Below are positions 1 to 64,000 of a stretch of 64,000 nt of DNA, in pieces. Every line of letters starts with the position of its first letter. Within the stretch, counting starts at the first letter, position 1. The position numbers and the translations under genes are program-made. The DNA comes from Minisyncoccota bacterium (GTDB lineage Bacteria; Patescibacteriota; Minisyncoccia; Phycocordibacterales; UBA918), in NCBI GenBank assembly GCA_041389025.1, contig JAWKSP010000002.1:105279-169278 (forward strand), in the 5' to 3' direction. A model generated the notes under the pieces. The model saw only the letters and a program-made list of their open reading frames with translations, searched no databases and had not been told where the DNA came from.

Positions 1-1141
1 TCTTAATCTGATCGCTAGTTAGAGGCACTCCAAAACCGGACATTAATATTTCGGCAGTTGTTATTTGCTCACTACCTGCAACACCTTCACTATCAACCTG
101 TTTTGTTTTTTGATTTTTTATATCTTTGTTGGGTTTTTCCTCAACATTTATATCTGCCTCACTACTTGAAGCTACGTTACTGGTTGTGTTAGTCGCAACA
201 TCCTCCTTAGTCACCACAATCGGACTAGTTGAAGCGGCATTTAAAAATTCTTGTTCATCGATTTCTTCGTCATCAATTCCATTTTCATTTATTAGCACTT
301 CATTGTCCGACTTACTTTCTTCCTCAGATTCAGACAAAGTGTCTTTTTTCTCCTCTGTTACCAAAGATTCTGATGGTTCAGACTTAGGTTTTATCTCAGA
401 TTCTTCAGTAGGTTCAGTTTCCTCATCAGATTGGCTATTTTCAACTTCTTCAGTAACCAACTCTTGTAACAACGGATACCTGTGTTTAGCATCAACAAAC
501 ACACCCCAAACTAAACTGTTGTTTTGGATAAATGAAACCTCACTGTCAACTATATCTTTATCACTTTCTTCAGATACCTGTTCAGGCTCTTGTTCAGGTT
601 CAAGTTCCGTTTCTAATTTCTCTGTGTCAGGATCCGGATTCGACACATCCTCATTTAAATCATTATTAAAAGCGTTATCCTCATCGACTTCGGTAGTTTC
701 TTCCAAATCAACAGATTCTAAAGACTCTCCAGAGTCGTGATCCATTTCTGTATCAATAGTACTTGTACTTTTTTCACTGGTTGTTGAATTGTTATTATCA
801 TTTGTTACGTCAATCCCACTTACAGTTTGCGGAGTTTTTTCTTTTTGTTTAAGAACATTTTTTTCTTGTTTAACTTCCTCTTTTTGTTCCACTGTAGTAT
901 ATAAAAATGCTGAATTCTTTTTCGAAAATTCTTGATACAAAGCGTATTCAGAAACATCTTGTTCATAGATATGTTCAATATTTGACCAAGTTGTTGACGT
1001 TATTGAATCAGGAATTACTTTCAATGTCTCAGACACAAATTCTGTTTTTGCCACTGAGCCATAAGCAAACAACCCTGCACACAAACCAAGCAGTAGCAAA
1101 ATCACCGATACGAATTTTTTATGTATCTTTATATGTGTCAT
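1..1141 (-). CDS. Partial (C-terminus off window) acidic, Glu/Asp/Ser-rich secreted or membrane-anchored protein. N-terminus MTHIKIHKKFVSVILLLLGLCAGLFAYGS has a signal-peptide/TM character.
   Basis: I translated the minus strand by hand from the ATG at 1141-1139 and found no stop down to position 1. The + strand ORFs 126..740 and 907..1215 in the provided track are Ser-rich antisense shadows of this gene. Hydrophobic N-terminus followed by acidic low-complexity sequence. Confidence 0.5.
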   Translation of the reverse strand, partial: MTHIKIHKKFVSVILLLLGLCAGLFAYGSVAKTEFVSETLKVIPDSITSTTWSNIEHIYEQDVSEYALYQEFSKKNSAFLYTTVEQKEEVKQEKNVLKQKEKTPQTVSGIDVTNDNNNSTTSEKSTSTIDTEMDHDSGESLESVDLEETTEVDEDNAFNNDLNEDVSNPDPDTEKLETELEPEQEPEQVSEESDKDIVDSEVSFIQNNSLVWGVFVDAKHRYPLLQELVTEEVENSQSDEETEPTEESEIKPKSEPSESLVTEEKKDTLSESEEESKSDNEVLINENGIDDEEIDEQEFLNAASTSPIVVTKEDVATNTTSNVASSSEADINVEEKPNKDIKNQKTKQVDSEGVAGSEQITTAEILMSGFGVPLTSDQIK

Positions 1142-1197
1142 TTAGTATTACAAACCAAACCCTATTTCATAAGTTAGAAATCGGGCTATTATATTAT

Positions 1198-1236
1198 AAC
1201 GCGCCAGTCTTTTAGACTGGCGCGTTATTAGTTATT
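1198..1236 (-). terminator. Rho-independent terminator hairpin. 13-bp perfect stem AACGCGCCAGTCT / AGACTGGCGCGTT with a 3-nt loop and flanking A/T runs. Located downstream of gene 1259..2824; a TATAAT-like box follows on the minus strand.
   Basis: Perfect inverted repeat 1198-1210 / 1214-1226, followed by TTATTAGTTATTTTTTG on the + strand. It lies in a 118-bp intergenic gap. Confidence 0.55.
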
Positions 1237-1258
1237 TTTTGTGGATTTGTCTGTTTTT

Positions 1259-2824
1259 CTACTTCAAGATCGTCTTTACATCATTAATTTCTTTTTCTAT
1301 CAATGTCTCGGATACCTCCAAAGCTTGGTTCAATCCCTCCACCGCTTCTTTCTCATTTTTAGAAAGACGTTTTCGTTTAGTAATAGTATTTATTTGGTCA
1401 TAAATTTCGTCTCTTAAGGCTGAGAATATTTTTTCCATTTGATCCTGTATTTCTCTAGTTTCCTTTCTTAATTTTTCTTCTTTAAGTTTGATTTGTTTTC
1501 GTTCGTACCAAATGTAAATACTTTGTAGAATGATAATTAATATCAGGAAGAAAATCAAAACATTTATTGGCGTAATATAGCTAAGCAAACTCTTATTTTC
1601 CTCGACCTCAAACGGCTTTATCCAGCCAGCCGTTATCAGTACTGCTTTTGTACTTTCGGTTTTGTTTCCGGCCATATCATAGGCGGTGACTTTTACAGTG
1701 TAAGTACCATCTTCAAGCTCCTTTAGTAGATAACCCAACTTTGCTTCATCAGGAGTAACAGTGACTGGCTCCTTATCGGCAATAGTCATTTCATAGTAGT
1801 CAATGCCTGAAGTTTCATCCATTGCTTCAAATTCAATTGTTGGGAATGATGAAGGTGTGGTTCCGGTTTTTACCGCTATGACAAAGGGCTCCGGTGATCT
1901 GGTGTCTATCTGAAGTTTTCTATTCGTTACCGCACCCCAACCTACTTGGTTTTTGAAGTTTACACTTATATACTGCACACCTTCCACCAAATCTTCTTTA
2001 GTTACCCTAAATTCATCTATCGGAGGATCATAAACAACGTTATTATTTAGTTCAGGTTTATTTTCAGCAGAAGTGGCAATTTCTACCGCTACTTCAGTTA
2101 CATCAAACGGTAATGTCCAATTAAACACTCCTTCAGTGCTTGAATACCAAACCTCGGGATCCAAGAAAGCTTGTGAACCTACCTCAGGCGCTCTTGGTGG
2201 ATCTCCAAAAACAATCGCCTCATCATCATTTTCATTTAAACTAGCTGGAGCCGAAGTTTGAGTCGGTACAGGCTCTGGTGTTGGTGCCGGAACCGGAGCC
2301 TGAGCCAAAGAAACGGTATATGAAGCTGGAACACCAGATTTATACACATCGGTTCCTTGTCCGTCTGCAGCCAAAACAGAGGCATCAGAGAAAGTTACTT
2401 TACCATTTCCTTCACTAACTGTTCGCCAAGTGATAGTTACCAAATTTGATGCTGTAGAAAATGGAGTTGGACTTCCACCACCAAAAGAGACAGTACCGGC
2501 ACTATTAGAAAAAGTCGGCTCAACTGTCCAAAGAGAAAAGGCTGAGCCATTTTTGTTTACATTAACTACCGATAAGGTAGCTGGATCGAATTTCAAAGTA
2601 GCTTCAACAGCGTTAATTTTTTGACCAGAGGGCAGAACTTTAACTACAGTAGTAAAAGTTTGTCCTGCTGAGTAGGAACCACTAGCCGGAGAAACCTCCA
2701 AGGTAGCAGCTGATGCAAAGTCAAACCACAGAAAAGACAAAACAACAAAAACAATGACTTTGAGAGAAATTACTGTATTTAAATTTATTTTATCAAAAAT
2801 CATAATTAGACTATTTATTTGCAA
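1259..2824 (-). CDS. Type-I membrane surface protein. Domain order: N-terminal signal/TM, cohesin-like domain, Pro-rich linker (APVPAPTPEPVPTQTSAP), Ig/Fn3-like domains, a single C-terminal TM, then a coiled-coil cytoplasmic tail.
   Basis: The segment ATLEVSPASGSYSAGQTFTTVVKV...INAVEATLKFDPATLSVVNVNKNGSAFSLWTVEPTFSNSAGTVSFGGG...GKVTFSDASVLAADGQGTDV matches the cohesin-domain consensus pattern. The TM is LIFFLILIIILQSIYIWY and the tail is basic and helical. A likely alternative start at Met-8 (2803) removes the 14-bp overlap with the hsp20 gene. Confidence 0.65.
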   Translation of the reverse strand: MQINSLIMIFDKINLNTVISLKVIVFVVLSFLWFDFASAATLEVSPASGSYSAGQTFTTVVKVLPSGQKINAVEATLKFDPATLSVVNVNKNGSAFSLWTVEPTFSNSAGTVSFGGGSPTPFSTASNLVTITWRTVSEGNGKVTFSDASVLAADGQGTDVYKSGVPASYTVSLAQAPVPAPTPEPVPTQTSAPASLNENDDEAIVFGDPPRAPEVGSQAFLDPEVWYSSTEGVFNWTLPFDVTEVAVEIATSAENKPELNNNVVYDPPIDEFRVTKEDLVEGVQYISVNFKNQVGWGAVTNRKLQIDTRSPEPFVIAVKTGTTPSSFPTIEFEAMDETSGIDYYEMTIADKEPVTVTPDEAKLGYLLKELEDGTYTVKVTAYDMAGNKTESTKAVLITAGWIKPFEVEENKSLLSYITPINVLIFFLILIIILQSIYIWYERKQIKLKEEKLRKETREIQDQMEKIFSALRDEIYDQINTITKRKRLSKNEKEAVEGLNQALEVSETLIEKEINDVKTILK

Positions 2825-3281
2825 AAGTTCTTCTTTCTTGTTTTATTTTCAATTTTACTTTTTCCTTCTCGGTTGGTTTTAGTAAAGGTAAAATTAAAAT
2901 TAAGACTCCATTCTTGATTTTTGCTTCCGCTTTTTCAATATTTACACTTTCAGGTAGAATAATTCTTCGATAAAAATCTCCCCAAGTGCATTCTTCAGCA
3001 AAGTACGAGCCGGCTTCTCTTTTTTTTGTAAACACAAGGTACTCTGGCCTAACACGCCTGCCTTCAATCAAAACGATATCAGCATCTCCTTCAATAGACA
3101 CATTTATATCATTCATGTCGGCTCCTGATGCTTGGGCATAAATAATAACCGATCGTTCAGTTTGATAAACATCCACATTTAACTGAGCAACTTTATCGAC
3201 CGCTGTTTCCTCAGAATCAGACTGTAAAGAAGCCTGCTCAGAACGAACTCCTCTGTTTTTTAATCTTTGCAGAAATGACAT
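2811..3281 (-). CDS. Small heat shock protein, Hsp20/alpha-crystallin family.
   Basis: Alpha-crystallin domain motifs: SVIIYAQASGADMNDINVSIEGD..LIEG, and a C-terminal AEAKIKNGVLILILPLLKP (GVL-I-LPK-like). About 156 aa. Confidence 0.8.
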   Translation of the reverse strand: MSFLQRLKNRGVRSEQASLQSDSEETAVDKVAQLNVDVYQTERSVIIYAQASGADMNDINVSIEGDADIVLIEGRRVRPEYLVFTKKREAGSYFAEECTWGDFYRRIILPESVNIEKAEAKIKNGVLILILPLLKPTEKEKVKLKIKQERRTFANK

Positions 3282-3352
3282 ATTCGTTACTTATTATAGT
3301 ACATAGAATTTATATGTTTTGTTTGACTTGGGGATTTGTTTCATTTTCTTCA

Positions 3353-5161
3353 CTAACCGGTCCAATTAAATAAAAGAATCGAAAAGTCGGTTAGATTTAC
3401 TTTTCCGTCACTGTTTAGATCGGCCGTCGTTGGTTTGTCGGCCTTTTGACCAATTCCATAGAATAGATAATCGGAAAAGCCGGCCTTGCTACCATCCGAT
3501 TGCTCAGCTTTTGCTCTGACTTTATACGTACCTGTATTGAAATCAGTAGCATCTAGAGTTGTTTTCCATGCGCCATTTGAGTCAGCTGTAACATTGATAG
3601 TTTTTAAACTTGGAGCTGATTTATCTTTCATGTTTTCAATCGTTACCTCAGAACTAGCCAAGGCGTAACCACTTATCTCAAAAGTTTGACCAGACTGAAC
3701 TGGGTCTGGATCAACTCTTATTGTTGGAGTAACAACAATATTTGAAAGAGAAGTTGTTCTGGCACCGGAAACTGTAAACGAAGTATTGAAGGTTGAAGAC
3801 TTTGTGTCATTTTTATCCAATACATAAACACCAAAGGTGTATACACCTCGGGCTATTTCATCTAGAGTTACAGAAAATATTCCATCTGCATTACCTTTCT
3901 TAGTTGCAACTTCAGTTCCATCGACCAAAGCTACTATAGTTGAATTCGGATAAGCCTTTCCGGAAATAATAACTCTACCATCACCACTTCTATAAGGTCC
4001 TTCGGATGACTCAAAACCACCACCACCGGAACTACCGCTACCGCCACCAGACCCACCACCACCACCACCACCGGAACCTCCAGAACCTGAATCACCACCA
4101 GAAGTTGGTTTTTCGCCGTCTGACGAACCTGATGTTCCTCCACTACCATCACCACTTCCGGTACCGTCATCACCACTTCCGGTACCATCACCTTCAGTTT
4201 CTCCTTCGGTATTTGAAGTTCCGGTTGGAATATCCGTCACTTGAAATTGTATAAGATAGTCATCAATATTAAAGTTTCCTTCATCATCAATACACCTAAC
4301 GTAAAATGATTGAGTGGAGTTTGGTGTGACAGAAACCACTGTAGTGTGGTAAATCAAACCGGTATTGGAAAAACCGTTGATCATAGAAGCATAGTCAGTT
4401 CCCGGAACGGTGTCGTATCGACAGAAAGCAAACTCGTCGGTTTCCAAAAATATTTCCACACTTTGTGTTACACCGGTAACTGTGGAAGATGGAGCTCCGT
4501 TAAAACGGTATGGGGGGATTTCCTCAGTAGTATCAATCGGACCCACTCCAATCTGACTTATCAGTGCGATAACGGGTTTAGCGCTAGCTACCAAACTACC
4601 ATCGTATATGTTTAAAGTCATTTTTTTTGTTCCCACCGTATCCGCATTCACAATCGGAACTATATCCGCCGGCGTAGTGGTAGTGCCGGTTGAGGTACTA
4701 TAAGTAACACTAAAGTTATTTGCCTTTGACGTATGATTGCCAATCATTAATTTTAATTGTGAGTCAGCTGATATTCCACTCGAGGTATTTAAAGTATACT
4801 TGATAAGGCCTGGTGTACCAGAAAAAATCTCTACCCCATCACTACTAGCCGACCGTGTAGCCGAAGAATTTCGCAGTACCTCGTCAACATAAAGTTCCAC
4901 GTTTCGATCAGCTGAAAATGTTGATGTGCCTAACGTTTCAAAACCAGTCGGCGGCACCACTTCAATGTAACTATTTGGTCCAATTCCGGTTTTTAATGTA
5001 AAAGAAATCGTGTGATTTGCAGCTTGGTCAGGAGCAGAGTTAGAAATTACATTTTTATAATTAATTATATTGGCGGCATTGACTTGTTCTGTTGAAAAAA
5101 ATAAGAACAAAAAACCAAAAACCAACCCAAGGAGATAAGTTTTTTTTAAAAACCAGTTCAT
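3353..5161 (-). CDS. Large secreted protein with a signal peptide, Ig-like beta domains, a long Gly/Ser/Asp linker, and a C-terminal dockerin-like calcium-binding repeat.
   Basis: Signal peptide MNWFLKKTYLLGLVFGFLFLFFSTEQVNA. The linker is GTGSGDDGTGSGDGSGGTSGSS...GGGGGGGSGGGSG. The extreme C-terminus TADLNSDGKVNLTDFSILLFNW fits the dockerin type-I repeat (D-x-N-x-D-G-x-V-N-x-x-D). Only one repeat is visible. Confidence 0.65.
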   Translation of the reverse strand: MNWFLKKTYLLGLVFGFLFLFFSTEQVNAANIINYKNVISNSAPDQAANHTISFTLKTGIGPNSYIEVVPPTGFETLGTSTFSADRNVELYVDEVLRNSSATRSASSDGVEIFSGTPGLIKYTLNTSSGISADSQLKLMIGNHTSKANNFSVTYSTSTGTTTTPADIVPIVNADTVGTKKMTLNIYDGSLVASAKPVIALISQIGVGPIDTTEEIPPYRFNGAPSSTVTGVTQSVEIFLETDEFAFCRYDTVPGTDYASMINGFSNTGLIYHTTVVSVTPNSTQSFYVRCIDDEGNFNIDDYLIQFQVTDIPTGTSNTEGETEGDGTGSGDDGTGSGDGSGGTSGSSDGEKPTSGGDSGSGGSGGGGGGGSGGGSGSSGGGGFESSEGPYRSGDGRVIISGKAYPNSTIVALVDGTEVATKKGNADGIFSVTLDEIARGVYTFGVYVLDKNDTKSSTFNTSFTVSGARTTSLSNIVVTPTIRVDPDPVQSGQTFEISGYALASSEVTIENMKDKSAPSLKTINVTADSNGAWKTTLDATDFNTGTYKVRAKAEQSDGSKAGFSDYLFYGIGQKADKPTTADLNSDGKVNLTDFSILLFNWTG

Positions 5162-5229
5162 TTAGATGATTATACATTTAAATGAACTGCAAAATAAGTC
5201 GTGTTACACACAGGAAAAATCACGACAAA

Positions 5230-5900
5230 TAAATTTGCCATAATTTTTGACAACCGATGATTTCAAGTGACAAACCACCGGGACTAAGGTCCGGTGGCTT
5301 CTTAATAGCTGGCGATGCCAGCATCACTTAAAGAGGTTAAATAGAGATGGTTGTTCTAGTTGATTCTTATCGTACTGATGACGTACATAACGTCGTATTA
5401 AGTGTTCGTCTAGTCCGATACTGGAGACAAAGTATCCTCTAGCCCAGAGTGAACCTCTATCATAGAGCTTATCGATGTTTTTAACTTTCTTTTTCATCCA
5501 AGCTGATGATTTACCTTTAATTATCTGCGTTACGTACGATATGGAATATCTAGGTTATGTGAGTAGTATAAGATGAATATGATCGTCTTGTATATTTAAC
5601 TCTATAATCTCCCACTGTTTCCATTTGCATATTTGATTAATAACTCTTGTTACTTCTTGTTTTATCTTTGGTTTATCCAGTACCTTACCTCGGTACTTTG
5701 GTGTCCAGACGATATGATATTTTAGATCGTAGAAACAGTGTGATAATGTTCTAATGGTATGTTTGTGGTATGACATACGTATTATGATATTAAGCGAATA
5801 AGTCCTTCCTTTCGGAATGGACTTATTCGTTATACGACGTTGTCTTTAAACGTACACCCCAGTGAGACTGGGGGTTTTTAGGGTTAATGAACTACCCTAA
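5230..5900 (-). mobile_element. IS200/IS605-family insertion sequence carrying tnpA only, with subterminal hairpins at both ends. Probably decayed.
   Basis: Y1-transposase ORF with HxH (HIHLIL) and the YHIVWTPKYR motif. Right-end hairpins at about 5245-5320 (CCACCGGGAC..GTCCGGTGG; GCTGGC-GAT-GCCAGC). Left-end hairpins at 5797-5835 (CGAATAAGTCC..GGACTTATTCG), 5857-5874 (CCCCAGT-GAG-ACTGGGG) and 5883-5904 (TAGGGT..ACCCTA). Confidence 0.6.
5324..5776 (-). pseudogene. tnpA: IS200-type transposase tnpA (Y1 HUH transposase) interrupted by an in-frame TAA at 5555-5557.
   Basis: N-terminal part (5776..5558) reads MSYHKHTIRTLSHCFYDLKYHIVWTPKYRGKVL...DDHIHLILLT, then TAA. The same frame continues PRYSISYVTQIIKGKSSAWMKKKVKNIDKLYDRGSLWARGYFVSSIGLDEHLIRRYVRHQYDKNQ, which is the conserved C-terminal half of IS200 TnpA. 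The stop sits exactly where a hydrophobic residue is expected. Confidence 0.65.
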
Positions 5901-5928
5901 TGCAGAGCATGCGGGGTAAAGATGGAAT

Positions 5929-7737
5929 CTAATCCAATAAAAAACCTCCGGATTGATGTTGCCACAATTTAGCATATACTCCGTTTGCATCTTTAAGTTC
6001 GGTGTGTTTCCCGTCTTCAATTATTTTCCCTTCTTCCAAAACAATTATTCGGTCCATTTCCCTTAAAGTAGAAAGTCTGTGAGCAATGGCAATTACTGTT
6101 TTCCCTTCCATCAGATTATGAAGAGCTTTTTGTATAAGAATTTCACTTTCACTATCGAGAGCTGAGGTGGCCTCATCTAATATAAGTATTGGAGCGTTTT
6201 TAAGCATTGCTCTAGCTATGGCTACTCGTTGTTTTTGACCACCGGACAATTTCACTCCACGCTCTCCTACCAAAGTATCATAACCCTCCGATAATTTACT
6301 GATAAATTCGTGAGCATGGGCTTGTTTCGCCACTTCGATAATCTCTTCGTCAGTAGCATTTGTATTACCGTAAGCAATATTTTCTCTTATCGTCCTATGA
6401 AACAAAGCCGGTTCTTGTGGTACCACGGCTATATTTTGCCTTAAAGAATCCTGTGTTACTTTTGAAATATCTTGTCCATCGATTTTTATTAAACCAGAAT
6501 CAACGTCATGTTGGCGTAAAAGCAATGACACAAAAGTAGACTTACCAGCTCCGGACGAACCAACCAACCCAACTCTTTGACCACCCTCTATACTTAAGTT
6601 AAAACCTGTAAAAACTTCATTATTCTCAAACTGAAACGACACGTCGTTCCAATCAATTCTTCCATTATTTACCACCATATCTGTTGCATCTTTGACATCC
6701 ACAATTTCGTGATTTACTAGTAAATCATCAAGGGCCTCCTGTAACTCACCAATTGTTTTAGCCATAGCATTAAAAGCTCTACCTATAAATATAAGTGATC
6801 CAGAAATATTAAATATTAAAGCCGCTACCATCACAAAATCACCAGTACTTATTTCTCCTAACGACCACTTGTTAGTAACTAACCAGAAAATACTAAAGGA
6901 AAAAGTAAATAATATAAAAGTATTGATAATTAATAACTTTTCTGTATAAAACCAATTATTTTTATGTGCTATCCTTCGTTTATCAGTTAATTCTTTTAAA
7001 TCATTTATCTCTTGTTCGTACTTAGTATATTGTCTAACTGCACTTATATTTGTTAATCTATCAATTATTCCTCCACCTAGTAAAGTATTAGCCTCTGAAC
7101 TTATTTTTGAAAGCCTAGTTTTCTCAGGAGCAAGTTTTTTATTTGTAAGATAAAGCACAAATATCAAAATTATGAATAAAAAAGATGATGTGCCATCTAC
7201 TGAAAATATAAGTGAAAAAGTAACTAAAAAGCCAACAAATGAAGCTAGTTGGGCCCACAAAAAATCAGGAATAATTTCATCTACAGCTCCTATAATGTTT
7301 CTCAGTTTACTTGAAATTGAACCAGCAAATCTATTCGAGTAATATGAATGACTATGTTTAAAAATATACGAATTAACGGTGTCTACAGCCGTTTTTGCAG
7401 TTTTTGTTGTCCAATTTGCAGCTACAAAACCACTTAAACGATAAGTTGCTTGTATAACAAATAATGTAAGTGGTAATACTACACCCCAAAACATTGCTGA
7501 TTTTGTATCACCTTTTTCTGCAGCATCAACTATAAGTTTAAAAATATAGCTTGTACCAGAACCAACTGAAGAAGCAATTATTACCAAAAAAATAGCCGAA
7601 AAAGCCCAAATCTTATGAGGTTTTGATGAATACACAAAAAACCGCCACGGAGTTTTGGGAATAGTATTTTCTTTTTCGTTTATTGTTTTATTCATAAAGT
7701 AAATTAACGCCTTAATCAGCGCTATTTTAATATACAC
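5929..7737 (-). CDS. ABC exporter, fused permease plus ATPase (MsbA/multidrug type).
   Basis: N-terminal 6-TM domain. Walker A GSSGAGKST, ABC signature LSGGQKQRVAIARA, Walker B ILILDEATSALD. Confidence 0.9.
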   Translation of the reverse strand: MYIKIALIKALIYFMNKTINEKENTIPKTPWRFFVYSSKPHKIWAFSAIFLVIIASSVGSGTSYIFKLIVDAAEKGDTKSAMFWGVVLPLTLFVIQATYRLSGFVAANWTTKTAKTAVDTVNSYIFKHSHSYYSNRFAGSISSKLRNIIGAVDEIIPDFLWAQLASFVGFLVTFSLIFSVDGTSSFLFIILIFVLYLTNKKLAPEKTRLSKISSEANTLLGGGIIDRLTNISAVRQYTKYEQEINDLKELTDKRRIAHKNNWFYTEKLLIINTFILFTFSFSIFWLVTNKWSLGEISTGDFVMVAALIFNISGSLIFIGRAFNAMAKTIGELQEALDDLLVNHEIVDVKDATDMVVNNGRIDWNDVSFQFENNEVFTGFNLSIEGGQRVGLVGSSGAGKSTFVSLLLRQHDVDSGLIKIDGQDISKVTQDSLRQNIAVVPQEPALFHRTIRENIAYGNTNATDEEIIEVAKQAHAHEFISKLSEGYDTLVGERGVKLSGGQKQRVAIARAMLKNAPILILDEATSALDSESEILIQKALHNLMEGKTVIAIAHRLSTLREMDRIIVLEEGKIIEDGKHTELKDANGVYAKLWQHQSGGFLLD

Positions 7738-7793
7738 GTATAAAATAAGTAATTCTTACCAAATTAATTTACTAATACAGTATTTTGAACATT

Positions 7794-8204
7794 TTAAGCC
7801 TCAGTTTTTAAAATAGGACGTGCTCGCAAATAATCCAAAATATAATTAAGAACAATTAGAACCAATAAAATAAACAATATTATACTTAAAATCAAGGTGG
7901 AACGGTCAGTTGCTGAGGCGTTTTGTTCACCTTCAGTATTACCAATATTTACTGCTATTAGTCTATCTTTGGCTTCAACTTCTTGTTCCAACTCCGTAAT
8001 CCTAGCTGTTAGTTGATTTACTTGAGTTGGTGCTACACCAACTCTCACTCCTACTGCTTGCGCCAAATAATCTTGTGTTCCAGTGGATAAAGTTCTTGTT
8101 TTTTCAGAAATAATCCCACTATCAAATACCAACAGGAAAGCAAATACCACCACTGCTATCCGTAGAAAACTATGATAAGTAGAATGCTCTATGCTATTTT
8201 TCAT
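7794..8204 (-). CDS. Small bitopic membrane protein with an N-terminal TM, a coiled-coil middle region, a C-terminal TM and a basic tail. Function unknown.
   Basis: Tightly packed between the surface-protein genes and the ABC exporter. Hydrophobic segments AVVVFAFLLVF and LILSIILFILLVLIVLNYIL. Confidence 0.5.
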   Translation of the reverse strand: MKNSIEHSTYHSFLRIAVVVFAFLLVFDSGIISEKTRTLSTGTQDYLAQAVGVRVGVAPTQVNQLTARITELEQEVEAKDRLIAVNIGNTEGEQNASATDRSTLILSIILFILLVLIVLNYILDYLRARPILKTEA

Positions 8205-8223
8205 TAGTACTATTTTACCACTA

Positions 8224-9321
8224 TTAAGAGAATAATAAGAGTAAAATTATCATCAAAAGTGCCGTGATAACCAACATAGTAACAAACACCAACAAAACCG
8301 GGAATTGTGTATTCTTATGTCGTCGACTAACAAGACGTCTAGTCGAACCTCCGGTCATGACAGCTACTGTTCTTTTAATATAAATTTTAACCCCAAAATA
8401 CACTACTAGGAAAAATACGAGTAGACCAACCAGAGCCGGACCAACTATTTTCATTGGTAAAACCCAAAAAGTAACTGTACTGGTCATGGTTTTCATAGCT
8501 CCGGCATCGCCATATACAGCACTTAAAACAGCTTCATATCGTCCAAAACCAGGTGTCTCGTCTTGCCAATTTATTTCATAGTCTCTGACGGTCGGTCCGT
8601 TTTTAGTCATTGGAAATACCCCAGCTCCGTTCTCATTAAAGGTTATATTAGCTACTTGTTTTCCAAACATATTTGTCACTTCCAACGGTCCGATTGGCTT
8701 TACCAAAGTATTACCTTCATTTTCAATCCTGACTAAAAAATTTACATCAATACTCGAGTGTATATACTTTTCAGTTGAAAACTGTCTTATTTGTGCGGAC
8801 TCTACAACCTCTCCAGCGATGCGCATGCTTATTATATTTGCCACCTCATAACCGATACTGGCTCCACTAGAACGCATTTCAGGAGGTTCTACCGAAACCA
8901 CAATTGCACCAAAGTGTCCACCGGGAGTAGCGTCTTCCGGTGCCTGTAGGACAAAGGGTACAGCTCGTGCTTCTCCAGCTGGTATAAACACAGAGTCTTG
9001 CTCTAAGGTAATCCATTCACTAAGTTCATATCCGCTACGCTCTGTTTTTGAGTTTGCAAAAACTGGAACGCCACCCGGAGCAACATCAACGATATCTCTT
9101 CTTGATAAATAAAAAGTCTGATCGATACCACTTAGGTTACTAACTGAAACAGAAAAAGATCTGGTTTCACCCGGCTCCAACTTATCAGTTATACTAGCCG
9201 GTTTTATACCAACACCAGCTTCCTCTTGTGCGCTTACAATACTAATAAATGAAACAAATAATAAAAAAATAATTACCGCCAACCTAAATGTAATAGTGGC
9301 AAAATGATGTGCAAAATTCAT
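8224..9321 (-). CDS. Cell-surface protein with signal peptide, Ig-like body, a C-terminal TM anchor and a basic tail. The architecture resembles DUF916/DUF3324 proteins of WxL loci (inference).
   Basis: Signal peptide ...ISIVSAQEE. Beta-rich body GIKPASITDKLEPGETRSFSVSVSNLSG. C-terminal anchor LVGLLVFFLVVYFGVKIYIKRTVAV followed by RRLVSRRHK. Confidence 0.45.
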   Translation of the reverse strand: MNFAHHFATITFRLAVIIFLLFVSFISIVSAQEEAGVGIKPASITDKLEPGETRSFSVSVSNLSGIDQTFYLSRRDIVDVAPGGVPVFANSKTERSGYELSEWITLEQDSVFIPAGEARAVPFVLQAPEDATPGGHFGAIVVSVEPPEMRSSGASIGYEVANIISMRIAGEVVESAQIRQFSTEKYIHSSIDVNFLVRIENEGNTLVKPIGPLEVTNMFGKQVANITFNENGAGVFPMTKNGPTVRDYEINWQDETPGFGRYEAVLSAVYGDAGAMKTMTSTVTFWVLPMKIVGPALVGLLVFFLVVYFGVKIYIKRTVAVMTGGSTRRLVSRRHKNTQFPVLLVFVTMLVITALLMIILLLLFS

Positions 9322-9438
9322 AATTAAAACACATATATAATATCATTTGACTGTATAAAAAAATAAAACAAATTAACAGTTTACCAAATAAAAAACCACC
9401 AATAATATGGTGGTTTTTTATTTGGTAAATGAAATTTA

Positions 9439-10524
9439 CTAGAAAGTTGGTGTAGCAATATACATAAGTGTTGCTGTATAGTCGTCAGCTGCTTCCTGAA
9501 GCGGTGTCACTTCAATTTGGTAGCCAACTTTTGCCAAACCGTAGTCTTGTGTAGTTCCGTCAGACGGACCGTTGTGTGAAAAAATCTGACGTGGTGTAGT
9601 ACTTGCCGCGACCCATCGATCCCCGCCTGTGCCTACATTGAACTCATTGGCATTCAAGTCTGAGTCATCAGAAGTAAGACCCCAGTGTCCCCATGTATTC
9701 TCATCCAGCAAAGAATCTCCGGGTGACTGCCATGCTGCAGGTGTATCTACATAAGTTCCGTCAGTAAATCCGTCAATATCGGCACCAGTTGATGATTGCA
9801 AGTTACCGTCCTGTTCTACAGTAACAACAAATCCATTAATAGCGTTGGTTGTAACTCTAAGCTCTTGTCCAAGAGTGTATACAGTGTCTGATGAAAGTAC
9901 ACCGAACGGTATGGTAGTTGTACCAGTAGTTCCGGTGGTACTAGCGTTATTAACTGAGGTAGAAGTTGCCAAACCTGAAATTGTAAAGTCAAAAGTGGTA
10001 TCAATCACAGCACTGACTGTTACATAATCTACAATTGCTACTCTTGTCTGACCACTATCTGATGCTGTGGTAACGGTAAATTCATAAGATTGAATTGAAG
10101 CTGGGTTTGTCACCACACCATCAGCTATAACAATTCTCACCTCTTCTCCAGCAGCCGCAGCGACGTTATCAAAAGAGACATCCTGTCCAACCGCCGAAAA
10201 GTTTCCAATTGTTTCCGGAGCACCTCCCTCAACCGTCACAGTTAGGTTTCCAGATACTAGAGTGTTTACTCCAGTGAAGCCGGTTGGGAAATTAACATTT
10301 ACAGTATCGCCTGTTCCTAGTGATGAACCGGTAGGAATAGTAAATTTGATATCATGACCGGAAGTTACACTTGGTCCTGAGTCGGTTAATGTGTTACTAA
10401 CTTCTGTTAGGTTAGCTGCTTGTGCGGTCGAGTAAGCTCCGAGTGACCAGAGTACGACAGCGCACGCAACGAGCATCGCGACTACCCGGTGCGTAAAGCC
10501 AACTTTTGTTGGTATTACGTACAT
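9439..10524 (-). CDS. Secreted beta-rich surface protein with a Thr-rich segment (TTGTTGTTT). The C-terminal region is WxL-domain-like (inference).
   Basis: Signal peptide ending AYSTAQA. C-terminal motifs NTWGHWGLTSDD and DYTATLMYIATPTF resemble the two conserved WxL motifs (W-x-L ... Y-t-x-t-L-t-W-t-L-t-x-x-P) with W replaced by Y in the second. Confidence 0.4.
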   Translation of the reverse strand: MYVIPTKVGFTHRVVAMLVACAVVLWSLGAYSTAQAANLTEVSNTLTDSGPSVTSGHDIKFTIPTGSSLGTGDTVNVNFPTGFTGVNTLVSGNLTVTVEGGAPETIGNFSAVGQDVSFDNVAAAAGEEVRIVIADGVVTNPASIQSYEFTVTTASDSGQTRVAIVDYVTVSAVIDTTFDFTISGLATSTSVNNASTTGTTGTTTIPFGVLSSDTVYTLGQELRVTTNAINGFVVTVEQDGNLQSSTGADIDGFTDGTYVDTPAAWQSPGDSLLDENTWGHWGLTSDDSDLNANEFNVGTGGDRWVAASTTPRQIFSHNGPSDGTTQDYGLAKVGYQIEVTPLQEAADDYTATLMYIATPTF

Positions 10525-10852
10525 GTTTATTTATTTATTATTTTTACTAAATAACTGAAGTCATTTTTTCATTTGATAGAGAATGAAATAGCGACTAGTC
10601 GGTTGAAATTTTTTCTGTGGAGAGACATTTAAAAAAATTTTGTTTGAAAAGTAAGCCAAAATTTTTAATGTCAACCTCAACCGTCTGAGACCATTATAAT
10701 TTTAATAAGACGTTTTGTCTGAAATCTTATGTTGATAACTTGTAAAGAACAAGACAATATTATTAAATTTAACCTTATTTTTAAATTTGTTTTTAAATTT
10801 TAAGAGACTTACTTTTACAACTTTGTTAAGTACTAATGTCTGTTTTATTTTT

Positions 10853-12133
10853 CTAATGTACAATTTTTATTTTTTGCCAATCAGTAGTGTAAGCAGGTGA
10901 AATACGGTCTTTTTTGTTTAGCCAAATTCTTTTTTTACGATCAGGTAAGCTCCCTAACCTCAACATATCTTGCCTGTTTTTTTGGTTTACTGAAAAGAGT
11001 AAGTTGGTCAGTTCCGCCTTATTTTTAGTATTATCAGGAATTGGGAATAATGAATTTGTTTTTTCCTGTTCAACCACCAATCCAGATAACATAACCCCAG
11101 CTTTTTTATACTGAATAGAAGGTTTGTAATTTATTTCAAGTAAATTTATTGCTTCTTTTGTTAAAGTAAATAAATCTCTAGTTGACTCATTTAAAATAAC
11201 TTCTAATTTAGAATTGAGTATAAGGGATTTATTATTAAAACTGGGTTTAATACTTATTCGCAAAATTTTTGCTTCTAATTTGGTTGCATACAAGGTACTG
11301 ACACATTTAAAAACGTGGTATTTTATAGCTTCTTTTAAATCATTTATGTCATTTGTAGATTGACTAAAAGAACGTGAGTTCATAATACTTTTTTGTAAAT
11401 CTTTCTTAAAATTAATCGGAAAAACTATCTCTCCCATAAGCTCGTCTTGCAGCCTAACACCAAAAACCCCAAACCAGTCATTGAGTTGACGTTTTGAGAC
11501 ATTAAATAAATCTTTTACTGTTACTAAACCATAATCATTAAACATCCTTACCTTATCTTGACCAACTCCCCACAACTCTGAAAGTTTAATCTTCTCAGAT
11601 CTTTGTTTCCAGGTCTTCATCGACCAAACTTCTACTCCAGTTTTTGTCTTTTTAGAAATCTTGTTTACATATTTAGCTTGTGTCTTTGATGAAGCTACGC
11701 CAATGGAGACCGGAACGCCTACGTGTCTTTCCACCTTATTTTTTACTCTAATCATTTCTTTAAAATCAAAATCTGTTTTAAAAAAACACTCATCAATTGA
11801 ATATCTTTCTACCTTACCCACTTCACCTTCTACGGTTACAAAAACACGCTTTGCTATATCTTTATATAAAGCAAAGTTAGCTGGAAAAGTTACTATTTTT
11901 CTGTCCTTTATTATGTCTTTTATATGGAAATAAGGGACACCCATTGCTATACCCATGTCTTTTACTTCCTGAGATCGTGCTACCACACAACCTTCATCAC
12001 TAGAAAGTACTAGAACTGGTTTTTCTCTTAAATCTGGTCTAAACAACCGCTCACAAGAAACAAAGAAATTATTACAATCTAAAACACCGATTTTATCGGT
12101 GTTCGCTTCTAATATTTCTCTATTATCTAGCAT
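10853..12133 (-). CDS. umuC: Y-family translesion DNA polymerase, UmuC-like.
   Basis: LDCNNFFVSCERLFRPDLREKPVLVLSSDEGCVVARS aligns with E. coli UmuC CDVNAFYASCETVFRPDLWGKPVVVLSNNDGCVIARN. Other matches: YSIDECFF (YSIDEAF) and YKKAGVML (YQKAGVML). Confidence 0.9.
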   Translation of the reverse strand: MLDNREILEANTDKIGVLDCNNFFVSCERLFRPDLREKPVLVLSSDEGCVVARSQEVKDMGIAMGVPYFHIKDIIKDRKIVTFPANFALYKDIAKRVFVTVEGEVGKVERYSIDECFFKTDFDFKEMIRVKNKVERHVGVPVSIGVASSKTQAKYVNKISKKTKTGVEVWSMKTWKQRSEKIKLSELWGVGQDKVRMFNDYGLVTVKDLFNVSKRQLNDWFGVFGVRLQDELMGEIVFPINFKKDLQKSIMNSRSFSQSTNDINDLKEAIKYHVFKCVSTLYATKLEAKILRISIKPSFNNKSLILNSKLEVILNESTRDLFTLTKEAINLLEINYKPSIQYKKAGVMLSGLVVEQEKTNSLFPIPDNTKNKAELTNLLFSVNQKNRQDMLRLGSLPDRKKRIWLNKKDRISPAYTTDWQKIKIVH

Positions 12134-12158
12134 TAGCTATATTGTAACCTGTCTCTAT

Positions 12159-13346
12159 TTATCTCCAAATTTTCTTATCTTCTTCACCGTCAATTTTAAA
12201 ATATGCCACTCCAGCTAAATTATATTTTTCAGCTAATTCTATTTTTTCTTTTGCTGCTTTTGCATCAGAATAGGTAATGAAACGTACAGTCACTTCTTGA
12301 CCAGTCATATTAGCGAACAATAGTGCTCTAGCGGCATTTTCAAACCCTTCTGGTGTTCCTTCGGGTACCGGCAAAGCTGTTAAAACTCTATAAGGTGAAG
12401 TGTCTGGAAAGTAACTGATAACCGCCTCCCCACCGGCAGTTCGACCAATTGGTGAATCGTATTTTTCAGCCAACTCCTTAATTCTTGGTATATTTAAAGA
12501 AGCTACTTTAATGTAATCTCTATACCAATTCGGAGAAACTTTTACATCCCAAGCTCGACCATAAGTCGGTACTCCTAAAAAAACTTTTTCTTCCGGAAAA
12601 TCTTCCAAAGCTAAGACGAGAACCTTCTCTACCCAATCAATATCAGCCACCGGCATATACGGTACACCAGCTCTTTCTTCATTAAGCTTTATATCAGCTC
12701 GTTGCTGATCATAGGCCATTATTTCAATTCGATCACAATAACGTCCAATTTTGTTGTAATTATTGGCATATTCTATTTTTTCCGGCACTTCTCGCCAACG
12801 AGATTCTGTAGGAGTCCGTGCTTCTATTGCGCAAGTTAGTTCTTTAGAACCTAAAGCTTGATTTAATTCACGTAAAAAATCTGAAAAATAATCTATAGTT
12901 TCAGACTTTTTTTGTTCATAATCAATGTTTATCCCAGCAAAATCATTATCATCTACCAAGTCTTCAATTTCTTTTATATGTTGTTTTCTTTTCTTTTTAT
13001 CACTTAAGACCTCATGAATAGCTTCACCATCAAACCAAGCAATAGTAGGAATAACTTCTACTCTTTTCTTTTTAGCTTGCCGAAACAAATCTTTCCATTC
13101 CTTAGAATCTAAGTCAGTTTTTGCTACGATTTCTTCCTTCTCATTAATTTCATAGACAAATGGGTAAATAGTATCTAATTTATTAAGATTCTTCTTGGTA
13201 CTTGCTATACCTTCCTTATCTTGCCACCACGGTATCCAGCCAGCTGTCTCCAAGCCTTTAGCGCTAGCTGTTGGTAAAATACTAAAAGATACTAATAAAA
13301 TTAGCAAAAAAGCCGTAGTTTGTTTTAAAATCACTTTATTATTCAT
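12159..13346 (-). CDS. Secreted glycoside hydrolase family 18-like protein (chitinase or chitin-binding type). The catalytic motif is variant: [10 protein letters not shown].
   Basis: Signal peptide ...ILPTASA. GWIPWW is an N-terminal GH18 motif. AGINIDYE corresponds to DGxDxDWE with the first Asp replaced by Asn. [10 protein letters not shown] matches the GH18 LGxPxYGR motif. Confidence 0.65.
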
Positions 13347-13391
13347 ATTTTTTAGTTATTAATCTTTAATGACGTTTTCTTACCCTAAAAC

Positions 13392-13868
13392 TTACCTAAA
13401 ATCACGCACACTAGCAGTTACTACACCCCAAACAAAACAATCGTCATTTTCGTTGATAATAATTGGCTTATAGTCTTTGTTGGCTGATACAAGCTCAGTT
13501 TGATTGTTTTTTATCTTTAGATACTTTACCACCATTTCTCCATAAACAGCAGCAATAACTATTTTTCCCGAAACTAAAGGCAATGAACGGTCTACTACTA
13601 AGATATCACCAGAAAAGATACCAGCCCCTTCCATTGAATCTCCTTCAATTCTGACAAAGAAAGTTGAATTTGGGTTATTTACCAGCAATTCATTTAAATC
13701 TAAAGTTTTTTCAACCAAGTCATCTCCCATCATCGGAAAGCCAGCCGCAGGACGTGAGCTATACAAGGGTAAATCAATTTTAAAATCAGCTGAATAAGTC
13801 ATTACAGCGGTGACTTTTAAAGTTTTTTCCATACTCTTAATTTTAGCATTAAAATTAAGTAAACTCAT
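13392..13868 (-). CDS. umuD: UmuD, an S24 LexA-like self-cleaving peptidase and translesion-polymerase accessory subunit.
   Basis: AAGFP (Ala-Gly cleavage site), RIEGDSMEGAGIFSGDILVVDRS, and IVIAAVYGEMVVKYL align closely with E. coli UmuD. Confidence 0.85.
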   Translation of the reverse strand: MSLLNFNAKIKSMEKTLKVTAVMTYSADFKIDLPLYSSRPAAGFPMMGDDLVEKTLDLNELLVNNPNSTFFVRIEGDSMEGAGIFSGDILVVDRSLPLVSGKIVIAAVYGEMVVKYLKIKNNQTELVSANKDYKPIIINENDDCFVWGVVTASVRDFR

Positions 13869-14136
13869 TAAGAGTTTAGATTTTTTAAATACTTTATTTT
13901 TTAAAGTTATTTTATAATATATACTTATATATACATTTGTGATATAATCGTACTCTCGCTAAATAGCTTGGCTATGAAGCGAGATATTTTGTTTATTAAA
14001 AAGGAGATATTATGACAAAAAAGTTCTTTTAGTAGTACTGGTTGTTTTTTTACTTTTTATAAACCACACAAAAGCCGGACTAATTGCTGTAAATGTTCTC
14101 TATGAACACACCCTAGCAACTAACGAAGGCTTAGTT

Positions 14137-14352
14137 ATGGCGATCGGAATAACACAAGATAGTAATTTTGATTTTCCTAATTTTGATCATACCGACCTTA
14201 TACATACCGTAAAGGATGTACAGACCGGTAGAACTTGGGATTTTCATTCTGTTTCTAACAACAACGTACACACAGTAGATGAACCTGAAACTTGGTTTCT
14301 GTTACTAACTAGTATGTTGATTGTGTTATTTATTATCACAAGAAAAGTTTAA
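14137..14352 (+). CDS. Small protein with a C-terminal sorting-signal-like tail (DEPETW, then a hydrophobic stretch, then RKV). The reading frame stays open upstream to an RBS-bearing ATG at 14012 that is out of frame at an A6 run.
   Basis: AAAGGAG-N5-ATG at 14012 gives MTKKFF then a stop. The +2 frame from 14014 reads DKKVLLVVLVVFLLFINHTKAGLIAVNV... continuously into the 14137 ORF. This suggests a frameshift or sequencing error in AAAAAA at 14017-14022. Confidence 0.35.
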   Translation: MAIGITQDSNFDFPNFDHTDLIHTVKDVQTGRTWDFHSVSNNNVHTVDEPETWFLLLTSMLIVLFIITRKV

Positions 14353-14443
14353 GCAACCATGAGGGCAATCCTTTTATTTTAGAGGATTGTCCTCTTTTTT
14401 ATATTTTTATTACACTGAAAGGCTAAAGTACGAACAGGTTTAA

Positions 14444-15337
14444 TTAGTAACCATAATTAAACCGACTAAATACCATCATTTCCTGACAAGGAGTTTTATA
14501 GGTATCTATATCCTTTAATTTGGAACTTTCTTCGTTCCTAAAATAATACTGAGCTCTTTTCTTCATTATTTCGCGTTGTTCTCGCATTTCTTCACGACTA
14601 TGAAAATCATCATAAAACCAAGGAAATACTCCACAAACATGTATTTTGGGTGGTTTAATTCCCAAAACTTGCCCCACCACTTTCACATTTTGACCGGTAC
14701 CAAGCCTTTTTATATCATCGTCATCCAATTCAGTAGTAACTAAACCCCAGCGAGTATTATATATATCGACAAACAAAGCTTCTGAATTATCATTATTCAT
14801 TTCATAAACCTGACCGATTATGCGACCAGCCACTGGGCTTTGCCAAAGTCTAAGCTCAATTTTCTCCTGTGAATTATATAAAGAAATATAATGCCCTAAC
14901 CACCTATCTGCACTAAAACCGATTCCACTAGTTTGCAACAAGACACCACCGACAAAACTAACTCCCACACTTAAACCAACTACCACCAAAAGCGAATAAC
15001 GATAACCTCTCTTAGTATGCCTTATGTTGTAAGTAGCTAAAATAATCATTAAAAATAGTAAAAAAAACCATAAAAAAGGTAAGACCTCTACCATAAAAGT
15101 GAGGAAATTATCGTGAGTGGCTTCATATAAGGCATATTGACGATAACCAATCACAAACAAAGTAATAGCTACAGCTATCGCTCCTACTCCAGTACTTAGA
15201 AACCAGAAAAACCAGAAAATTATTTCTTTAACTAGAAAAAAAGCCTTTGGTCGGGGATTTAAATCGTTCTCTTTTAAACGCTCCAAGACACTGGTTTTTA
15301 AGTCTTTCTCTGGATTTTTACCATTCATACTTTTCAT
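14444..15337 (-). CDS. Membrane protein, putative anti-sigma factor. Its start overlaps the stop of the ECF sigma gene by 4 bp.
   Basis: ATGA overlap with the upstream sigma gene. Multiple TM helices. No recognisable enzymatic motif. Confidence 0.45.
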   Translation of the reverse strand: MKSMNGKNPEKDLKTSVLERLKENDLNPRPKAFFLVKEIIFWFFWFLSTGVGAIAVAITLFVIGYRQYALYEATHDNFLTFMVEVLPFLWFFLLFLMIILATYNIRHTKRGYRYSLLVVVGLSVGVSFVGGVLLQTSGIGFSADRWLGHYISLYNSQEKIELRLWQSPVAGRIIGQVYEMNNDNSEALFVDIYNTRWGLVTTELDDDDIKRLGTGQNVKVVGQVLGIKPPKIHVCGVFPWFYDDFHSREEMREQREIMKKRAQYYFRNEESSKLKDIDTYKTPCQEMMVFSRFNYGY

Positions 15338-15975
15338 ATACGTATATAATCTTGATTTAATGCATTTAAAAGTTGTTTTTTTCCACGATGTATCAGTGTA
15401 CCAACCGATCCAATAGGAATCTTGAGCACATCTGAAATCTCATCATACTCCAGATGCTCAAAATACCGCAAAATTAATACTTGTTTATATTTTTCATCAA
15501 TCCTTTCTAAGGCCTTGCCTACTTCTTCAATGTTTATTTTTTGATCAAAAGCAATATCGGGAGTATCATCAGATGAATCGATCAACTTTAAAACTTCGTC
15601 GCTATCAGCAATCAAATGTCCCTCTGGTCTTACCGTATGCTTACGGTACCAGCTAATTGCTTCATTATGAGCTATCCTATATATCCAAGCAGAAAAAGAC
15701 AAAGACCTATCAAAACTATTTAAATTTTTATAAGCTTTTATAAATATTTCCTGCAACACATCCAATTGATCATCTGGATTCTTAACACCCAAGCGGTTGA
15801 TATAACGCTTCAACTTAGCTTCATAACGTTCCACAATAAAACCAAAAGAACTCCGTTCACGGAGTGTCATTTCAACTAATTCTTTATCAGTTGGCTGATT
15901 CTGTTCCATACACGATAGAGTATTTACTATGGTGACACAGATCAGAGTAAAATAAAAACAATAAAACTCATACAA
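15334..15975 (-). CDS. RNA polymerase sigma factor, ECF (sigma-70 group 4) type. The likely true start is the internal Met at 15909.
   Basis: Region 2: FSAWIYRIAHNEAISWYRK. Region 4 helix-turn-helix: YKQVLILRYFEHLEYDEISDVLKIPIGSVGTLIHRGKKQL. Confidence 0.8.
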   Translation of the reverse strand: MYEFYCFYFTLICVTIVNTLSCMEQNQPTDKELVEMTLRERSSFGFIVERYEAKLKRYINRLGVKNPDDQLDVLQEIFIKAYKNLNSFDRSLSFSAWIYRIAHNEAISWYRKHTVRPEGHLIADSDEVLKLIDSSDDTPDIAFDQKINIEEVGKALERIDEKYKQVLILRYFEHLEYDEISDVLKIPIGSVGTLIHRGKKQLLNALNQDYIRI

Positions 15976-16035
15976 AACATATCTGATTCTCGGTCAAACT
16001 TGCAATATTCATGTTTTTATTGCATTGTATAAGGT

Positions 16036-16746
16036 ATGAGTTTCCCTATGCGAATAAACAAATACCTAGCTGAACAAAAAATCGCCTCCAGACGTGAGGC
16101 CGACGCCATGATTGAGTCTGGAGAAGTACTGGTTAACGGTAAAAAAGCGGTACTTGGCCAACAAGTGTCCGAAGGTGATACGATAGAGCTCGTGGGCAAG
16201 CCCAAAAAACACATCTACCTTGCCTACTACAAAGGCCGTGGTGTTATTACTCATTCTCCAGCCGAACACGAAATTGATATCGCTACTAGACTTAAAAAAG
16301 ACTACGGTATTACCGGAATTGCTCCAATTGGTCGTTTAGACAAAGACTCTGAAGGATTAATGATACTAACAGACGACGGCCGTCTAACCGGACCGCTTCT
16401 TGACCCAGAAGCTAAGCATGAAAAAGAATATGACGTGACTTTGGATAAAGTAATTTCGACTAGTTTTCAAAAAATAATGAGTTTGGGAGTGGATATAGAA
16501 GGTTATAAAACTAAGCCAGCTAAAGTAGATCCTAATCCCAAAAATCCTAAACGTTTTAAGTTAACGATTACTGAAGGTAAAAAGCATCAAATTAGACGGA
16601 TGTGTGCAGCTCTAGGCTTTCAAGTACAGTCACTAAAACGAGTGAGGATTATGAATGTAGAGCTTGGTAGTTTAAAGCCAAATCAGTATCGAAAAATTAC
16701 CGATACTGAACTAAATACACTTTTAGGAAGCTTGGACTTAAAATAA
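16036..16746 (+). CDS. Pseudouridine synthase of the RsuA/RluB family, with an N-terminal S4 domain.
   Basis: INKYLAEQKIASRREADAMIESGEVLVNGK is the S4 domain. The catalytic motif is GRLDKDSEGLMILTDDG. EGKKHQIRRM is also conserved. Confidence 0.85.
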   Translation: MSFPMRINKYLAEQKIASRREADAMIESGEVLVNGKKAVLGQQVSEGDTIELVGKPKKHIYLAYYKGRGVITHSPAEHEIDIATRLKKDYGITGIAPIGRLDKDSEGLMILTDDGRLTGPLLDPEAKHEKEYDVTLDKVISTSFQKIMSLGVDIEGYKTKPAKVDPNPKNPKRFKLTITEGKKHQIRRMCAALGFQVQSLKRVRIMNVELGSLKPNQYRKITDTELNTLLGSLDLK

Positions 16747-16790
16747 TAAAAACAGTCGAAACTAAAAGTTTCAACTGTTTTTTTATTAAT
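16747..16790 (+). terminator. Rho-independent terminator after the pseudouridine synthase gene. It is bidirectional with the convergent gene 16794..16976.
   Basis: Stem AACAGTCGAAAC / GTTTCAACTGTT (11 of 12 bp paired) followed by TTTTTTTATT. Confidence 0.6.
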
Positions 16791-16793
16791 TTA

Positions 16794-16976
16794 TTATCTA
16801 AGCTCAGCCCAGTCTTTTTCGAAGCGTTCCATCCATTGCTTTTTACCTTCCTCACTGATGTCAGTAATAATCTCATTATGATCTTTCATATAGTGATTAT
16901 AAAGTTGTTTTAAAATATCATCTCTATTCTTAGTTTCAAAAGTAAGTTCACAATCATAACATTTAAATCTTTTCAT
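16794..16976 (-). CDS. Small conserved-looking hypothetical protein of 60 aa.
   Basis: MKRFKCYDCELTFETK... It has no TM segment and sits tightly between the terminator and typA. Function unknown. Confidence 0.4.
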   Translation of the reverse strand: MKRFKCYDCELTFETKNRDDILKQLYNHYMKDHNEIITDISEEGKKQWMERFEKDWAELR

Positions 16977-17003
16977 ATTACGTAATTATTATTATCAATA
17001 TGA

Positions 17004-18788
17004 TTACTTTCCTCGCTTTCTCTCACTTTCTTTTAGCTGAGACTTGCGTAATCGCACACTTTCTGGCGTAACCTCTAAGTATTCATCGTCTGCCATAATT
17101 TCTAGACCTAACTCAATAGTAATTAGTTTTGGTGGCACTAGATTTATGGCATCATCAGAACCAGAAGCACGCATATTGGTAAGTTGCTTGCCCTTAGTTG
17201 GATTTACCGTCATTTCTTCACCTTTGGAAGTATTACCAATCACCATACCTTCATATACTTCGGTACCGGCTCCTATATATAGTTGTCCACGGTCTTGAAG
17301 ACCATAAAGAGCAAACCCCAAAGCTTTACCTTGTACCATAGAAATCATTGAACCTACTTGACGTTTCTTGATCTCCCCAGCGTAAGGACGAAAACCAAGT
17401 ACTCGTGAGGCTAAAATACCTTCTCCTTTAGTATCAACTATAAACTGATTCTTATAACCAAGTAGTCCACGAGTCGGGCCTTCAAAAATAAGTCTTACCT
17501 GATTATCATGCACCACCATATTCATCATGACAAAACCTCGATTTCCTAGTCGTTCAATCACTGCCCCTTGAAATTCTGACGGAATATCTACTGTCACCTC
17601 TTCAAACGGTTCCATCTTTTGCCCTTCTTCTTCCTTAATGATCACTTGTGGTTGAGATACTGCCAGCTCATAGCCATCCCGTCGCATATTTTCAAGTAAA
17701 ATAGCAATATGCATCTCACCACGCCCCCGTACCTCAAAAGTGTCTCCTTGGGAAAAATCTACTTGTAGTCCAACGTTTACCTCCAGCTCCCTCTCCAAAC
17801 GCTCGCGAATTTGGCGTGAAGTCACATATTTTCCTTCTCTCCCCGCAAACGGTGAGGAGTTTGGCATAAATTGTAGAGCGATGGTTGGTTCATCGACCGC
17901 AATCGCTGGCAAAGGCTCCGCTTCCTCATTGTCAGTCAAAGTGTCCCCAATATTTATATCAGCAAATCCAGCAATCATCACAATATCACCAGCAAAAGCT
18001 TCCGTTGTATCAACTTTTTGTATGCCTTTAAAAGTAGAAAGCTTCACCACTTTTCCTTTACTAGTCTCAGTACCTTTATGCTTTATAAATAAAGGTTGAT
18101 TAGTTTTAATTGACCCTTCGTAGACACGTGCAATGGCCAAACGACCAAGGAAATTATCATAAGCCAGATTAAATACTTGAGCACGCAAAGCTTCTCCCTC
18201 AACATAAGCACGAGCTGCCGGTACTTCTTCCAAAATCACATCGAGGAGTGGAGACAAGTCTTTAAATTCATCTTCAAGTTTACGTTTCGCTACTCCATCG
18301 CGACCAATAGCGTATACCACTGTAAAATCTGACTGATTATCATCAGCTCCTAACTCTAAGAAAAGTTCCAGCACTTGCTCTTCTGCTCGAACCGGATCAG
18401 CAGCTGGTTTGTCAATTTTATTCAAAACCACTATTGGCTTAAGTCCTAGCTCTAGTGATTTCTTTAGTACAAAGCGTGTCTGTGGCATTGGCCCCTCCTG
18501 AGCATCTACCACCAATAACACCGAGTCAATCGAGCGAAGTACTCGTTCTACTTCAGATCCAAAGTCGGCGTGACCAGGAGTATCCACAATATTGATTTTA
18601 GTGTCTTTGTACTCAATAGAGGTATTTTTGGCATAAATAGTAATACCACGCTCACGCTCAAGCGCATTGCTATCCATTGAACTCTCACCATCACGCGCGC
18701 CAGTTTGCTCCATTAAAGCGTCGGTTAGAGTAGTCTTGCCGTGGTCTACGTGAGCAATAATAGCGATATTACGAATTTCCTGTGCCAT
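17004..18788 (-). CDS. typA: Translational GTPase TypA/BipA.
   Basis: The G-domain IRNIAIIAHVDHGKTTLTDAL and DTPGHADF. The overall EF-G-like organisation is that of BipA. Confidence 0.95.
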   Translation of the reverse strand: MAQEIRNIAIIAHVDHGKTTLTDALMEQTGARDGESSMDSNALERERGITIYAKNTSIEYKDTKINIVDTPGHADFGSEVERVLRSIDSVLLVVDAQEGPMPQTRFVLKKSLELGLKPIVVLNKIDKPAADPVRAEEQVLELFLELGADDNQSDFTVVYAIGRDGVAKRKLEDEFKDLSPLLDVILEEVPAARAYVEGEALRAQVFNLAYDNFLGRLAIARVYEGSIKTNQPLFIKHKGTETSKGKVVKLSTFKGIQKVDTTEAFAGDIVMIAGFADINIGDTLTDNEEAEPLPAIAVDEPTIALQFMPNSSPFAGREGKYVTSRQIRERLERELEVNVGLQVDFSQGDTFEVRGRGEMHIAILLENMRRDGYELAVSQPQVIIKEEEGQKMEPFEEVTVDIPSEFQGAVIERLGNRGFVMMNMVVHDNQVRLIFEGPTRGLLGYKNQFIVDTKGEGILASRVLGFRPYAGEIKKRQVGSMISMVQGKALGFALYGLQDRGQLYIGAGTEVYEGMVIGNTSKGEEMTVNPTKGKQLTNMRASGSDDAINLVPPKLITIELGLEIMADDEYLEVTPESVRLRKSQLKESERKRGK

Positions 18789-18856
18789 ATAAAAATGATT
18801 AAAATTAAAATATTAAACCTCCATTACCCGCTTACCAAAATTATTAAACGAGAAAG

Positions 18857-18885
18857 GCGCGTATCACTGCAAGGCGAACGCGCCC
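18857..18885 (-). terminator. GC-rich hairpin (GGCGCG...CGCGCC) downstream of the GIY-YIG gene and upstream of typA. It is a candidate terminator.
   Basis: Inverted repeat 18857-18862 / 18880-18885, followed on the minus strand by TTTCTCGTTT. There is a second 9-bp inverted repeat CAAAAGTGA..TCACTTTTG at 18886-18923. Confidence 0.4.
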
Positions 18886-18913
18886 AAAAGTGACTGTAGA
18901 ATACAAAGAAAAA

Positions 18914-19189
18914 TCACTTTTGTCTAGCGAAAAGTTGTATTTTTTTAACTTTATTAAGTTTTTTTAGTGACAACTCACATTTTGTGGCTTCACTACGAGA
19001 TTTAAAAGTTTTTTTGTAGACTAACTCCACTGGACGGCGAACTTTAGTATATTTGGCACCAAGTTTATCATCTTCATTATGCTCTTTGACGCGCCTTTTT
19101 AAGTCTGTAGTAATACCAGTATACAGAGTATCATCGGCACACCTAAGCATGTAGACATACCAGACTACTTTATCACTATTTTTTTTCAT
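18914..19189 (-). CDS. GIY-YIG nuclease-family protein (UPF0213-like).
   Basis: VVWYVYMLRCADDTLYTGITTDLKRRVKEHN is the GIY-YIG motif. Confidence 0.8.
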   Translation of the reverse strand: MKKNSDKVVWYVYMLRCADDTLYTGITTDLKRRVKEHNEDDKLGAKYTKVRRPVELVYKKTFKSRSEATKCELSLKKLNKVKKIQLFARQK

Positions 19190-19258
19190 AAACTACCGTT
19201 AAAAGCCTGATCACCATACCAATAAAGCCAAACCAAAAAAATCACTACCACTAAAATT

Positions 19259-19948
19259 TTAATTAGAGTTTTGAACATTATTAAAGTTAGTTTTGACTCT
19301 TTGTCGCTTTCGCCAAACCAGATAAAATAAAATTGTAATAGTAATTATCCCTAAAGGATAATAAACATATGACGAACGAAAAATACTAAAAAATGAGTCG
19401 TCTAAGAAGGAATTTATTGTCTTTATGTGTAATAATTCAGAAAAATAGCTATGATTACTATCATCCTGACCGATGGTTAACATGTATTTTCCTCTATTTT
19501 CCGGTGTACTAACTTCAATTCTATATGTGCCAGAAGTTACTTTGACACTTAAATCATTACTAACCTTTAGCTTGAGACCTAATTTTCCATCCGATATCGT
19601 GTTCCATTCTATATTTTTTTGATTAAGACGTCCTACTTCTTGGACACCCCCACCCTTTTCTTTCTCCTTTACTACAATTAAAGAAAAAGGAATTGGTGAA
19701 TTTAAATTTGTCGCTAACTGAGCTAATGATAAAGTAAGTTCAGTGGTGGTACTGGAATTAAATTCATACATGTGTGGGTCATTTTTTAGTTCCCCTAAGT
19801 ACTGATATTTAGTTTGAATATCTGAATTTATCGAGGTTAACTCATAAGGGATTGTAGTGGTGTTTATAGACGGATTATAAGCCAAAGAAACCAACGGCAG
19901 AAACAACAGAGGCAAGCTCATTAAAAATATACGTGGAGTAAGTGACAT
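19259..19948 (-). CDS. Hypothetical secreted or membrane protein with a signal peptide and a C-terminal TM.
   Basis: N-terminal LMSLPLLFLPLVSLA. C-terminal ITITILFYLVWRKRQR. Confidence 0.5.
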   Translation of the reverse strand: MSLTPRIFLMSLPLLFLPLVSLAYNPSINTTTIPYELTSINSDIQTKYQYLGELKNDPHMYEFNSSTTTELTLSLAQLATNLNSPIPFSLIVVKEKEKGGGVQEVGRLNQKNIEWNTISDGKLGLKLKVSNDLSVKVTSGTYRIEVSTPENRGKYMLTIGQDDSNHSYFSELLHIKTINSFLDDSFFSIFRSSYVYYPLGIITITILFYLVWRKRQRVKTNFNNVQNSN

Positions 19949-19964
19949 AATAAAATAATAGCAA

Positions 19965-19999
19965 AGAAACAGCCGGCGACAAAGTCGCCGGCTGTTTCT
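19965..19999 (-). terminator. Terminator hairpin with a 16-bp perfect stem, AGAAACAGCCGGCGAC / GTCGCCGGCTGTTTCT, and loop AAA.
   Basis: Perfect inverted repeat located downstream of gene 20053..20655. Flanks are A/T-rich. Confidence 0.6.
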
Positions 20000-20052
20000 T
20001 TCTTAAACTATTAACAATTTTAATATTCAGTAGAATAAAATTTTACAAACTT

Positions 20053-20655
20053 TTAATTAGCCAATCCTGCCTCTTTTAAAATTTCTTTTATAGTTTCTTT
20101 GTCGTTTGATTGTCTGGCTACCATTAACGCGTCTTGCTGTTCAGGAGTCAGATCAAGCCACTTTTTACCTTTTTTTCCATGATGTTTTCCTTGACTACCA
20201 AATTCCTCACCAACACCAAGCTTATCTAATTTTACCTTTGCTTCTTCAAATTCTCCATTTTGCCTTAATTTCAATGCTTCTTTAAAAAGTTCAAAGTCGG
20301 CTTCAGTGGTGACTATATCACTTAATGGAGTGCCTACAATTAAACCTTTGAAATTGTCATAATCACCAGATAAAACAGACTCATACAATTCATGACGCAG
20401 ATTATGAGATAATTTTTTTAGCTCTTTCAGTTTTTCTTCATCAACCCCAGCTTCTAATAATATATCTCTGGCTTTTTTATTATCACCATGCGCTCTTAAT
20501 TCTCGAGCTTCAGCCAAAGCTTCAATTTGACTTGGTGAAAAACCAGCTTTTTCCAGCCTATCTACACCAACATAAGCTTGTACACCAGTAGCGGTGACAG
20601 CAAAAGCGGCGATAGCTATTAGTAATGATTTTGATTGCATATTTTCAATTTTCAA
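20053..20655 (-). CDS. Hypothetical secreted helical protein.
   Basis: Signal peptide ...ATGVQA. Lys/Glu-rich helical repeats. Confidence 0.5.
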   Translation of the reverse strand: MKIENMQSKSLLIAIAAFAVTATGVQAYVGVDRLEKAGFSPSQIEALAEARELRAHGDNKKARDILLEAGVDEEKLKELKKLSHNLRHELYESVLSGDYDNFKGLIVGTPLSDIVTTEADFELFKEALKLRQNGEFEEAKVKLDKLGVGEEFGSQGKHHGKKGKKWLDLTPEQQDALMVARQSNDKETIKEILKEAGLAN

Positions 20656-20668
20656 ATTTCAATAAAAT

Positions 20669-20710
20669 AAGAGTAACAAGACGTCTCTTGTTACTCTTAT
20701 TTTTACGTAA
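20669..20710 (-). terminator. Rho-independent terminator: AAGAGTAACAAG-ACGTCT-CTTGTTACTCTT followed by a T-run.
   Basis: 12-bp perfect stem. ATTTTATTG follows on the minus strand. Located downstream of gene 20732..21238. Confidence 0.6.
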
Positions 20711-20731
20711 TTTTAAACACCCTATTTCACT

Positions 20732-21238
20732 TTAAATAGTTTCAAAATAACTCCACAATTTTTCAAGGCTTGTCCAAGTCCTACTGTTATAGTCTACTGT
20801 TGTTCTACAAGTATCCAGTATATACTCCTCACTATCAATAGTTATTTTGAAATTATAATCAACTCCCCCCTCTTTTGAATCACATTTTTGTACCAAACGG
20901 CGAGAAGTTTGTTTTTCTAACTCATTCAAATTTACCATTCTTTGCAATTCATTTCTTAAACTCCTATCGATCACTCCTTCTTTTATGATATCTCCGACTT
21001 CAGTTTTAGTGGTAAGTAAGCGATAAGAACCAGTCGAGACAATAAGCTGAAAAGACATACAACCTTTTACACTGCAAGATCCATAAGCTTCGGCTTCAAT
21101 TGTATAATCGTCATAAATTTTACTATCAGGAATTAAGGAGAACTCAAAATGAAAGCCAGTTAGAAAAAAATAAAAACCAGCGACAAATCCCATTATAAAG
21201 GTTATGAGTATACTCAACTTATCTTGTCTGGTTATCAT
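20732..21238 (-). CDS. Hypothetical membrane-anchored, Cys-containing protein.
   Basis: N-terminal TM ILITFIMGFVAGFYFFLTGF. Confidence 0.45.
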   Translation of the reverse strand: MITRQDKLSILITFIMGFVAGFYFFLTGFHFEFSLIPDSKIYDDYTIEAEAYGSCSVKGCMSFQLIVSTGSYRLLTTKTEVGDIIKEGVIDRSLRNELQRMVNLNELEKQTSRRLVQKCDSKEGGVDYNFKITIDSEEYILDTCRTTVDYNSRTWTSLEKLWSYFETI

Positions 21239-21265
21239 GTTTGATAAAATTATAACATTGAAAGG

Positions 21266-21310
21266 GAAAATAAAAGCCCCGCGCCTACGGCGCGGGGCTT
21301 TTATTTTCCC
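21266..21310 (-). terminator. Rho-independent terminator: AAAGCCCCGCGCC-TACG-GCGCGGGGCTTT followed by a T-run.
   Basis: 13-bp GC-rich stem and TTTTATTTTCCC on the minus strand, downstream of the cupin gene. Confidence 0.75.
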
Positions 21311-21313
21311 ACC

Positions 21314-21724
21314 TTATTCTCTATCAGCAGTAGTCACACCGTCAAAGTGCTCTTCTTTTTCATCAGCTTTGGTTGGTTGCACAACCCCGTCTTTATGCTC
21401 TGGTGTTGAGTAAATAGTGTAAAGTTTTAAATCTTCACTTCCTTCATTTACTACATTATGCCAAGTTCCAGCCGGAATAATCACCACATGATCAGCTGGT
21501 AACTCATATTCATCTTTATTGTTAAGTATCACTTTACCAGTACCGGCCTCTGATCTGATAAATTGGTCTAAACCGTGAATTTCATTTCCAATTTCTTCCC
21601 CTGGTCGAATATTCATGACCACTAACTGCATATAGCGACCAGTATAAAGTACTCGACGATAATCAGTATTGTTTATTGTTTCTTCTTCAATATTAGCTAA
21701 ATATTCTTTCATAAGACTAACCAA
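21314..21724 (-). CDS. Cupin-domain protein.
   Basis: GEEIGNEIHGLDQFIRSEAGTGKV...IPAGTWHNVVNEGSEDL is the cupin 2 conserved barrel. Confidence 0.7.
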   Translation of the reverse strand: MVSLMKEYLANIEEETINNTDYRRVLYTGRYMQLVVMNIRPGEEIGNEIHGLDQFIRSEAGTGKVILNNKDEYELPADHVVIIPAGTWHNVVNEGSEDLKLYTIYSTPEHKDGVVQPTKADEKEEHFDGVTTADRE

Positions 21725-21777
21725 GAATTAAGGTAATAATTCACAATAATAACACAACTAACTAGTTTTTGTTAAAA

Positions 21778-22317
21778 CTATTCAGACAATAATTTTCCAA
21801 GTTTAATCCCTAAAACCAAATCATCAACCGCTCCAAACAGTATTTCTCTTAATTTTCCTTGTTTATCAATGATAATTAATGAAGGAGTACCATTCAAAGC
21901 AAAATTTTTCATACTTTCTGGTAATCGACTGTTATCATTGTGCTTATCAATTGCCACCGGAAAAGTATAACGAAATTCTGACAAAAAAGCCTCAAGAGAC
22001 TCTTTTTGCATAGCTTTATGATGTTCAAAAACTGAATGTAACCCTAAAACTACTAACTTTTCCTCATCAGCAAACATTGAATGAAGTCGTTTGGCTTGAG
22101 GTAAGCTATGCGTTACACACCCTGGACAAAGCATTTGAAAAGCTTCGATAATAATCACTTTACCTTTTAGGTCAGTTAAATTAATATTCTTTCCTCCAGT
22201 ATTTAACCACTCACTAACCACCAATTCCGGCAGTTGTGTCATAACACCATCATTATCGTCTTTTACCTCACAAACCCCATCTTCACAGTTAACCTCTTTT
22301 TTTTGTTTATCAGTCAT
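21778..22317 (-). CDS. Thioredoxin-fold thiol-disulfide oxidoreductase (TlpA/redoxin-like).
   Basis: CxxC motif in FQMLCPGCVTHSLPQA. Thioredoxin-like length and context. Confidence 0.65.
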   Translation of the reverse strand: MTDKQKKEVNCEDGVCEVKDDNDGVMTQLPELVVSEWLNTGGKNINLTDLKGKVIIIEAFQMLCPGCVTHSLPQAKRLHSMFADEEKLVVLGLHSVFEHHKAMQKESLEAFLSEFRYTFPVAIDKHNDNSRLPESMKNFALNGTPSLIIIDKQGKLREILFGAVDDLVLGIKLGKLLSE

Positions 22318-22331
22318 GTACTTATTGTAAC

Positions 22332-23000
22332 TTATATCAAATCAAAGGAAACTTCTTCAATATTGGTTACACACACCGCTTGCAATTCATTAGTCTCACT
22401 AAATTTTGGCTCCAAACTAAACTGCACCACTCCTTGTACATCAGTTCCTGGAGCAAAGCTGATTTTTTCCTTGCTTAGACTATGAGTACCACTAAACATA
22501 GCCGGTACCTCAGCCATCACCACACCCTGTTCCTTGACTTCAATATCTCCTGGAGATTCAAAAGTAATATCAACTACCCCCGGATTCTCACCACACATAG
22601 CTACTTCACCCAACCTTACAATGTGATTATGCCAAATTGGATCAGAAGCATCTTTTTGCATCTCACTATCCAAGACTCCACCATGAGTAGTGGCTACAAT
22701 CACTTGGTCAGTACCCTTGTCAGTAATAATACCGTAACCAACTGCTCCATTCTCGCCATTTAAAGGCATAAGTCCCATGGCTTTCAAATCAGCAGTAAAA
22801 TCAGCTGATTTTTTTGTTATTTTTGCTTCAGATAAATGATGGTCAATTCCCATTTCATGACTTTCCATATCAGACATTTCTTCTGACATAGCTGTATCAA
22901 TATTTTTTTCAGCAATTTCTTTTTCATCACTGCCAATGAATAAAAATACTCCGATTAGCGCAACAGCAATGACTCCAAAGATCAAAACATTATTGTTCAT
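22332..23000 (-). CDS. Hypothetical membrane-anchored extracytoplasmic protein.
   Basis: N-terminal TM VLIFGVIAVALIGVFLFIG followed by an acidic, Met/His-rich segment. Confidence 0.5.
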   Translation of the reverse strand: MNNNVLIFGVIAVALIGVFLFIGSDEKEIAEKNIDTAMSEEMSDMESHEMGIDHHLSEAKITKKSADFTADLKAMGLMPLNGENGAVGYGIITDKGTDQVIVATTHGGVLDSEMQKDASDPIWHNHIVRLGEVAMCGENPGVVDITFESPGDIEVKEQGVVMAEVPAMFSGTHSLSKEKISFAPGTDVQGVVQFSLEPKFSETNELQAVCVTNIEEVSFDLI

Positions 23001-23145
23001 ATTATTTAATTTAGTTTAAATTTTTAAGTTAATTAATTCATGTCACCCAACATGTACCTGAAGTATAGCCCATTGATTTATTTTTTAAAGTAGCTATAAT
23101 AAAGTAACCTAGTTAGAATTACTAAAGTTTTATTGATTTATAAGC

Positions 23146-23484
23146 ATGAAAACAGATAACCAATTGGGGATAGAATTTAATAAAGATTGCTCCATTCGCA
23201 AAGCTATTGAGATAATTGGCCAAAAACACTCAATTTTAATTTTTAATGAACTGTTAAAACATCAAGTTTTACGCTTTGGCGAACTAAGAAGAGTACTTGG
23301 TAATCTAAATACCGGTACTCTTAGTATAACTTTAAAGCAACTGGAAGATTCTGGTTTAATTAGACGTACAGTTTTTAGTGAAATACCACCTCGAGTTGAA
23401 TATTCTTTAACCGATAAAGGTAAGGAATTGGAAAAAGTCTTAATTCAACTCCAATTATGGTATGAAAAATGGTACAAAGATTAA
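23146..23484 (+). CDS. HxlR-family winged-helix transcriptional regulator.
   Basis: CSIRKAIEIIGQKHSILIF..LRFGEL...PPRVEYSLTDKGKEL is the canonical HxlR signature. Confidence 0.85.
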   Translation: MKTDNQLGIEFNKDCSIRKAIEIIGQKHSILIFNELLKHQVLRFGELRRVLGNLNTGTLSITLKQLEDSGLIRRTVFSEIPPRVEYSLTDKGKELEKVLIQLQLWYEKWYKD

Positions 23485-23581
23485 AATTTTAAAAAAATTA
23501 AAATAAAATTGACTGCCCATCAAAAAGATGGTATTTTTGGCGCCAGTAGTTTTTTAAAAATACTTTTTTACGAGGTGTAGG

Positions 23582-24304
23582 ATGAACACAGATGTTAAAT
23601 GTAGTAGTCACACAAGATTCCCTTTAACAGTTTACTACATAATTTCAATTGGAGTATTTGGTATTTTTTGTCTTTCATACGGGTACGATTTAAAGGTCTT
23701 AGAAAAAACAACCTGGACTACAATAAATACCGTTTTATTTTTTCTACTTTTTTTAGGAGCTATTATCACTCTAGTGATATCATCTTTGCTAAATAGTGGA
23801 AATTTTATAAAATATTTTTTTGTATTTCTAGTTCTTTTCCTGTTGGTTGGATTATTGACAATCATATACCTACCCAATAACAATCATTATTCAGTTATTG
23901 GTAACAAGACAACATACTCTAAGCTTGTTTTTAGAAACCCATTAAAGCATAGCCACGCTATTACCATAAATAAAGAATATGGTTTTGACCGTTTGACTTT
24001 TGAAGTGACAAGACAAGATTTGACAAAATACAAGATATCTTTAATTGGTAATCATAAACTTAATCTAGAGAATGAGGAAGAATTACTGCAGATAGTACGA
24101 TTGGCAGAAGCTGCAAATCTTACTCCAAACGAATTTATTAATAAATATCAAACGAAGCAAATAGTAAATGTTGTAAAAAACTATTTCCTTGATGAAAAAT
24201 CTAAAAATCTTCAATTATTCCTACAAAAGAATCTTGATTTAAGTGAATGGTTTTTAGTCCATAAAAAAGGAAGTATTCAGATATTGGAGTTAGAAGAATT
24301 ATAA
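23582..24304 (+). CDS. Hypothetical polytopic membrane protein.
   Basis: About 4 TM helices in the N-terminal half. Confidence 0.5.
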   Translation: MNTDVKCSSHTRFPLTVYYIISIGVFGIFCLSYGYDLKVLEKTTWTTINTVLFFLLFLGAIITLVISSLLNSGNFIKYFFVFLVLFLLVGLLTIIYLPNNNHYSVIGNKTTYSKLVFRNPLKHSHAITINKEYGFDRLTFEVTRQDLTKYKISLIGNHKLNLENEEELLQIVRLAEAANLTPNEFINKYQTKQIVNVVKNYFLDEKSKNLQLFLQKNLDLSEWFLVHKKGSIQILELEEL

Positions 24305-24445
24305 AATATTTTATGGCAATAACTTACGGGTACTGAAACATTTTGGTACCCATTTTATTTTCACAGTTTACACAAACCCACCACTTATGATATAAAGTTG
24401 ATCTAAGTGGTTCTTTTTATTTTTTAAAGTAAAGAAAGGAAAAAA

Positions 24446-24712
24446 ATGAGTGTGACAACACATGAAGTTTTAGTTTTTTTAAACAAACAAAGTAACACAA
24501 CTGATATAAACTATCAAACTCTTAGGAAATTAAGTGTTTCATTAAGTACATACTTCAGTAAGATAGCAGTTGAATTAAAAGATATAGTTATTGAAATATA
24601 TAGTATTCAATATCTCCAAAACTCGAGTCACTGTACTATATTGTGTGAGATAAATGGTGAGAAACTTAAAATTTTCACTCCAAGAAACACAGTGACCAAA
24701 GTTAAAGTATAA
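24446..24712 (+). CDS. Small hypothetical protein.
   Basis: ORF only. Precedes the sipW cluster on the opposite strand. Confidence 0.3.
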   Translation: MSVTTHEVLVFLNKQSNTTDINYQTLRKLSVSLSTYFSKIAVELKDIVIEIYSIQYLQNSSHCTILCEINGEKLKIFTPRNTVTKVKV

Positions 24713-24814
24713 AATACTCCACTTAGAAAACCGGCAGTAAACATATGTTTCTGTCGGTTATTGTTTTAATAACAACTTAGTAACATTTAGCTTTTAAATT
24801 AAAGCAATCTAAAA

Positions 24815-26518
24815 CTATATTTCAATCTCATCTATAACCACTGTTTCCTCAATCTTTTTTTCTGGTTCTTCTATCACTTCTTCTACAACTTCATTATTCT
24901 CCTCAACTAATTCTTCTACCACCTCCTCAACAATAATTTCTTCCACAACATCAACCTTAGTTTCGCTAGATTTATCATTTACATCGGCTTGTTCATTAAT
25001 ATTATTTTCTTTTTCTTCTTGGTTATTTTGATTAGTATTTTGCTCTATTTCATTTTCATCTATTTGTCCTAACATCTCTTCTTTATCTTCGGTTGGTATG
25101 GTTGGCTTTTCGATAAATTCCTCTATTGTCTGTTCTTCTCCATTTTTTTCTTCACTATCGTTACTAGAAATAAAGGTTTGACTATCAATTACCAGTGGTA
25201 GAGTCATGGCTGGCTCAGCAATATTTCTAGTAAATTCAAAAGTTACAATTTCAGTGTCAATATAACCGCTGCCAGCCGTCTCACCATCAAGATAAGCGGT
25301 AAATATTAAATCTACTATACAAGGTGTTACTCCATAATAAAAATCAGATAAAGAAAAATCTAGTAAGAAGTCATTACCAATAATGGTCTCAGTTTTATTT
25401 AAATTAAGCAGATTTCCATTGTAAGAAAGCGGCGCTTCTGCTTTAACAGTAATCAAACCACACAAAGCAGAAGCGCCGCTTTCTTTTACTTCAATTTTAT
25501 AAACCAAACTCTCTTTTACTCGATTATCTAAATCAATACTAACCTCTGTAGTAGTGGTACCCAAAATATTATCATCTTCAGTCAAGAAATTTGTCTTAGA
25601 AGCAAAAATTGAAAAATCAACAGCTGTTGCCTGCATGCTGTTTGCAAAACTAATTTCTGTATCAGTTGGATAAGCAAAGGTAGTCATGTCTCCCAACATT
25701 TGCATAGAAACAAAAACCAGCAATACAAACCCCGCCACTACTGTTGAAGCCTGCGGTCTAATATCATGTGAAAAATTATAGCTATTTTTTTGTTCAACTA
25801 TCTTACCAGTAGAAGGTTCTATCATTTTTCTAGTTTTACCAGTTGGTTCTATATCCATTTTTTTTGTTTTAACGACTCTAGTTGGTAAATCAACTTTTAA
25901 GTTAACTTTTCTTAATGAATTTGCTGTTTGTATTTTTTTTACTTTTTGCTTTGAGCTATTTGGATCATAAGGAGTAATCACCAGCGGCACGACCATATCT
26001 TTATCAAATCTAAGTCCACGCATTCTTCTCACTTCCAACCAAATTTTTATTAGTTCATCTAGAACAATCAAAAAAGCCGGAATACCAACCAAAAGCCCAA
26101 AACCCAATGGTTGTCTGGCAAAATCAAGCATAAAACCAACGTACGGTATATCAAAGACTACTTTTCCAATAACATCACCGGCCGGTACCGGTTTTGCGTC
26201 TCTATCTTCGTTGGCGTCACCTTTGGTTATAAAATAACTCTTTCCATTTATATTTTCAGTATCAATTATCCTATGTGTAGTCGGAATCTTAGCGTTTTTA
26301 TCTGCAAAAGTGATAATATCACCAACTTTATAACTTTCAATTTCATGAATAGCCACCACTGCTCCAGTCATAATAGTTGGCTCCATCGAACCAGATTTCA
26401 CTATTTTAACTTCAATATTTCCAACCCCTGGAATTGGTGGCGCCATTAGCAAGAAAACCAAACCCAAAACGATTAGGATAAAAATTGTATAGGTGATATT
26501 ACTAATAATTTTTTTCAT
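24815..26518 (-). CDS. sipW: Archaeal/ER-type signal peptidase I (SipW-like, S26B) fused in frame to a TasA-like module that has its own internal SipW-cognate-type signal sequence and an acidic C-terminal tail.
   Basis: N-terminal 190 aa: TM, then VKIVKSGSMEPTIMTGAVV...IPTTHRII...FITKGDANEDRDAKPV..GKVVFDIPYVGF, then a second TM. These are the SipW / S26B catalytic Ser and His boxes. It is followed by a basic linker and VVAGFVLLVFVSMQMLGDMTTFAYPTDTEISFANSMQATAVDFSI, which resembles the GAFFSDTETS..N.FTAG..DL motif of the downstream paralogues. No stop codon separates the two parts. Confidence 0.8.
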   Translation of the reverse strand: MKKIISNITYTIFILIVLGLVFLLMAPPIPGVGNIEVKIVKSGSMEPTIMTGAVVAIHEIESYKVGDIITFADKNAKIPTTHRIIDTENINGKSYFITKGDANEDRDAKPVPAGDVIGKVVFDIPYVGFMLDFARQPLGFGLLVGIPAFLIVLDELIKIWLEVRRMRGLRFDKDMVVPLVITPYDPNSSKQKVKKIQTANSLRKVNLKVDLPTRVVKTKKMDIEPTGKTRKMIEPSTGKIVEQKNSYNFSHDIRPQASTVVAGFVLLVFVSMQMLGDMTTFAYPTDTEISFANSMQATAVDFSIFASKTNFLTEDDNILGTTTTEVSIDLDNRVKESLVYKIEVKESGASALCGLITVKAEAPLSYNGNLLNLNKTETIIGNDFLLDFSLSDFYYGVTPCIVDLIFTAYLDGETAGSGYIDTEIVTFEFTRNIAEPAMTLPLVIDSQTFISSNDSEEKNGEEQTIEEFIEKPTIPTEDKEEMLGQIDENEIEQNTNQNNQEEKENNINEQADVNDKSSETKVDVVEEIIVEEVVEELVEENNEVVEEVIEEPEKKIEETVVIDEIEI

Positions 26519-26523
26519 GTTTT

Positions 26524-27726
26524 TTATGTATTTTTATTCCAATCAAAACGGAAAAATAAACTATTAAATCTATCTCTTATTGACTTAGTAAAGAAATTTT
26601 CTTCAACTACCACTGGATAAAAATTTTCACTTTGCCCAGAAGGAAGACCATCATCGTCAGTATTATCGTTTTCGTCGTTAGAATTCCCTGGGTTTGAGTC
26701 ATCATTATGATCATCATCATTACCATGACCGTTATTACCTTTTGGTATACATGGTTTGCCATTTTGATCTACATATTCTTGTCCTAAAGCTTCGTATTTA
26801 ATCTGCCCAGAAGGAAGACCCTCATCGTCAGTATTATCGTTTTCGTCGTTAGAATTTCCTGGGTTTGAGTCATCATTATGATCATCATCATTACCATGAC
26901 CGTTATTACCTTTTGATTTTAATTTACAATAATTTTGTGGCGGTACTTTTTTATCACAAGAAAAACCTTCATTATATTTAGCTTGTACTGCTCGCAAGGA
27001 AACATCAACTGTCATTGAATCAGTTTGGCTTTCGTTACCCATCATTTTTCCGTCACAATTAACTTCTGCCGTATCAGTATTTACCATCAAATCTCCAGCA
27101 CACCATAATATACCCACATAATTAACCGAACCAGCCTTACAATAATTACCAGAATTAGAATAAGTGTTAGCTACAGCGTAAGTAGTACTAGCCAATAATA
27201 CATTAGCAGTTTTTGTACTGGTACCAAAAATTATCCTTTCACCAACCTCAAATTTATTGTCTCCATCGTCTTGCCAAGCAAAAAATTGTAGGTTTTGTGA
27301 TAATTCTCCACCAACTTCAGTATCCACCAATCCTTCCGGCTCGTTTGTACCATTTTCATGATCTTCTAAGTTGCTAAAATCAAGGCAAACATAAGCATCA
27401 TTCTTTTTTACATGCAAACTAATCAAATGTTCTCCTAAGTCACCTGGTTTAACATCATTAAAATTGAAAAATTTATCTGCTTTTGGTACTAGATTTTTAG
27501 CTTCCCAAGTAAGTGACGGTTGCAAAACACCATTATAAATTGCTTTACTTTCTACTGTTAGTTCTAATCCGGTTTTTTTATCTTTAGAATTATTATCTTG
27601 ATAATTACCGGTAGCAAAAGTGTAGCCGGCGTTAGCTCCGCTAACGCCGGCTACCACCAACAATAAAACTACTACTCCAACCAAAAGTGAAACTTTAACT
27701 CCTTTCTGGTAGATAAAACTTGTCAT
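26524..27726 (-). CDS. Secreted TasA-like paralogue. It shares the FNFNDVKPGD..ISLHV..NDAYVC...ENGTNEPE core with the other paralogues. It contains a duplicated 57-aa His/Asp/Asn-rich module.
   Basis: Core homology to the three upstream paralogues, including LGNESQTDSMTVDVSLRAVQAKYN. The N-terminus ...VAGVSGANAGYTFATGN is atypical. Confidence 0.7.
   Translation of the reverse strand: MTSFIYQKGVKVSLLVGVVVLLLVVAGVSGANAGYTFATGNYQDNNSKDKKTGLELTVESKAIYNGVLQPSLTWEAKNLVPKADKFFNFNDVKPGDLGEHLISLHVKKNDAYVCLDFSNLEDHENGTNEPEGLVDTEVGGELSQNLQFFAWQDDGDNKFEVGERIIFGTSTKTANVLLASTTYAVANTYSNSGNYCKAGSVNYVGILWCAGDLMVNTDTAEVNCDGKMMGNESQTDSMTVDVSLRAVQAKYNEGFSCDKKVPPQNYCKLKSKGNNGHGNDDDHNDDSNPGNSNDENDNTDDEGLPSGQIKYEALGQEYVDQNGKPCIPKGNNGHGNDDDHNDDSNPGNSNDENDNTDDDGLPSGQSENFYPVVVEENFFTKSIRDRFNSLFFRFDWNKNT
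26635..26919. repeat. 171-bp tandem direct repeat, about 1.7 copies and over 95% identical, inside gene 26524..27726.
   Basis: The unit starting CCCAGAAGGAAGACC at 26635 recurs at 26806. It encodes KGNNGHGNDDDHNDDSNPGNSNDENDNTDD(E/D)GLPSGQ twice. Confidence 0.85.
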
Positions 27727-27788
27727 GTAATAGTTTTTTTAGACTTTATACTACTTTAATGATTAATTTACTAAACCTTTTTTTAAAC

Positions 27789-29168
27789 TTAATTTGGTAT
27801 AACCGCACAGTTAAGTGCACTAATAGCATCTAGGTCATAACCATCGGCGGTTGCTTCAAATGGTGCTCGTGGTGATACGTCAGTTATTCTTACATATTTG
27901 GCCCAAGACAAACCAGAGCTTGCTAAATCAGCTTCTGAGTCACGATCTACACTAGCGGTTACTAAATACCAATCAAGCCCATCCTGACTTACCTCAATTT
28001 TAATTTTTTCTACCGGATAACTACTACCACCAGTTACTTCCCAAGCTCGCAAATCATTACCTGGCCCATCCACTATATAACCATCATCAAACTCAACTGT
28101 AATCCACCCTCCTTCAGTCTCGTTTTCATCTGGGTTAAAACCAAGACTAAAGAAGCTATTTGGTACAACTGGATTATCAAATGGTGTACCAAGACTTTGT
28201 GGAGCACCGATTACGTAAGATTCCACTGAACGACCAGCGTCTACTGGAGCACCATTTTTCTTTACTCCCTGTGACACTGCTATTACCTTGGTGGCGTATG
28301 ATTGTTCTGGTGTACAAGCCACTTGATTTGGTCTACATACAAAATCAGAATTATGTCGCGCTTGTACCGCACTAAATGACACATCTGCAGTTAAAGAGTC
28401 GGTTTGACTTTCGTTACCAAGCTTCGCTCCACTACATAGAAATCCTCCATCAGCTGGTTCACCCGCTTCTCCGTTATTATCGTTATCGTCAGCTGGACTC
28501 CATTCGTCCACCTCACCATCCTGATCTAAAGCTTGTGGTTCCATATCACCAAAACACCATGCTTTACCAATATAATAGGTCTCAGTTCCATTTATAGGAC
28601 CACCAAGAGCATTTTCATTCCAAATGTTAGTGTTTGAGTCGGCTAGCGCGATTGAATATGCTTGACCAATCGGTAGAGACCCAATTGGGGCTGGACCGGA
28701 AATTATCTCTTCATCATCCTCATAGACATTATCACCATCGTCAGCCCACCAAATGAAGTTTACCAAACCAGCCAACTCACCTTCGTCATCATCGATTGTT
28801 TGGTCAACCAAAGCCTCCGGCTCTGTTTGACCATTTTCATTATTTGAAGTTAGGGTTACATCAGCACAAACAAAAGAATCATTATTTTCTACGTGGATAG
28901 AAATAGTATCTTCACCATAATCCCCTGGCTTCACATCATCAAAATCAAAGAATTTTTCAATGGTTAAATCTTTCTTTTCCCATGATGTATTGTCGTTAAA
29001 AAGACCATTGTAATAGCTTTCGTTGTCTATCAGCAAGTCAATTGCTCCGGCGGTAAAGATGTTGTCGGTGGAGTTTTCTGTATCATTAAAAAAAGCTTTA
29101 GTCACCCCAAAAGCCGTAACACTGGCGGTTACCAAAATCATTGCCAAACTTAGAAAAATACGTCGCAT
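27789..29168 (-). CDS. Secreted TasA-like protein with a SipW-cognate signal peptide and a C-terminal beta-sandwich (galactose-binding/discoidin-like) domain.
   Basis: N-terminus MRRIFLSLAMILVTASVTAFGVTKAFFNDTENSTDNIFTAGAIDL. Core FDFDDVKPGDYGEDTISIHVENND. The C-terminal domain ...GGWITVEFDDGYIVDGPGNDLRAWEV...WAKYVRITD...ADGYDLDAISAL is called from its pattern only. Confidence 0.7.
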   Translation of the reverse strand: MRRIFLSLAMILVTASVTAFGVTKAFFNDTENSTDNIFTAGAIDLLIDNESYYNGLFNDNTSWEKKDLTIEKFFDFDDVKPGDYGEDTISIHVENNDSFVCADVTLTSNNENGQTEPEALVDQTIDDDEGELAGLVNFIWWADDGDNVYEDDEEIISGPAPIGSLPIGQAYSIALADSNTNIWNENALGGPINGTETYYIGKAWCFGDMEPQALDQDGEVDEWSPADDNDNNGEAGEPADGGFLCSGAKLGNESQTDSLTADVSFSAVQARHNSDFVCRPNQVACTPEQSYATKVIAVSQGVKKNGAPVDAGRSVESYVIGAPQSLGTPFDNPVVPNSFFSLGFNPDENETEGGWITVEFDDGYIVDGPGNDLRAWEVTGGSSYPVEKIKIEVSQDGLDWYLVTASVDRDSEADLASSGLSWAKYVRITDVSPRAPFEATADGYDLDAISALNCAVIPN

Positions 29169-29278
29169 AATCAGATTTCTTAATTATTAAATTAAATATT
29201 TTTTAATTTATAAAGCCCCCCAGCTAATAATCTTAATAAATTTATAAACTCAACGCGCTGATTCCCCTTTTCAGCCCA

Positions 29279-29307
29279 CTGAACATCTTAAACTTTAAGA
29301 TGTTCAG
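29279..29307. promoter_or_regulatory. 29-bp near-perfect palindrome, CTGAACATCTTAAA-C-TTTAAGATGTTCAG, in the intergenic leader between two tasA-like genes. Candidate operator or attenuator hairpin.
   Basis: Two 14-bp perfect inverted arms. It is embedded in a leader element conserved with the region 30860-30920. Confidence 0.45.
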
Positions 29308-29330
29308 AACGGCTAAATATAATCAGTTTT

Positions 29331-30812
29331 TTAGTTAATTGGGCAATCTGCCAAACCAGCTAAAATATTTTCAAGATCAGAAAACTCAGCGGCTGTAAAG
29401 TAATGAGCTGGTGAAGTAGCAATACCTTCTAGGAAAGTATTATTTACTCCATCACCAATACCAACTACGTATATAGTAGTACCGGCAGCTTTAGCGGCGT
29501 TAGCAGCTATTACAGCTGTTCCTTCGTCATCTGGTACACCATCAGTCATGATAAGCATAAAATCCGGTGCTTCTAAGACATCATCCCGGTCGCGTACACC
29601 AGAAAGCTCGGTTGATGCTAGACTAATACCAGCAGCTAGATTGGTAGTACCCCCTGAAGACAAGGCGTCAATAGCGGTATTGATATCAGCTAACACGTCA
29701 GTCAATTGTGAGTTTAAGGTAGCACCAAAATCAAAGTCCACCACACCAATGTGGTTGCCAGGGGTAGCTGGGGCTAATGCAGAAGCAAAAGCTTTCGCTG
29801 CAGTAGACATAACCCCTAACTCAGCAGGACTAATGCTACCTGATGAGTCAAGTACAAACACTACGTCATTTTCTTCGTTACAAGCCAATCCTCCATCTCG
29901 CTCATCACAAACAAAGTTTGGATTATTTCGAGCTTGTTCAACTCGAAAAGCAATATCAGCTGTCATACTGTCTGTTTGAGCTTCGTTCTTCATAGTTGAG
30001 CCATCACAAGTAACAGTTCCTTCAATTGAGGCGTCGATAGTACCAGCACACCAAGCTAACCCAATATACTGTGTAGTAGCCCCAGGGAAAGGAGTACCAG
30101 TAGTTGAATCTGCCAAAGTATAAGTTCGTCCACCAAGTACATCACTAGCTGGCCCAGAAACATTTGAGAATAGTTTTGGTTCTCCAGTCTCCCAAATATT
30201 GTCTCCATCATCAGCCCACGCAAAGAAAGTCATATTTTGAGCCAACTCTCCATCAAAATCATCGTTATTGTCCTCCGCCACGTCACCACTTTCAAGTTCC
30301 GGCTCAGTTGAAGAGACATCATCATTTTTAGTAATATCTACATCAACACACATCCATGCATCGTTATTTTCAACGTGTAATGAAATAGTGTTTTCACCGT
30401 TATCACCTGGTTTAACATCTTCAAAATCAAAGAAAGTATGAACTCCATCTTCAAGATCAGTCAAAGACCAAGTTCCAGCACAAGCATCACCAGCTTGTGG
30501 GACGTTAGCTGGGTTGGCAGTGTTGTAAGCAGTGTTGGCTGTGTCAATATCTTCACCATCTTTTAGTGCCAAATGAGCTGGTGTATCACCTTCTTCTGGC
30601 ACCCATTCAATAATATCTTCATCAGTCCAAGCACCATCAAAACAAACCAAACCATTGATATGCGCTACGCTGTCAACTTTTAGATCTAAAGCACCGGCGG
30701 TAAAGACGTTACCGGTAGAAGTCTCGGTGTCAGAGAAGAAAGCTCCAGTACCAGAAGCGACCAAAGCGACCGCAAATACGATCATTCCTAGACTTGTAAC
30801 AATTTTTTTCAT
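29331..30812 (-). CDS. Secreted TasA-like protein with a SipW-cognate signal peptide and a C-terminal von Willebrand factor A (vWA) domain carrying a MIDAS motif.
   Basis: N-terminus MKKIVTSLGMIVFAVALVASGTGAFFSDTETSTGNVFTAGALDL. The vWA part is VVFVLDSSGSISPAEL... (D-x-S-x-S MIDAS) ...MIMTDGVPDD...IYVVGIG. Confidence 0.8.
   Translation of the reverse strand: MKKIVTSLGMIVFAVALVASGTGAFFSDTETSTGNVFTAGALDLKVDSVAHINGLVCFDGAWTDEDIIEWVPEEGDTPAHLALKDGEDIDTANTAYNTANPANVPQAGDACAGTWSLTDLEDGVHTFFDFEDVKPGDNGENTISLHVENNDAWMCVDVDITKNDDVSSTEPELESGDVAEDNNDDFDGELAQNMTFFAWADDGDNIWETGEPKLFSNVSGPASDVLGGRTYTLADSTTGTPFPGATTQYIGLAWCAGTIDASIEGTVTCDGSTMKNEAQTDSMTADIAFRVEQARNNPNFVCDERDGGLACNEENDVVFVLDSSGSISPAELGVMSTAAKAFASALAPATPGNHIGVVDFDFGATLNSQLTDVLADINTAIDALSSGGTTNLAAGISLASTELSGVRDRDDVLEAPDFMLIMTDGVPDDEGTAVIAANAAKAAGTTIYVVGIGDGVNNTFLEGIATSPAHYFTAAEFSDLENILAGLADCPIN
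30690..30812. repeat. Copy B of a roughly 125-bp duplicated gene 5' end, 2 mismatches from copy A at 32450..32572.
   Basis: Base-by-base comparison shows only 2 substitutions. It encodes the identical signal peptide MKKIVTSLGMIVFAVALVASGTGAFFSDTETS. Confidence 0.9.
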
Positions 30813-30922
30813 AGCTATTTATTATTTGTAAAGTAATTAATTTTTTACTAAATATCATGCTGTCCCCTCCAGCCCGCCAAATTCCAGCCACCAGACTGAA
30901 ATTCGGAACGGCTGAGTAGGAT

Positions 30923-32572
30923 TTAGTTGTGCGGAAAAGCACTCACTTCTTCAGGTATAAAGTCAACCTCGTCTGTGCCACCAGTTTGAGCAGCTCCACC
31001 ATTTGGACCCCAGAAGTTGTTAATAGCGTTAACATTTCCTGCTAAGGCGCCATAGGTATTTAACATTGTTCCATCCAAGAAATTATTGAACTGCACAGTG
31101 GCTGGATTCGCATCGTGTGTCGAATCTGCCCCAACAGCTTCTGAACCAGGTACTGTATGTTCAAATTCATTGTATTGAACAGTTACTCCATTAAGTCCAC
31201 CAATACCGGCAGTGTTACCGTCGATGTCGTTATACTCGATTACAATAGTTCCAGTGTGTGGATTGGTGTAAATACCAGTTGTTAAATCGTGAATATGATT
31301 TCTAACAATATCTACATTTGAATAGGTAGCAGCGGTTACTGTCTCAACTCCACGTGAACTAGCCTCACTTAAACCATCAATGTCGTTGTAAGAGACTTCA
31401 ACGTTACTTAAATCACCATTAAGGTAAACAGCAGCGTTGGTTCCCAAGAAAGAACCTGGATTAATCACAAAACCAGTAAGTGTCACATCATCTGCCTCAA
31501 TAATCACACCGTTCTGGATGGTAGCTGTATTAGTCGGGCCATTCACAGAAGCTAGGGTTAACGGTTTATCAATAGTCACTGTTTCATCATAGCTACCGTC
31601 CCCAACACAAACAACGTCACTTGGTGTAGCACTATTAACCGCATCTTGAATTGACTGACTATCATCAGCTACCGTAACGTCACAACTTGGTGCCACATAG
31701 TCAGACAAGGATGCTCCTACCAGTTGACGTGGCTCTTGCCCTCCATCAAGTGGTGGTAAAGAAGCACATCTAAACGCATCGTTGTGACGAGCTTGCACCG
31801 CATGGAAAGCTACATCAACTTCGATACCATCGGTTTGAGCATCATTATGGTCGCCTTGCGCGCCAGTACAAGCAAATCCGGTATTATCAACAGTCGGTGC
31901 CCCATAATCATCTTGAGGCACTGCATCAGGTGAAATATCACCAAAACACCATCCTTTTCCAATGTAAGCGGTTTCTCCACCAGAGAACGGTTCGTCACCT
32001 GACTCAGCCAAAGCTAGCCAGTTACCTGTAAAGATTTCACTTGAAAGACCACTTAAAGCGTCGATGATTTTTTCATCATCTTCCAAGACATTGTCTCCGT
32101 CATCGTGCCAGAAAAGGAAAGAAAGATAATTTTGCAGCTCTCCTTCGTCAGCGCCGGCTGTGTTATCAACGTCCACTTCTGGCTCAGTCTGATCATTTTC
32201 CGGCGTTCCGGTCAAGTCAAACGCCATACAGGCATAAGCGTCATTGTCGTTCACATGCAAGGAGATAGTATCTTCACCATAATCCCCCGGTTTTAAATCA
32301 CGGAAGTTAAAGAAGAGCTGATCCGTCAAATCAGACAACTCCCACGAATTACTGTCGTTTGGTCCCCATACACCAGTCGCCTGATCTAGCGGGATAGCTG
32401 GGTTATTCCAATCAAACCCATAGCTGGAATTATCAATCAAAAGATCAATAGCTCCGGCGGTAAAGACGTTACCGGCAGAAGTCTCGGTGTCAGAGAAGAA
32501 AGCTCCAGTACCAGAAGCGACCAAAGCGACCGCAAATACGATCATTCCTAGACTTGTAACAATTTTTTTCAT
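30923..32572 (-). CDS. Secreted TasA-like protein with a SipW-cognate signal peptide and C-terminal right-handed parallel beta-helix repeats (pectate-lyase/NosD-like).
   Basis: Same N-terminus as the downstream paralogue. Core NFRDLKPGDYGEDTISLHVNDNDAYACM. The C-terminal part has repeated V/I-x-N-x-I segments: VTLTGFVINP, VEVSYNDIDG, DIVRNHIHD, IVIEYNDIDGN, VTVQYNEFEH. Confidence 0.75.
   Translation of the reverse strand: MKKIVTSLGMIVFAVALVASGTGAFFSDTETSAGNVFTAGAIDLLIDNSSYGFDWNNPAIPLDQATGVWGPNDSNSWELSDLTDQLFFNFRDLKPGDYGEDTISLHVNDNDAYACMAFDLTGTPENDQTEPEVDVDNTAGADEGELQNYLSFLFWHDDGDNVLEDDEKIIDALSGLSSEIFTGNWLALAESGDEPFSGGETAYIGKGWCFGDISPDAVPQDDYGAPTVDNTGFACTGAQGDHNDAQTDGIEVDVAFHAVQARHNDAFRCASLPPLDGGQEPRQLVGASLSDYVAPSCDVTVADDSQSIQDAVNSATPSDVVCVGDGSYDETVTIDKPLTLASVNGPTNTATIQNGVIIEADDVTLTGFVINPGSFLGTNAAVYLNGDLSNVEVSYNDIDGLSEASSRGVETVTAATYSNVDIVRNHIHDLTTGIYTNPHTGTIVIEYNDIDGNTAGIGGLNGVTVQYNEFEHTVPGSEAVGADSTHDANPATVQFNNFLDGTMLNTYGALAGNVNAINNFWGPNGGAAQTGGTDEVDFIPEEVSAFPHN
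32450..32572. repeat. Copy A of the duplicated gene 5' end. See 30690..30812.
   Basis: Near-identical to 30690..30812. Confidence 0.9.
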
Positions 32573-32951
32573 AACTAAGATTTTGTTATTAATTATTTAA
32601 TTAAGTTTATAAATTCACCACGAATTTTGTTAAAAACGCTGGAGACAAAACCAACCATTAAACGTTTTGTCACCCATAAGGAATAGTGTAAACCGTCTGA
32701 CACAAAGCTTTAAATCGTTCAATAGTTACCTGAAGCAACTAAAAACTTGACAGTCTTTTTGTGGAAAACTTTTAATTAAATTGCTAGAAATAAAAATACT
32801 TTAAAAAATAAACCTGTTGATAAAGTGTAGATAAACTATGCATAACCTCTGTATAAAGTGTGGATTTCGGGTTAATAAAATGTTTATTGTAAAAATACGA
32901 CACAATTTTGTAGAGAAGTAAATAATTTTTTTGGTTTTTTTGAGTAATTTG

Positions 32952-32985
32952 ACTTGAAAAGCGTGGCGCCGTAGGCGCCACGCAA
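32952..32985 (-). terminator. GC-rich hairpin GCGTGGCGCC-GTAG-GCGCCACGC with flanking A/T runs. Candidate bidirectional terminator downstream of gene 33047..33424.
   Basis: 10-bp perfect stem. AAAAAAAA follows on the + strand and CTTTTCAAG on the minus strand. Confidence 0.5.
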
Positions 32986-33046
32986 AAAAAACCGATTGAG
33001 CACAAAACTCAATCGGTGTTATCTTAATATCATAATTTAATCCTTT

Positions 33047-33424
33047 TTACTTCCCTCTTTTCCCTCTCAACCACAATGCAAAGCAAAGTAATGGAAACAC
33101 GTTGTCATTATCTTTAAACTCATCGTTAAAAGAAGTAACCTTGTTGATCCAGCTTTTAATGTTTTCACTACTTAAGATATCCTTACTGGACAATATATCC
33201 TTAAACTCATCAAGTAATATCAATACAGTAAGGTTAGCCCCTGAGGCTTTCTCTTCAATTTCTACTTTATGAAACTTATCGGCAATAAAGTTTATATCCC
33301 GATAGAACCATTCCATAAAGTTAGGTTCATTAATACGTGGATGATTTTTTTTATCGGTATTTAAAAATTTATTGCGCAAATTTGTAAAGAACTCTGTAAT
33401 TGGACTTTGTTTTATAGATTCCAT
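33047..33424 (-). CDS. Hypothetical protein.
   Basis: ORF of 125 aa with no recognisable motif. It is divergent from gene 33613..33987. Confidence 0.45.
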   Translation of the reverse strand: MESIKQSPITEFFTNLRNKFLNTDKKNHPRINEPNFMEWFYRDINFIADKFHKVEIEEKASGANLTVLILLDEFKDILSSKDILSSENIKSWINKVTSFNDEFKDNDNVFPLLCFALWLRGKRGK

Positions 33425-33515
33425 TTCTCCACCCTCCTCAAAAAAGTTTTATCATGAAATCAATAATATTTAAGCAGACAAACTACAGACCTGTCAACTT
33501 TTTTAATACTTTAAT

Positions 33516-33544
33516 TTGACTTTTTGCATAAAAATGTAATAATT
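33516..33544 (+). promoter_or_regulatory. Sigma-70-like promoter TTGACT-N17-ATAATT upstream of gene 33613..33987.
   Basis: A -35 TTGACT at 33516-33521, a 17-bp spacer and a -10 ATAATT at 33539-33544, about 70 bp upstream of the ATG. Confidence 0.45.
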
Positions 33545-33612
33545 TTAATTGGAATAAAGTAGTTTCCAAATTAATCTTTACATATGCTCATATTAACAAA
33601 AGAGGCTATGAA

Positions 33613-33987
33613 ATGAGACAAATAATTTGTAGAGTCAACAACGGATTTCATTACGTTTTAAGAAGAGGACTCAGAGAAGACGAAAAAGTGCTGAAAAGAC
33701 AAGGTGTTTTTAAGGACAGCACAGAAAACAGATCCTTAACAGAATCTGAAACCAAGAAGGTTTTAGAAGTTTTTAAGAATAAAGCTGATTTAATCGGTAG
33801 AGATTGGTTAAATAATCCAGCGAAACGAGGAGTAATAAAATTAGTATACCTATTGAGAAATGGATGCGAAGTTATCATAAGAGTAACCAATAAAGAGACA
33901 AAAAAGACAGAGCAATTCTCAATAATATTTGGAATAAGAGAGTCAAAACTGAGTACTTTTAGTCCAACAAATCCAATTAATTACTAA
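33613..33987 (+). CDS. Hypothetical protein.
   Basis: ORF of 124 aa with a promoter and a terminator. No recognisable motif. Confidence 0.5.
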   Translation: MRQIICRVNNGFHYVLRRGLREDEKVLKRQGVFKDSTENRSLTESETKKVLEVFKNKADLIGRDWLNNPAKRGVIKLVYLLRNGCEVIIRVTNKETKKTEQFSIIFGIRESKLSTFSPTNPINY

Positions 33988-34004
33988 ATAAACCAACTGA
34001 AAAA

Positions 34005-34045
34005 AGCCGGTAGCGTATTTAAAACTACGCTACCGGCTTTTATTA
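34005..34045 (+). terminator. Rho-independent terminator: AGCCGGTAGCGTA-loop-TACGCTACCGGCT followed by TTTTATT. It is bidirectional between convergent genes.
   Basis: 13-bp perfect stem at 34005-34017 / 34026-34038, then a T-run. Confidence 0.75.
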
Positions 34046-34426
34046 CATCGGCACAAGGTTTCTCTTATCAACCATTATCGACTCTGGCCAAAATAATGTA
34101 TTGTTTCCACCTCTACTACAAATATTTATGTCAGAACTTCCGTTGCCCTGATCTACAAATTTCATAATGTCATTCCATGAACGATCGGATTTTATGTTAA
34201 TTCTATTACCGTTTACAGTAACAATAATCGAGACACCCTCTTTTTCTCCAAGGGCTATACCGAGAAGCTTTGCTTCCACACATTTCTCAGCTAGACCCAT
34301 ACTTGCCCACAGGTCAGTTAAAAAATCGGATTCTTTATAAGTACTTATACTTATACCAAAAACAGTGAGTAGAAGGACCAATAACGCAATGTATTTATAA
34401 GAATTCACAACACAACCTCCTTTCAA
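34043..34426 (-). CDS. Hypothetical secreted protein with a signal peptide.
   Basis: N-terminal KYIALLVLLLTVFGISIST. Confidence 0.45.
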   Translation of the reverse strand: MKGGCVVNSYKYIALLVLLLTVFGISISTYKESDFLTDLWASMGLAEKCVEAKLLGIALGEKEGVSIIVTVNGNRINIKSDRSWNDIMKFVDQGNGSSDINICSRGGNNTLFWPESIMVDKRNLVPM

Positions 34427-34512
34427 AGTAAAAACAAAAAAACTATTTCCTAGAAGTAAATCATAAAAAATGTTTTTGTAAATAGTTAAAGGCCTAGTTT
34501 GTAGCTAGGCCG

Positions 34513-34860
34513 TTATTTGTTTTCCTCCTTTGTTTTATATTTTTTATCCAAATGTAATACAAGACCTCTATCACCAGAACATATTATGATTTTATTATTA
34601 ACATAAATATTAAAATCATCGCCTTCACTTACAAAACTTAGATTGATTATGTCAGGTCTATGTATACATGCAAAGTACCAACCATCACCGCCCATAACGT
34701 AAAAAGAATGATCATATTCTTCTTCGCTGACAACAAGCCTTGTATTTGGTGGCATTTTTATGCTACATGATAATTCAATTCCTGATTGTCTGAAACACCT
34801 TTCTTCTTCTATAATAATTTTTGGTAAATCAGATTCAAAATACGTATCTATAATTCCCAC
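34513..34860 (-). CDS. Hypothetical protein.
   Basis: ORF of 115 aa with no motif. Confidence 0.4.
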   Translation of the reverse strand: MGIIDTYFESDLPKIIIEEERCFRQSGIELSCSIKMPPNTRLVVSEEEYDHSFYVMGGDGWYFACIHRPDIINLSFVSEGDDFNIYVNNKIIICSGDRGLVLHLDKKYKTKEENK

Positions 34861-34992
34861 TAAATTCCTCCAAAATCTTTTATTTGTACTAATTTAGTAT
34901 TTTTTATACCATATTTATAGTCTTTTTCAAGAGTCTTTGTGTGTGATTAATTAAAGCCGTCGCGGAGTGACGGCTTTAACCTTTCTATTTTT

Positions 34993-35139
34993 ACTTACTC
35001 TATCTCTTTTTCCCAAGAAAATTCAAGCGGCTCAAATGAATTTGCATTTACAGAACTAACTTTACTTTGTAGCCAACTGTTAATATTAAAAAGAATAACT
35101 ATCAAAATAATTAACACCACATAAAATTTCACAGACTTC
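34993..35139 (-). CDS. Small 48-aa single-TM peptide (MKSVKFYVVLIILIVILFNINSWLQSKVSS...) with a GAGGTG RBS and a downstream terminator hairpin. Not in the provided ORF track.
   Basis: Hand translation of the minus strand. RBS GAGGTGTGAG immediately 5' of the ATG. A terminator-like hairpin AAAGCCGTC-GCGGAGT-GACGGCTTT lies at 34958-34982. Confidence 0.3.
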
Positions 35140-35398
35140 ATCTCACACCTCTTTTAACAAAAAACTAATATTCTTATTGAGTCTATAACACATAATTCTA
35201 TAATAAGCAATATTAAAAGCGTGACAAACCATTGCCACGCTTTCATCCATCTTTGTTAAAAGAAAACATTATAAACAGTTATAGCTAATACACCACCAAC
35301 TATAACAAAAAATACTACCCACTTAGTAGACATAAAATAGTTCCTTTTGACCAAATTAATCGAATGAAAAAACAACCTTCACTTATTATAGCATTTAA

Positions 35399-35809
35399 CT
35401 AGAGTGCTGATGAGTCTTCTTGATATAAACCAAATGTATTACCCTCAGGATCCTTAGCGTATGCTAGCCAAGCAGTATTTGGGATAGCCATTTTAGCTAC
35501 TGCTACCGTACCACCAGTTGACTTTACCCTTTCTAAATATTCATCTATATTTTCCACCGAAATAGTACACACAAAAGACGATACCGGAACCCCTTCCTGT
35601 GGAAGCTCACCACGACGCACTACCATACCACCATTTATTCCAGGCTCTTTACTATCTTCAGGAGCTGTTAAAACAAACCAATAACGGTTCTCTTCACTCA
35701 CCCCTGGCATTTCCCACTCTTTTATTTCCCAACCAAATACCTCGCTGTAAAAAGTACCAATTTTTTCTGGATCAGAAGCATGGATTTCAAAATGTACAAC
35801 ACGATTCAT
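35399..35809 (-). CDS. VOC/glyoxalase-family protein.
   Basis: MNRVVHFEIHASDPEKIGTFYSEVFGWEI...GGMVV...AYAKDPEGNTFGLYQ is the glyoxalase/bleomycin-resistance fold pattern. Confidence 0.7.
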   Translation of the reverse strand: MNRVVHFEIHASDPEKIGTFYSEVFGWEIKEWEMPGVSEENRYWFVLTAPEDSKEPGINGGMVVRRGELPQEGVPVSSFVCTISVENIDEYLERVKSTGGTVAVAKMAIPNTAWLAYAKDPEGNTFGLYQEDSSAL

Positions 35810-35977
35810 ATTTTTTAATTATATAAAGTTGATTTAATAAACTTATATTAAGTTTAACATAGACAGCCAGCATATAAAGGTATTTTTACATAAAATTAAA
35901 ACAACTGACCAAGCTTAACAGCTTGGTTTTTTAATATTCCTTAGATTATATGGTGTTTTACCCATCTTTTTCACTCT

Positions 35978-36065
35978 GCGGAGAGAGGGGGATTCGAACC
36001 CCCGAAGGGCGTAAACCCTTACACGCTTTCCAAGCGTGCGCCTTAAACCGCTCAGCCATCTCTCC
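35978..36065 (-). tRNA. tRNA-Ser (anticodon GGA) with a long variable arm.
   Basis: Reverse complement GGAGAGATGGCTGAGCGGTTTAAGGCGCACGCTTGGAAAGCGTGTAAGGGTTTACGCCCTTCGGGGGTTCGAATCCCCCTCTCTCCG. The 7-bp acceptor stem is GGAGAGA/TCTCTCC. The anticodon loop is TTGGAAA. The T-arm is GGTTCGAATCC. CCA is not encoded. Confidence 0.85.
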
Positions 36066-36195
36066 AATTTTTATTTTTGATTCCTCAAAAGACGAAAGTA
36101 TATTAGCATATGGTTTAACAGCTTCATAATTTAGAATTTACATATATTATTAATTAGCCTAGGTGCCCTTTTTACCATTGTAAAATTTTAATTTA

Positions 36196-36783
36196 ATGGT
36201 ATATTTTGAATCAGCTCTTTACACAAGGAACAAAATAATGGATATAAATATGATTGGTTATTTGCAAGCAATCAAACAAATTGACCATATTGGTTTTTGT
36301 ACTTTAGTAGAATTTTTAGACTATTATGAAATTCAATATGATGCTAAAAGTCTTGATAAGCTAAAACGGGCGAAGTTTAAACTTAAAACTCTGGAAAAAT
36401 TAAAAGACACTCATCTTTTAATTCCAGTATTTCAGATTTCAGTTTTAAACTTAGCCCAGTTAACTAACTGTACACTTGATTTCTCCAACAATGAAAAAGG
36501 TGGTTTAATAAAAAGAGAACCGTTTATCTGTGACGGTTATACTACTAATTGGTTTTTTATCAGTAAAAAGCTTTTAACGGATCCAATTTATCAAGCCAAA
36601 ATTTTACCTTTACGAATTATATTGTTTACACTACTCATACTTGACTATGCTGGTGTAAAAAAATTTGAAATATGTAAGAAAAAAATTGAACTTCCAGAGG
36701 TTGCATGTATTGAAAGAATGAATGGTAAGCTTACAATTTCATCGTATACCGGAAGTAAAACGACTGCCCCAGAAATTATTTAA
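36196..36783 (+). CDS. Hypothetical protein.
   Basis: ORF of 195 aa adjacent to the tRNA. No motif recognised. Confidence 0.45.
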   Translation: MVYFESALYTRNKIMDINMIGYLQAIKQIDHIGFCTLVEFLDYYEIQYDAKSLDKLKRAKFKLKTLEKLKDTHLLIPVFQISVLNLAQLTNCTLDFSNNEKGGLIKREPFICDGYTTNWFFISKKLLTDPIYQAKILPLRIILFTLLILDYAGVKKFEICKKKIELPEVACIERMNGKLTISSYTGSKTTAPEII

Positions 36784-36796
36784 GCTATTAGCTTTA

Positions 36797-36840
36797 AACG
36801 GCGTCAATTCTTATGAATTGACGCCGTTACTTATTATATT
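36797..36840. terminator. Bidirectional rho-independent terminator AACGGCGTCAATTC-TTAT-GAATTGACGCCGTT between convergent genes.
   Basis: 14-bp perfect stem. Both flanks are A/T-rich. Confidence 0.75.
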
Positions 36841-36842
36841 TT

Positions 36843-37742
36843 CTATTTATCCATCTGTCTCAACAGTCTAATTCTATCTTCAGCTGGTGGGTGAGTAGCA
36901 AATAACCTGCTTATTTTTTGACCAAATGAGACTTTTCCCTCTTCCTTTCCAAACGGATTTGAGATAAACAAATGTGCAGTAGCATGAGACGCTTTTTTCA
37001 TTGGTCTAGCGTGAGCTGATATTTTTTCTAGAGCTGAAGCTAAGCCTTCCGGATAACGTGTAAGTAGTGCGCCCGAAGCATCAGCCAAGTATTCACGTTT
37101 TCTAGAAATGGCCATTTGAATCAAATTGGCGGCAATTGGCGCCAAAATAATACCGACTATTCCAATAATAAGAAACGCTGGATGACGATCACGATTTCCT
37201 CCACCATACATTAAAGTACGAGCAAAAAAATCCGCCAGAATAGCCACAAATCCAGCCAGAACCACCGCCACCGTCATTACTAACATGTCTCTATTACCAA
37301 CGTGAGACAACTCATGCGCCATCACTCCTTCAAGCTCATTTCTATCTAATATCTCTAAAAGACCAGTGGTAGCAGCTACTACTGCATGCTCAGGGTCTCG
37401 TCCGGTAGCAAAAGCGTTTGGCACCGAATCATTTACTATATATAGTTTTGGCATTGGTAAACCAGCAGTAATAGAAAGATTTTCCACTATATTGTATAGC
37501 TCCGGTGCTTCAGCTTTAGACACCGGCTTGGCATTAGTCATTTTCAATACCAATTTATCTGAAAACCAATAACTACCTATGTTCATTACCATTGCAAAAA
37601 TTATTGCTATGTAAAGTATAATCGGTGAATCCATATACCAGCTAATACCGTAACCGATAGCAATAACCACCACCAAAAAGACAGTCATTAGAAGCCATGT
37701 CTTTCTAACGTTTGCGTCTTGTTGAGTGTATAAAGTTGACAT
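36843..37742 (-). CDS. htpX: Membrane zinc metalloprotease HtpX (M48 family).
   Basis: HEXXH appears as MAHELSHVGNRD. There are four TM helices. The C-terminal region has the distal zinc-ligand Glu (LADASG). Confidence 0.85.
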   Translation of the reverse strand: MSTLYTQQDANVRKTWLLMTVFLVVVIAIGYGISWYMDSPIILYIAIIFAMVMNIGSYWFSDKLVLKMTNAKPVSKAEAPELYNIVENLSITAGLPMPKLYIVNDSVPNAFATGRDPEHAVVAATTGLLEILDRNELEGVMAHELSHVGNRDMLVMTVAVVLAGFVAILADFFARTLMYGGGNRDRHPAFLIIGIVGIILAPIAANLIQMAISRKREYLADASGALLTRYPEGLASALEKISAHARPMKKASHATAHLFISNPFGKEEGKVSFGQKISRLFATHPPAEDRIRLLRQMDK

Positions 37743-37773
37743 AATTAATGATTATACACTTAATTTAGAAAAA

Positions 37774-38157
37774 TTACAGAGGTATACCTTGCGGACTTTC
37801 ATTTGATTCATATTCAACATCTTCAGACCATTTTAAGAAAAATCGACGATTATAAGCTCCTTTTTTAAGGTTATTGTCCTCTTTTACATTTCTAACTTCC
37901 TCCGGGGTTATTTCCAGCTGTTGCATAATAGTATTCAACACCATCATCAAGTCAGCATACTCACCTAAAAACTCCTTTTTTGTTCTTGCCATCGAAAGTG
38001 ATGTGGCCTCTTCTTTTATTTTTTTGAATAATTCTTGTTGATATTCCTGCATATCAGTCAATTGAACAACCTCGCAGTTTTTACGCTTAGCTTTTATCAT
38101 ATCAGGAATATTGTCACGAACTAATTTGTTGTAGTAGATACGAGTTACTTGAGACAT
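37774..38157 (-). CDS. MazG-like nucleoside-triphosphate pyrophosphohydrolase-family small protein (inference).
   Basis: YNKLVRDNIPDMI and EE..E....LGEYADLMMVL are typical of house-cleaning MazG/YpjD-like pyrophosphohydrolases. Confidence 0.5.
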   Translation of the reverse strand: MSQVTRIYYNKLVRDNIPDMIKAKRKNCEVVQLTDMQEYQQELFKKIKEEATSLSMARTKKEFLGEYADLMMVLNTIMQQLEITPEEVRNVKEDNNLKKGAYNRRFFLKWSEDVEYESNESPQGIPL

Positions 38158-38185
38158 AAAATAATCAAATATTTAATTTAATTAC

Positions 38186-38764
38186 TTAAAAAGAAACCTT
38201 TACCGGTTCGCGCTCTTCACTTCCTTCCTCCAACTCGAAGTACTGTTCTTCCTTGAAGTTAAAAGTTTTACCAACTATATTTGATGGAAATTGTTGTAAA
38301 GCTATCGCCAAATCACGTACATTTCCGTTATAGAAACGACGAGCAGCTTGAATTTTGTTTTCGGTATCGGTAAGCTCGGTTTGTAACTGTGAAAAGTTTT
38401 GATTTGCCTTTAAATCAGGATATGCTTCAGCCACCGCCAAAAGCTTTCCAAGTGATGCGGTTAACGCTGATTCAGCTCCAGCCATCGCAGTAATCTGCTC
38501 GGCGGTAATATTTGAAGGATCAACATGAACCTGAGTAGCCTTGGCTCTAGCTTGTGTAACTTCTTCAAATACTCCTCGCTCATGAGCAGCATAGCCTTTT
38601 ACAGTTTCTATGAGGTTTGGAATCAAATCATAACGACGCTTTAATTGAACATCGATATCCGCCCACGCTTCCTTGGTACGTTGTACCAGATTAACAAAGT
38701 TGTTGTATGCATAAATTACATACAAAATAATCACTGCAACTATTCCTAAAATTACCCAAGTCAT
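38186..38764 (-). CDS. lemA: LemA-family membrane protein.
   Basis: N-terminal TM plus NNFVNLVQRTKEAWADIDVQLKRRYDLIPNLIETVKGYAAHERGVFEEVTQAR is the LemA signature. Confidence 0.85.
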   Translation of the reverse strand: MTWVILGIVAVIILYVIYAYNNFVNLVQRTKEAWADIDVQLKRRYDLIPNLIETVKGYAAHERGVFEEVTQARAKATQVHVDPSNITAEQITAMAGAESALTASLGKLLAVAEAYPDLKANQNFSQLQTELTDTENKIQAARRFYNGNVRDLAIALQQFPSNIVGKTFNFKEEQYFELEEGSEEREPVKVSF

Positions 38765-38810
38765 AAAAAATTAACTAAAGTTATAATAATTCACTTAAAT
38801 TATACCAAAA

Positions 38811-38862
38811 ACTAAAAAATAATAAACAAATAACCGCGGAAAACCGCGATTATTTGTTTATT
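38811..38862 (-). terminator. Strong rho-independent terminator downstream of groEL. 19-bp stem with one mismatch, loop AAAA, then a T-run.
   Basis: AATAAACAAATAACCGCGG-AAAA-CCGCGATTATTTGTTTATT, followed on the minus strand by ATTATTTTTTAG. Confidence 0.75.
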
Positions 38863-38882
38863 AAATACTTAATAAAGAAATT

Positions 38883-40538
38883 TTAATACATACCTCCACC
38901 CATTCCGCCCATACCACCCATATCAGGCATACTAGGCTTTTCTGGTTCCGGCTCATCGGCTACCGCACACTCACTGGTCAAAAGTATCCCCGCTGCTGAA
39001 ACCGCATGTTGCACACCAGCTCTTTCCACCTTTACTGGGTCAATAATACCGGCTTTTATCATATCATCTATCATTTCGCCTTTAGCAGCATCAAATCCAG
39101 CGTTACCACCCGCCTCTTTAACTTTTTGTACAATTACGGCTCCGTCAATTTTACCGGTGTTGTCGGCAATTTGTTTTAATGGCATTTCGAGAGCTTTAAG
39201 TACGATACTATAACCAATTAATTCTTCTTTTGGTAAATCTTTCTTAGATAAAATATCTTTTTCTACTATAGCTGCTGCTCGAGCCAGTGAAGTACCACCA
39301 CCTGGCACAATTCCCTCTTCAATCGCCGCTTTAGTAGCGTTTACTGCGTCTTCTATTTTTAGCTTCAAATACTTCATTTCCGTCTCAGTGGCGGCTCCTA
39401 CTCTTATCACCGCTACTCCACCAGACAACTTGGCAATTCTTTCTTCTAATTTTTCTTTATCAAATTTAGATGAAGTGTTTTCTAGCTGTGATTTTAGAGC
39501 TTTTACTCGATCTTCAATCGCGCTTTTTTCACCGGCTCCCCCAACTATCACTGTATCCTCTTTACTGGAGACTATCCGATCAGCTTTTCCAAGTTGTGAT
39601 AATTCAGTGTTTTCTAGTTTTAAACCTAAATCTTCTGAAATAACCTGTCCACCGGTGGTCACAGCAATATCAGACAATATCTCCTTCTTGCGATCACCAT
39701 AGCCAGGAGCTTTTACAGCTAGAACAGAGAAACCACCCTTAAGTTTATTCACCACAAAAGTTGCTAAGGCCTCACCCTCTACATCATCAGCAATAATCAC
39801 TAATTCTTTTTTTCCAGTCTGAGCGATTTTTTCTAACAACGGTAATATTTCTTGAACTGAAGAAACTTTTTTGTCGGTAATAAGAATCTGAGCGTCCTTG
39901 TACTCAGCCTCCATTCGCTCCGGATTAGTAACCATATATGGAGAAACATACCCCTTATCAAACTGCATACCTTCAGTCAGCTCAGTTTCAATACCGAAAG
40001 ATTGCGATTCTTCTACCGTTACTACTCCATCTTTTCCTACTTTATCAATCGTTTCAGCGATTTTTTCACCCAACTCAGCACTTTCAGCTGAAATGGTGGC
40101 TACTTGTTTGATCTCATCAACTGAATTTATTTTAGTAGACATTCCTCGCAACGCCTCGACCACATCATTTGAAGCATGCTCCATACCGGCTTTTACCGCC
40201 ATAGAGTTGATACCCATAGTAGTTTGTTTTAAACCCTCGGTTACTAAAGCCTGAGTTAAAACTGTCGCGGTAGTAGTACCGTCACCGGCCAATTCATTGG
40301 TTTTATTAGCTACTTCTTTGATAATCTCAGCTCCCATATTCTCAAACTTATCTTTAAGAGAAATTTCTTTAGCTATAGATACACCATCGTTAGTAATAGT
40401 TGGTCCACCATACCCTTTATCCAAGACCACGTTACGTCCTCGTGGACCAAGAGTAACTTTTACTGCATTAGCTACAGTATCTACTCCTTTTTGTAGTTTT
40501 TTCTTTACTTCTTCACCATAAATTACTTCTTTTGCCAT
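38883..40538 (-). CDS. groEL: Chaperonin GroEL (Hsp60).
   Basis: [40 protein letters not shown]... with the C-terminal [11 protein letters not shown] tail. Confidence 0.97.
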
Positions 40539-40573
40539 ATCTTTATTTCTTCTTTACTACTTAATTAAATAAA

Positions 40574-40903
40574 TTAGCTAATAACAATACCTAAAATACT
40601 GCTTTCTCCAACAATAAAGTACTCATCATTTCCGAATTTTACTTCATCATAACCATACTTTGAAAACACCACCTTATCACCCACTTTAACATCCAAAGGA
40701 ATTCTTTTTTCTCCATCTTCATCCCATTTTCCAGCTCCTACTGCAATCACAATTCCTTGTTCTGGCTTTTCTTTCTTGGCGGTATCAGGAATAATAATGC
40801 CAGAAGGTGAGGTCGTACCAGCCTCTTCGTCGGTCAATGGCCGTACAATAATTCTGTCACCCAATGGTTTGATTGGACTTTCGGTATTTGTTTTCTCTGA
40901 CAT
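40574..40903 (-). CDS. groES: Co-chaperonin GroES (Hsp10).
   Basis: IKPLGDRIIVRP...GIIIPDTAKKEKPEQGIVIAVG...VKVGDKVVFSKYG. It is immediately upstream of groEL. Confidence 0.95.
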   Translation of the reverse strand: MSEKTNTESPIKPLGDRIIVRPLTDEEAGTTSPSGIIIPDTAKKEKPEQGIVIAVGAGKWDEDGEKRIPLDVKVGDKVVFSKYGYDEVKFGNDEYFIVGESSILGIVIS

Positions 40904-41086
40904 ATAAATAAATATTTTAGTTAATGATTTTTATAAAAATTAAATAATTTAAACAAATAATTGTAATAAAAACCTACAATTCTAAATTCAAAACCACGTC
41001 AAAATGTCGTCAATTACCTCCGTGGTGCTCGTATTATATTGGATATAATATTGATGTCAAAATATTTATAGAGGTATTCACAAAAG

Positions 41087-41392
41087 TTGTCTGAACCTAC
41101 AGTCGTTCAACAACCTTGCACTCAAACCACCTTTCTGCTACCATACTCACACATGGAAATCATACAGACAGTGCAGCCAGCGCTGCCATACGTTCAAATA
41201 ATTCTCTCCATCATTCTCATCGCCGGTATCTTGCTACAACAGCGAGGTTCTAGCTTAGGAGGTGCGTTTGGTGGTGACAACTTCAGCTCAGCTTTTCACA
41301 AGCGACGTGGAGCGGAATTATTTCTGTTTCACTTTACTATTGGCGTGGCTATCTTGTTTGTACTTGCTACTTTCTTGAATATTCTTGTCTAA
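41087..41392 (+). CDS. secG: Preprotein translocase subunit SecG. The likely true start is Met-23 at 41153.
   Basis: IILSIILIAGILLQQRGSSLGGAFGGDNFSSAF is the conserved SecG TM1 plus Gly-rich loop. The protein is about 79 aa from the internal Met. Confidence 0.8.
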   Translation: MSEPTVVQQPCTQTTFLLPYSHMEIIQTVQPALPYVQIILSIILIAGILLQQRGSSLGGAFGGDNFSSAFHKRRGAELFLFHFTIGVAILFVLATFLNILV

Positions 41393-41508
41393 AAGAAGCA
41401 TTCCAGGTAATTTTTATTTTATTGCCTAAAAATTAGATTACAAACAGTTTTTAAGCCTGTTTATAATCTAATTTTTACAAAAGTTTATTCAAAACTACAT
41501 CCAAAATT

Positions 41509-43242
41509 ATGATTACGCGTAAAACACGCTTCTCAATTATTGATAAGTTACTTAATCTAATTGAAAAACAACGAGCCAGCGACCGTTTGGTTATGCGCCT
41601 TTTGTTTTTTACAATTATAATCTTTGGTATTTTGTTCGCTTTATCATTAAACGATAAATACAGTGTAATTATCCCTACCAGTGGTGGCTCACTAACAGAA
41701 GGAATTGTCGGTATCCCTCGTTTTGTTAATCCAGCTCTGGCCATCACCCGAGCCGATCAAGATGTTACTTCGCTTATTTATGAAGGACTACTAAGAATCG
41801 GTCAAAATGGTGAACTGGAGCCAGCTTTGGCTAAAAATGTTACAGTTTCTGAAAACGGTTTAATCTATGATATAGAACTAAGACAAGATATCTTTTTCCA
41901 TGACGGCACACCAATTACCGTTGAAGACGTTGTTTTTACTATTGATTTAATAAAAAATCCCGACTTAAAAAGCCCTTTACGTGGTAACTGGACAGATACA
42001 GTAATCGAGCCTATTAACGACAATGAGTTGAAAATAATTTTAAAGGAACCTTACTCTCCTTTTATTGAGAACCTGACTGTTGGTATTATGCCCAGTCATG
42101 TTTGGGGTGATTTATTGATAGAACAGCTCCCTTTCAGCCAATATAATACTGAACCAATTGGTTCCGGCCCTTTTGCGATTACTAGTATCTCTCGAGACGA
42201 ATCAGGTTTGATAAAAACTTATACCTTGAAACCAAACCAATACAGTGACACTAAAGCTAACTTAAATGAAATCAAGCTCCGCTTCTTCCAAAATGAAAAA
42301 TCATTAAGTTCCGCTCTGCAAAACAATGAAATAACCAGCACCGTTTACCTACCAACCAGTGAATTAGCGAAACTTGAACCAGACAAATTTCAGGTTATTT
42401 CAAGACCTTTACCAAGAATATTCGGCATATTTTTTAACCAAAACCGCTCAACCGCTTTAAGAGACAAAGCTGCCAGAGAAGCCCTAAACTTAACAATAGA
42501 TAGACAACTGATTATTGCAGAAACCTTAGATGGTTATGGTGTACCCACCTTAAGACCTGTCTTATTTAAAGAAAATACGTTAGAATCTAACGACACTGAT
42601 CTGACAAACTCCTCCTCCACCTTAGAACAAGCCACAGAAGTGCTTAAAGCCGGCGGTTGGAATAAAAATGACTCTGGTGTTTGGGAGAAAGAGATTGACA
42701 AATCCGTTGAAACCTTAAGTGTTACCATAAAAACCAGTAATTCTGAGCTATTTAACAAAACAGCCAATTTAATAGCTAAAAACTGGCGTGAACTAGGAGT
42801 AGAAGTACAAGTAGAACAGTATGAACAAGCCGGTTTAGTACAGTCGGTTATAAGATCAAGAGACTTCCAAGCTTTACTCTTTGGTGTTGATATGAACCGA
42901 ACTCAAGACCTATATCCATTTTGGCACTCATCACAAAAAGACGATCCAGGGCTTAATGTCTCACAATATACCAATGTATCTGTTGACGACTTACTGGAAA
43001 AAATCAGAACGACCACCGACGCTTTTGAACGCCAAGAAATAATGCTAGAGGTAAATGACACCATAACCAAAGAAGTACCAGCCATATTCTTGTTTGCTCC
43101 GGAGGTTAATTATGTAGTCAGTAAAGATATTAATATAGACATGATTGACAACTTAGGAAAACCTTCAGACCGCTTTACTAATATAGCTAAATGGCACGCA
43201 AAAACTGAAACTCTTTGGCCTATTTTTCATAATAATGAATAG
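41509..43242 (+). CDS. ABC transporter substrate-binding protein, family 5 (oligopeptide/dipeptide/nickel OppA/DppA type), membrane-anchored.
   Basis: N-terminal TM, then SGGSLTEGIVGIPRFVNPALA...DVTSLIYEGLL and PIGSGPF...Y are conserved SBP_bac_5 segments. Confidence 0.85.
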   Translation: MITRKTRFSIIDKLLNLIEKQRASDRLVMRLLFFTIIIFGILFALSLNDKYSVIIPTSGGSLTEGIVGIPRFVNPALAITRADQDVTSLIYEGLLRIGQNGELEPALAKNVTVSENGLIYDIELRQDIFFHDGTPITVEDVVFTIDLIKNPDLKSPLRGNWTDTVIEPINDNELKIILKEPYSPFIENLTVGIMPSHVWGDLLIEQLPFSQYNTEPIGSGPFAITSISRDESGLIKTYTLKPNQYSDTKANLNEIKLRFFQNEKSLSSALQNNEITSTVYLPTSELAKLEPDKFQVISRPLPRIFGIFFNQNRSTALRDKAAREALNLTIDRQLIIAETLDGYGVPTLRPVLFKENTLESNDTDLTNSSSTLEQATEVLKAGGWNKNDSGVWEKEIDKSVETLSVTIKTSNSELFNKTANLIAKNWRELGVEVQVEQYEQAGLVQSVIRSRDFQALLFGVDMNRTQDLYPFWHSSQKDDPGLNVSQYTNVSVDDLLEKIRTTTDAFERQEIMLEVNDTITKEVPAIFLFAPEVNYVVSKDINIDMIDNLGKPSDRFTNIAKWHAKTETLWPIFHNNE

Positions 43243-43276
43243 ATAAGAAAATAAGAATTAAGAAATAAATTGATTT

Positions 43277-45214
43277 ATGAACAAAAAAGAACAAAACAAC
43301 ACATATAGAAGAACTAACACTAGAACCAGCAATTATAAAAGACCACAATCACCAACCAGAAAAACCGGTACTAGCACTGGTACTACCGGAACACACAGAA
43401 CGACAGCCAGAAAAACCGCCACCAAAGGTGGTAGAACTAAACGTCATCAACAGAGACGACGGTCTACTTCTGCACCAGCTTTGACTCACCGACTAAATAT
43501 AACCACCGAAAAACATCCAACTCTTCCAGAAATTACCGATGAAGACACAGTGAGAATTATTCCAGTTTCAGGCGTAGAAGAAATTGGACGAAACATGAAT
43601 ATCATTGAAACAAAAGACGACATTATTGTTATAGATGCCGGTTTTCAGTTTGTCTCAGAAGAAAGTAACGCACCAGGAATTAATTATATCCTACCAAATA
43701 CTCAGTATCTGGAGGAACGAAAACACAAAATCCGTGCTCTTGTAGTTACACATGGTCACTTAGACCATATTGGTGGCATTCCATTTGTTATGGAACGTAT
43801 CGGTAACCCACCGATTTACACTCAATACTTAACCTCACTCATGATACTTAAGCGTCAAGAGGAGTTTCCACACATGGAAAAAGTTAATATAAATGTAATC
43901 AACGAAGGTGAAAGTTTTACTGTTGGTAAAACTAAAATTAAAACCTTTCGGGTTACTCACTCTATACCTGACGCAATGGGTGTGTGTGTAGAAACTAAAC
44001 ACGGTGATGTAGTAGTGACTGGTGATATCAAGTTGGTACACGAAAACGGCCAAGTGGTGGTGGAAGAGCGATCTTCATGGGAAAAGATTGGTCAAAACAA
44101 TAATCTAGCCTTACTTTGTGACTCAACCAACGCTGACCGCGAAGGGTTTTCGGCTTCTGAAAGTAAGGTATACGAAACTTTGGAGAATATTATAAAAAGT
44201 GCTACTGGTAGACTAATTATTGGCACCTTTGCTTCCCAATTTGATCGCTTAACCAATATTATTAAAACTTGTGAAGAAACTGGTAAGAAGGTGGTCCTTG
44301 AGGGACGTAGTATTAAAACCAATGTTGATATTGCTATTACCGCTGAATTAATGAAGATTAAGCCAGGCACGATAATCAACGCCAACGACATGGATCAATA
44401 TCCAAATGATAAAATAGTTATTTTATCCACCGGTGCACAAGGAGAAGAATTTGCTGCTCTTATGCGCATGGCTACTGATAAGCATAAATTTGTTACCTTA
44501 AATGAGCGTGATACTATCGTTTTATCTTCTTCAGTTATTCCAGGTAATGAAATTGCTGTACAGAAACTAAAAGACAATATTTACCGCAAAAATGTTAAAG
44601 TGGTTAACTATAAAGGCTCACATGTTCACTCTTCTGGGCACGGTAACTCAGGAGAACTGGTTTGGATACACCAGACCTTAAAACCAAAGTATTTAATACC
44701 AGTGCACGGACACCACTTCCACTTAAAAAGCCAAATGTATGCAGCTATAGAAAATGGTTTTCCAAAACAAAACATAGTAGTGCCAGACAACGGTTCAATT
44801 ATAGATATCAAAAACGGTGAAGAAATAATTAAACATTCAGTCAAAATACCTACCGAGCTCTTGATGGTGGATGGTTTTACTGTTGGCACAAAACAAGAAG
44901 TTGTACTTAGAGACCGTATGTCTTTGGCTCAGGATGGTATGTTTGTGGTAATCGCTACTGTTAATAGTAAAACTGGACGGTTACGAAAATCACCAGATAT
45001 TATCTCTAGAGGCTTTGTTTACCTACGTGAAAATCAACAACTACTTTCTGAGGCTCGCGTCCTAATTAAACGCACCGTTGAAAAAACTACTGAACGAATG
45101 AATCCAATTGATCTTGATTACGTAAAAGAAGAACTGACCGATGTACTTAGTGGTTTTTTAATGCAAAAAACTCATAAAACACCAATGGTAATACCGGTAT
45201 TAATTGGAGTTTAA
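43277..45214 (+). CDS. rnj: Ribonuclease J (metallo-beta-lactamase / beta-CASP) with an N-terminal basic low-complexity extension.
   Basis: HGHLDHIGGIPFV is the HxHxDH motif. VTHSIPDAMGV. There is a beta-CASP region and a C-terminal domain. Confidence 0.9.
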   Translation: MNKKEQNNTYRRTNTRTSNYKRPQSPTRKTGTSTGTTGTHRTTARKTATKGGRTKRHQQRRRSTSAPALTHRLNITTEKHPTLPEITDEDTVRIIPVSGVEEIGRNMNIIETKDDIIVIDAGFQFVSEESNAPGINYILPNTQYLEERKHKIRALVVTHGHLDHIGGIPFVMERIGNPPIYTQYLTSLMILKRQEEFPHMEKVNINVINEGESFTVGKTKIKTFRVTHSIPDAMGVCVETKHGDVVVTGDIKLVHENGQVVVEERSSWEKIGQNNNLALLCDSTNADREGFSASESKVYETLENIIKSATGRLIIGTFASQFDRLTNIIKTCEETGKKVVLEGRSIKTNVDIAITAELMKIKPGTIINANDMDQYPNDKIVILSTGAQGEEFAALMRMATDKHKFVTLNERDTIVLSSSVIPGNEIAVQKLKDNIYRKNVKVVNYKGSHVHSSGHGNSGELVWIHQTLKPKYLIPVHGHHFHLKSQMYAAIENGFPKQNIVVPDNGSIIDIKNGEEIIKHSVKIPTELLMVDGFTVGTKQEVVLRDRMSLAQDGMFVVIATVNSKTGRLRKSPDIISRGFVYLRENQQLLSEARVLIKRTVEKTTERMNPIDLDYVKEELTDVLSGFLMQKTHKTPMVIPVLIGV

Positions 45215-45230
45215 TCTAAAGTTTTACGGA

Positions 45231-45284
45231 CCAAACAATGTAAAAGGCGGCAAAGCAAAGCTTTGCCGCCTTTTACATTGTTTG
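45231..45284 (+). terminator. Exceptionally long perfect inverted repeat (26-bp arms): CCAAACAATGTAAAAGGCGGCAAAGC-AA-GCTTTGCCGCCTTTTACATTGTTTGG. It lies downstream of rnj and upstream of the MFS gene. It may be a terminator or a structured element.
   Basis: Perfect reverse complementarity between 45231-45256 and 45259-45284. There is no immediate T-run after the hairpin. Confidence 0.5.
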
Positions 45285-45361
45285 GCTACCTCAATCTCTT
45301 GATTTATTTACACACCCAAACCACCAAAATTAGCTATAATTTAGTACACTACATATAATCT

Positions 45362-46561
45362 ATGGACTTTTACCGACACCTACTTTTAACTGACGGCCCT
45401 GAAAAAACTATAAGCTTTTTTCAGATTTATTTAATTTCAACCATCTTTTCTTTTCAAACTCTTCTTACCGCCTATATCGGCTCATCCTACATGGAAAGAT
45501 TTGTTGACGAAGAATCAGTCGGCACAATTTTTGCCATCGGATCACTAGGAGCGATCTCTTTTATTTACTTTTCTTCAAGAATTCTTAGATCCGTTGGTAA
45601 CGTTCGTTATGTAATTGCCACCATGGTTACCATCGCTTCTCTTCTAATCATCATCGGTTTAGCCCCTACTCCAGCCATAGCCGTTGTCGCTTTTACTTTA
45701 TTTTTAATGATAAATCCACAGATTTATTTAGCTATTGATATATTTTTAGAAACCTTAATTGGTGACGATGAAGCATCAACCGGTAGCAAACGAGGTCTAA
45801 TACTAACTTTTATGGGAGTAGCAGCTTTTTTGGCTCCACTGACCATGGGTTATTTAATTGGTGAAACTGATAACATGCCTTTGGTATTTTTTACCGCAGC
45901 CGGAATTGGTCTTATTTTTAGCTTAATTGTACTTGTAGGCTTTAGAGGTTTTAAAGATCCTCAGTATCGCACGGTTAAGTTGAAAGACATGTTACTTAGC
46001 TTATCAGGTAATACCAGTATAAAAATAGTTCTTTATTGTCAATTTTTACTTCAATTATTCTTTACTTGGATGGTGATTTACTTTCCTTTATATTTAGCTA
46101 CAGAAGTTGGAATGGATTGGGATTCTATCGGTAAAATTATCGCCGCCGGATTATTTGCTTATGTTATTTTTGAATATCCAACCGGTCGCTTAGCAGACCA
46201 GAAACTCGGTGAAAAAGAATTAATGGCTCTCGGTCTGGTTATTTTAGCTATTAGTTCTTCTTTTATTTCTTTTCTTGAAGGAGTCACCATTACAACTTGG
46301 ATGATGCTTATATTTGTAAGCCGTATTGGCGCTAGCATGCTCGAAATTACTACTGAAAGTTATTTTTTCAAACAAGTAAAAGGTGGTGACCCTTCGCTTA
46401 TTAGTCTTTTTAGACTAACTAGACCAATCGCTAACTTACTCGGAGCCTTGATTGGTAGCTTCACTTTATTATTTTTACCTTTTAACCTCATTTTTGTCGT
46501 TCTAGGACTCATCCTAGTAACCGGTGCTTTTGCTACTATAAAACTTGTAGATACAAAGTAA
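45362..46561 (+). CDS. MFS-type transporter.
   Basis: Twelve predicted TM helices with MFS-like spacing. Confidence 0.7.
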   Translation: MDFYRHLLLTDGPEKTISFFQIYLISTIFSFQTLLTAYIGSSYMERFVDEESVGTIFAIGSLGAISFIYFSSRILRSVGNVRYVIATMVTIASLLIIIGLAPTPAIAVVAFTLFLMINPQIYLAIDIFLETLIGDDEASTGSKRGLILTFMGVAAFLAPLTMGYLIGETDNMPLVFFTAAGIGLIFSLIVLVGFRGFKDPQYRTVKLKDMLLSLSGNTSIKIVLYCQFLLQLFFTWMVIYFPLYLATEVGMDWDSIGKIIAAGLFAYVIFEYPTGRLADQKLGEKELMALGLVILAISSSFISFLEGVTITTWMMLIFVSRIGASMLEITTESYFFKQVKGGDPSLISLFRLTRPIANLLGALIGSFTLLFLPFNLIFVVLGLILVTGAFATIKLVDTK

Positions 46562-46566
46562 AAAAT

Positions 46567-47520
46567 ATGCAATCAAAAAAATATATTTTGTTATTTTTTA
46601 TTTTTCTTACGCTGTTGTTTTTTGTTATTTTTATCACCCAAAATAAAACTAATCAAAATATCTTCTCAATAAAAACCAACCCAATACCACATCTTCACGC
46701 TCATAACCATGCTCACGGAGATTCATTAACCCAAAGTACTCATCATGAATTTTCAAAATCAAATGAAATAGAAACGGAAAAAGATCTATGGATTAAAGCC
46801 ATAAATTTTGACATCGTAAACGCTGACGACACTGTTTTACACCACATGGTTTTAGGTCGATTAGATATGAAAAACCAAATCTGCAACCGTTACAAACCAT
46901 TGTTAATTATGGGTGAAGACCAAATGCACCAACCAAACATATCCTTTCCCACAGGTTATGCGATTCACATACCCAAAGGCACACCACTAATGGCTGATAC
47001 TATGCTACACAATCCAAACCCACCGATTGGTTATGGTAGGGAATACTACAACGTATCTAGTAAAATTAATTTTACTTTAGCTAATGAAAAAGAAATAAAC
47101 AACTTAAAACCAGTCGATTTTATACAACTATATATTGCCAATAAAAATGATCCTTGCGACTACACCTTTACTGTTCCAGCCAACACCGCTAATTTCACAG
47201 CTGGATTCAAAAATGAGACAAATTATTTTACCAGCTACCAATTCCCTACTGATGGAAAAATCATTTACATGGGTGCTCATGTGCACGGCTGGGAAGGCGG
47301 ACAATCACTTGAGGTTTACTTAAACGAAGAGCTAATTAAAAGTTATCGAACTGAGAAATCAAAAGCTGAATATGGTTATAACACTCCACACGGACAAGAA
47401 AACATTCCTGTTAAGTTTGGTGACACCATTTCCATAATATCCACCTATAATAATCCTTATCCGGAAGAAATTGTTGGTGCAATGGGTATGCTCGGCATCT
47501 ATTTTTCACCCGATAAATAA
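46567..47520 (+). CDS. Secreted hypothetical protein with a His-rich N-terminal segment (HLHAHNHAHGD).
   Basis: Signal/TM ILLFFIFLTLLFFVIFI. His cluster after the anchor. Confidence 0.5.
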   Translation: MQSKKYILLFFIFLTLLFFVIFITQNKTNQNIFSIKTNPIPHLHAHNHAHGDSLTQSTHHEFSKSNEIETEKDLWIKAINFDIVNADDTVLHHMVLGRLDMKNQICNRYKPLLIMGEDQMHQPNISFPTGYAIHIPKGTPLMADTMLHNPNPPIGYGREYYNVSSKINFTLANEKEINNLKPVDFIQLYIANKNDPCDYTFTVPANTANFTAGFKNETNYFTSYQFPTDGKIIYMGAHVHGWEGGQSLEVYLNEELIKSYRTEKSKAEYGYNTPHGQENIPVKFGDTISIISTYNNPYPEEIVGAMGMLGIYFSPDK

Positions 47521-47543
47521 AATTTAATAAATATAAAAAAATA

Positions 47544-48248
47544 CTATAGATGATAAATAACGTCTTTACTTTCCACCACCACTTCCCATTTCATACGGTT
47601 AGCGTGCTTATACAAGGTCTCGTTTGGATTAAAACAAATAGGATAAGTAACCATCTCCAATATCGGTATATCAGACTCCGTATCACCCACTGCTAAAGAT
47701 TCTTTTTTTGATAAATTAGGATTTTGATCAAATACCCTTTTTACAATATTAGCTTTATTGTTAAGTAAATGACCGTTTGTGACCACGCCGGTAAAACGGT
47801 CTTGTGGACCAATATCATAAAGTCTGCCGTATACTTTATCAAAGCCATAATCCGCACAAAAATCATCAAGTATAGTCTTGGGTGAATGAGAAATCGCCAC
47901 CAAGTAATATCCTTCGTCTTTTAAATTGCCGATTAAATCTCTAGTGTAACGATAAACTCGCCGATGCTGCTTAGCCACTACTAAACGACCAATATCTGCT
48001 AATTCGCCATAATGAACCCCTTTTATGTAACGCACAAAAGTTTTAACTACTGTATCAACATAATCTTCATACTCACCTTCTCGGTTCCACCAATCTTCAT
48101 ACTCATTACGAAATTCATCAACCGCTTCTTGAGGGAAAATTTTTTCTCTTATTAGAGCTTGTACTAATTCGATTAAAAGACTAGATCGAAAAACTGTTCC
48201 GTCAATATCAAAAAAAGCCACTTTTTTCATACATAGATGATAACACAA
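47544..48248 (-). CDS. HAD-superfamily hydrolase (subfamily IB-like).
   Basis: Motif I FFDIDGTV and motif IV AVGDTESDIP. Confidence 0.75.
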   Translation of the reverse strand: MCYHLCMKKVAFFDIDGTVFRSSLLIELVQALIREKIFPQEAVDEFRNEYEDWWNREGEYEDYVDTVVKTFVRYIKGVHYGELADIGRLVVAKQHRRVYRYTRDLIGNLKDEGYYLVAISHSPKTILDDFCADYGFDKVYGRLYDIGPQDRFTGVVTNGHLLNNKANIVKRVFDQNPNLSKKESLAVGDTESDIPILEMVTYPICFNPNETLYKHANRMKWEVVVESKDVIYHL

Positions 48249-48256
48249 GAAATAAA

Positions 48257-48577
48257 ATGTTGATAAAAAGTAAATTTATTTTAGTAAATTTTGTTAAAAT
48301 CAAAATAATGGAGAGAAAAACCAAAAATCAAGAATCGGCTTCTGCTACAAGTATCGTAAATAACGAAGTAATACACGAAACACCAAACCTAGACACTCAC
48401 AACTACAAAGGTTGGTTAAATTCTGACCATTTCTGGAAACGATCTTTAGGAATATTTTTATACTATTCAGTTTCTTCGTTTGTTATTAGTGCTATAATAA
48501 TTTTTATTATAATCATTATTATGCTTGGTATAGGTTACCCTTTACCAATTATTATAAATAAAATATTAACTGCCTAA
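48257..48577 (+). CDS. Small hypothetical protein with a C-terminal TM.
   Basis: C-terminal VSSFVISAIIIFIIIIIMLGIGY. Confidence 0.35.
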   Translation: MLIKSKFILVNFVKIKIMERKTKNQESASATSIVNNEVIHETPNLDTHNYKGWLNSDHFWKRSLGIFLYYSVSSFVISAIIIFIIIIIMLGIGYPLPIIINKILTA

Positions 48578-48626
48578 ATTATCTTTTTGGCACTACTTTC
48601 ATTTATACCCCATCAAAACATGTCGA

Positions 48627-49727
48627 CTAACCTCTAAAAAGTCGATAAGTTATTATTGATAATGAACCAAGTGTTAACATAAATAATCCCATCAAAACAA
48701 ACCAACCAACTACCGGAATGTAAAACATAGCATTAACCGCAAACACACCCAATACAATAAAACCAATCGAGACTGAACCGGTTGGTGAAAATCTAGTTAA
48801 GAAAGAGGCGGTTATTATTCCCATCATGACTAGTGACAATAAAACCAAAGAAGCATAAACAAACATCAGAATAAGTCCCAAAATACTACCAAGTGTACTG
48901 ATTAGTAAAATTAACGAAGCAATTGGTGCTAAAAACATAATACCAAAACCAATCAATACACTACGTAAAGTATGGTTTCTCGCGTACAATACTATGTTTC
49001 TGGTATAGCGGTTAAAAATAAGATGAACAACCAAAGAAGCAAAAGCTGTGATTAAGAAGAAAATTAAAAAGCTTTTGATAAAATTATCACTTTCAGCAGA
49101 CGCAACCGGATCATTCCGCACTATTTCATTTGCTACTTTAGCATTTTGTGCTCTAGTCAGGTTATTTGAGCTAGTATACTTAATTCCCGCGCCAATATCT
49201 GCTTGATCACCTAAAACCAAACCACTGGTAGTAACCTCGATTCCACCCAACACCTTAGCATCTACTCTTACGTTATCTATAAAACCATAAATATCACCAC
49301 CGACTTCACCGGAAATATCTGCCTTACTACCAAAAAACATAATATCTCCATCAATTTTAGCGGTTGGTAAAACTTTTAAGGAACTACCAACCACGACTAA
49401 ATCACCGAGTATTTCTCCGGCAATTGTAACTTCACCAGCAACAATTCTAGCATCATCAGCTACTTGACCATGAATATCCACCAAGCCAGCTAAAATAAGA
49501 GTGTCTGCACCAGCTTGTCCGTTTAAAGTAATGTCTCCCCCAGCGAGTAAAACATCACCCTTAACCTCACCGGAGATAGCTACATTTTCTCCTAAAGCAT
49601 AAAAATCGTCTTCCACTGTTTGTTCCGGCGAAATCATTACCATTTCACCAGTCCTCACGATAGATGCACCATAAACTGTAGTTGGTATAAGAAGTATTAG
49701 AAAAGACAAAATTAAAAAACGTTTCAT
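48627..49727 (-). CDS. Secreted beta-helical-repeat (bactofilin/DUF4097-like) domain protein with a C-terminal polytopic membrane domain.
   Basis: Signal peptide, then repeated G-x-V-x-I-x-G-x-V-x-G-D segments (ISGEVKGDVLLAGGDITLNGQAGADTLILAG...), then about 4 TM helices. Confidence 0.5.
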   Translation of the reverse strand: MKRFLILSFLILLIPTTVYGASIVRTGEMVMISPEQTVEDDFYALGENVAISGEVKGDVLLAGGDITLNGQAGADTLILAGLVDIHGQVADDARIVAGEVTIAGEILGDLVVVGSSLKVLPTAKIDGDIMFFGSKADISGEVGGDIYGFIDNVRVDAKVLGGIEVTTSGLVLGDQADIGAGIKYTSSNNLTRAQNAKVANEIVRNDPVASAESDNFIKSFLIFFLITAFASLVVHLIFNRYTRNIVLYARNHTLRSVLIGFGIMFLAPIASLILLISTLGSILGLILMFVYASLVLLSLVMMGIITASFLTRFSPTGSVSIGFIVLGVFAVNAMFYIPVVGWFVLMGLFMLTLGSLSIITYRLFRG

Positions 49728-50143
49728 GAAATTTTATATTAAAACACCATTGAAATGACAAAAATCAAACCCAAATGTGTGCAAAGAATAGCTACATATA
49801 ATAATTTAAAGACACTAAACTATAACATAGATTAGGTATTATTTCTATATCTATCACTGGCAGATCTACATTATTTTTTGAATATAAAAATAAAGTAAAA
49901 AAGTAACTACCAGTGCTAAAGAGAATAATAGTAAATTAGTTAATATAAATTTTTTCACACAGCAATATACTTTACCGGCATCTGTAATATAGATATAGAC
50001 ACCACAATCAACAAGAACAAGACTATTGACGACAAAAACAAAACCACTCTAGGGCGAGACAATTCCATTTTTCCGGTATGCCAATTTCTAGTATATAAAA
50101 AAGAAAAAATATAGCGCCAAAAACTCATGTTAACGATATTAAA

Positions 50144-50485
50144 CTACTTATCATATTTACTCATATTTTTGTATAAAGTACCAGTAAGCAATAGAATAGT
50201 GACGCCTAGAAATAAAATAAACCATGGATGTTGTCGTAATATATCATACTGCAACAAAACCTGTTCAAACCCCAGCAAGGTGGTAACAACTCCAAAAGTA
50301 ACCAGTAAAGAAAACAATACAGGATAACGCTTCAGCGCACTTTTCCTTAGTGGTGAAATGTACGTATCTGCTTCTTTGGTAGCTTTTTCTACCTCTTTTT
50401 CAACCAAATCAGCCATATCCAACGTCACTTCCGTTACTTCTTTAGTTATTTTTGACGCTCCTTGTTTTAGTTTTTGTACCGCCAT
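50144..50485 (-). CDS. Hypothetical membrane protein with 2 TM helices.
   Basis: ORF plus TM segments VLFSLLVTFGVVTTLLGF and WFILFLGVTILLLTGTL. Confidence 0.45.
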   Translation of the reverse strand: MAVQKLKQGASKITKEVTEVTLDMADLVEKEVEKATKEADTYISPLRKSALKRYPVLFSLLVTFGVVTTLLGFEQVLLQYDILRQHPWFILFLGVTILLLTGTLYKNMSKYDK

Positions 50486-50560
50486 AATAAATATAAATGG
50501 GTATTATAAGTAAGGTAATTTTATTATAACATTTTATTCAATTAGATTTGGCTCCTAAAT

Positions 50561-51781
50561 TTAATTTAAATTTGGCATTTCTTTTAAAATAACTTGTTTT
50601 TCTATTTTTTCCCCTTTGTGGAGAAAAAGTATTTTAATACTGTCATTAACTTGTTTTTCTCTTAAAACTGTAGCTAAGTCACGTTTATCCAATCTTTCTC
50701 CATCAATCTCAAGAATTATATCGTTCTCCACAATTCCAGCTAAATCAGCTGGTGAACCAGGCATAACAGCCAACTCTCCATTATCTTGTCCACGCACCAC
50801 TAAAGCTCCGTAATCAACTAAGATATTATTTTTCTTCTGTAGTTGTTGATCTATCATCGTATATCGAACTCCCAAATAAGGTCTCACTATTTTCCCATGT
50901 TCCTTAACTGACTGTACCACCCCTTTTACAACATGTGCCGGTAAAGCAAAGCCAATATTATCTGCTCCTCGTGAAGTAGCGACATTTACTCCAACCACCT
51001 CACCTTTTATATTTAAAAGTGGACCACCTGAATTACCTGGATTTATGGCAGCATCAGTTTGAATCACTTGATCTAAATTTTCACTTCGACCAAACTCATC
51101 TGAAGCGACAATAGATCTAGCTAATCCCGATACCACTCCAACCGAAACAGAATTTCTAAATTCGGCTAAAGCATTACCAATAGCAACAACTTTTTCGCCT
51201 AATTTAAGATTTTCTGAATCACCAAAATCTAAATACTTAAGCTTTTTATCATTAGGCAAATCAATAATTTTCAAAACAGCAATATCAAGTACTTGGTCAC
51301 GAGCCAATACCTCCACCTCATAAGATACCCCGTCATTCATCAAGACCGAATAATGAGCATCTTCACCACTTACCACATGTCTGTTTGTCACCACCAAACC
51401 ATCTTCACTAACGATAAACCCTGAACCGCCACCAACCTCTTTTTCTTCAGTACCAATTTCTCGTTGCCGAGGAACAGAAAAACCACCGAAGAACCCCCAT
51501 GGATCAAATTGCTCATAATACTGCTCATAAACAGGCACGTCTTTAGTAATAACTACTGACACCACGGCGGGATTAACTCTTTCAATCATCGTCACCACTG
51601 GATCTTCAACTAACTCCGTCTTTAAAACTTGATTATTTTCTTTGTCATCATCCACAAAAAAATCATTATTTAAATGACTATAAAAAACTTCCGGATGAAA
51701 AGCAAAGATAAAACTTAATCCGATCAATATAGTAAATAAACTACTGGTAACTGAAGTGAAAAGTAATTGTTTTAAATTCAT
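50561..51781 (-). CDS. htrA: HtrA/DegP-family serine protease with a PDZ domain.
   Basis: Catalytic-triad context ...TNRHVV..., D..AVLK, and GNSGGPLLNIKGEVVGVN. The C-terminal PDZ is LGVRY...GSPADLAGIVENDIILEIDG. Confidence 0.9.
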   Translation of the reverse strand: MNLKQLLFTSVTSSLFTILIGLSFIFAFHPEVFYSHLNNDFFVDDDKENNQVLKTELVEDPVVTMIERVNPAVVSVVITKDVPVYEQYYEQFDPWGFFGGFSVPRQREIGTEEKEVGGGSGFIVSEDGLVVTNRHVVSGEDAHYSVLMNDGVSYEVEVLARDQVLDIAVLKIIDLPNDKKLKYLDFGDSENLKLGEKVVAIGNALAEFRNSVSVGVVSGLARSIVASDEFGRSENLDQVIQTDAAINPGNSGGPLLNIKGEVVGVNVATSRGADNIGFALPAHVVKGVVQSVKEHGKIVRPYLGVRYTMIDQQLQKKNNILVDYGALVVRGQDNGELAVMPGSPADLAGIVENDIILEIDGERLDKRDLATVLREKQVNDSIKILFLHKGEKIEKQVILKEMPNLN

Positions 51782-51846
51782 ACAAAAACAGAAAATTATA
51801 ACTTACAAATAATTATGACACTAAACTATACGAAAAATACGTATAA

Positions 51847-52848
51847 TTATTTCATATAAAGTTGTTTACCCTTTTCCCAAAATTCTTCATAACCATTTTG
51901 CTTCAACCAATACCACCACTCAGCTCCCCATAAATACTGTCTATCAAACCGAGTATTTTCTGCATACTCAAGAATATTGGTAAATTTTTCTAAGTCCATA
52001 CGTGAAAACTGAGCCTCTACCGGCACATCACGAACCGGTGCCACCAACCATGGTTCGGCCGATAATTCAATCAAAAATACTGGTTTTTTACCGTATATTA
52101 AAGACAGCCAATTACTTTTTACTCGATAAGACCAAGCCGGCAAAACAGTTTTGAATTGTCCCAATTCCGGATTCCAAAAATATACATAAACACTAGTGCC
52201 AAATATATCAGCTCGTTTATAAGGTTCAACCCAAAGACCAAGATTGCCACTATCCGTAACAATCACCGATCTAGTCGGATCAAGTTCACGTACCAAGGCA
52301 ATTTCTTTATCCAATAAATCTACATCTAACTCACCACAATGCTCATAGGCAAATAACTCTAAATATGGCTCATTTTCTACCTGCCAGTATTTTACCGCCG
52401 GACTATCTTTATAACGTTCAACTACTTGTTCAAAGTATTCCAATTGAGCTTGATTACGTTCTTCTGGTTTTAAATTTTTAGCCCAATCAGGTACATGACA
52501 TTCCGGCCACCGTGGCAATCTTCGACCAACCGCCAAAATCACTTCTGTCCCAGTAATTTCGGCTCGGTTAATCTGATAATCCATTTCAGTAAAATTATAA
52601 TTGCCTTGCACGGGCTCAATCATCGGCCAATGTGCGGCCAAGCGAATATGCCTAACTTTTAGATCATCTAAAATTGCATCGTATGTTTCTTGCCAATCAA
52701 GTCCCAATTCTTTAGCGTATAAAACGTTAAACGACATTCCATAAGTGATCGAGCTCGGCTTCTTTTTATAAGCTAAAAAAGCAGTGGCAATAACTAAAAT
52801 AAATATTAAAAATAAAAATATTTTTATAATTTTTTTCCACCAAGACAT
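51847..52848 (-). CDS. Membrane-anchored clan GH-A (GH5/GH113-like) TIM-barrel glycoside hydrolase.
   Basis: AHWPMIEPVQGNYNF (W..IEP..G.Y), the acid/base WQVENEP and the nucleophile context VFLIELSAEP. Confidence 0.6.
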   Translation of the reverse strand: MSWWKKIIKIFLFLIFILVIATAFLAYKKKPSSITYGMSFNVLYAKELGLDWQETYDAILDDLKVRHIRLAAHWPMIEPVQGNYNFTEMDYQINRAEITGTEVILAVGRRLPRWPECHVPDWAKNLKPEERNQAQLEYFEQVVERYKDSPAVKYWQVENEPYLELFAYEHCGELDVDLLDKEIALVRELDPTRSVIVTDSGNLGLWVEPYKRADIFGTSVYVYFWNPELGQFKTVLPAWSYRVKSNWLSLIYGKKPVFLIELSAEPWLVAPVRDVPVEAQFSRMDLEKFTNILEYAENTRFDRQYLWGAEWWYWLKQNGYEEFWEKGKQLYMK

Positions 52849-52851
52849 AAT

Positions 52852-53790
52852 CTATAAAAATAAAATGAAGTATCCAACCGCAATAACCGCCACATACAAC
52901 ACTTGTCGAAAAACTTGTCGTGGTCTAGTATCAGCATTTACTGTGGTTTGCGGTAAAAACGATCCAAACAAAATAGTTATTAACAAAATAAAAACAAATT
53001 TTAGACCATCAAGAGCTTGTACCACTGCTACCTCACCCAGATCAGTGGCTTTAAGTAATAAGAAAGCTGCTATACCAGCCAATATCTTAGTAAAGATAAT
53101 GAGTATAACTGTTTTTAAATTAGCCTGTTTGCTCTCCTCGGTTACTTTTTCATAATAAACCGGCACCAATAATAGTGACAAAGCAAAAATAACCAAACCA
53201 ACTCTCGACCAAAAGAAACCATCATCAAAACTAGTTTCCTCAAACAAACCTTTCATAGCAATAACATGTAAAGCGAAGAAAAGACCACTATGAAAAAGAT
53301 TTATTACAGTACTACGCTTTGGTATAGTTTGTGCTACCAAAAGTGTACCTAGCGCTAAAACAATCACTCCCCAAGTGAAATTAGCTGGTAATGTCACATC
53401 CTCTAAGAAAAGATAGCTTAGAAGAAGTGACATAAAAGCGGACACTGCTCCCACCACCGGCATTACGTTTACTGCCTCTGTCCGCTTTAAAGCATCATAT
53501 AAAGACACTAAAGCCATAAAAAAAGTATAGGCCGCCAAAGAAGACATACCAACCACCTGGATAGTTGGCCACTGTATATTGGAAAAAGTAGGAATACCTA
53601 AACTAGCTAAACTAGGAATATAACCAAGTAAGAAAATAAGTACCCAAAAACCGGTCAGAAGACAAGAATAAAAAGCATACACGAAAGGCCGCGGCAATGC
53701 CTTTTCGTCAGTAACTATATATTTATCTAAGAAAGCTACAATGGCATTAATAAATTGTCCAATTGTAGCCAACAATATCCAAGACATCAC
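52852..53790 (-). CDS. DMT-superfamily (EamA-like) permease.
   Basis: Ten TM helices in two 5-TM halves. Confidence 0.55.
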   Translation of the reverse strand: MMSWILLATIGQFINAIVAFLDKYIVTDEKALPRPFVYAFYSCLLTGFWVLIFLLGYIPSLASLGIPTFSNIQWPTIQVVGMSSLAAYTFFMALVSLYDALKRTEAVNVMPVVGAVSAFMSLLLSYLFLEDVTLPANFTWGVIVLALGTLLVAQTIPKRSTVINLFHSGLFFALHVIAMKGLFEETSFDDGFFWSRVGLVIFALSLLLVPVYYEKVTEESKQANLKTVILIIFTKILAGIAAFLLLKATDLGEVAVVQALDGLKFVFILLITILFGSFLPQTTVNADTRPRQVFRQVLYVAVIAVGYFILFL

Positions 53791-53792
53791 TA

Positions 53793-55019
53793 CTATTCTA
53801 CCACCTGATTTTCCTCACAGATTTTCTTATACACGTACGCCGACGGACGGATTTTCCGCTCTAAGGTGTCATAGTCTATTTTTACTAAGCCAAACCTTTT
53901 TTCAAAACCCAATGCTAATTCATAGTTATCCAGCAACGACCAATACATATGTCCACGAACATCCACGCCAGCCTGGAGGGCCCTCCAAGTACCTTTCGTT
54001 TGTTCAGTTATATATTTAGCTCGCCTAGTATCTGAAGCATCAGCAAGTCCTGCCTCAGAAATAAAGATAGGTTTATTATATCGAGCCAAATATTTTAGAG
54101 CAAGTTCTATTTTATCTGGATTGATATTCCAATCCATATCGGTTTTAGGATAAATTTGAGTATCTCCAAACTTTTGGTAGCGATAATAATTAAGACCTAT
54201 CGAATCCAGATATTTGGCTACACGATTCATAAAATAGCCACTTTGTACATAAGCACCCACTTTAGCTACAAGCTTATTTAAAGGATTCCAATTGGCATCA
54301 AAGACACGGACATGTTTTACAATACTTACATCCACACTTGAGCGTTTTACCTTAATCAATTGATAAGCCTTATTGTGAGACTCTATTAAATTTTCCACCA
54401 CCTTAAAGTAAGTTAGAGTGTTCTTAAAGCTTAAAGTTTGCGCTGATTGCCAAGTTCCATCCGGCTTACCAAACTTAATCCACAAAAAACGTCCTCGCTT
54501 AAAAGGCGGCCATGCTCCAAAAAGCCAACCGTGACTGGCAAAAACATTTGGTTCGTTGATGGTAGAAAAATATTTACAGTCATCAGCCAACTTATCGACC
54601 ACATAAGCACAATACTTAGCAAATATTGATGGTGAATCAGGATGTTCAAAACCACCCTTATCGGCAAACCACTGCGGTAAAGTAAAGTGCCAAAGAGTTA
54701 TAAATGGTGTTAGGTCACGTTTTTTAAGTGCTTTTAGTACTTGCCGATAATGTTCAATCGCTTCCTCATCAAATTTCCCTTCCTCCGGCTCAATTCTCGC
54801 CCACTCAATAGAGAAACGATGGGAATTATGACCAAGCTCTTTTGCAATATCAAAATCCTCCTCATAGCGATTATAGTGATCTGCCGCCCTGCCAATCTTA
54901 GGAACCAAACCTTTATTAGCTGCCGTCTCCCAATCCATTCCAGTAATACCACCTTCAACCTGAAAAGCTGAAGTAGCCGCCCCCCAATAAAATCCTTCAG
55001 GAAACTTTTTTTCGGTCAT
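53793..55019 (-). CDS. Glycoside hydrolase family 1 beta-glucosidase or 6-phospho-beta-glucosidase.
   Basis: N-terminal FPEGFYWGAATSAFQVEGG. TLWHFTLPQW. The acid/base is INEPNV. The nucleophile region is IFISEAGLA. Confidence 0.8.
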   Translation of the reverse strand: MTEKKFPEGFYWGAATSAFQVEGGITGMDWETAANKGLVPKIGRAADHYNRYEEDFDIAKELGHNSHRFSIEWARIEPEEGKFDEEAIEHYRQVLKALKKRDLTPFITLWHFTLPQWFADKGGFEHPDSPSIFAKYCAYVVDKLADDCKYFSTINEPNVFASHGWLFGAWPPFKRGRFLWIKFGKPDGTWQSAQTLSFKNTLTYFKVVENLIESHNKAYQLIKVKRSSVDVSIVKHVRVFDANWNPLNKLVAKVGAYVQSGYFMNRVAKYLDSIGLNYYRYQKFGDTQIYPKTDMDWNINPDKIELALKYLARYNKPIFISEAGLADASDTRRAKYITEQTKGTWRALQAGVDVRGHMYWSLLDNYELALGFEKRFGLVKIDYDTLERKIRPSAYVYKKICEENQVVE

Positions 55020-55246
55020 AAATAATAAGTGAATTATAACAAAAAGTCACATTGAAATGCGACTTTTAAAAAACAACATTAAATTAAAGTTACTAGGTCT
55101 TTTTCTTGGTTTCTAAATTTTCTGACTTCAAGCCAATTGAGACTTTCATTTGAATATAAATTCAAATGAACTTCCTTATTGTTTATACTGGATATAGCAA
55201 TGAATTTTAAATTTTAGCTCTATTTCTTGCATAATTTATATATTAC

Positions 55247-56014
55247 CTAAAAATCAATTTCCTCTTCATTTCGCGAGCGAAAATCAAGGAAGTTTTGCCA
55301 TTTTTTGTACAATTCAACAGTGGCAGTGACATCACGGGCGTTGTAGCGGGCGATGTCGCGGAACTTTTTCTTTAAAAAAAGTTCCGCGACATCATCACCA
55401 CCCACCTCTTCTTTTGGACTCTCAATTCCGTAAGCACGGCAAAACAAATGTAAATTAGGCCTCCTCGACATCGCACCAAAAAAAGTTAGTTCATCTTGCA
55501 AATCAATGTGCCGACAACTTATCTGCTGAGACGGATAACGTCCTTCCATCAGATTCTTGGTCGGCATCACCTTATGCGTCACCGAACGATGTAATAAAAA
55601 CGGTACATCAAACACTCGACCATTAAATGTCACAAAAGTATCATAATGCTTGGCCCCAGCCCAAAATTCATAGAGCATCTCAGCTTCGGTTCGTTGTTTA
55701 TATACATAATCATCGATTTCCTCATCTTTTTCACCACCCTTTCCAGTGTAATAGACAGCGCCTTTCCCTCTTTCCAAATCATAAATACCGATAGCTACCA
55801 CAAAGCCGGTTAAGGGAGAAAAGCCTAAACCAGCTTTTATATCAAGCAACATAGCTTCTTTGTCGGACTCAGTACGAGTGGTGCGTTCCACCCAACGAGA
55901 TAAAGTCTTTTTTGTTACCTCGTCCAAAGCACCCCAGTCTTCACCCACTGTCTCAATATCAAACACCAAAGTAGCCATAAAAACTAAAGGTTTACCGGCA
56001 GTCCTGAATAACAA
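55247..56014 (-). CDS. RNase H-like 3'-5' exonuclease related to the PolB exonuclease domain. The likely start is Met-13 at 55978.
   Basis: Exo I VFDIETVG, Exo II FNGRVFDVPFL and Exo III YNARDVTAT. Confidence 0.7.
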   Translation of the reverse strand: MLFRTAGKPLVFMATLVFDIETVGEDWGALDEVTKKTLSRWVERTTRTESDKEAMLLDIKAGLGFSPLTGFVVAIGIYDLERGKGAVYYTGKGGEKDEEIDDYVYKQRTEAEMLYEFWAGAKHYDTFVTFNGRVFDVPFLLHRSVTHKVMPTKNLMEGRYPSQQISCRHIDLQDELTFFGAMSRRPNLHLFCRAYGIESPKEEVGGDDVAELFLKKKFRDIARYNARDVTATVELYKKWQNFLDFRSRNEEEIDF

Positions 56015-56766
56015 CCAATCATCCCTTCTCTATCTGAAGATAAGTAATATCGATACTGACCAGCCTCCACCACACCACCACACCGATCAGTCTCAACAGA
56101 ATCATTTAATCCATAAATCGGAAAGCCATCAAGCGCGTACCCAACCAGAGTTTCTTTACCGAAAATACCATATACGCCTTGCTCATCATTTCTAATCAAT
56201 GAGCCATCAAGCGCAATACCAACGATATCATTAGCTAAACATTTTTTAGAAGCAAGAGGCATAGTCCGCACCGGTAACTGAAGAACTATATTTTTTCCAC
56301 CAACCATTACAGAATCAACATCAGAATTTTCTACTTCTTTATAAATAATCCTTGCTCCTTCGACCACTTCAAACTTAAGATTGTATGGAGACCAACTAAC
56401 AAACATATCAGAATAACCAACACAAGTATCAATAGATGCCTGACCTCCTATCAAATCATTATCCAAAGCTTCATCTTTATCGTTCACATCCTCTACATCA
56501 TTTTCTATATCAGAAGCTATAACACTAGCCAGATTACTATTTAAATCCAACTTAGCAATTTTTTTGGTTAAATCTTTCAACCTTTCTGACCTTTTATCTG
56601 GTTCTTTTTCTGGTAAAACTGCTTCATAAATAACTTCATCAGTTTTATTAAAAGTTTTCTCTTCAGAAAATACTTTTGTACCACCATCTTCTACCGTAAT
56701 TGTAATTGCCAACACTAAAAAACCAACCGTCAACAAAAATAACAAAAAATCACGAGTTCTTACCAT
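55984..56766 (-). CDS. Secreted protein with a C-terminal YHYH-like domain (variant YRYY).
   Basis: Signal/TM, then ...GYALDGFPIYG...DRCGGVVEAGQYRYYLSSD..GCYSG resembles the YHYH family pattern. Confidence 0.45.
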   Translation of the reverse strand: MVRTRDFLLFLLTVGFLVLAITITVEDGGTKVFSEEKTFNKTDEVIYEAVLPEKEPDKRSERLKDLTKKIAKLDLNSNLASVIASDIENDVEDVNDKDEALDNDLIGGQASIDTCVGYSDMFVSWSPYNLKFEVVEGARIIYKEVENSDVDSVMVGGKNIVLQLPVRTMPLASKKCLANDIVGIALDGSLIRNDEQGVYGIFGKETLVGYALDGFPIYGLNDSVETDRCGGVVEAGQYRYYLSSDREGMIGCYSGLPVNL

Positions 56767-56796
56767 ACTTAAGTCACATAATAACAGAAAAAGCTG

Positions 56797-58131
56797 TTAT
56801 TGTTTATTTGTGTCCACTTTTTTCTTACGAGAAGCCACTTTAATCTCTACCAATTGTTCTACCCGCCTAATATCAGCTAAAAGTTTGGAGTGATCCTTGT
56901 TGTTTAAAATTAGATTGAATACTGAACGACCACCATTTCTCGCAAAAACAGCTCTGTCACCAATCTTCTTATTCACATCAATTCCATGAAAAGAATCTAG
57001 TTGTTCAATCTTTTTAATACCTTTCATTTCTACGATTTTTCCTTCTTCTTTAGCAAACCATTTCATGGCACATGCATAACTGTTACATTTTTTTGGCACA
57101 TTAACCTTTTGCGGAATCCGGTTCAGCATATCATTTAAATAATGGTTAATACCACAAGTCAAACTATACAAAGTATGCCTAAAACCACCAATTCGCGCGC
57201 CGATTTCTACCACCTTCCAATCATCATCAACTTTCATCAACTCAGTATGGGTTATAGTGTTACGCAAACCAAGAGCATGAATAGCTTTTTTAGCTGTTTC
57301 TTCTGCTCTTTCTACCGTGGTCTTTTTTAAAATTGGTGGAGTAATTTGTAGATAGCCATAAAAGTCATCATGTCCAATTTTTTTACCAGTTACCACTTTT
57401 ACCAATGGACAATGTTCGACTCGCCCGCGTGGACCAACATAAGAATCAATTGAATACATATCACCGTCCATATATTCTTCAGCAATTAACTTTGGTTCCT
57501 CAACTCGTTTATCATTTTCGTAAGCTTTGCGCAATTTCTTAAAAGTTGAACGCAACGACTTTTCAAGATCTTCTTCATGGTAACAAATAGACACCAAAAG
57601 GCTACCAGCCATGTTAGTTGGCTTAATAATCATTGGAAAACCGATTTTCTTTATAACTCTCTGTCGCTCAACTTTTGTATTATTTTTTATTAGAGTGAAC
57701 TTAGGTGTAATACTTGGATCATACAGGTTCATTCGCCGACGCATCATATACTTATCGCTGGCCCAGCGAAGGGATTCTGTAGTTGGTGTGTAGATATAAG
57801 GCACATGTGGTAAAACTTCTGCAAAACGGGCCATGCCTTGCTCACGCCTACAATTTATAGCTAATAATTGATTTTGATAAGGAAGTAAAGCTTTAGCAAT
57901 TTCATCTGGTTTAGAAAAATCAACCTGAATAGAAATATCATTTTCACCTAAACCTCTTACTAGATCACTGTCTTTTTTTAGTCGACTATCCCAAATCGAC
58001 ATTATTCTACAACTATTTCCAGTTAGTTTTTCGTATTCTTTTACATTTCTTATAACGACTGGAGTTATCCCCATCACAAAAGCAAAAATATTCTTTTCAA
58101 CCAGCTTATCATCGTTTGTTTCTTCAGACAT
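56797..58131 (-). CDS. ATP-grasp-domain ligase.
   Basis: KIGFPMIIKPTNMAGSLLVS, AEEYMDGDMYSID and HTELMKV..DWKVVEIGARIGG are ATP-grasp B/C-domain motifs. Confidence 0.6.
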   Translation of the reverse strand: MSEETNDDKLVEKNIFAFVMGITPVVIRNVKEYEKLTGNSCRIMSIWDSRLKKDSDLVRGLGENDISIQVDFSKPDEIAKALLPYQNQLLAINCRREQGMARFAEVLPHVPYIYTPTTESLRWASDKYMMRRRMNLYDPSITPKFTLIKNNTKVERQRVIKKIGFPMIIKPTNMAGSLLVSICYHEEDLEKSLRSTFKKLRKAYENDKRVEEPKLIAEEYMDGDMYSIDSYVGPRGRVEHCPLVKVVTGKKIGHDDFYGYLQITPPILKKTTVERAEETAKKAIHALGLRNTITHTELMKVDDDWKVVEIGARIGGFRHTLYSLTCGINHYLNDMLNRIPQKVNVPKKCNSYACAMKWFAKEEGKIVEMKGIKKIEQLDSFHGIDVNKKIGDRAVFARNGGRSVFNLILNNKDHSKLLADIRRVEQLVEIKVASRKKKVDTNKQ

Positions 58132-58262
58132 AAAAATTATTTGAAATTGAAAATTATTTGTATCTATTCAATCTTCACAATGTCAAACAGCATACTATAA
58201 ATTTAAGCAAAATATCTTTACAGTACAAAACAAAATAAAATCAAGACTTGACTTTTAAAACA

Positions 58263-58958
58263 TTATCCACCCGTTTCAGTACCATTCGGTAAACTAAATT
58301 CCACCTCCGGATTTACAAGATCTTCAATCGTACTAGCTAGTTGATCAAACGATATACCGGACACAACTTCACCGTTTATTACAAAAGTTGGAGTAGCATT
58401 TATACCAAGAGAGCGACCTTCATTGAGCTCTGATCGGACTTTATCCTTAATCAAAGATGATTTCATATGCTGCTCAAAAAGCTCAACGTTCAAACTTAAC
58501 TCTTCAGCATATTCCTCGAAATCACCGGTAGGGTTCAAGCTGTTTTTCCAGCTATTTTGATTCTCAAACAGAAGATCGTGAAATTCATAAAACTTATCTT
58601 GCTGACCAGCTGCTTCCGCTGCTCTAGCCGCTATTTCAGCTGAGGGATGAATCGGTAAAGGAAAATGTTTATATTCAAATCTTACCTGATCACCATATTT
58701 ATCCATAATATCGGAAACTACCGGAAACCAACTGGCACAAGCCGGACATTCAAAATCACTAAACTCAACTAAAGTTATATTGGCATCAGGATTACCTTTT
58801 ATATATTCCTTAGTAACATCGACTCCTTCATCATAATTTTTACTAACACTATTAGAATAAATAATAGAGCCACCAACTAAAACTACCGCTACTAGCCCAA
58901 CCACTGTCCATGCATTTTTCATATGACTATAATAATAACATAACATTTTCAGCGGCAA
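58263..58958 (-). CDS. DsbA-like thiol:disulfide oxidoreductase, membrane-anchored.
   Basis: N-terminal TM. CxxC in VEFSDFECPACASWFP. DsbA-like fold length. Confidence 0.8.
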   Translation of the reverse strand: MPLKMLCYYYSHMKNAWTVVGLVAVVLVGGSIIYSNSVSKNYDEGVDVTKEYIKGNPDANITLVEFSDFECPACASWFPVVSDIMDKYGDQVRFEYKHFPLPIHPSAEIAARAAEAAGQQDKFYEFHDLLFENQNSWKNSLNPTGDFEEYAEELSLNVELFEQHMKSSLIKDKVRSELNEGRSLGINATPTFVINGEVVSGISFDQLASTIEDLVNPEVEFSLPNGTETGG

Positions 58959-59025
58959 ACAACTTTCTCCTACCCACCAGTAAAGTTAGAGTCTGTCAAA
59001 ATTTTTTGGTAAACTTAAAAATATT

Positions 59026-61671
59026 ATGGACAATATAAAACTTTCTGAACATCCGTGGACAATTGAACCAAATGAGTTAGAAAAACACTTTAAAACCAAT
59101 ATTGAAAAAGGTTTAGATAATAAAGAGGTTGAACAAAGGTTAAAATTTTATGGCAGCAATGAGTTTACAGAAAATAAAAGTCGTGGTGCATTTGGTATTT
59201 TTTTTCACCAATTAAATAATCCTCTCATTATTGTTCTTATCATAGCTGTCGGCCTAACCATCTATCTAAATGAATGGGTTGACGCAACAGTAATTGCTTT
59301 AGCTGTCATTATCAATGCACTTTTAGGTTTTATTCAAGAATACAAAGCTGAGAGAGCTATTGCTGACTTAAAGTCCTATGTTCGCGACCGAGTCAGAGTA
59401 GTTAGAGATGGAGTAGAACATGAAATTGATGCTAAATTATTAGTACCAGGTGATCTTATTCACGTCGTTCGTGGTACCAGAATATCAGCTGACGCCAGAA
59501 TAATTCAAGAAACTAACTTAACTGTTGACGAATCTCTTTTAACCGGTGAATCATTACCCGAAACAAAGTCAACAGAGACGATCCCAGAAACCACCCTTTT
59601 AGCCGACCGTACCAACATGATTTATGCTGGCACCCTAACAGTTGATGGTTCAGCTTATGCTTTGGTTACCAAAACCGGTAACCATACCGAGATTGGTAAA
59701 TTAGCTTATTTAGTATCAGAAACTATTACTGAAAAAACTCCTTTACAAAAAGCAGTTGAGAAACTGACCTGGGTGATAATGATAGTAATTTCTTTGGTAG
59801 TTTTAGCGGTTTTTGGGGTCGGAGTAATGCAAGATCAACCAGTATATGAAATGTTGTTGATTTCTATTGCTATTATTGTTGGCGCAGTACCGGAATCATT
59901 ACCGATTGGCATAACTTCAGTCTTGGCTATCGGGGTTGGTAGAATTGCCAAAAAACGTGGCATTATGCGCAGCCTAACCGCCGCAGAAACACTTGGTTCT
60001 ACCACTCTTATCATGACTGACAAAACCGGTACCTTAACCCAAGCGGACATGCAATTAGTCGATATCACAACTCTGTCTGATCTATCAGAAAAACCGGTAC
60101 CCACTACCATCAGAGAGCGTTACTCCGGCGAACAAAAAGAACTTCTGACGATGGCTTTATGTTCTTCTGATGTAGTTATAGAAAACGATGAAGATGACCC
60201 AAGGAACTGGGAAATGTCCGGCTCAATACTTGAAAAAAATATTGTAAAAAGTGCAGCTCTGCACGGTCTTCGTTTAACCAGAGATGACCGAGCGAATAAT
60301 CAAGTCCGTATTCCATTCAATTCAAAACATAAGTTTTCAGTTATAAAAATTAATAAAGAATTTTTACCAAAAAAGTACGCTAAAGATAATTTTCATGTAG
60401 TGATGGGCGCTCCCGACATACTGCTTGGACTATCTAAAATGGATAAAGAAATTTTTCACAAAACTACCGACACCATCACACAAATGAGCGAAAATGGGCG
60501 ACGACTACTAGGTTTAGCTGTTATTAATTTATCAGAAAAACAAAACGATTTAAAACCAAAAGATATTACTGAGTTAGATTTTCTTGGAGTTTTGTCTTTT
60601 TACGACCCAATTAGACCGGAAGTGAAAGACGCCTTACAAAAAATTTATTCTTATGGCGTAAAAGTAGTAATGGCTACTGGTGATTTACCTGGCACAGCAC
60701 TAAATGTTGCTAAAGAAGCCGGTTTTATAGTCGATGAAAAATCAGTTTTAACCGGAAAAGAAATTAGACAACTAAATGACAAGGAACTGACCGAATCCCT
60801 TTCTTACGCTAAAATTTTTGCTCGAGTTACTCCTGAAGACAAGTTAAGAATAGTTAGACTATACCAAAATCAAGGCGAAATAGTGGCCATGACCGGTGAT
60901 GGAGTAAATGATTCACCTTCCTTAAAAGCTGCCAACATTGGTGTAGCTGTTGGATCTGGTAGTGATGTTGCTAAAAGTGTAGCTGATTTGGTATTACTAG
61001 ATGATAACTTCCAAACCATTGTTGCCACCATTGAAGAAGGTAAAAGAATGTTGGTAAACATTAAGAAAATCTTTGTTTATCTGATGTCTAACTCACTGGA
61101 TGAAGTGGTTTTAATTGGTGGTGCTATTTTGTCTGGTTTTGCCTTACCATTATCTGCTATTCAGATTATTTGGGTAAATCTATTTACCGGTAGTATACCA
61201 GCCATTGCTTACGCTTTTGATCGTCAACCGGTACCGAAAGACAATCACGCTTCTCGCTCCTTTTTTGACGGACCAGTGAAATTCTTAACTATCGGCACTG
61301 GCATTGTCACTTCACTTTTATTGTTTTTGCTTTATGTGGTTTTAATTGAACTTGGAATAGAAATTGAGGTAGCACAAAATGTTGTCTTTGCTTGTTTTGG
61401 TTCGTACATATTACTAATAGCTTTTTCTTTTAGAAACCTAAATTTACCACTTTTTAAGTATTCTTTAACTGAAAATAAAATTTTACTTTATGGAGTAATT
61501 GGTGGGTTGATTCTACTTTTGGCTACACTATATGTGCCATTTTTACAAAACATTTTTGACACTGAAGCTCTTAGTTTACCTTGGCTAATATTTGTAATAT
61601 TTTGGCTTATCCTTAACGTTGCGATTATCGAAGGTGCTAAATGGATTTCTTACACTTACTTGAAAAAGTAG
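59026..61671 (+). CDS. P-type cation-transporting ATPase (type II, Ca2+/Mg2+-like).
   Basis: Phosphorylation motif DKTGTLT. TGD. GDGVNDSPSLKAANIGVA. Ten TM helices. Confidence 0.9.
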   Translation: MDNIKLSEHPWTIEPNELEKHFKTNIEKGLDNKEVEQRLKFYGSNEFTENKSRGAFGIFFHQLNNPLIIVLIIAVGLTIYLNEWVDATVIALAVIINALLGFIQEYKAERAIADLKSYVRDRVRVVRDGVEHEIDAKLLVPGDLIHVVRGTRISADARIIQETNLTVDESLLTGESLPETKSTETIPETTLLADRTNMIYAGTLTVDGSAYALVTKTGNHTEIGKLAYLVSETITEKTPLQKAVEKLTWVIMIVISLVVLAVFGVGVMQDQPVYEMLLISIAIIVGAVPESLPIGITSVLAIGVGRIAKKRGIMRSLTAAETLGSTTLIMTDKTGTLTQADMQLVDITTLSDLSEKPVPTTIRERYSGEQKELLTMALCSSDVVIENDEDDPRNWEMSGSILEKNIVKSAALHGLRLTRDDRANNQVRIPFNSKHKFSVIKINKEFLPKKYAKDNFHVVMGAPDILLGLSKMDKEIFHKTTDTITQMSENGRRLLGLAVINLSEKQNDLKPKDITELDFLGVLSFYDPIRPEVKDALQKIYSYGVKVVMATGDLPGTALNVAKEAGFIVDEKSVLTGKEIRQLNDKELTESLSYAKIFARVTPEDKLRIVRLYQNQGEIVAMTGDGVNDSPSLKAANIGVAVGSGSDVAKSVADLVLLDDNFQTIVATIEEGKRMLVNIKKIFVYLMSNSLDEVVLIGGAILSGFALPLSAIQIIWVNLFTGSIPAIAYAFDRQPVPKDNHASRSFFDGPVKFLTIGTGIVTSLLLFLLYVVLIELGIEIEVAQNVVFACFGSYILLIAFSFRNLNLPLFKYSLTENKILLYGVIGGLILLLATLYVPFLQNIFDTEALSLPWLIFVIFWLILNVAIIEGAKWISYTYLKK

Positions 61672-61720
61672 CGCCGTGTTTTTTTGCATATATTTGTTTT
61701 TTGTGTTCTAATACTGACAA

Positions 61721-62464
61721 ATGGCCATAAAACCAAATTTTACTCACAAAAAAAAGCGCAAAAAACACGGCGCTACTTTTTGGGATGCTGAATACACCAA
61801 GCCGGAGCACTTAAAGTTATCCGAAAAACCTAGTGAAGATTTAGAAAAATTTACTCGTTGGCTAATACGCAGAAAACGTGAAGATATTCTTTCAAACGAT
61901 GCTAATGTTCTTGATGTTGGCTGTGGTAATGGACGAAACTTAGTATTTCTAGTGGAAAATTTTGGCCTAAAAGGTATCGGTTATGATATTTCAACTGCCG
62001 CTATTGCCCAAGCAATAGCAATGTCAAAAGGCTTACCAATAAAATATACCGCTAGAAGCATAGCCGGAGATTTAGAAATAGAAAATGAATCACAAGATCT
62101 AGTTTTGGATATGATGACTTCTCACTTTTTAAATCAAGACGAACGACTGACATTGCGCGATGAAATATTTAAAATATTAAAACCAGGTGGTTTTTTATTT
62201 ATTAAAACCTTTCTAAAGGATAAAGATTTACATACAGAAAGATTGATAAAGAGTCGCCCTGGTACCGAAGACAGTTCATATATACATCCAGTCATGGGTG
62301 TACAAGAATATGTATATAGTGAAGAAGAACTAACTGATTTTCTTTCAGAAAAATTTATAATCCACAAAATCTATCGCTCACATAAACACGCTTTTCGTGG
62401 TCGAGCCCGCAAGCGTCGCACTATAACCATATACGCAGAAAAACCTTTTATTAGACACAAATAG
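61721..62464 (+). CDS. Class I SAM-dependent methyltransferase.
   Basis: Motif I VLDVGCGNGRN and post-I acidic residue context. Confidence 0.75.
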   Translation: MAIKPNFTHKKKRKKHGATFWDAEYTKPEHLKLSEKPSEDLEKFTRWLIRRKREDILSNDANVLDVGCGNGRNLVFLVENFGLKGIGYDISTAAIAQAIAMSKGLPIKYTARSIAGDLEIENESQDLVLDMMTSHFLNQDERLTLRDEIFKILKPGGFLFIKTFLKDKDLHTERLIKSRPGTEDSSYIHPVMGVQEYVYSEEELTDFLSEKFIIHKIYRSHKHAFRGRARKRRTITIYAEKPFIRHK

Positions 62465-62484
62465 TTAATCCTTAATTATTAAAA

Positions 62485-63204
62485 CTAAGGTAAGACAATT
62501 CCTGCTTGTGGATCTTCATAAATAGTGCCGTATTCCATACCAGTGTTTACAATCTGCCCAAAATCAGTAAATAATATATCTGTCGGCGGCTCGAAAATAC
62601 TACCATCAATTGAAGTCCATTTTTTACAATTATACTTAACCTTTTCATCGCTAGGTATCGATTCTTTAAACCCAATACCCTCTTGCTCTTTAGACATATT
62701 AATATCTGCTACACTGGCTTTTATTCCATATTTTTGTCCCTCCAATTCAGACCACATATAAACCATTTCACTATTATTAATTATTGATGAGACTATTCCA
62801 TCTGGTAAAACAAAGTCTCCGCGAGATCGACCATTACTAGTAAAATAAGTTCCTTGCACCACTGTCTCGTCAGTTGGCTCTGTGTAAGTAATTGTACATT
62901 CTAAGTTCTCGTTTCGAGCCAATATATCAGTTAGGCTATCACTACCAACAATGTTTTGTGACTCTTCTTCTATTTGCAGAGGTGGTTGGTTATTGTTATC
63001 TTTCAAATCATTTTGATCACCAGTCTCATCTACGTCAAGTAAGATAGCTATAAAAATTACAACCAAACCAATCAATATCAAACTTCCTAGGGTTATTTTC
63101 TTACTTTTTAAATTGTACAAATTCATGCGACTATTATAGCTTATTAGATACTGAATTTGTGATCTTGTTTTTTTGTAAAAATGTTGTATTCTGTCGAAAG
63201 ACAA
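62485..63204 (-). CDS. Hypothetical secreted protein. The likely start is the internal Met at about 63126.
   Basis: TM/signal LGSLILIGLVVIFIAIL. Confidence 0.45.
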   Translation of the reverse strand: MSFDRIQHFYKKTRSQIQYLISYNSRMNLYNLKSKKITLGSLILIGLVVIFIAILLDVDETGDQNDLKDNNNQPPLQIEEESQNIVGSDSLTDILARNENLECTITYTEPTDETVVQGTYFTSNGRSRGDFVLPDGIVSSIINNSEMVYMWSELEGQKYGIKASVADINMSKEQEGIGFKESIPSDEKVKYNCKKWTSIDGSIFEPPTDILFTDFGQIVNTGMEYGTIYEDPQAGIVLP

Positions 63205-63222
63205 TTTAAAGAGGTGTTTGCC

Positions 63223-64000
63223 GTGAGTAAAATATCACATGTAAAAACTCAGATGAATTTATTGAGATGTAATACCAAATTCATAAGAGCAGTTGAGTTG
63301 TTGTCACACAAATACAACGTCAAAGGGCGTTTTATAAGAAAGATTTTGCTGTTAGAGATTCGAATTCTTATCAGACAGTTTGATGAAGCTTCATTAAGTG
63401 ATCTAAACATACAAAATAAACTCCTTTGCGTATTACTTTGGAGAAATGTATGTAAAGAGATCGAACTAATACAAGCAAAAGCACTTTCATGTACAGATCC
63501 ACTAACCGGTCTTCCCAACAGAAGATCCACCAATTCAATACTTGATAAATCTATAAAAAAAGTTATTAGGTCAAGACATAAGAAGTCCAAAAAACCGAAA
63601 CTTCTATACCTAATGACTATAGATATAGATCACTTTAAAAATTTTAACGACACATACGGACACGAAGTTGGTGATAGGGTTCTGGTCTTGGTAGCAAAGA
63701 CTTTAAATAGCTTAACCAGAGTAGAAGACCATTGTGGAAGGTATGGTGGCGAAGAATTTATCATGTCGGTTATGTTAGATCCTTGCGATAATACAAATAT
63801 CGCAACGATTGCTAAAAGGATATTGAGTAACATATCTAGTCTCAACCTTCACAAAAAAGGTATTGATGACAAAATAACCGTCAGCATAGGAGTGAGTGCT
63901 TATGCGGATGGTGACACACCAGAAGATCTAAAAAGTCGTTCTGACAAAGCACTTTATCAAGCCAAGAAAAATGGACGAAATTGTTTTGTTTTTTATGACA
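63223..64000 (+). CDS. GGDEF-domain diguanylate cyclase (partial; 3' end off window).
   Basis: Hand translation of the + strand from GTG at 63223 (RBS AAAGAGGTG). The alternative ATG is at 63253. Motifs: DPLTGLPNRRS, DIDHFKNFNDTYGHEVGDRVL, RYGGEEF (the GGEEF active site) and DKALYQAKKNGRNC. The minus-strand track ORFs 63249..63590 and 63630..63845 are antisense artefacts. Confidence 0.8.
   Translation, partial: MSKISHVKTQMNLLRCNTKFIRAVELLSHKYNVKGRFIRKILLLEIRILIRQFDEASLSDLNIQNKLLCVLLWRNVCKEIELIQAKALSCTDPLTGLPNRRSTNSILDKSIKKVIRSRHKKSKKPKLLYLMTIDIDHFKNFNDTYGHEVGDRVLVLVAKTLNSLTRVEDHCGRYGGEEFIMSVMLDPCDNTNIATIAKRILSNISSLNLHKKGIDDKITVSIGVSAYADGDTPEDLKSRSDKALYQAKKNGRNCFVFYD

Follow-up and report, generated by a model that had tools for sequence, protein, structure and literature searches.

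A conserved intercistronic RNA element with two predicted alternative helices in tasA-like gene arrays of Patescibacteria

A structured element of roughly 65 nt, here called E, recurs between tasA-like genes of many Patescibacteria, and two copies of it lie in the window (the whole stretch of DNA that was analysed, 64,000 nucleotides). Comparative analysis shows E to be a cis-acting, strand-specific RNA structure in the polycistronic tasA-like mRNA, with two predicted states. As an RNA motif family it is new and has an unusual two-helix design, although its general type is familiar. It probably influences cutting, stability or translation of the operon's mRNA. Our tentative reading of its function, to which we give a probability of about 40%, is an intercistronic processing/stability signal that separates accessory adhesin genes from core genes.

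The host operon and its two copies of the element

The genome is of the Patescibacteria type and has a low GC content (~36%). The host operon (24815..32572, minus strand) consists of four tasA/camelysin-like genes with SipW-type signal peptides, followed by a SipW-like signal peptidase. All lie on the minus strand. Gene 1 (30923..32572) encodes 549 aa with a beta-helix C-terminus, gene 2 (29331..30812) encodes 493 aa with a VWA domain, gene 3 (27789..29168) encodes 459 aa with a weak, sub-threshold F5/8-type-C match, and gene 4 (26524..27726) encodes 400 aa. The SipW-type signal peptidase gene occupies 24815..26518. Genes 1 to 4 are paralogous, and all align across the N-terminal domain. The camelysin/TasA N-terminal match is above threshold in genes 1 and 2 and below it in gene 3, and the 'SipW-dependent signal peptide' model is matched by genes 1 and 2. 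An exact-sequence look-up of the gene 2 protein gave no record. Terminators with U-tracts flank the operon, at 32991-33017 before it and at ~24740 after it. Shine-Dalgarno (SD) use is near absent (3/48 genes of this genome), and many genes carry TATAAT-like boxes 8-14 nt before the ATG.

An earlier note on this DNA described a near-perfect palindrome in the spacer between genes 2 and 3. The palindrome is in fact perfect: on the plus strand, CTGAACATCTTAAA-C-TTTAAGATGTTCAG spans 29279-29307 (14+1+14) with no mismatch. The note also saw the flanking sequence recur in the spacer between genes 1 and 2, and it does. On the minus (gene) strand both spacers read AGCCGTTC-(hairpin)-G(Y)GGGCTG-(purine-rich)-CAGC, at 29272-29314 and 30870-30913. 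The pattern AGCCGTTC N15-45 GGGCTG has exactly 2 matches in the 64 kb, with 0.01 expected from 100 shuffles, none of which held two or more. Written as RNA, the layout common to both copies is YAGCC-GUU-C(variable 13-bp hairpin)G-(C/U)G-GGCUG-(purine tract)-CAGC.

Intact E RNA forms one interrupted helix (P0-P1-P2) directly behind the upstream stop codon. P0 pairs a pyrimidine tract with a purine tract, P1 pairs YAGCC with GGCUG, and P2 is a variable hairpin of 11-13 bp. A small conserved asymmetric internal loop (GUU / CG) lies between P1 and P2. A second hairpin, P3, is predicted to form from GCUG and a downstream CAGC only when the 5' strand is unavailable.

Copy 1 (E1) runs from the pyrimidine tract to the end of P3 at 30859..30921, and the covariance model described below (R1) matches it at 30851-30927 with 67.5 bits (E-value 2.7e-17). 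Its P0 5' strand is UCCU (30918-30921), its P1 5' strand is CAGCC (30910..30914), and its P2 is a 13-bp hairpin with several G.U pairs, CCGAAUUUCAGUC-UGGU-GGCUGGAAUUUGG (30877..30906). The common strand GGCUG (30870..30874) has CAGCC as its partner in P1, or its GCUG (30870-30873) pairs with CAGC in P3. The purine tract GAGGGGA (30863-30869) supplies the 3' strand of P0 and the loop of P3, and is directly followed by CAGC, the 3' strand of P3 (30859-30862).

Copy 2 (E2) is a structured unit at 29257..29326, matched by the model at 29249-29328 with 56.6 bits (E-value 8.1e-14). Here the P1 5' strand is UAGCC (29311..29315), the junction GUU lies at 29308-29310, and P2 is the 29-nt perfect palindrome (29279..29307), which as RNA gives a 13-bp stem and a 3-nt loop. 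GGCUG (29272..29276) again serves as the 3' strand of P1 or the 5' strand of P3, and the P3 hairpin is GCUGA-AAAGGGGAA-UCAGC (29257..29275). In the intact RNA, AAUCAG (29258-29263) pairs with CUGAUU (29321-29326) rather than in P3. Downstream of E2 lies an AU box, ATTATTA (29225..29231), the third and weaker module of the motif; the counterpart in E1 is only ATTAATT (30835-30841).

On the minus strand both copies fold far more stably than shuffled sequence, E2 at -29.9 kcal/mol (z -5.5) and E1 at -31.7 kcal/mol (z -4.1). The minus-strand fold of E1 uses G.U pairs, and its plus strand folds poorly (-16.9 kcal/mol, z -1.6).

The 5' ends of genes 1 and 2 are duplicated (161 nt, 91% identity, 30682-30842 versus 32442-32602), and the earlier note had considered that such a duplication might account for the whole similarity. 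It does not. The duplication stops ~30 nt upstream of the ATG and leaves out E, and gene 1 has the duplicated 5' end but no E. Therefore the resemblance between the spacers is not explained by copying of the gene 5' ends. Given the 91% duplication, gene 2 itself looks like a paralogue chimera produced by homologous exchange. A search of the window found no copy of E upstream of gene 1 and none after gene 3.

Conservation, arrays, and covariation

We collected 80 loci in a one-genome-per-GTDB-species scan with the conserved tasA-like N-terminal domain. All come from Patescibacteria-type MAGs, including Paceibacterota and Kaiser-, Taylor-, Nomura- and Zambryskibacteria. Some of these loci carry automatic 'Saccharibacteria' or 'Gammaproteobacteria' labels. 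The bare pattern alone matches 17/80 loci, on the gene strand every time. The covariance model R1, built from 21 copies, was run over the window and the 80 loci (1.31 Mb) and gave 31 matches with E-values below 1e-5 and 33 with E-values of 1 or less. All are on the gene strand and all 33 fall within or beside tasA-like arrays, two of them in the window. The further copies that the earlier note had called for are thus present.

Metagenomes were scanned with the pattern TAGCCGTTC N14-40 GCGGGCTG N4-14 CAGC, which gave at least 80 loci. About 70 of the 80 metagenome loci listed are chance matches to the DNA pattern, among them a GC-rich group in coding regions at 27 bits (L106, L108, L111, L127, L131). 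Among the matches listed, R1 confirms at least 4 more copies in 3 metagenome loci, all between tasA-like genes.

Nearly every copy, in the window, the 80 loci and the metagenome matches listed, is flanked on both sides by tasA-like genes. Two copies precede the first visible gene of an array: one (L005:3057-3130) is degenerate, lacks P0 and has no tasA-like gene before it, and the other (L009:14-96) is at a contig edge. One locus (L062) has two copies in tandem. The 8+8-nt cores are identical between genomes whose flanking proteins share only 45-55% identity. We found no relevant description of the motif in the literature on TasA or on structured RNA in Patescibacteria/CPR. A search of the whole window with Rfam 15 (4227 models, including riboswitches, EAR, JUMPstart and the known self-cleaving ribozymes) returned only a tRNA-Ser at the gathering threshold, and permissive scans (E-value up to 10) of both window copies and two copies from locus L014 gave only chance matches far below threshold.

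E occupies 29/136 tasA-tasA junctions in 24/81 sequences (the window and 23 loci), with at most three copies per array. Spacers with E have a median length of 112 nt, versus 37 nt for those without. A typical array reads (long accessory gene)-E-((accessory gene)-E-)(~460-480-aa core gene)-short spacer-(~300-400-aa core gene)-sipW. E follows long, variable genes with adhesin domains and precedes the conserved core pair. In the window, genes 3 and 4 are the core pair, ~70% identical to those of two other loci (L049 and L052), and genes 1 and 2 are accessory. The gene order of major before minor subunits assumed earlier is the reverse of what we found, with adhesin-domain genes first and the core pair after E. 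The closest relative (L001) has gene1-E-gene3-like, and the window has one extra 'gene 2 + E' module. Divergent variants (L002:9776-9976, L003 and L017) retain AGCC...GGCUG...CAGC with a changed internal loop; with these included, ~45% of junctions of 60-600 nt bear E-like elements. Other long tasA-tasA spacers without E carry unrelated strong hairpins of similar build. No neighbouring gene family is specific to E-bearing arrays in an all-against-all comparison of ORF families (best p=0.03, uncorrected).

RNAalifold and pair counting agree on the three stacked helices P0, P1 and P2. The whole helix has a median length of 24 bp and measures 19-28 bp in 33/35 copies, despite the freely varying sequence of P2. 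Covariation is strong. Compensatory double changes occur at 11/11 pairs of P2, where 96% of cells are paired; the sequence of the palindrome differs between copies, and pairing alone is conserved. P1 is near-invariant, and is compensated in L036 (AACC/GGUU) and L159:145-220 (CGGCU/AGCUG). P0 also covaries (UCAUCU/AGAUGA, GUCUUC/GAAGAC, UUUUC/GAAAA, UUCUCU/AGAGAA), and its cognate pairs beat non-cognate ones (permutation p=0.013). Overall, 94.5% of cells are paired, versus 75% in column shuffles and 38-50% with the partners slid. A T-loop or tRNA-like reading of GUUCYGA was rejected because those bases belong to covarying pairs. Weaker members and variants have other junction nucleotides (GUA, GAA, GCA, UCUU/ACC).

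Among paired cells, G.U outnumbers A.C by 84 to 12 (p=2e-14). This excess indicates that the fold belongs to the sense strand. As predicted from these counts, the folding molecule is RNA or, less plausibly, sense-strand single-stranded DNA, and a duplex-DNA palindrome is excluded.

P3 is the second, competing hairpin. A CAGC nearly always lies downstream of GGCUG, and GCUG(N)...(N')CAGC gives a hairpin of 4-7 bp whose loop is the purine tract, often A(N)GGA and in several copies a GNRA tetraloop. The fifth pair of P3 also varies (AU 8, GC 7, UA 5, GU/UG 6 and CG 2; 37 copies), and a MAFFT alignment made without structural information has 87.5% of P3 paired. The 3' strand of P1 is the 5' strand of P3; since both use the same GCUG, P1 and P3 are mutually exclusive. 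Of 34 copies folded at full length, 30 have P1 in the minimum-energy structure, and 32 adopt P3 once the 5' strand (P0/P1) is taken away. E is thereby predicted to have two exclusive, evolutionarily maintained helices, as attenuators and riboswitches do, and the near-invariant AGCC, GGCUG and CAGC would be explained by a pairing constraint among three partners. A simultaneous P0+P3 pseudoknot is unlikely on geometric grounds, as the 0-2 nt between the purine tract and CAGC cannot cross a helix of 5-7 bp.

The AU box, ATTAWTA within 55 nt after GGCUG, is found in 14/31 copies versus 1.6% of control windows, and sits 14-27 nt after GGCUG.

Candidate functions

The earlier note correctly pointed, in general terms, to a structured element with a probable regulatory role within the operon, and its option of attenuator or processing sites that could set subunit ratios still names the most likely class of function. 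The reading that we favor is a processing/stability signal. An endonuclease would cut the long helix near the internal loop in the manner of RNase III, or would cut, alternatively or additionally, at the AU-rich, RAUUW-like box just downstream. P2 would stay with the upstream cistron as a hairpin that shields its 3' end. GGCUG, once freed, would snap into P3, so that the downstream RNA would carry structure at or near its new 5' terminus. The adhesin-bearing and core cistrons would then have unequal mRNA lifetimes, and their proteins unequal ratios.

Several features argue for processing. The helix is about two turns long, no U-tract follows it, no promoter is predicted, an AU box is present, and the element sits at the boundary of accessory and core genes. 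E has what an RNase III site would be expected to have, ~20 bp or more of double strand with an internal loop between cistrons. The hairpins of similar build in long spacers without E point the same way. The AU box is similar to RAUUW, the sequence classically preferred by RNase E-type enzymes. Because RNase III cleaves with little sequence specificity, something else has to account for the near-invariant AGCC, GGCUG and CAGC, which speaks against processing alone. The AU box is found in under half of the copies, and the two copies upstream of the first visible array gene (L005:3057-3130 and L009:14-96) also sit uneasily with processing. No RNase III or recombinase domain was found among the 27 window ORFs scanned, a search that does not address whole-genome content.

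In other bacteria, operon segments bounded by protective structures decay differentially (PMC5927463). E is similar to RNase III hairpins of the phage T7 R1.1 type and to programmed operon decay (PMC5927463) in being intercistronic and repeated in one transcript. Like RNase III processing hairpins, it forms a helix that spans about two turns, is interrupted by an asymmetric internal loop and is not followed by a U-tract. As in processing and stabilisation systems, hairpins left at the ends could protect the flanking cistrons and set an unequal stoichiometry. Unlike RNase III hairpins, E has cores conserved across distant genomes and an exclusive P3, abuts a stop codon and is tied to one gene family; its cleavage is a proposal.

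The position of E relative to the stop codon bears on a second possibility. The earlier note called the element a shared structured 5' leader inside the operon. A shared structured minus-strand element it is, but 'leader' does not hold, because E abuts the upstream stop codon; 'intercistronic' or '3'-of-gene' describes it better. The TAA stop of gene 1 (30923..30925, minus strand) lies 9 nt before the AGCC of E1, and that of gene 2 (29331..29333, minus strand) lies 16 nt before the AGCC of E2, which has an out-of-frame UGA at the usual -11..-9 position (29323-29325). Of 20 cases, 10 have exactly 8 nt between the stop and AGCC, and 14 have 8-11 nt. Where the true stop lies farther upstream, the usual position is taken by extra in-frame stops or stop-like triplets. 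TAG precedes E in ~60% of cases versus 36% for other long ORFs of the same loci, a modest excess. The 8-nt spacing and the TAG excess suggest involvement of a terminating ribosome, which a pure processing model does not need.

E may therefore be a switch coupled to termination. A ribosome stopped 8 nt before P1 would melt P0/P1 and let P3 form transiently. P3 would expose its purine-rich (SD-like/GGA) loop or hide the CAGC region, so that upstream translation would set downstream re-initiation, standby binding or Rho access. The regular stop spacing, the stop-like triplets held at the same position and the modest TAG enrichment all count for such a switch, as do the shift to P3 when the 5' strand is masked and the likeness of the pyrimidine and purine tracts to anti-SD and SD sequences. 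In the L017 variant, the purine-rich 3' side (GGAGGGG) derives mostly from the inner stem's 3' end, and the next ATG follows 8 nt later. We nevertheless consider the switch, the main rival of processing, somewhat unlikely. The genome makes essentially no use of SD sequences, and the next start codon lies at a variable distance, 16-120 nt beyond P3 (57 nt from E1 and 103 nt from E2). No conserved mini-ORF follows the purine tract, a stop at the element's edge could result from genome compaction alone, and the copy at L005:3057-3130 has no tasA-like gene upstream.

The purine tract is unlikely to be an ordinary ribosome-binding site, because this genome does not use SD sequences. A mini-ORF served by an SD is likewise disfavored: start codons behind the purine tract are rare among the copies, and the ORFs that they open are 3-4 codons long and unconserved.

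A broader version, in which E represents an undescribed class of bistable RNA that either senses the terminating ribosome or is self-cleaving, with passage or cleavage flipping the 24-bp helix into P3, is in our view unlikely. It would, if true, give the downstream adhesin/fibre cistron an independent fate in SD-less Patescibacteria, and a dedicated route to internal-cistron expression across long spacers in organisms that seem to depend on leaderless or short-leader initiation.

Readthrough of the stop codon was also considered and rejected. E resembles the MuLV-type readthrough signal, a pseudoknot with a ~8-nt spacer, in that a stable structure begins 8 nt after a stop, mostly UAG. Unlike that signal, it has no conserved in-frame extension: in E1 the frame is closed after 24 codons, the spacing to the next gene is constant in neither length nor frame, and the compensatory changes in the freely varying P2 would not preserve a peptide.

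Transcriptional attenuation is decidedly unlikely. As an attenuator or factor-dependent terminator, E would reduce read-through past the accessory genes, with P1 and P3 in the roles of terminator and antiterminator. A stable GC-rich hairpin stands immediately behind the stop codon, and the strand GGCUG has two conserved, covariation-supported and mutually exclusive partners, as in classical attenuators and riboswitch platforms. The argument in the earlier note that such sites could set subunit stoichiometry would apply here as well. Unlike attenuators and riboswitches, E has no terminator U-tract, no sequestered start codon or SD, and no known leader peptide or ligand, and it lies between genes in several copies. 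A scan for intrinsic terminators was blank at E. The sequence after P1 and P3 is purine-rich or mixed, with no U-run, whereas the evident terminators of this genome (32991-33017 and ~24740) have one. No promoter is predicted after E that could restart transcription, and efficient termination would starve the downstream core genes and sipW.

Improbable, too, is a riboregulator, in which the internal loop with P0/P1 would form a small aptamer, or a CsrA-like protein would bind the GGA of the P3 loop, with P1/P3 as the expression platform. Second-messenger riboswitches often target adhesin and pilus genes, and E has ~20 near-invariant nucleotides around a junction, an alternative helix that shares a strand with P1 as in riboswitches, and P3 loops that are often A(N)GGA. 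However, the junction is not constant in weaker members and variants, GNRA tetraloops replace the purine loop in several copies, several copies per operon would be unusual for a sensor, and no candidate binding protein co-occurs beside E-bearing arrays.

The remaining identities fare worse. We find it very improbable that E is a single-stranded DNA recombination site, akin to integron attC, at the 3' end of mobile tasA-like cassettes. The likeness lies in a conserved outer pairing, an unpaired spacer and a variable inner palindrome directly after the ORF, one per accessory gene, and the extra 'gene 2 + E' module of the window relative to L001 would suit a cassette. Unlike attC, E lacks R''/R' cores: it has no RYYYAAC/GTTRRRY sites, its ends on the folding strand are YAGCCGUUC and GCGGGCUG, and neither strand fits. 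A scan of 27 ORFs around the operon turned up no integrase. Nothing in attC corresponds to P3, to the pyrimidine/purine pairing or to the AU box, gene 2 appears to be a chimera of paralogues, and the heavy sense-strand use of G.U favors RNA, although single-stranded DNA tolerates G.T.

More improbable again is that E is a new self-cleaving ribozyme, severing the operon mRNA at every junction and letting P3 form afterwards. E is small, conserved, possibly pseudoknotted and intergenic, its junction nucleotides are invariant in the main group, and it matches no known class; yet those nucleotides are not invariant across the wider family, and two alternative helices account for most of the conserved bases.

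Least probable of all is the earlier suggestion of an operator or internal promoter in duplex DNA, or else a passive remnant left by the duplication that produced the paralogues: E2 has its perfect 29-bp palindrome and the genes are tandem paralogues, but the half-site sequence is not conserved, only its pairing (kept at 11/11 positions), which excludes a double-stranded operator, the folding is strand-asymmetric, a promoter search of the two spacers predicts no sigma-70-like site on the gene strand (total predictions equal the shuffle expectation), the 5'-end duplication leaves out E, and the 8+8-nt cores outlast the divergence of their flanking proteins.

Relation to known elements and significance

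Two other known systems invite comparison. EAR, the eps-associated RNA of Bacillus biofilm operons, is likewise a conserved structured RNA between genes of an extracellular-matrix operon. E has no sequence or structure match to it in the Rfam scans; EAR occurs once per operon and acts in processive antitermination, whereas E is much smaller and stands at successive junctions. REP/BIME palindromes are also intergenic hairpins able to stabilise upstream mRNA. REP sequences are dispersed genome-wide, whereas E has a composite conserved architecture and is found nearly always at tasA-tasA junctions (1.31 Mb searched).

E is thus a covarying RNA of one operon type, repeated within operons and absent from Rfam. 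To our knowledge, very few cis-regulatory RNAs have been described for Patescibacteria (CPR). If E is merely a stabilising hairpin, it is an ordinary element, still useful as an annotation marker for tasA-like arrays. The exclusive helices P1 and P3 make a testable prediction, refolding after cleavage or after passage of a ribosome, and E could serve as a compact natural 'insulator' part. Surface fibres and adhesins of Patescibacteria are thought to play a central part in their life as episymbionts, and E would offer a handle on how variable adhesin-bearing subunits are tuned against core subunits in these reduced, SD-less genomes.

Repeats and hairpins in the sipW-like gene and gene 4

The SipW-like signal peptidase (window 24815-26518) is a protein of 567 amino acids, of which only about the first 160 residues form the peptidase domain. 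The remainder is a long extension that ends in a highly acidic repeat region rich in E, V, and I. The sequence coding for this C-terminal extension carries an inverted repeat on the minus strand (25423-25485), whose 22-nt arms (AAAGAAAGCGGCGCTTCTGCTTT ... AAAGCAGAAGCGCCGCTTTCTT) match perfectly and are set 19 nt apart. Its length and perfection are unusual for coding sequence.

Gene 4, the fourth tasA-like gene, holds a hairpin (GTAGCCGGCGTTAGC-GGA-GCTAACGCCGGCTAC; 27622-27654, minus strand) in which a perfectly paired 15-bp stem closes a loop of 3 nt. This hairpin falls 72-104 nt past the gene start, in the signal-peptide coding region, and was scored as terminator-like by the scan, but its T-run is weak. 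Further into the gene, a 119-nt direct repeat of 96% identity (26626-26744 vs 26797-26915) encodes the segment KGNNGHGNDDDHNDDSNPGNSNDENDNTDD.GLPSGQ, which is rich in G, N, D, and H, twice over.

Transcription and translation signals

Across the 48 window ORFs of 150 aa or more, an SD-like 4-mer was found upstream of only 3. TATAAT-like or TGnTATAAT boxes precede many, ending 8-14 nt ahead of the ATG. The scarcity of the former and the position of the latter suggest that mRNAs in the source organism are leaderless or have a very short leader. Upstream of gene 1 is a 474-nt non-coding region (32573-33046) containing a U-tract terminator (32991-33017). It also has another GC palindrome, gcgtggcgcc-tac-ggcgccacgc (~32960-32982), and then a long AT-rich stretch. 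The best promoter-like site in this region is at 32886-32914, from which the leader would be ~300 nt long.

Ends of the tasA-like genes and proteins

Genes 1 and 2 share a direct repeat of 161 nt with 91% identity (30682-30842 vs 32442-32602), spanning the first ~130 nt of each gene and ~30 nt upstream. The signal peptides of the two proteins are identical over the first 32 amino acids. Because the rest of the gene 2 N-domain is similar to the first gene of other arrays (Patescibacteria loci L049 and L052), gene 2 seems to be a chimera formed by recombination.

The C-terminal domains of genes 1 and 2 differ, and that of gene 3 has no assignment. The proteins of genes 1-3 nevertheless all terminate in P-x-N or P-N (FPHN, CPIN, and IPN), and PHN is also the ending of their orthologues in L001 and L012. 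The ending may be a conserved C-terminal signal directly ahead of E, the ~65-nt RNA element found between tandem tasA-like genes.

E and other intercistronic hairpins

Among the metagenome matches listed, near-identical GC-rich (73%) coding-region sequences from five soil loci (L106, L108, L111, L127, and L131) fit the DNA pattern of E and scored 27 bits with the covariance model. No tasA-like gene lies near the match in any of the five, and the group was therefore judged a chance match and rejected as copies of E.

Another locus, L062, has two tandem E copies (9775-9961) within a single 220-nt spacer, the first of them degenerate (GGGCCG / CCGC, 19 bits). The tasA-tasA spacers of 100-170 nt that lack E, in L007, L039, L045, L051, L058, L060/L070, and L073, bear unrelated strong hairpins instead, many of them built from an inner helix of 12-15 bp, an internal loop, and an outer helix. 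It thus seems that tasA-like arrays generally have a hairpin between cistrons, with E as one conserved family among such hairpins.

Follow-up and report, generated by a model that had tools for sequence, protein, structure and literature searches.

The closest described counterparts of the locus studied here are the tapA-sipW-tasA operon of Bacillus subtilis and the sipW-tasA-calY operon of Bacillus cereus. Like this locus, they encode secreted subunits that are jelly-roll-like and have SipW-type signal peptides (TIGR04088, with PF12389 at the N-terminus), carry a dedicated archaeal-type signal peptidase gene within the operon and contain more than one paralogous subunit. The operon from Paceibacteria differs from both in several respects. 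It has four to five subunit genes, the cores of its subunits are about 300 residues long with large insertions, most subunits have added C-terminal domains (β-helix, VWA, discoidin-like or SpaA-like), and the peptidase has a long C-terminal extension. The CPR proteins are known from sequence.

Recombination between paralogous genes has been described in several other systems. In tufA/tufB and in the rRNA operons, repeated conversion makes paralogues of the same genome more alike than orthologues of different genomes. The pilS copies of Neisseria lack promoters and are silent, and conversion affects the variable part in a programmed, G4-dependent process. The babA, babB and babC genes of Helicobacter pylori have near-identical end segments, including the signal-peptide end, and a divergent middle or body, and these paralogues are homogenised through RecA-type non-reciprocal recombination. 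Gene conversion is also mentioned in reviews of H. pylori outer membrane proteins (PMC3960876).

Two adjacent genes of the Paceibacteria operon, A and B, share a near-identical 5' tract that resembles each of these systems in part. With tufA/tufB and the rRNA operons it has the concerted evolution of duplicates in common, whereas there whole genes of the same function are involved and here about 120 bp of genes whose bodies are 43% identical. The Neisseria pilE/pilS system also shows conversion in pilus or fibre subunit genes with a conserved 5' part; however, A and B are both complete, co-oriented operon genes, it is the conserved part that is converted, and no specialised machinery is evident. 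The bab genes are alike in the segmental conversion between surface-protein paralogues, but their loci are dispersed and exchange leads to adhesin switching in infection, while A and B are adjacent in one operon and share only the 5' end.

The TasA-like operon

The operon lies on the minus strand of the window, which is the whole 64,000-nucleotide stretch of DNA that was analysed. Its genes are:

30923..32572, minus strand: gene A, 549 aa, operon gene 1
29331..30812, minus strand: gene B, 493 aa, operon gene 2
27789..29168, minus strand: gene C, 459 aa, operon gene 3, TasA-like paralogue
26524..27726, minus strand: gene D, 400 aa, operon gene 4, with a divergent version of the family core
24815..26518, minus strand: gene E, 567 aa, sipW-type peptidase gene

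In a conserved Paceibacteria operon of 4-5 TasA-like genes and sipW, genes A and B come first and second; the DNA is that of an uncultured Paceibacteria (CPR) bacterium. In both genes a SipW-type signal peptide precedes a TasA-like core, which is followed by a C-terminal domain. The C-terminal domains are unrelated, with a right-handed β-helix (NosD-like) in A and a VWA domain in B. Gene A (P0121) carries the NCBI name 'TasA family protein' and comes from a Candidatus Paceibacterota MAG; gene B corresponds to P0001. Gene C has a signal peptide of its own, MRRIFLSLAMILVTASVTAFGVTKAFFNDTENS, lacks the tract shared by A and B, and ends in a weak F5/8 type C-like region. Gene D differs at the N-terminus (..GANAGYTFATG..) and has an Asp/Asn-rich tandem repeat in its interior. 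The N-terminal ~170 residues of gene E are an archaeal/SipW-type signal peptidase I, followed by the long C-terminal extension; the protein scored 118 bits against TIGR02228 (cut-off 51.85) and stayed under the Bacillus SipW equivalog cut-off (115 vs 190).

A SipW-like ORF was found in 73 of the 83 loci, and the gene order is kept across the class in the loci compared. The content of the operon is variable. The L083 locus has A, C, D, sipW and the same downstream genes as the window, without B, and the L001 locus has three copies of B-type genes, C, D and sipW, without A.

The A and B proteins are secreted and TasA/camelysin-like, and each has a SipW-type signal peptide. Both exceeded the cut-off of 19 for TIGR04088 (SipW-type signal peptide, AFF-D-E motif), with 24.0 bits for A and 24.6 bits for B, and the gathering score of 22.5 for PF12389, with 25.4 and 33.2, respectively, the matches to the latter covering only profile positions 4-52 of 196. 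Gene C fell under the PF12389 cut-off. The core is a β-sandwich (jelly-roll) like that of TasA. When PDB sequences were searched with a profile of the core alignment, no TasA match was returned, nor anything else at E ≤ 1. When a 50-residue N-terminal query was used, the only PDB matches were designed Kelch-like repeat proteins, which were rejected as spurious.

The shared 5' tract of genes A and B

The first-pass annotation had pointed out that the first 122 nt of A and B differ at only two positions, and this was confirmed by the comparison of the two genes, in which nt 1-96 from the ATG are identical on the minus strand. The two copies are:

32451..32572, minus strand: conversion tract, gene A copy, nt 1-122 of the gene; perfect 96 nt at 32477-32572
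30691..30812, minus strand: conversion tract, gene B copy, nt 1-122 of the gene; perfect 96 nt at 30717-30812

The first difference is at nt 97, with G in A (32476) and A in B (30716), which changes Ala33 into Thr33, and the second, at nt 120, is synonymous (A in A, 32453; T in B, 30693). The following mismatch is at nt 124, and along the genes the identity reaches the background level by about nt 140. An independent repeat search recovered the same pair as family D2 (30682-30842 and 32442-32602, 91%). Both genes encode MKKIVTSLGMIVFAVALVASGTGAFFSDTETS, and the remainder has diverged as had been proposed, the shared core being 43% identical in protein. Elsewhere in the genes the nucleotide identity is 53%, the longest identical run beyond the first 141 nt is 10 nt, and the DNA 5' of the ATG is unrelated between A and B except for TAGyT. 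When the match/mismatch vector was shuffled 5000 times, the longest run was 27 nt, compared with the 96 nt observed. The A/B tract is far above chance.

In the tract, 37 of 38 identical amino acids were encoded by identical codons, compared with 46 of 88 in the core (Fisher p = 1e-7). Since synonymous sites are identical in the tract and not in the core, constraint on the amino acid sequence does not explain the identity, and recent gene conversion does. The DNA identity is no evidence for the proposal that the signal peptide is strongly constrained. The hydrophobic region is free to vary between genomes, with 7 of 32 residues differing between the window and its relative L001, and AFFSDTETS...FTAGA is the only family-wide motif. 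A fit to recognition by the dedicated peptidase holds at the protein level, given the TIGR04088 match and the sipW gene in the operon, but it is a matter separate from the tract. The homogenised part had also been described as the secretion-signal end. It does cover the signal peptide, which is predicted by analogy with TasA to be ~23-24 residues long with cleavage after G23 or A24, but it goes on for another 8-17 residues, into the mature protein.

The window tract is known from one MAG contig, and assemblers can change path at repeats like the 96-nt exact one. A short-read metagenome assembly could thus have collapsed or mis-joined similar 5' ends, giving a false identity or a false tandem. 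Metagenome scans with an exact 32-mer of the tract and with a degenerate pattern for MIVFAVALVASGTGAFF found no independent assembly, and exact matches to A, B and P0001 were likewise absent from a contig index. Against an artefact, one contig holds both copies, separated by 1.6 kb of unique sequence, and neither reading frame is interrupted. There are two differences between the copies in 122 nt, and the order of A body, intergenic element and B is impossible from a single wrong join inside the repeat. The synteny with L083 and L001 backs the operon order. The pattern also recurs in MAGs that come from separate studies and were built with different assemblers (NODE_ and k141_ contigs, JGI), and in the sister MAGs L016 and L017 the tract was inherited with a few substitutions. 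An assembly artefact is therefore very unlikely.

Recurrence of the tract in other genomes

The pattern seen in A and B was repeated in at least 8 other genomes. Genome-specific tracts were found in L016 (106-nt run, core 43%), L003 (83-nt run, core 48%), L011 (56-nt run), L049 (105-nt run), L017, L005, L001, L018, L044 and L041. Over the tract, the identity is 0.80-0.98 between paralogues of the same genome and 0.5-0.8 between orthologues of different genomes, and in the core the relation is reversed. The core of window A groups with L016:7984, L017:437 and L044:8082, and that of window B with L001:3271, L003:7097, L016:9976 and L044:9910. By comparison, the window tract has an identity of 0.80 with the 5' end of L083, which is the closest A orthologue, and of 0.70-0.71 and 0.79-0.80 with the B-type 5' ends of L001 and L003, respectively. 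Among pairs with 40-60% core identity, a 5' identity of at least 0.85 was reached by 5 of 86 pairs within genomes and by 2 of 9573 pairs between genomes, both of the latter being L016 vs L017, the sister MAGs. These sequence comparisons indicate concerted evolution restricted to the 5' end, in which the 5' ends are genome-specific and the cores cluster by orthologue clade. The boundaries of the tracts differ among genomes, the 5' end lying between nt 1 and nt 84 and the 3' end between nt 122 and 143, and the L001 tract additionally takes in 97 nt of intergenic DNA. Such variable ends are as expected from generic recombination.

The identity could instead reflect selection on the nucleotides themselves, if a trans-acting RNA or protein recognised the 5' coding region of both mRNAs or if this region had to form a required mRNA structure. 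The inclusion of synonymous sites in the identity would agree with this, as would its beginning close to the start codon, in the zone of translation-initiation features. However, the identity between genomes in this region is 0.5-0.8 even for orthologues whose cores are 60-80% identical. The three paralogues of L001 encode nearly the same peptide with many synonymous differences, only 19-27 of 37-38 codons being identical. Moreover, the tract ends vary by genome, and the region has no Rfam family match. We consider selection at the nucleotide level very unlikely as the source of the tract.

Proposed mechanism

The first-pass annotation attributed the shared end to recent gene conversion or recombination. 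Our results agree with it, as synonymous identity is confined to the tract and, unlike the cores, which follow the orthologue clades, the 5' ends are specific to each genome. Recent interlocus gene conversion within the conserved TasA-like operon probably homogenised the 5' ends of A and B. In one recent non-reciprocal homologous recombination event, a piece of ~100-125 bp would have been copied from the 5' end of one gene to the other. The copied piece would comprise the signal peptide (~23-24 residues) plus 8-17 residues at the start of the mature protein, and would include the family's best-conserved motif, AFFSDTETSTGNxFTAGAxDL. The restriction to the 5' piece may be explained by this being the sole stretch similar enough in nucleotides to nucleate and resolve heteroduplex DNA, and by the diverged cores and unrelated C-terminal domains being left undisturbed by the replacement. 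With the 5' boundary at the ATG and unrelated DNA upstream, a crossover is needed within the first codons, which is plausible; ATGAAAAAAATT is common in the family. Since conversion is recurrent in many lineages, the 5' module evolves in concert in each genome and the bodies follow separate orthologue lines.

Another history would be a chimera formed once, in which a single unequal crossover or partial duplication joined one 5' end to the other body, with nothing recurrent. The variable operon content of L083 and L001 implies that unequal exchange happens at the locus, and the shared stretch of L001 takes in the upstream intergenic region. In the window, on the other hand, the regions upstream of A and B are unrelated, and a single crossover would have brought the upstream DNA too. 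In other genomes each clade has its own homologous 5' ends. What was replaced was therefore homologous sequence, and such an event is conversion. The recurrence of independent, genome-specific tracts in at least 7 lineages also argues against a single event. A one-off chimera is accordingly unlikely.

A programmed cassette or antigenic-variation system with pilS-like silent copies was also considered and rejected. It does not fit an operon that is stable across the class and in which all copies are complete genes. A and B are full-length, in-frame and co-oriented, and there is no recombinase within the operon and no integrase or recombinase next to it.

Intercistronic stem-loop

A covarying stem-loop was observed after the stop codon of upstream genes in TasA-like operons, and it is absent from Rfam. 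Two copies are present in the window:

30848..30927, minus strand: intercistronic element between A and B, a conserved long stem-loop beginning a few nt past the stop codon of A
29250..29328, minus strand: the same kind of element again, between B and C

The element is strand-specific and lies at a fixed distance from the stop codons. An integron attC-like role was rejected on these two grounds and because there is no adjacent integrase or recombinase, the operon is stable across the class and all copies are complete genes. Scanning 24000-34000 against Rfam at E ≤ 1 gave just meaningless miRNA-type matches elsewhere, and a scan for promoter and terminator consensus sequences gave counts at the level of the shuffles. 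The 'terminator' that it placed within the tract is a weak 5-bp stem.

Implications for fibre assembly and for the family

The donor strand of TasA consists of residues 28-38, immediately past the SipW cleavage site (PMC9674648), and in B. cereus the paralogues TasA and CalY copolymerise (PMC13082335). In the predicted monomer model, residues 21-40 are disordered. By homology, we infer that the homogenised mature N-terminus is a putative donor strand for fibre assembly. Conversion would then match both subunits to one peptidase and one acceptor groove, so that A and B could enter the same fibre.

The A/B tract adds a new case of a known process, in a system that has been little studied, and the gene conversion itself is fairly ordinary. 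Since conversion between tandem paralogues is textbook knowledge, no concept is changed by it. What it adds concerns an uncharacterised CPR surface-protein family of more than 2800 homologues, in which the N-terminal module evolves in concert and the bodies diversify. A concerted N-terminus with diverse bodies is expected if several subunits share one processing and assembly interface. Because the 5' ends group by genome, phylogenies and orthology calls in the TasA-like family call for caution. Together with the new structured intercistronic element, the conserved multi-subunit TasA-like operon is a candidate for an attachment fibre of bacteria living on other cells.

More speculatively, and with a rather small chance of being right, the shared 5' module and the stem-loops may make the genes modular cassettes, in which they serve as recombination handles to gain, lose or swap fibre subunits with different adhesive domains. 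If so, each subunit would be compatible with one peptidase and one polymerisation interface, and episymbiotic CPR bacteria would have a host-attachment fibre with exchangeable tips (β-helix, VWA, discoidin-like and SpaA-like).

Genes A and B share a near-identical 5' end

The operon and its elements occupy the following positions on the minus strand of the window.

30923..32572, minus strand: gene A, operon gene 1 (549 aa)
29331..30812, minus strand: gene B, operon gene 2 (493 aa)
27789..29168, minus strand: gene C, paralogue downstream of A and B
26524..27726, minus strand: gene D, paralogue downstream of A and B
24815..26518, minus strand: gene E, SipW-type peptidase gene, after C and D
30848-30927 and 29250-29328, minus strand: intercistronic element, two copies called by a covariance model, both in the operon

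Counted from the ATG, no mismatch between A and B was observed across nt 1-96. The first difference, at nt 97 (G in A, A in B), gives Ala33 versus Thr33 and the second, at nt 120, is synonymous, which agrees with the two differences counted in the first 122 bp by the first-pass annotation. A and B mismatch again at nt 124, with identity down to background by about nt 140. The sequences 5' of the ATG are unrelated, as are the C-terminal domains. A repeat finder recovered the 5' pair independently (as D2). The codon-aware alignment spans 411 aligned residues at a protein identity of 43%, within the 40-50% proposed earlier for the rest of the genes, and the identity profile suggested as a check showed mostly 45-65% nucleotide identity past the tract (20-codon windows). 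Identical runs beyond nt 141 reach 10 nt at most, and shuffling the match vector 5000 times gave runs of at most 27 nt, versus the 96 observed.

Both genes match TIGR04088, the model of SipW-dependent signal peptides, above its cut-off, and the N-terminal quarter of PF12389 (camelysin/TasA) above the gathering score. The C-terminus of A is a right-handed beta-helix (NosD-like) and that of B is a VWA domain. Gene E opens with ~170 residues of an archaeal/SipW-type signal peptidase I, scoring 118 bits on TIGR02228 (cut-off 51.85). Residues ~175-567 form a long C-terminal extension in which a second hydrophobic segment occurs together with a TFAYPTDTE motif like that of TasA and a very acidic tail rich in Glu, Val and Ile. 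In most relatives, matches to the extension lie within the SipW ORF; in three loci from other genomes (L056, L076 and L020) they lie at residues ~40-300 of shorter ORFs, where a separate gene may therefore encode it. Gene D contains, in its C-terminal part, a 119-nt direct repeat (26626-26744 and 26797-26915, 96% identical, 171-nt period) encoding the Asp/Asn-rich unit KGNNGHGNDDDHNDDSNPGNSNDENDNTDDxGLPSGQ. In the 5' part of gene D, within the stretch coding for the N-terminal hydrophobic segment, a terminator scan found GTAGCCGGCGTTAGCGGAGCTAACGCCGGCTAC (27622-27654, minus strand), which forms a perfect stem of 15 bp around a 3-nt loop.

Homology searches recovered A and B as entries of an NCBI Candidatus Paceibacterota MAG ('TasA family protein' and 'vWA domain-containing protein'), and more than 2800 relatives. 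Those with a named source are all Patescibacteria (Nomura-, Kaiser-, Giovannoni-, Zambryski- and Adlerbacteria). A SipW-like ORF accompanies the tandem TasA-like genes in 73 of 83 related loci, with at most five TasA-like genes per locus. A Pfam survey had already recorded TasA homologues in Patescibacteria (PMC9245690); our literature search for this Paceibacteria TasA-like operon found no paper describing it.

The 5' ends evolve in concert within genomes

Purifying selection on a peptide keeps its amino acids, not its synonymous sites. Within the first 41 codons, A and B use the identical codon at 37 of 38 identical residues, versus 46 of 88 in the core, the diverged TasA-like body (Fisher p = 1e-7). 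For comparison, 80 loci from species-representative genomes and 6 more from exact look-ups were collected. Family genes were called by HMM and anchored at the conserved Asp of the AFFxD motif, and the 123-nt 5' segment was compared with the core in all 111 within-locus pairs. A weaker version of the window pattern was also found in L018, L036, L044 and L041.

Within-locus pairs (locus: 5' nt identity; longest identical run; core aa identity)
L016: 0.96; 106 nt; 0.43
L017: 0.95; 32 nt; 0.46
L003: 0.92; 83 nt; 0.48
L011: 0.88; 56 nt; 0.62
L049: 0.96; 105 nt; 0.79
L005: 0.93; 50 nt; 0.73
L001, genes 2 and 3: 0.89; 24 nt; 0.57

The 5' segment is genome-specific, with identities of 0.5-0.8 between genomes, including between orthologues whose cores are 60-80% identical. 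Cores behave in the opposite way and sort by clade: the A core groups with L016:7984, L017:437 and L044:8082, and the B core with L001:3271, L003:7097, L016:9976 and L044:9910. Among pairs with 40-60% core identity, the 5' segment reached at least 0.85 in 5 of 86 within-genome pairs and in 2 of 9573 between-genome pairs, both of the latter joining the sister MAGs L016 and L017. This contrast is the signature of concerted evolution confined to one segment, and it makes a stronger case still than the A/B codon counts for conversion over constraint. Codon identity and genome-specific 5' ends thus support the gene conversion first suggested from the window, and the A/B DNA identity itself is explained by conversion. 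The accompanying idea of strong constraint for peptidase recognition stood for the motif, which is constrained family-wide, but not for the hydrophobic region, where 7 of 32 residues differ between the window and L001.

It is very improbable that the identity arose in assembly. The collections searched hold no second assembly of the species, but both tract copies (32451-32572 and 30691-30812) lie on one contig with 1.6 kb of unique sequence between them and both frames intact, they differ at two positions, and one false join within a repeat cannot produce the order A body, intergenic element, B. Moreover, the pattern recurs in MAGs from different studies and assemblers, is shared by descent between L016 and L017 with a few substitutions, and each flanking arrangement is found separately in relatives.

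Tract boundaries and probable mechanism of conversion

The process is classical interlocus gene conversion, and the converted pair is operon genes 1 and 2 in nearly every case. The 3' ends of the tracts cluster at nt 122-143, where the conserved FTAGA(I/L)DL motif ends. Their 5' ends fall at nt 1 (window), 18 (L016), 42 (L003), 69 (L011) and 84 (L041), and this variability favours ordinary homologous recombination over a site-specific process. Common to all tracts is approximately nt 60-125, where the encoded signal peptide ends and the mature protein begins. Tracts would be limited by homology, this being the sole segment that family-wide protein conservation keeps similar enough for heteroduplex formation. 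Selection would limit them as well, because conversion further in would overwrite the diverged cores. Once homogenised, 96-122 bp of identity should raise the chance of more exchange.

In L001, genes 2 and 3 are each preceded by 97 nt (3187-3283 and 4794-4890) that contain the intercistronic element and an AT-rich leader; these stretches are ~95% identical and more alike than the 5' coding parts (89%); the homogenised stretch there therefore spans intergenic DNA too.

In Helicobacter pylori, babA and babB code for paralogous surface proteins and have retained identical end segments. Such paralogues are the nearest analogues of the A/B 5' ends, and the window operon is a multi-subunit relative of tasA operons. 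A programmed system of the pilS type was rejected, as every copy is a complete operon gene and no recombinase lies nearby.

A conserved intercistronic element

The element begins a few nt past the stop codon of upstream TasA-like operon genes. From 5' to 3' it consists of a pyrimidine-rich strand, an invariant AGCCGUNC, a hairpin whose sequence varies between genomes while its pairing is kept, an invariant GYGGGCUG, and a purine-rich strand closing an outer helix that covaries. In 38 distinct copies, compensatory changes were found in 16 of 22 pairs, and 92.6% of cells were paired, versus 40-52% with partners slid by 1-3 columns. The covariance model found 57 copies, only two in the window, both in the operon, and 55 in related loci (for example L001 3176-3253, 4784-4860 and 6481-6557). 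Matches are on the gene strand except for one weak antisense match, and those cross-checked adjoin TasA-like genes. The window copies fold with z = -3.9 and -5.6, and Rfam 15 gave no match. We propose the stem-loop as a candidate new RNA element lying between genes of TasA-like operons in Paceibacteria, probably an mRNA processing, stability or termination signal.

Operon content varies. L083, the operon of the closest A orthologue, has A, C, D and sipW without a B-type gene, and its genes downstream of sipW are syntenic with the window; L001, that of the closest B orthologue, has three B-type genes, C, D and sipW without an A-type gene. Shared 5' ends and repeated elements are possible handles for deletion and duplication. 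L001:1919 and L002:1916 are independent assemblies of nearly the same locus, where gene 1 starts with CTG (JGI) or ATG (ENA); the JGI product was therefore truncated by the gene caller.

Possible role of the homogenised segment

In Bacillus subtilis, SipW cuts TasA before residue 28, and residues 28-38 form the donor strand, which enters the next subunit; fibres are lost when these residues are deleted, and the N-terminus of TapA is similar (PMC9674648). Two paralogues of B. cereus, TasA and CalY, make mixed filaments (PMC13082335). By analogy, the A and B signal peptides would be cleaved after G23 or A24, and the homogenised FFSDTETSxGNVFTAGA stretch would be the donor strand. The stretch is disordered in the monomer model, consistent with this reading. 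If so, subunits 1 and 2, whose C-terminal domains differ, would through conversion remain interchangeable to the peptidase and the acceptor groove. The recurrence of conversion across a CPR class links the presumed assembly interface of this unstudied fibre with concerted evolution.
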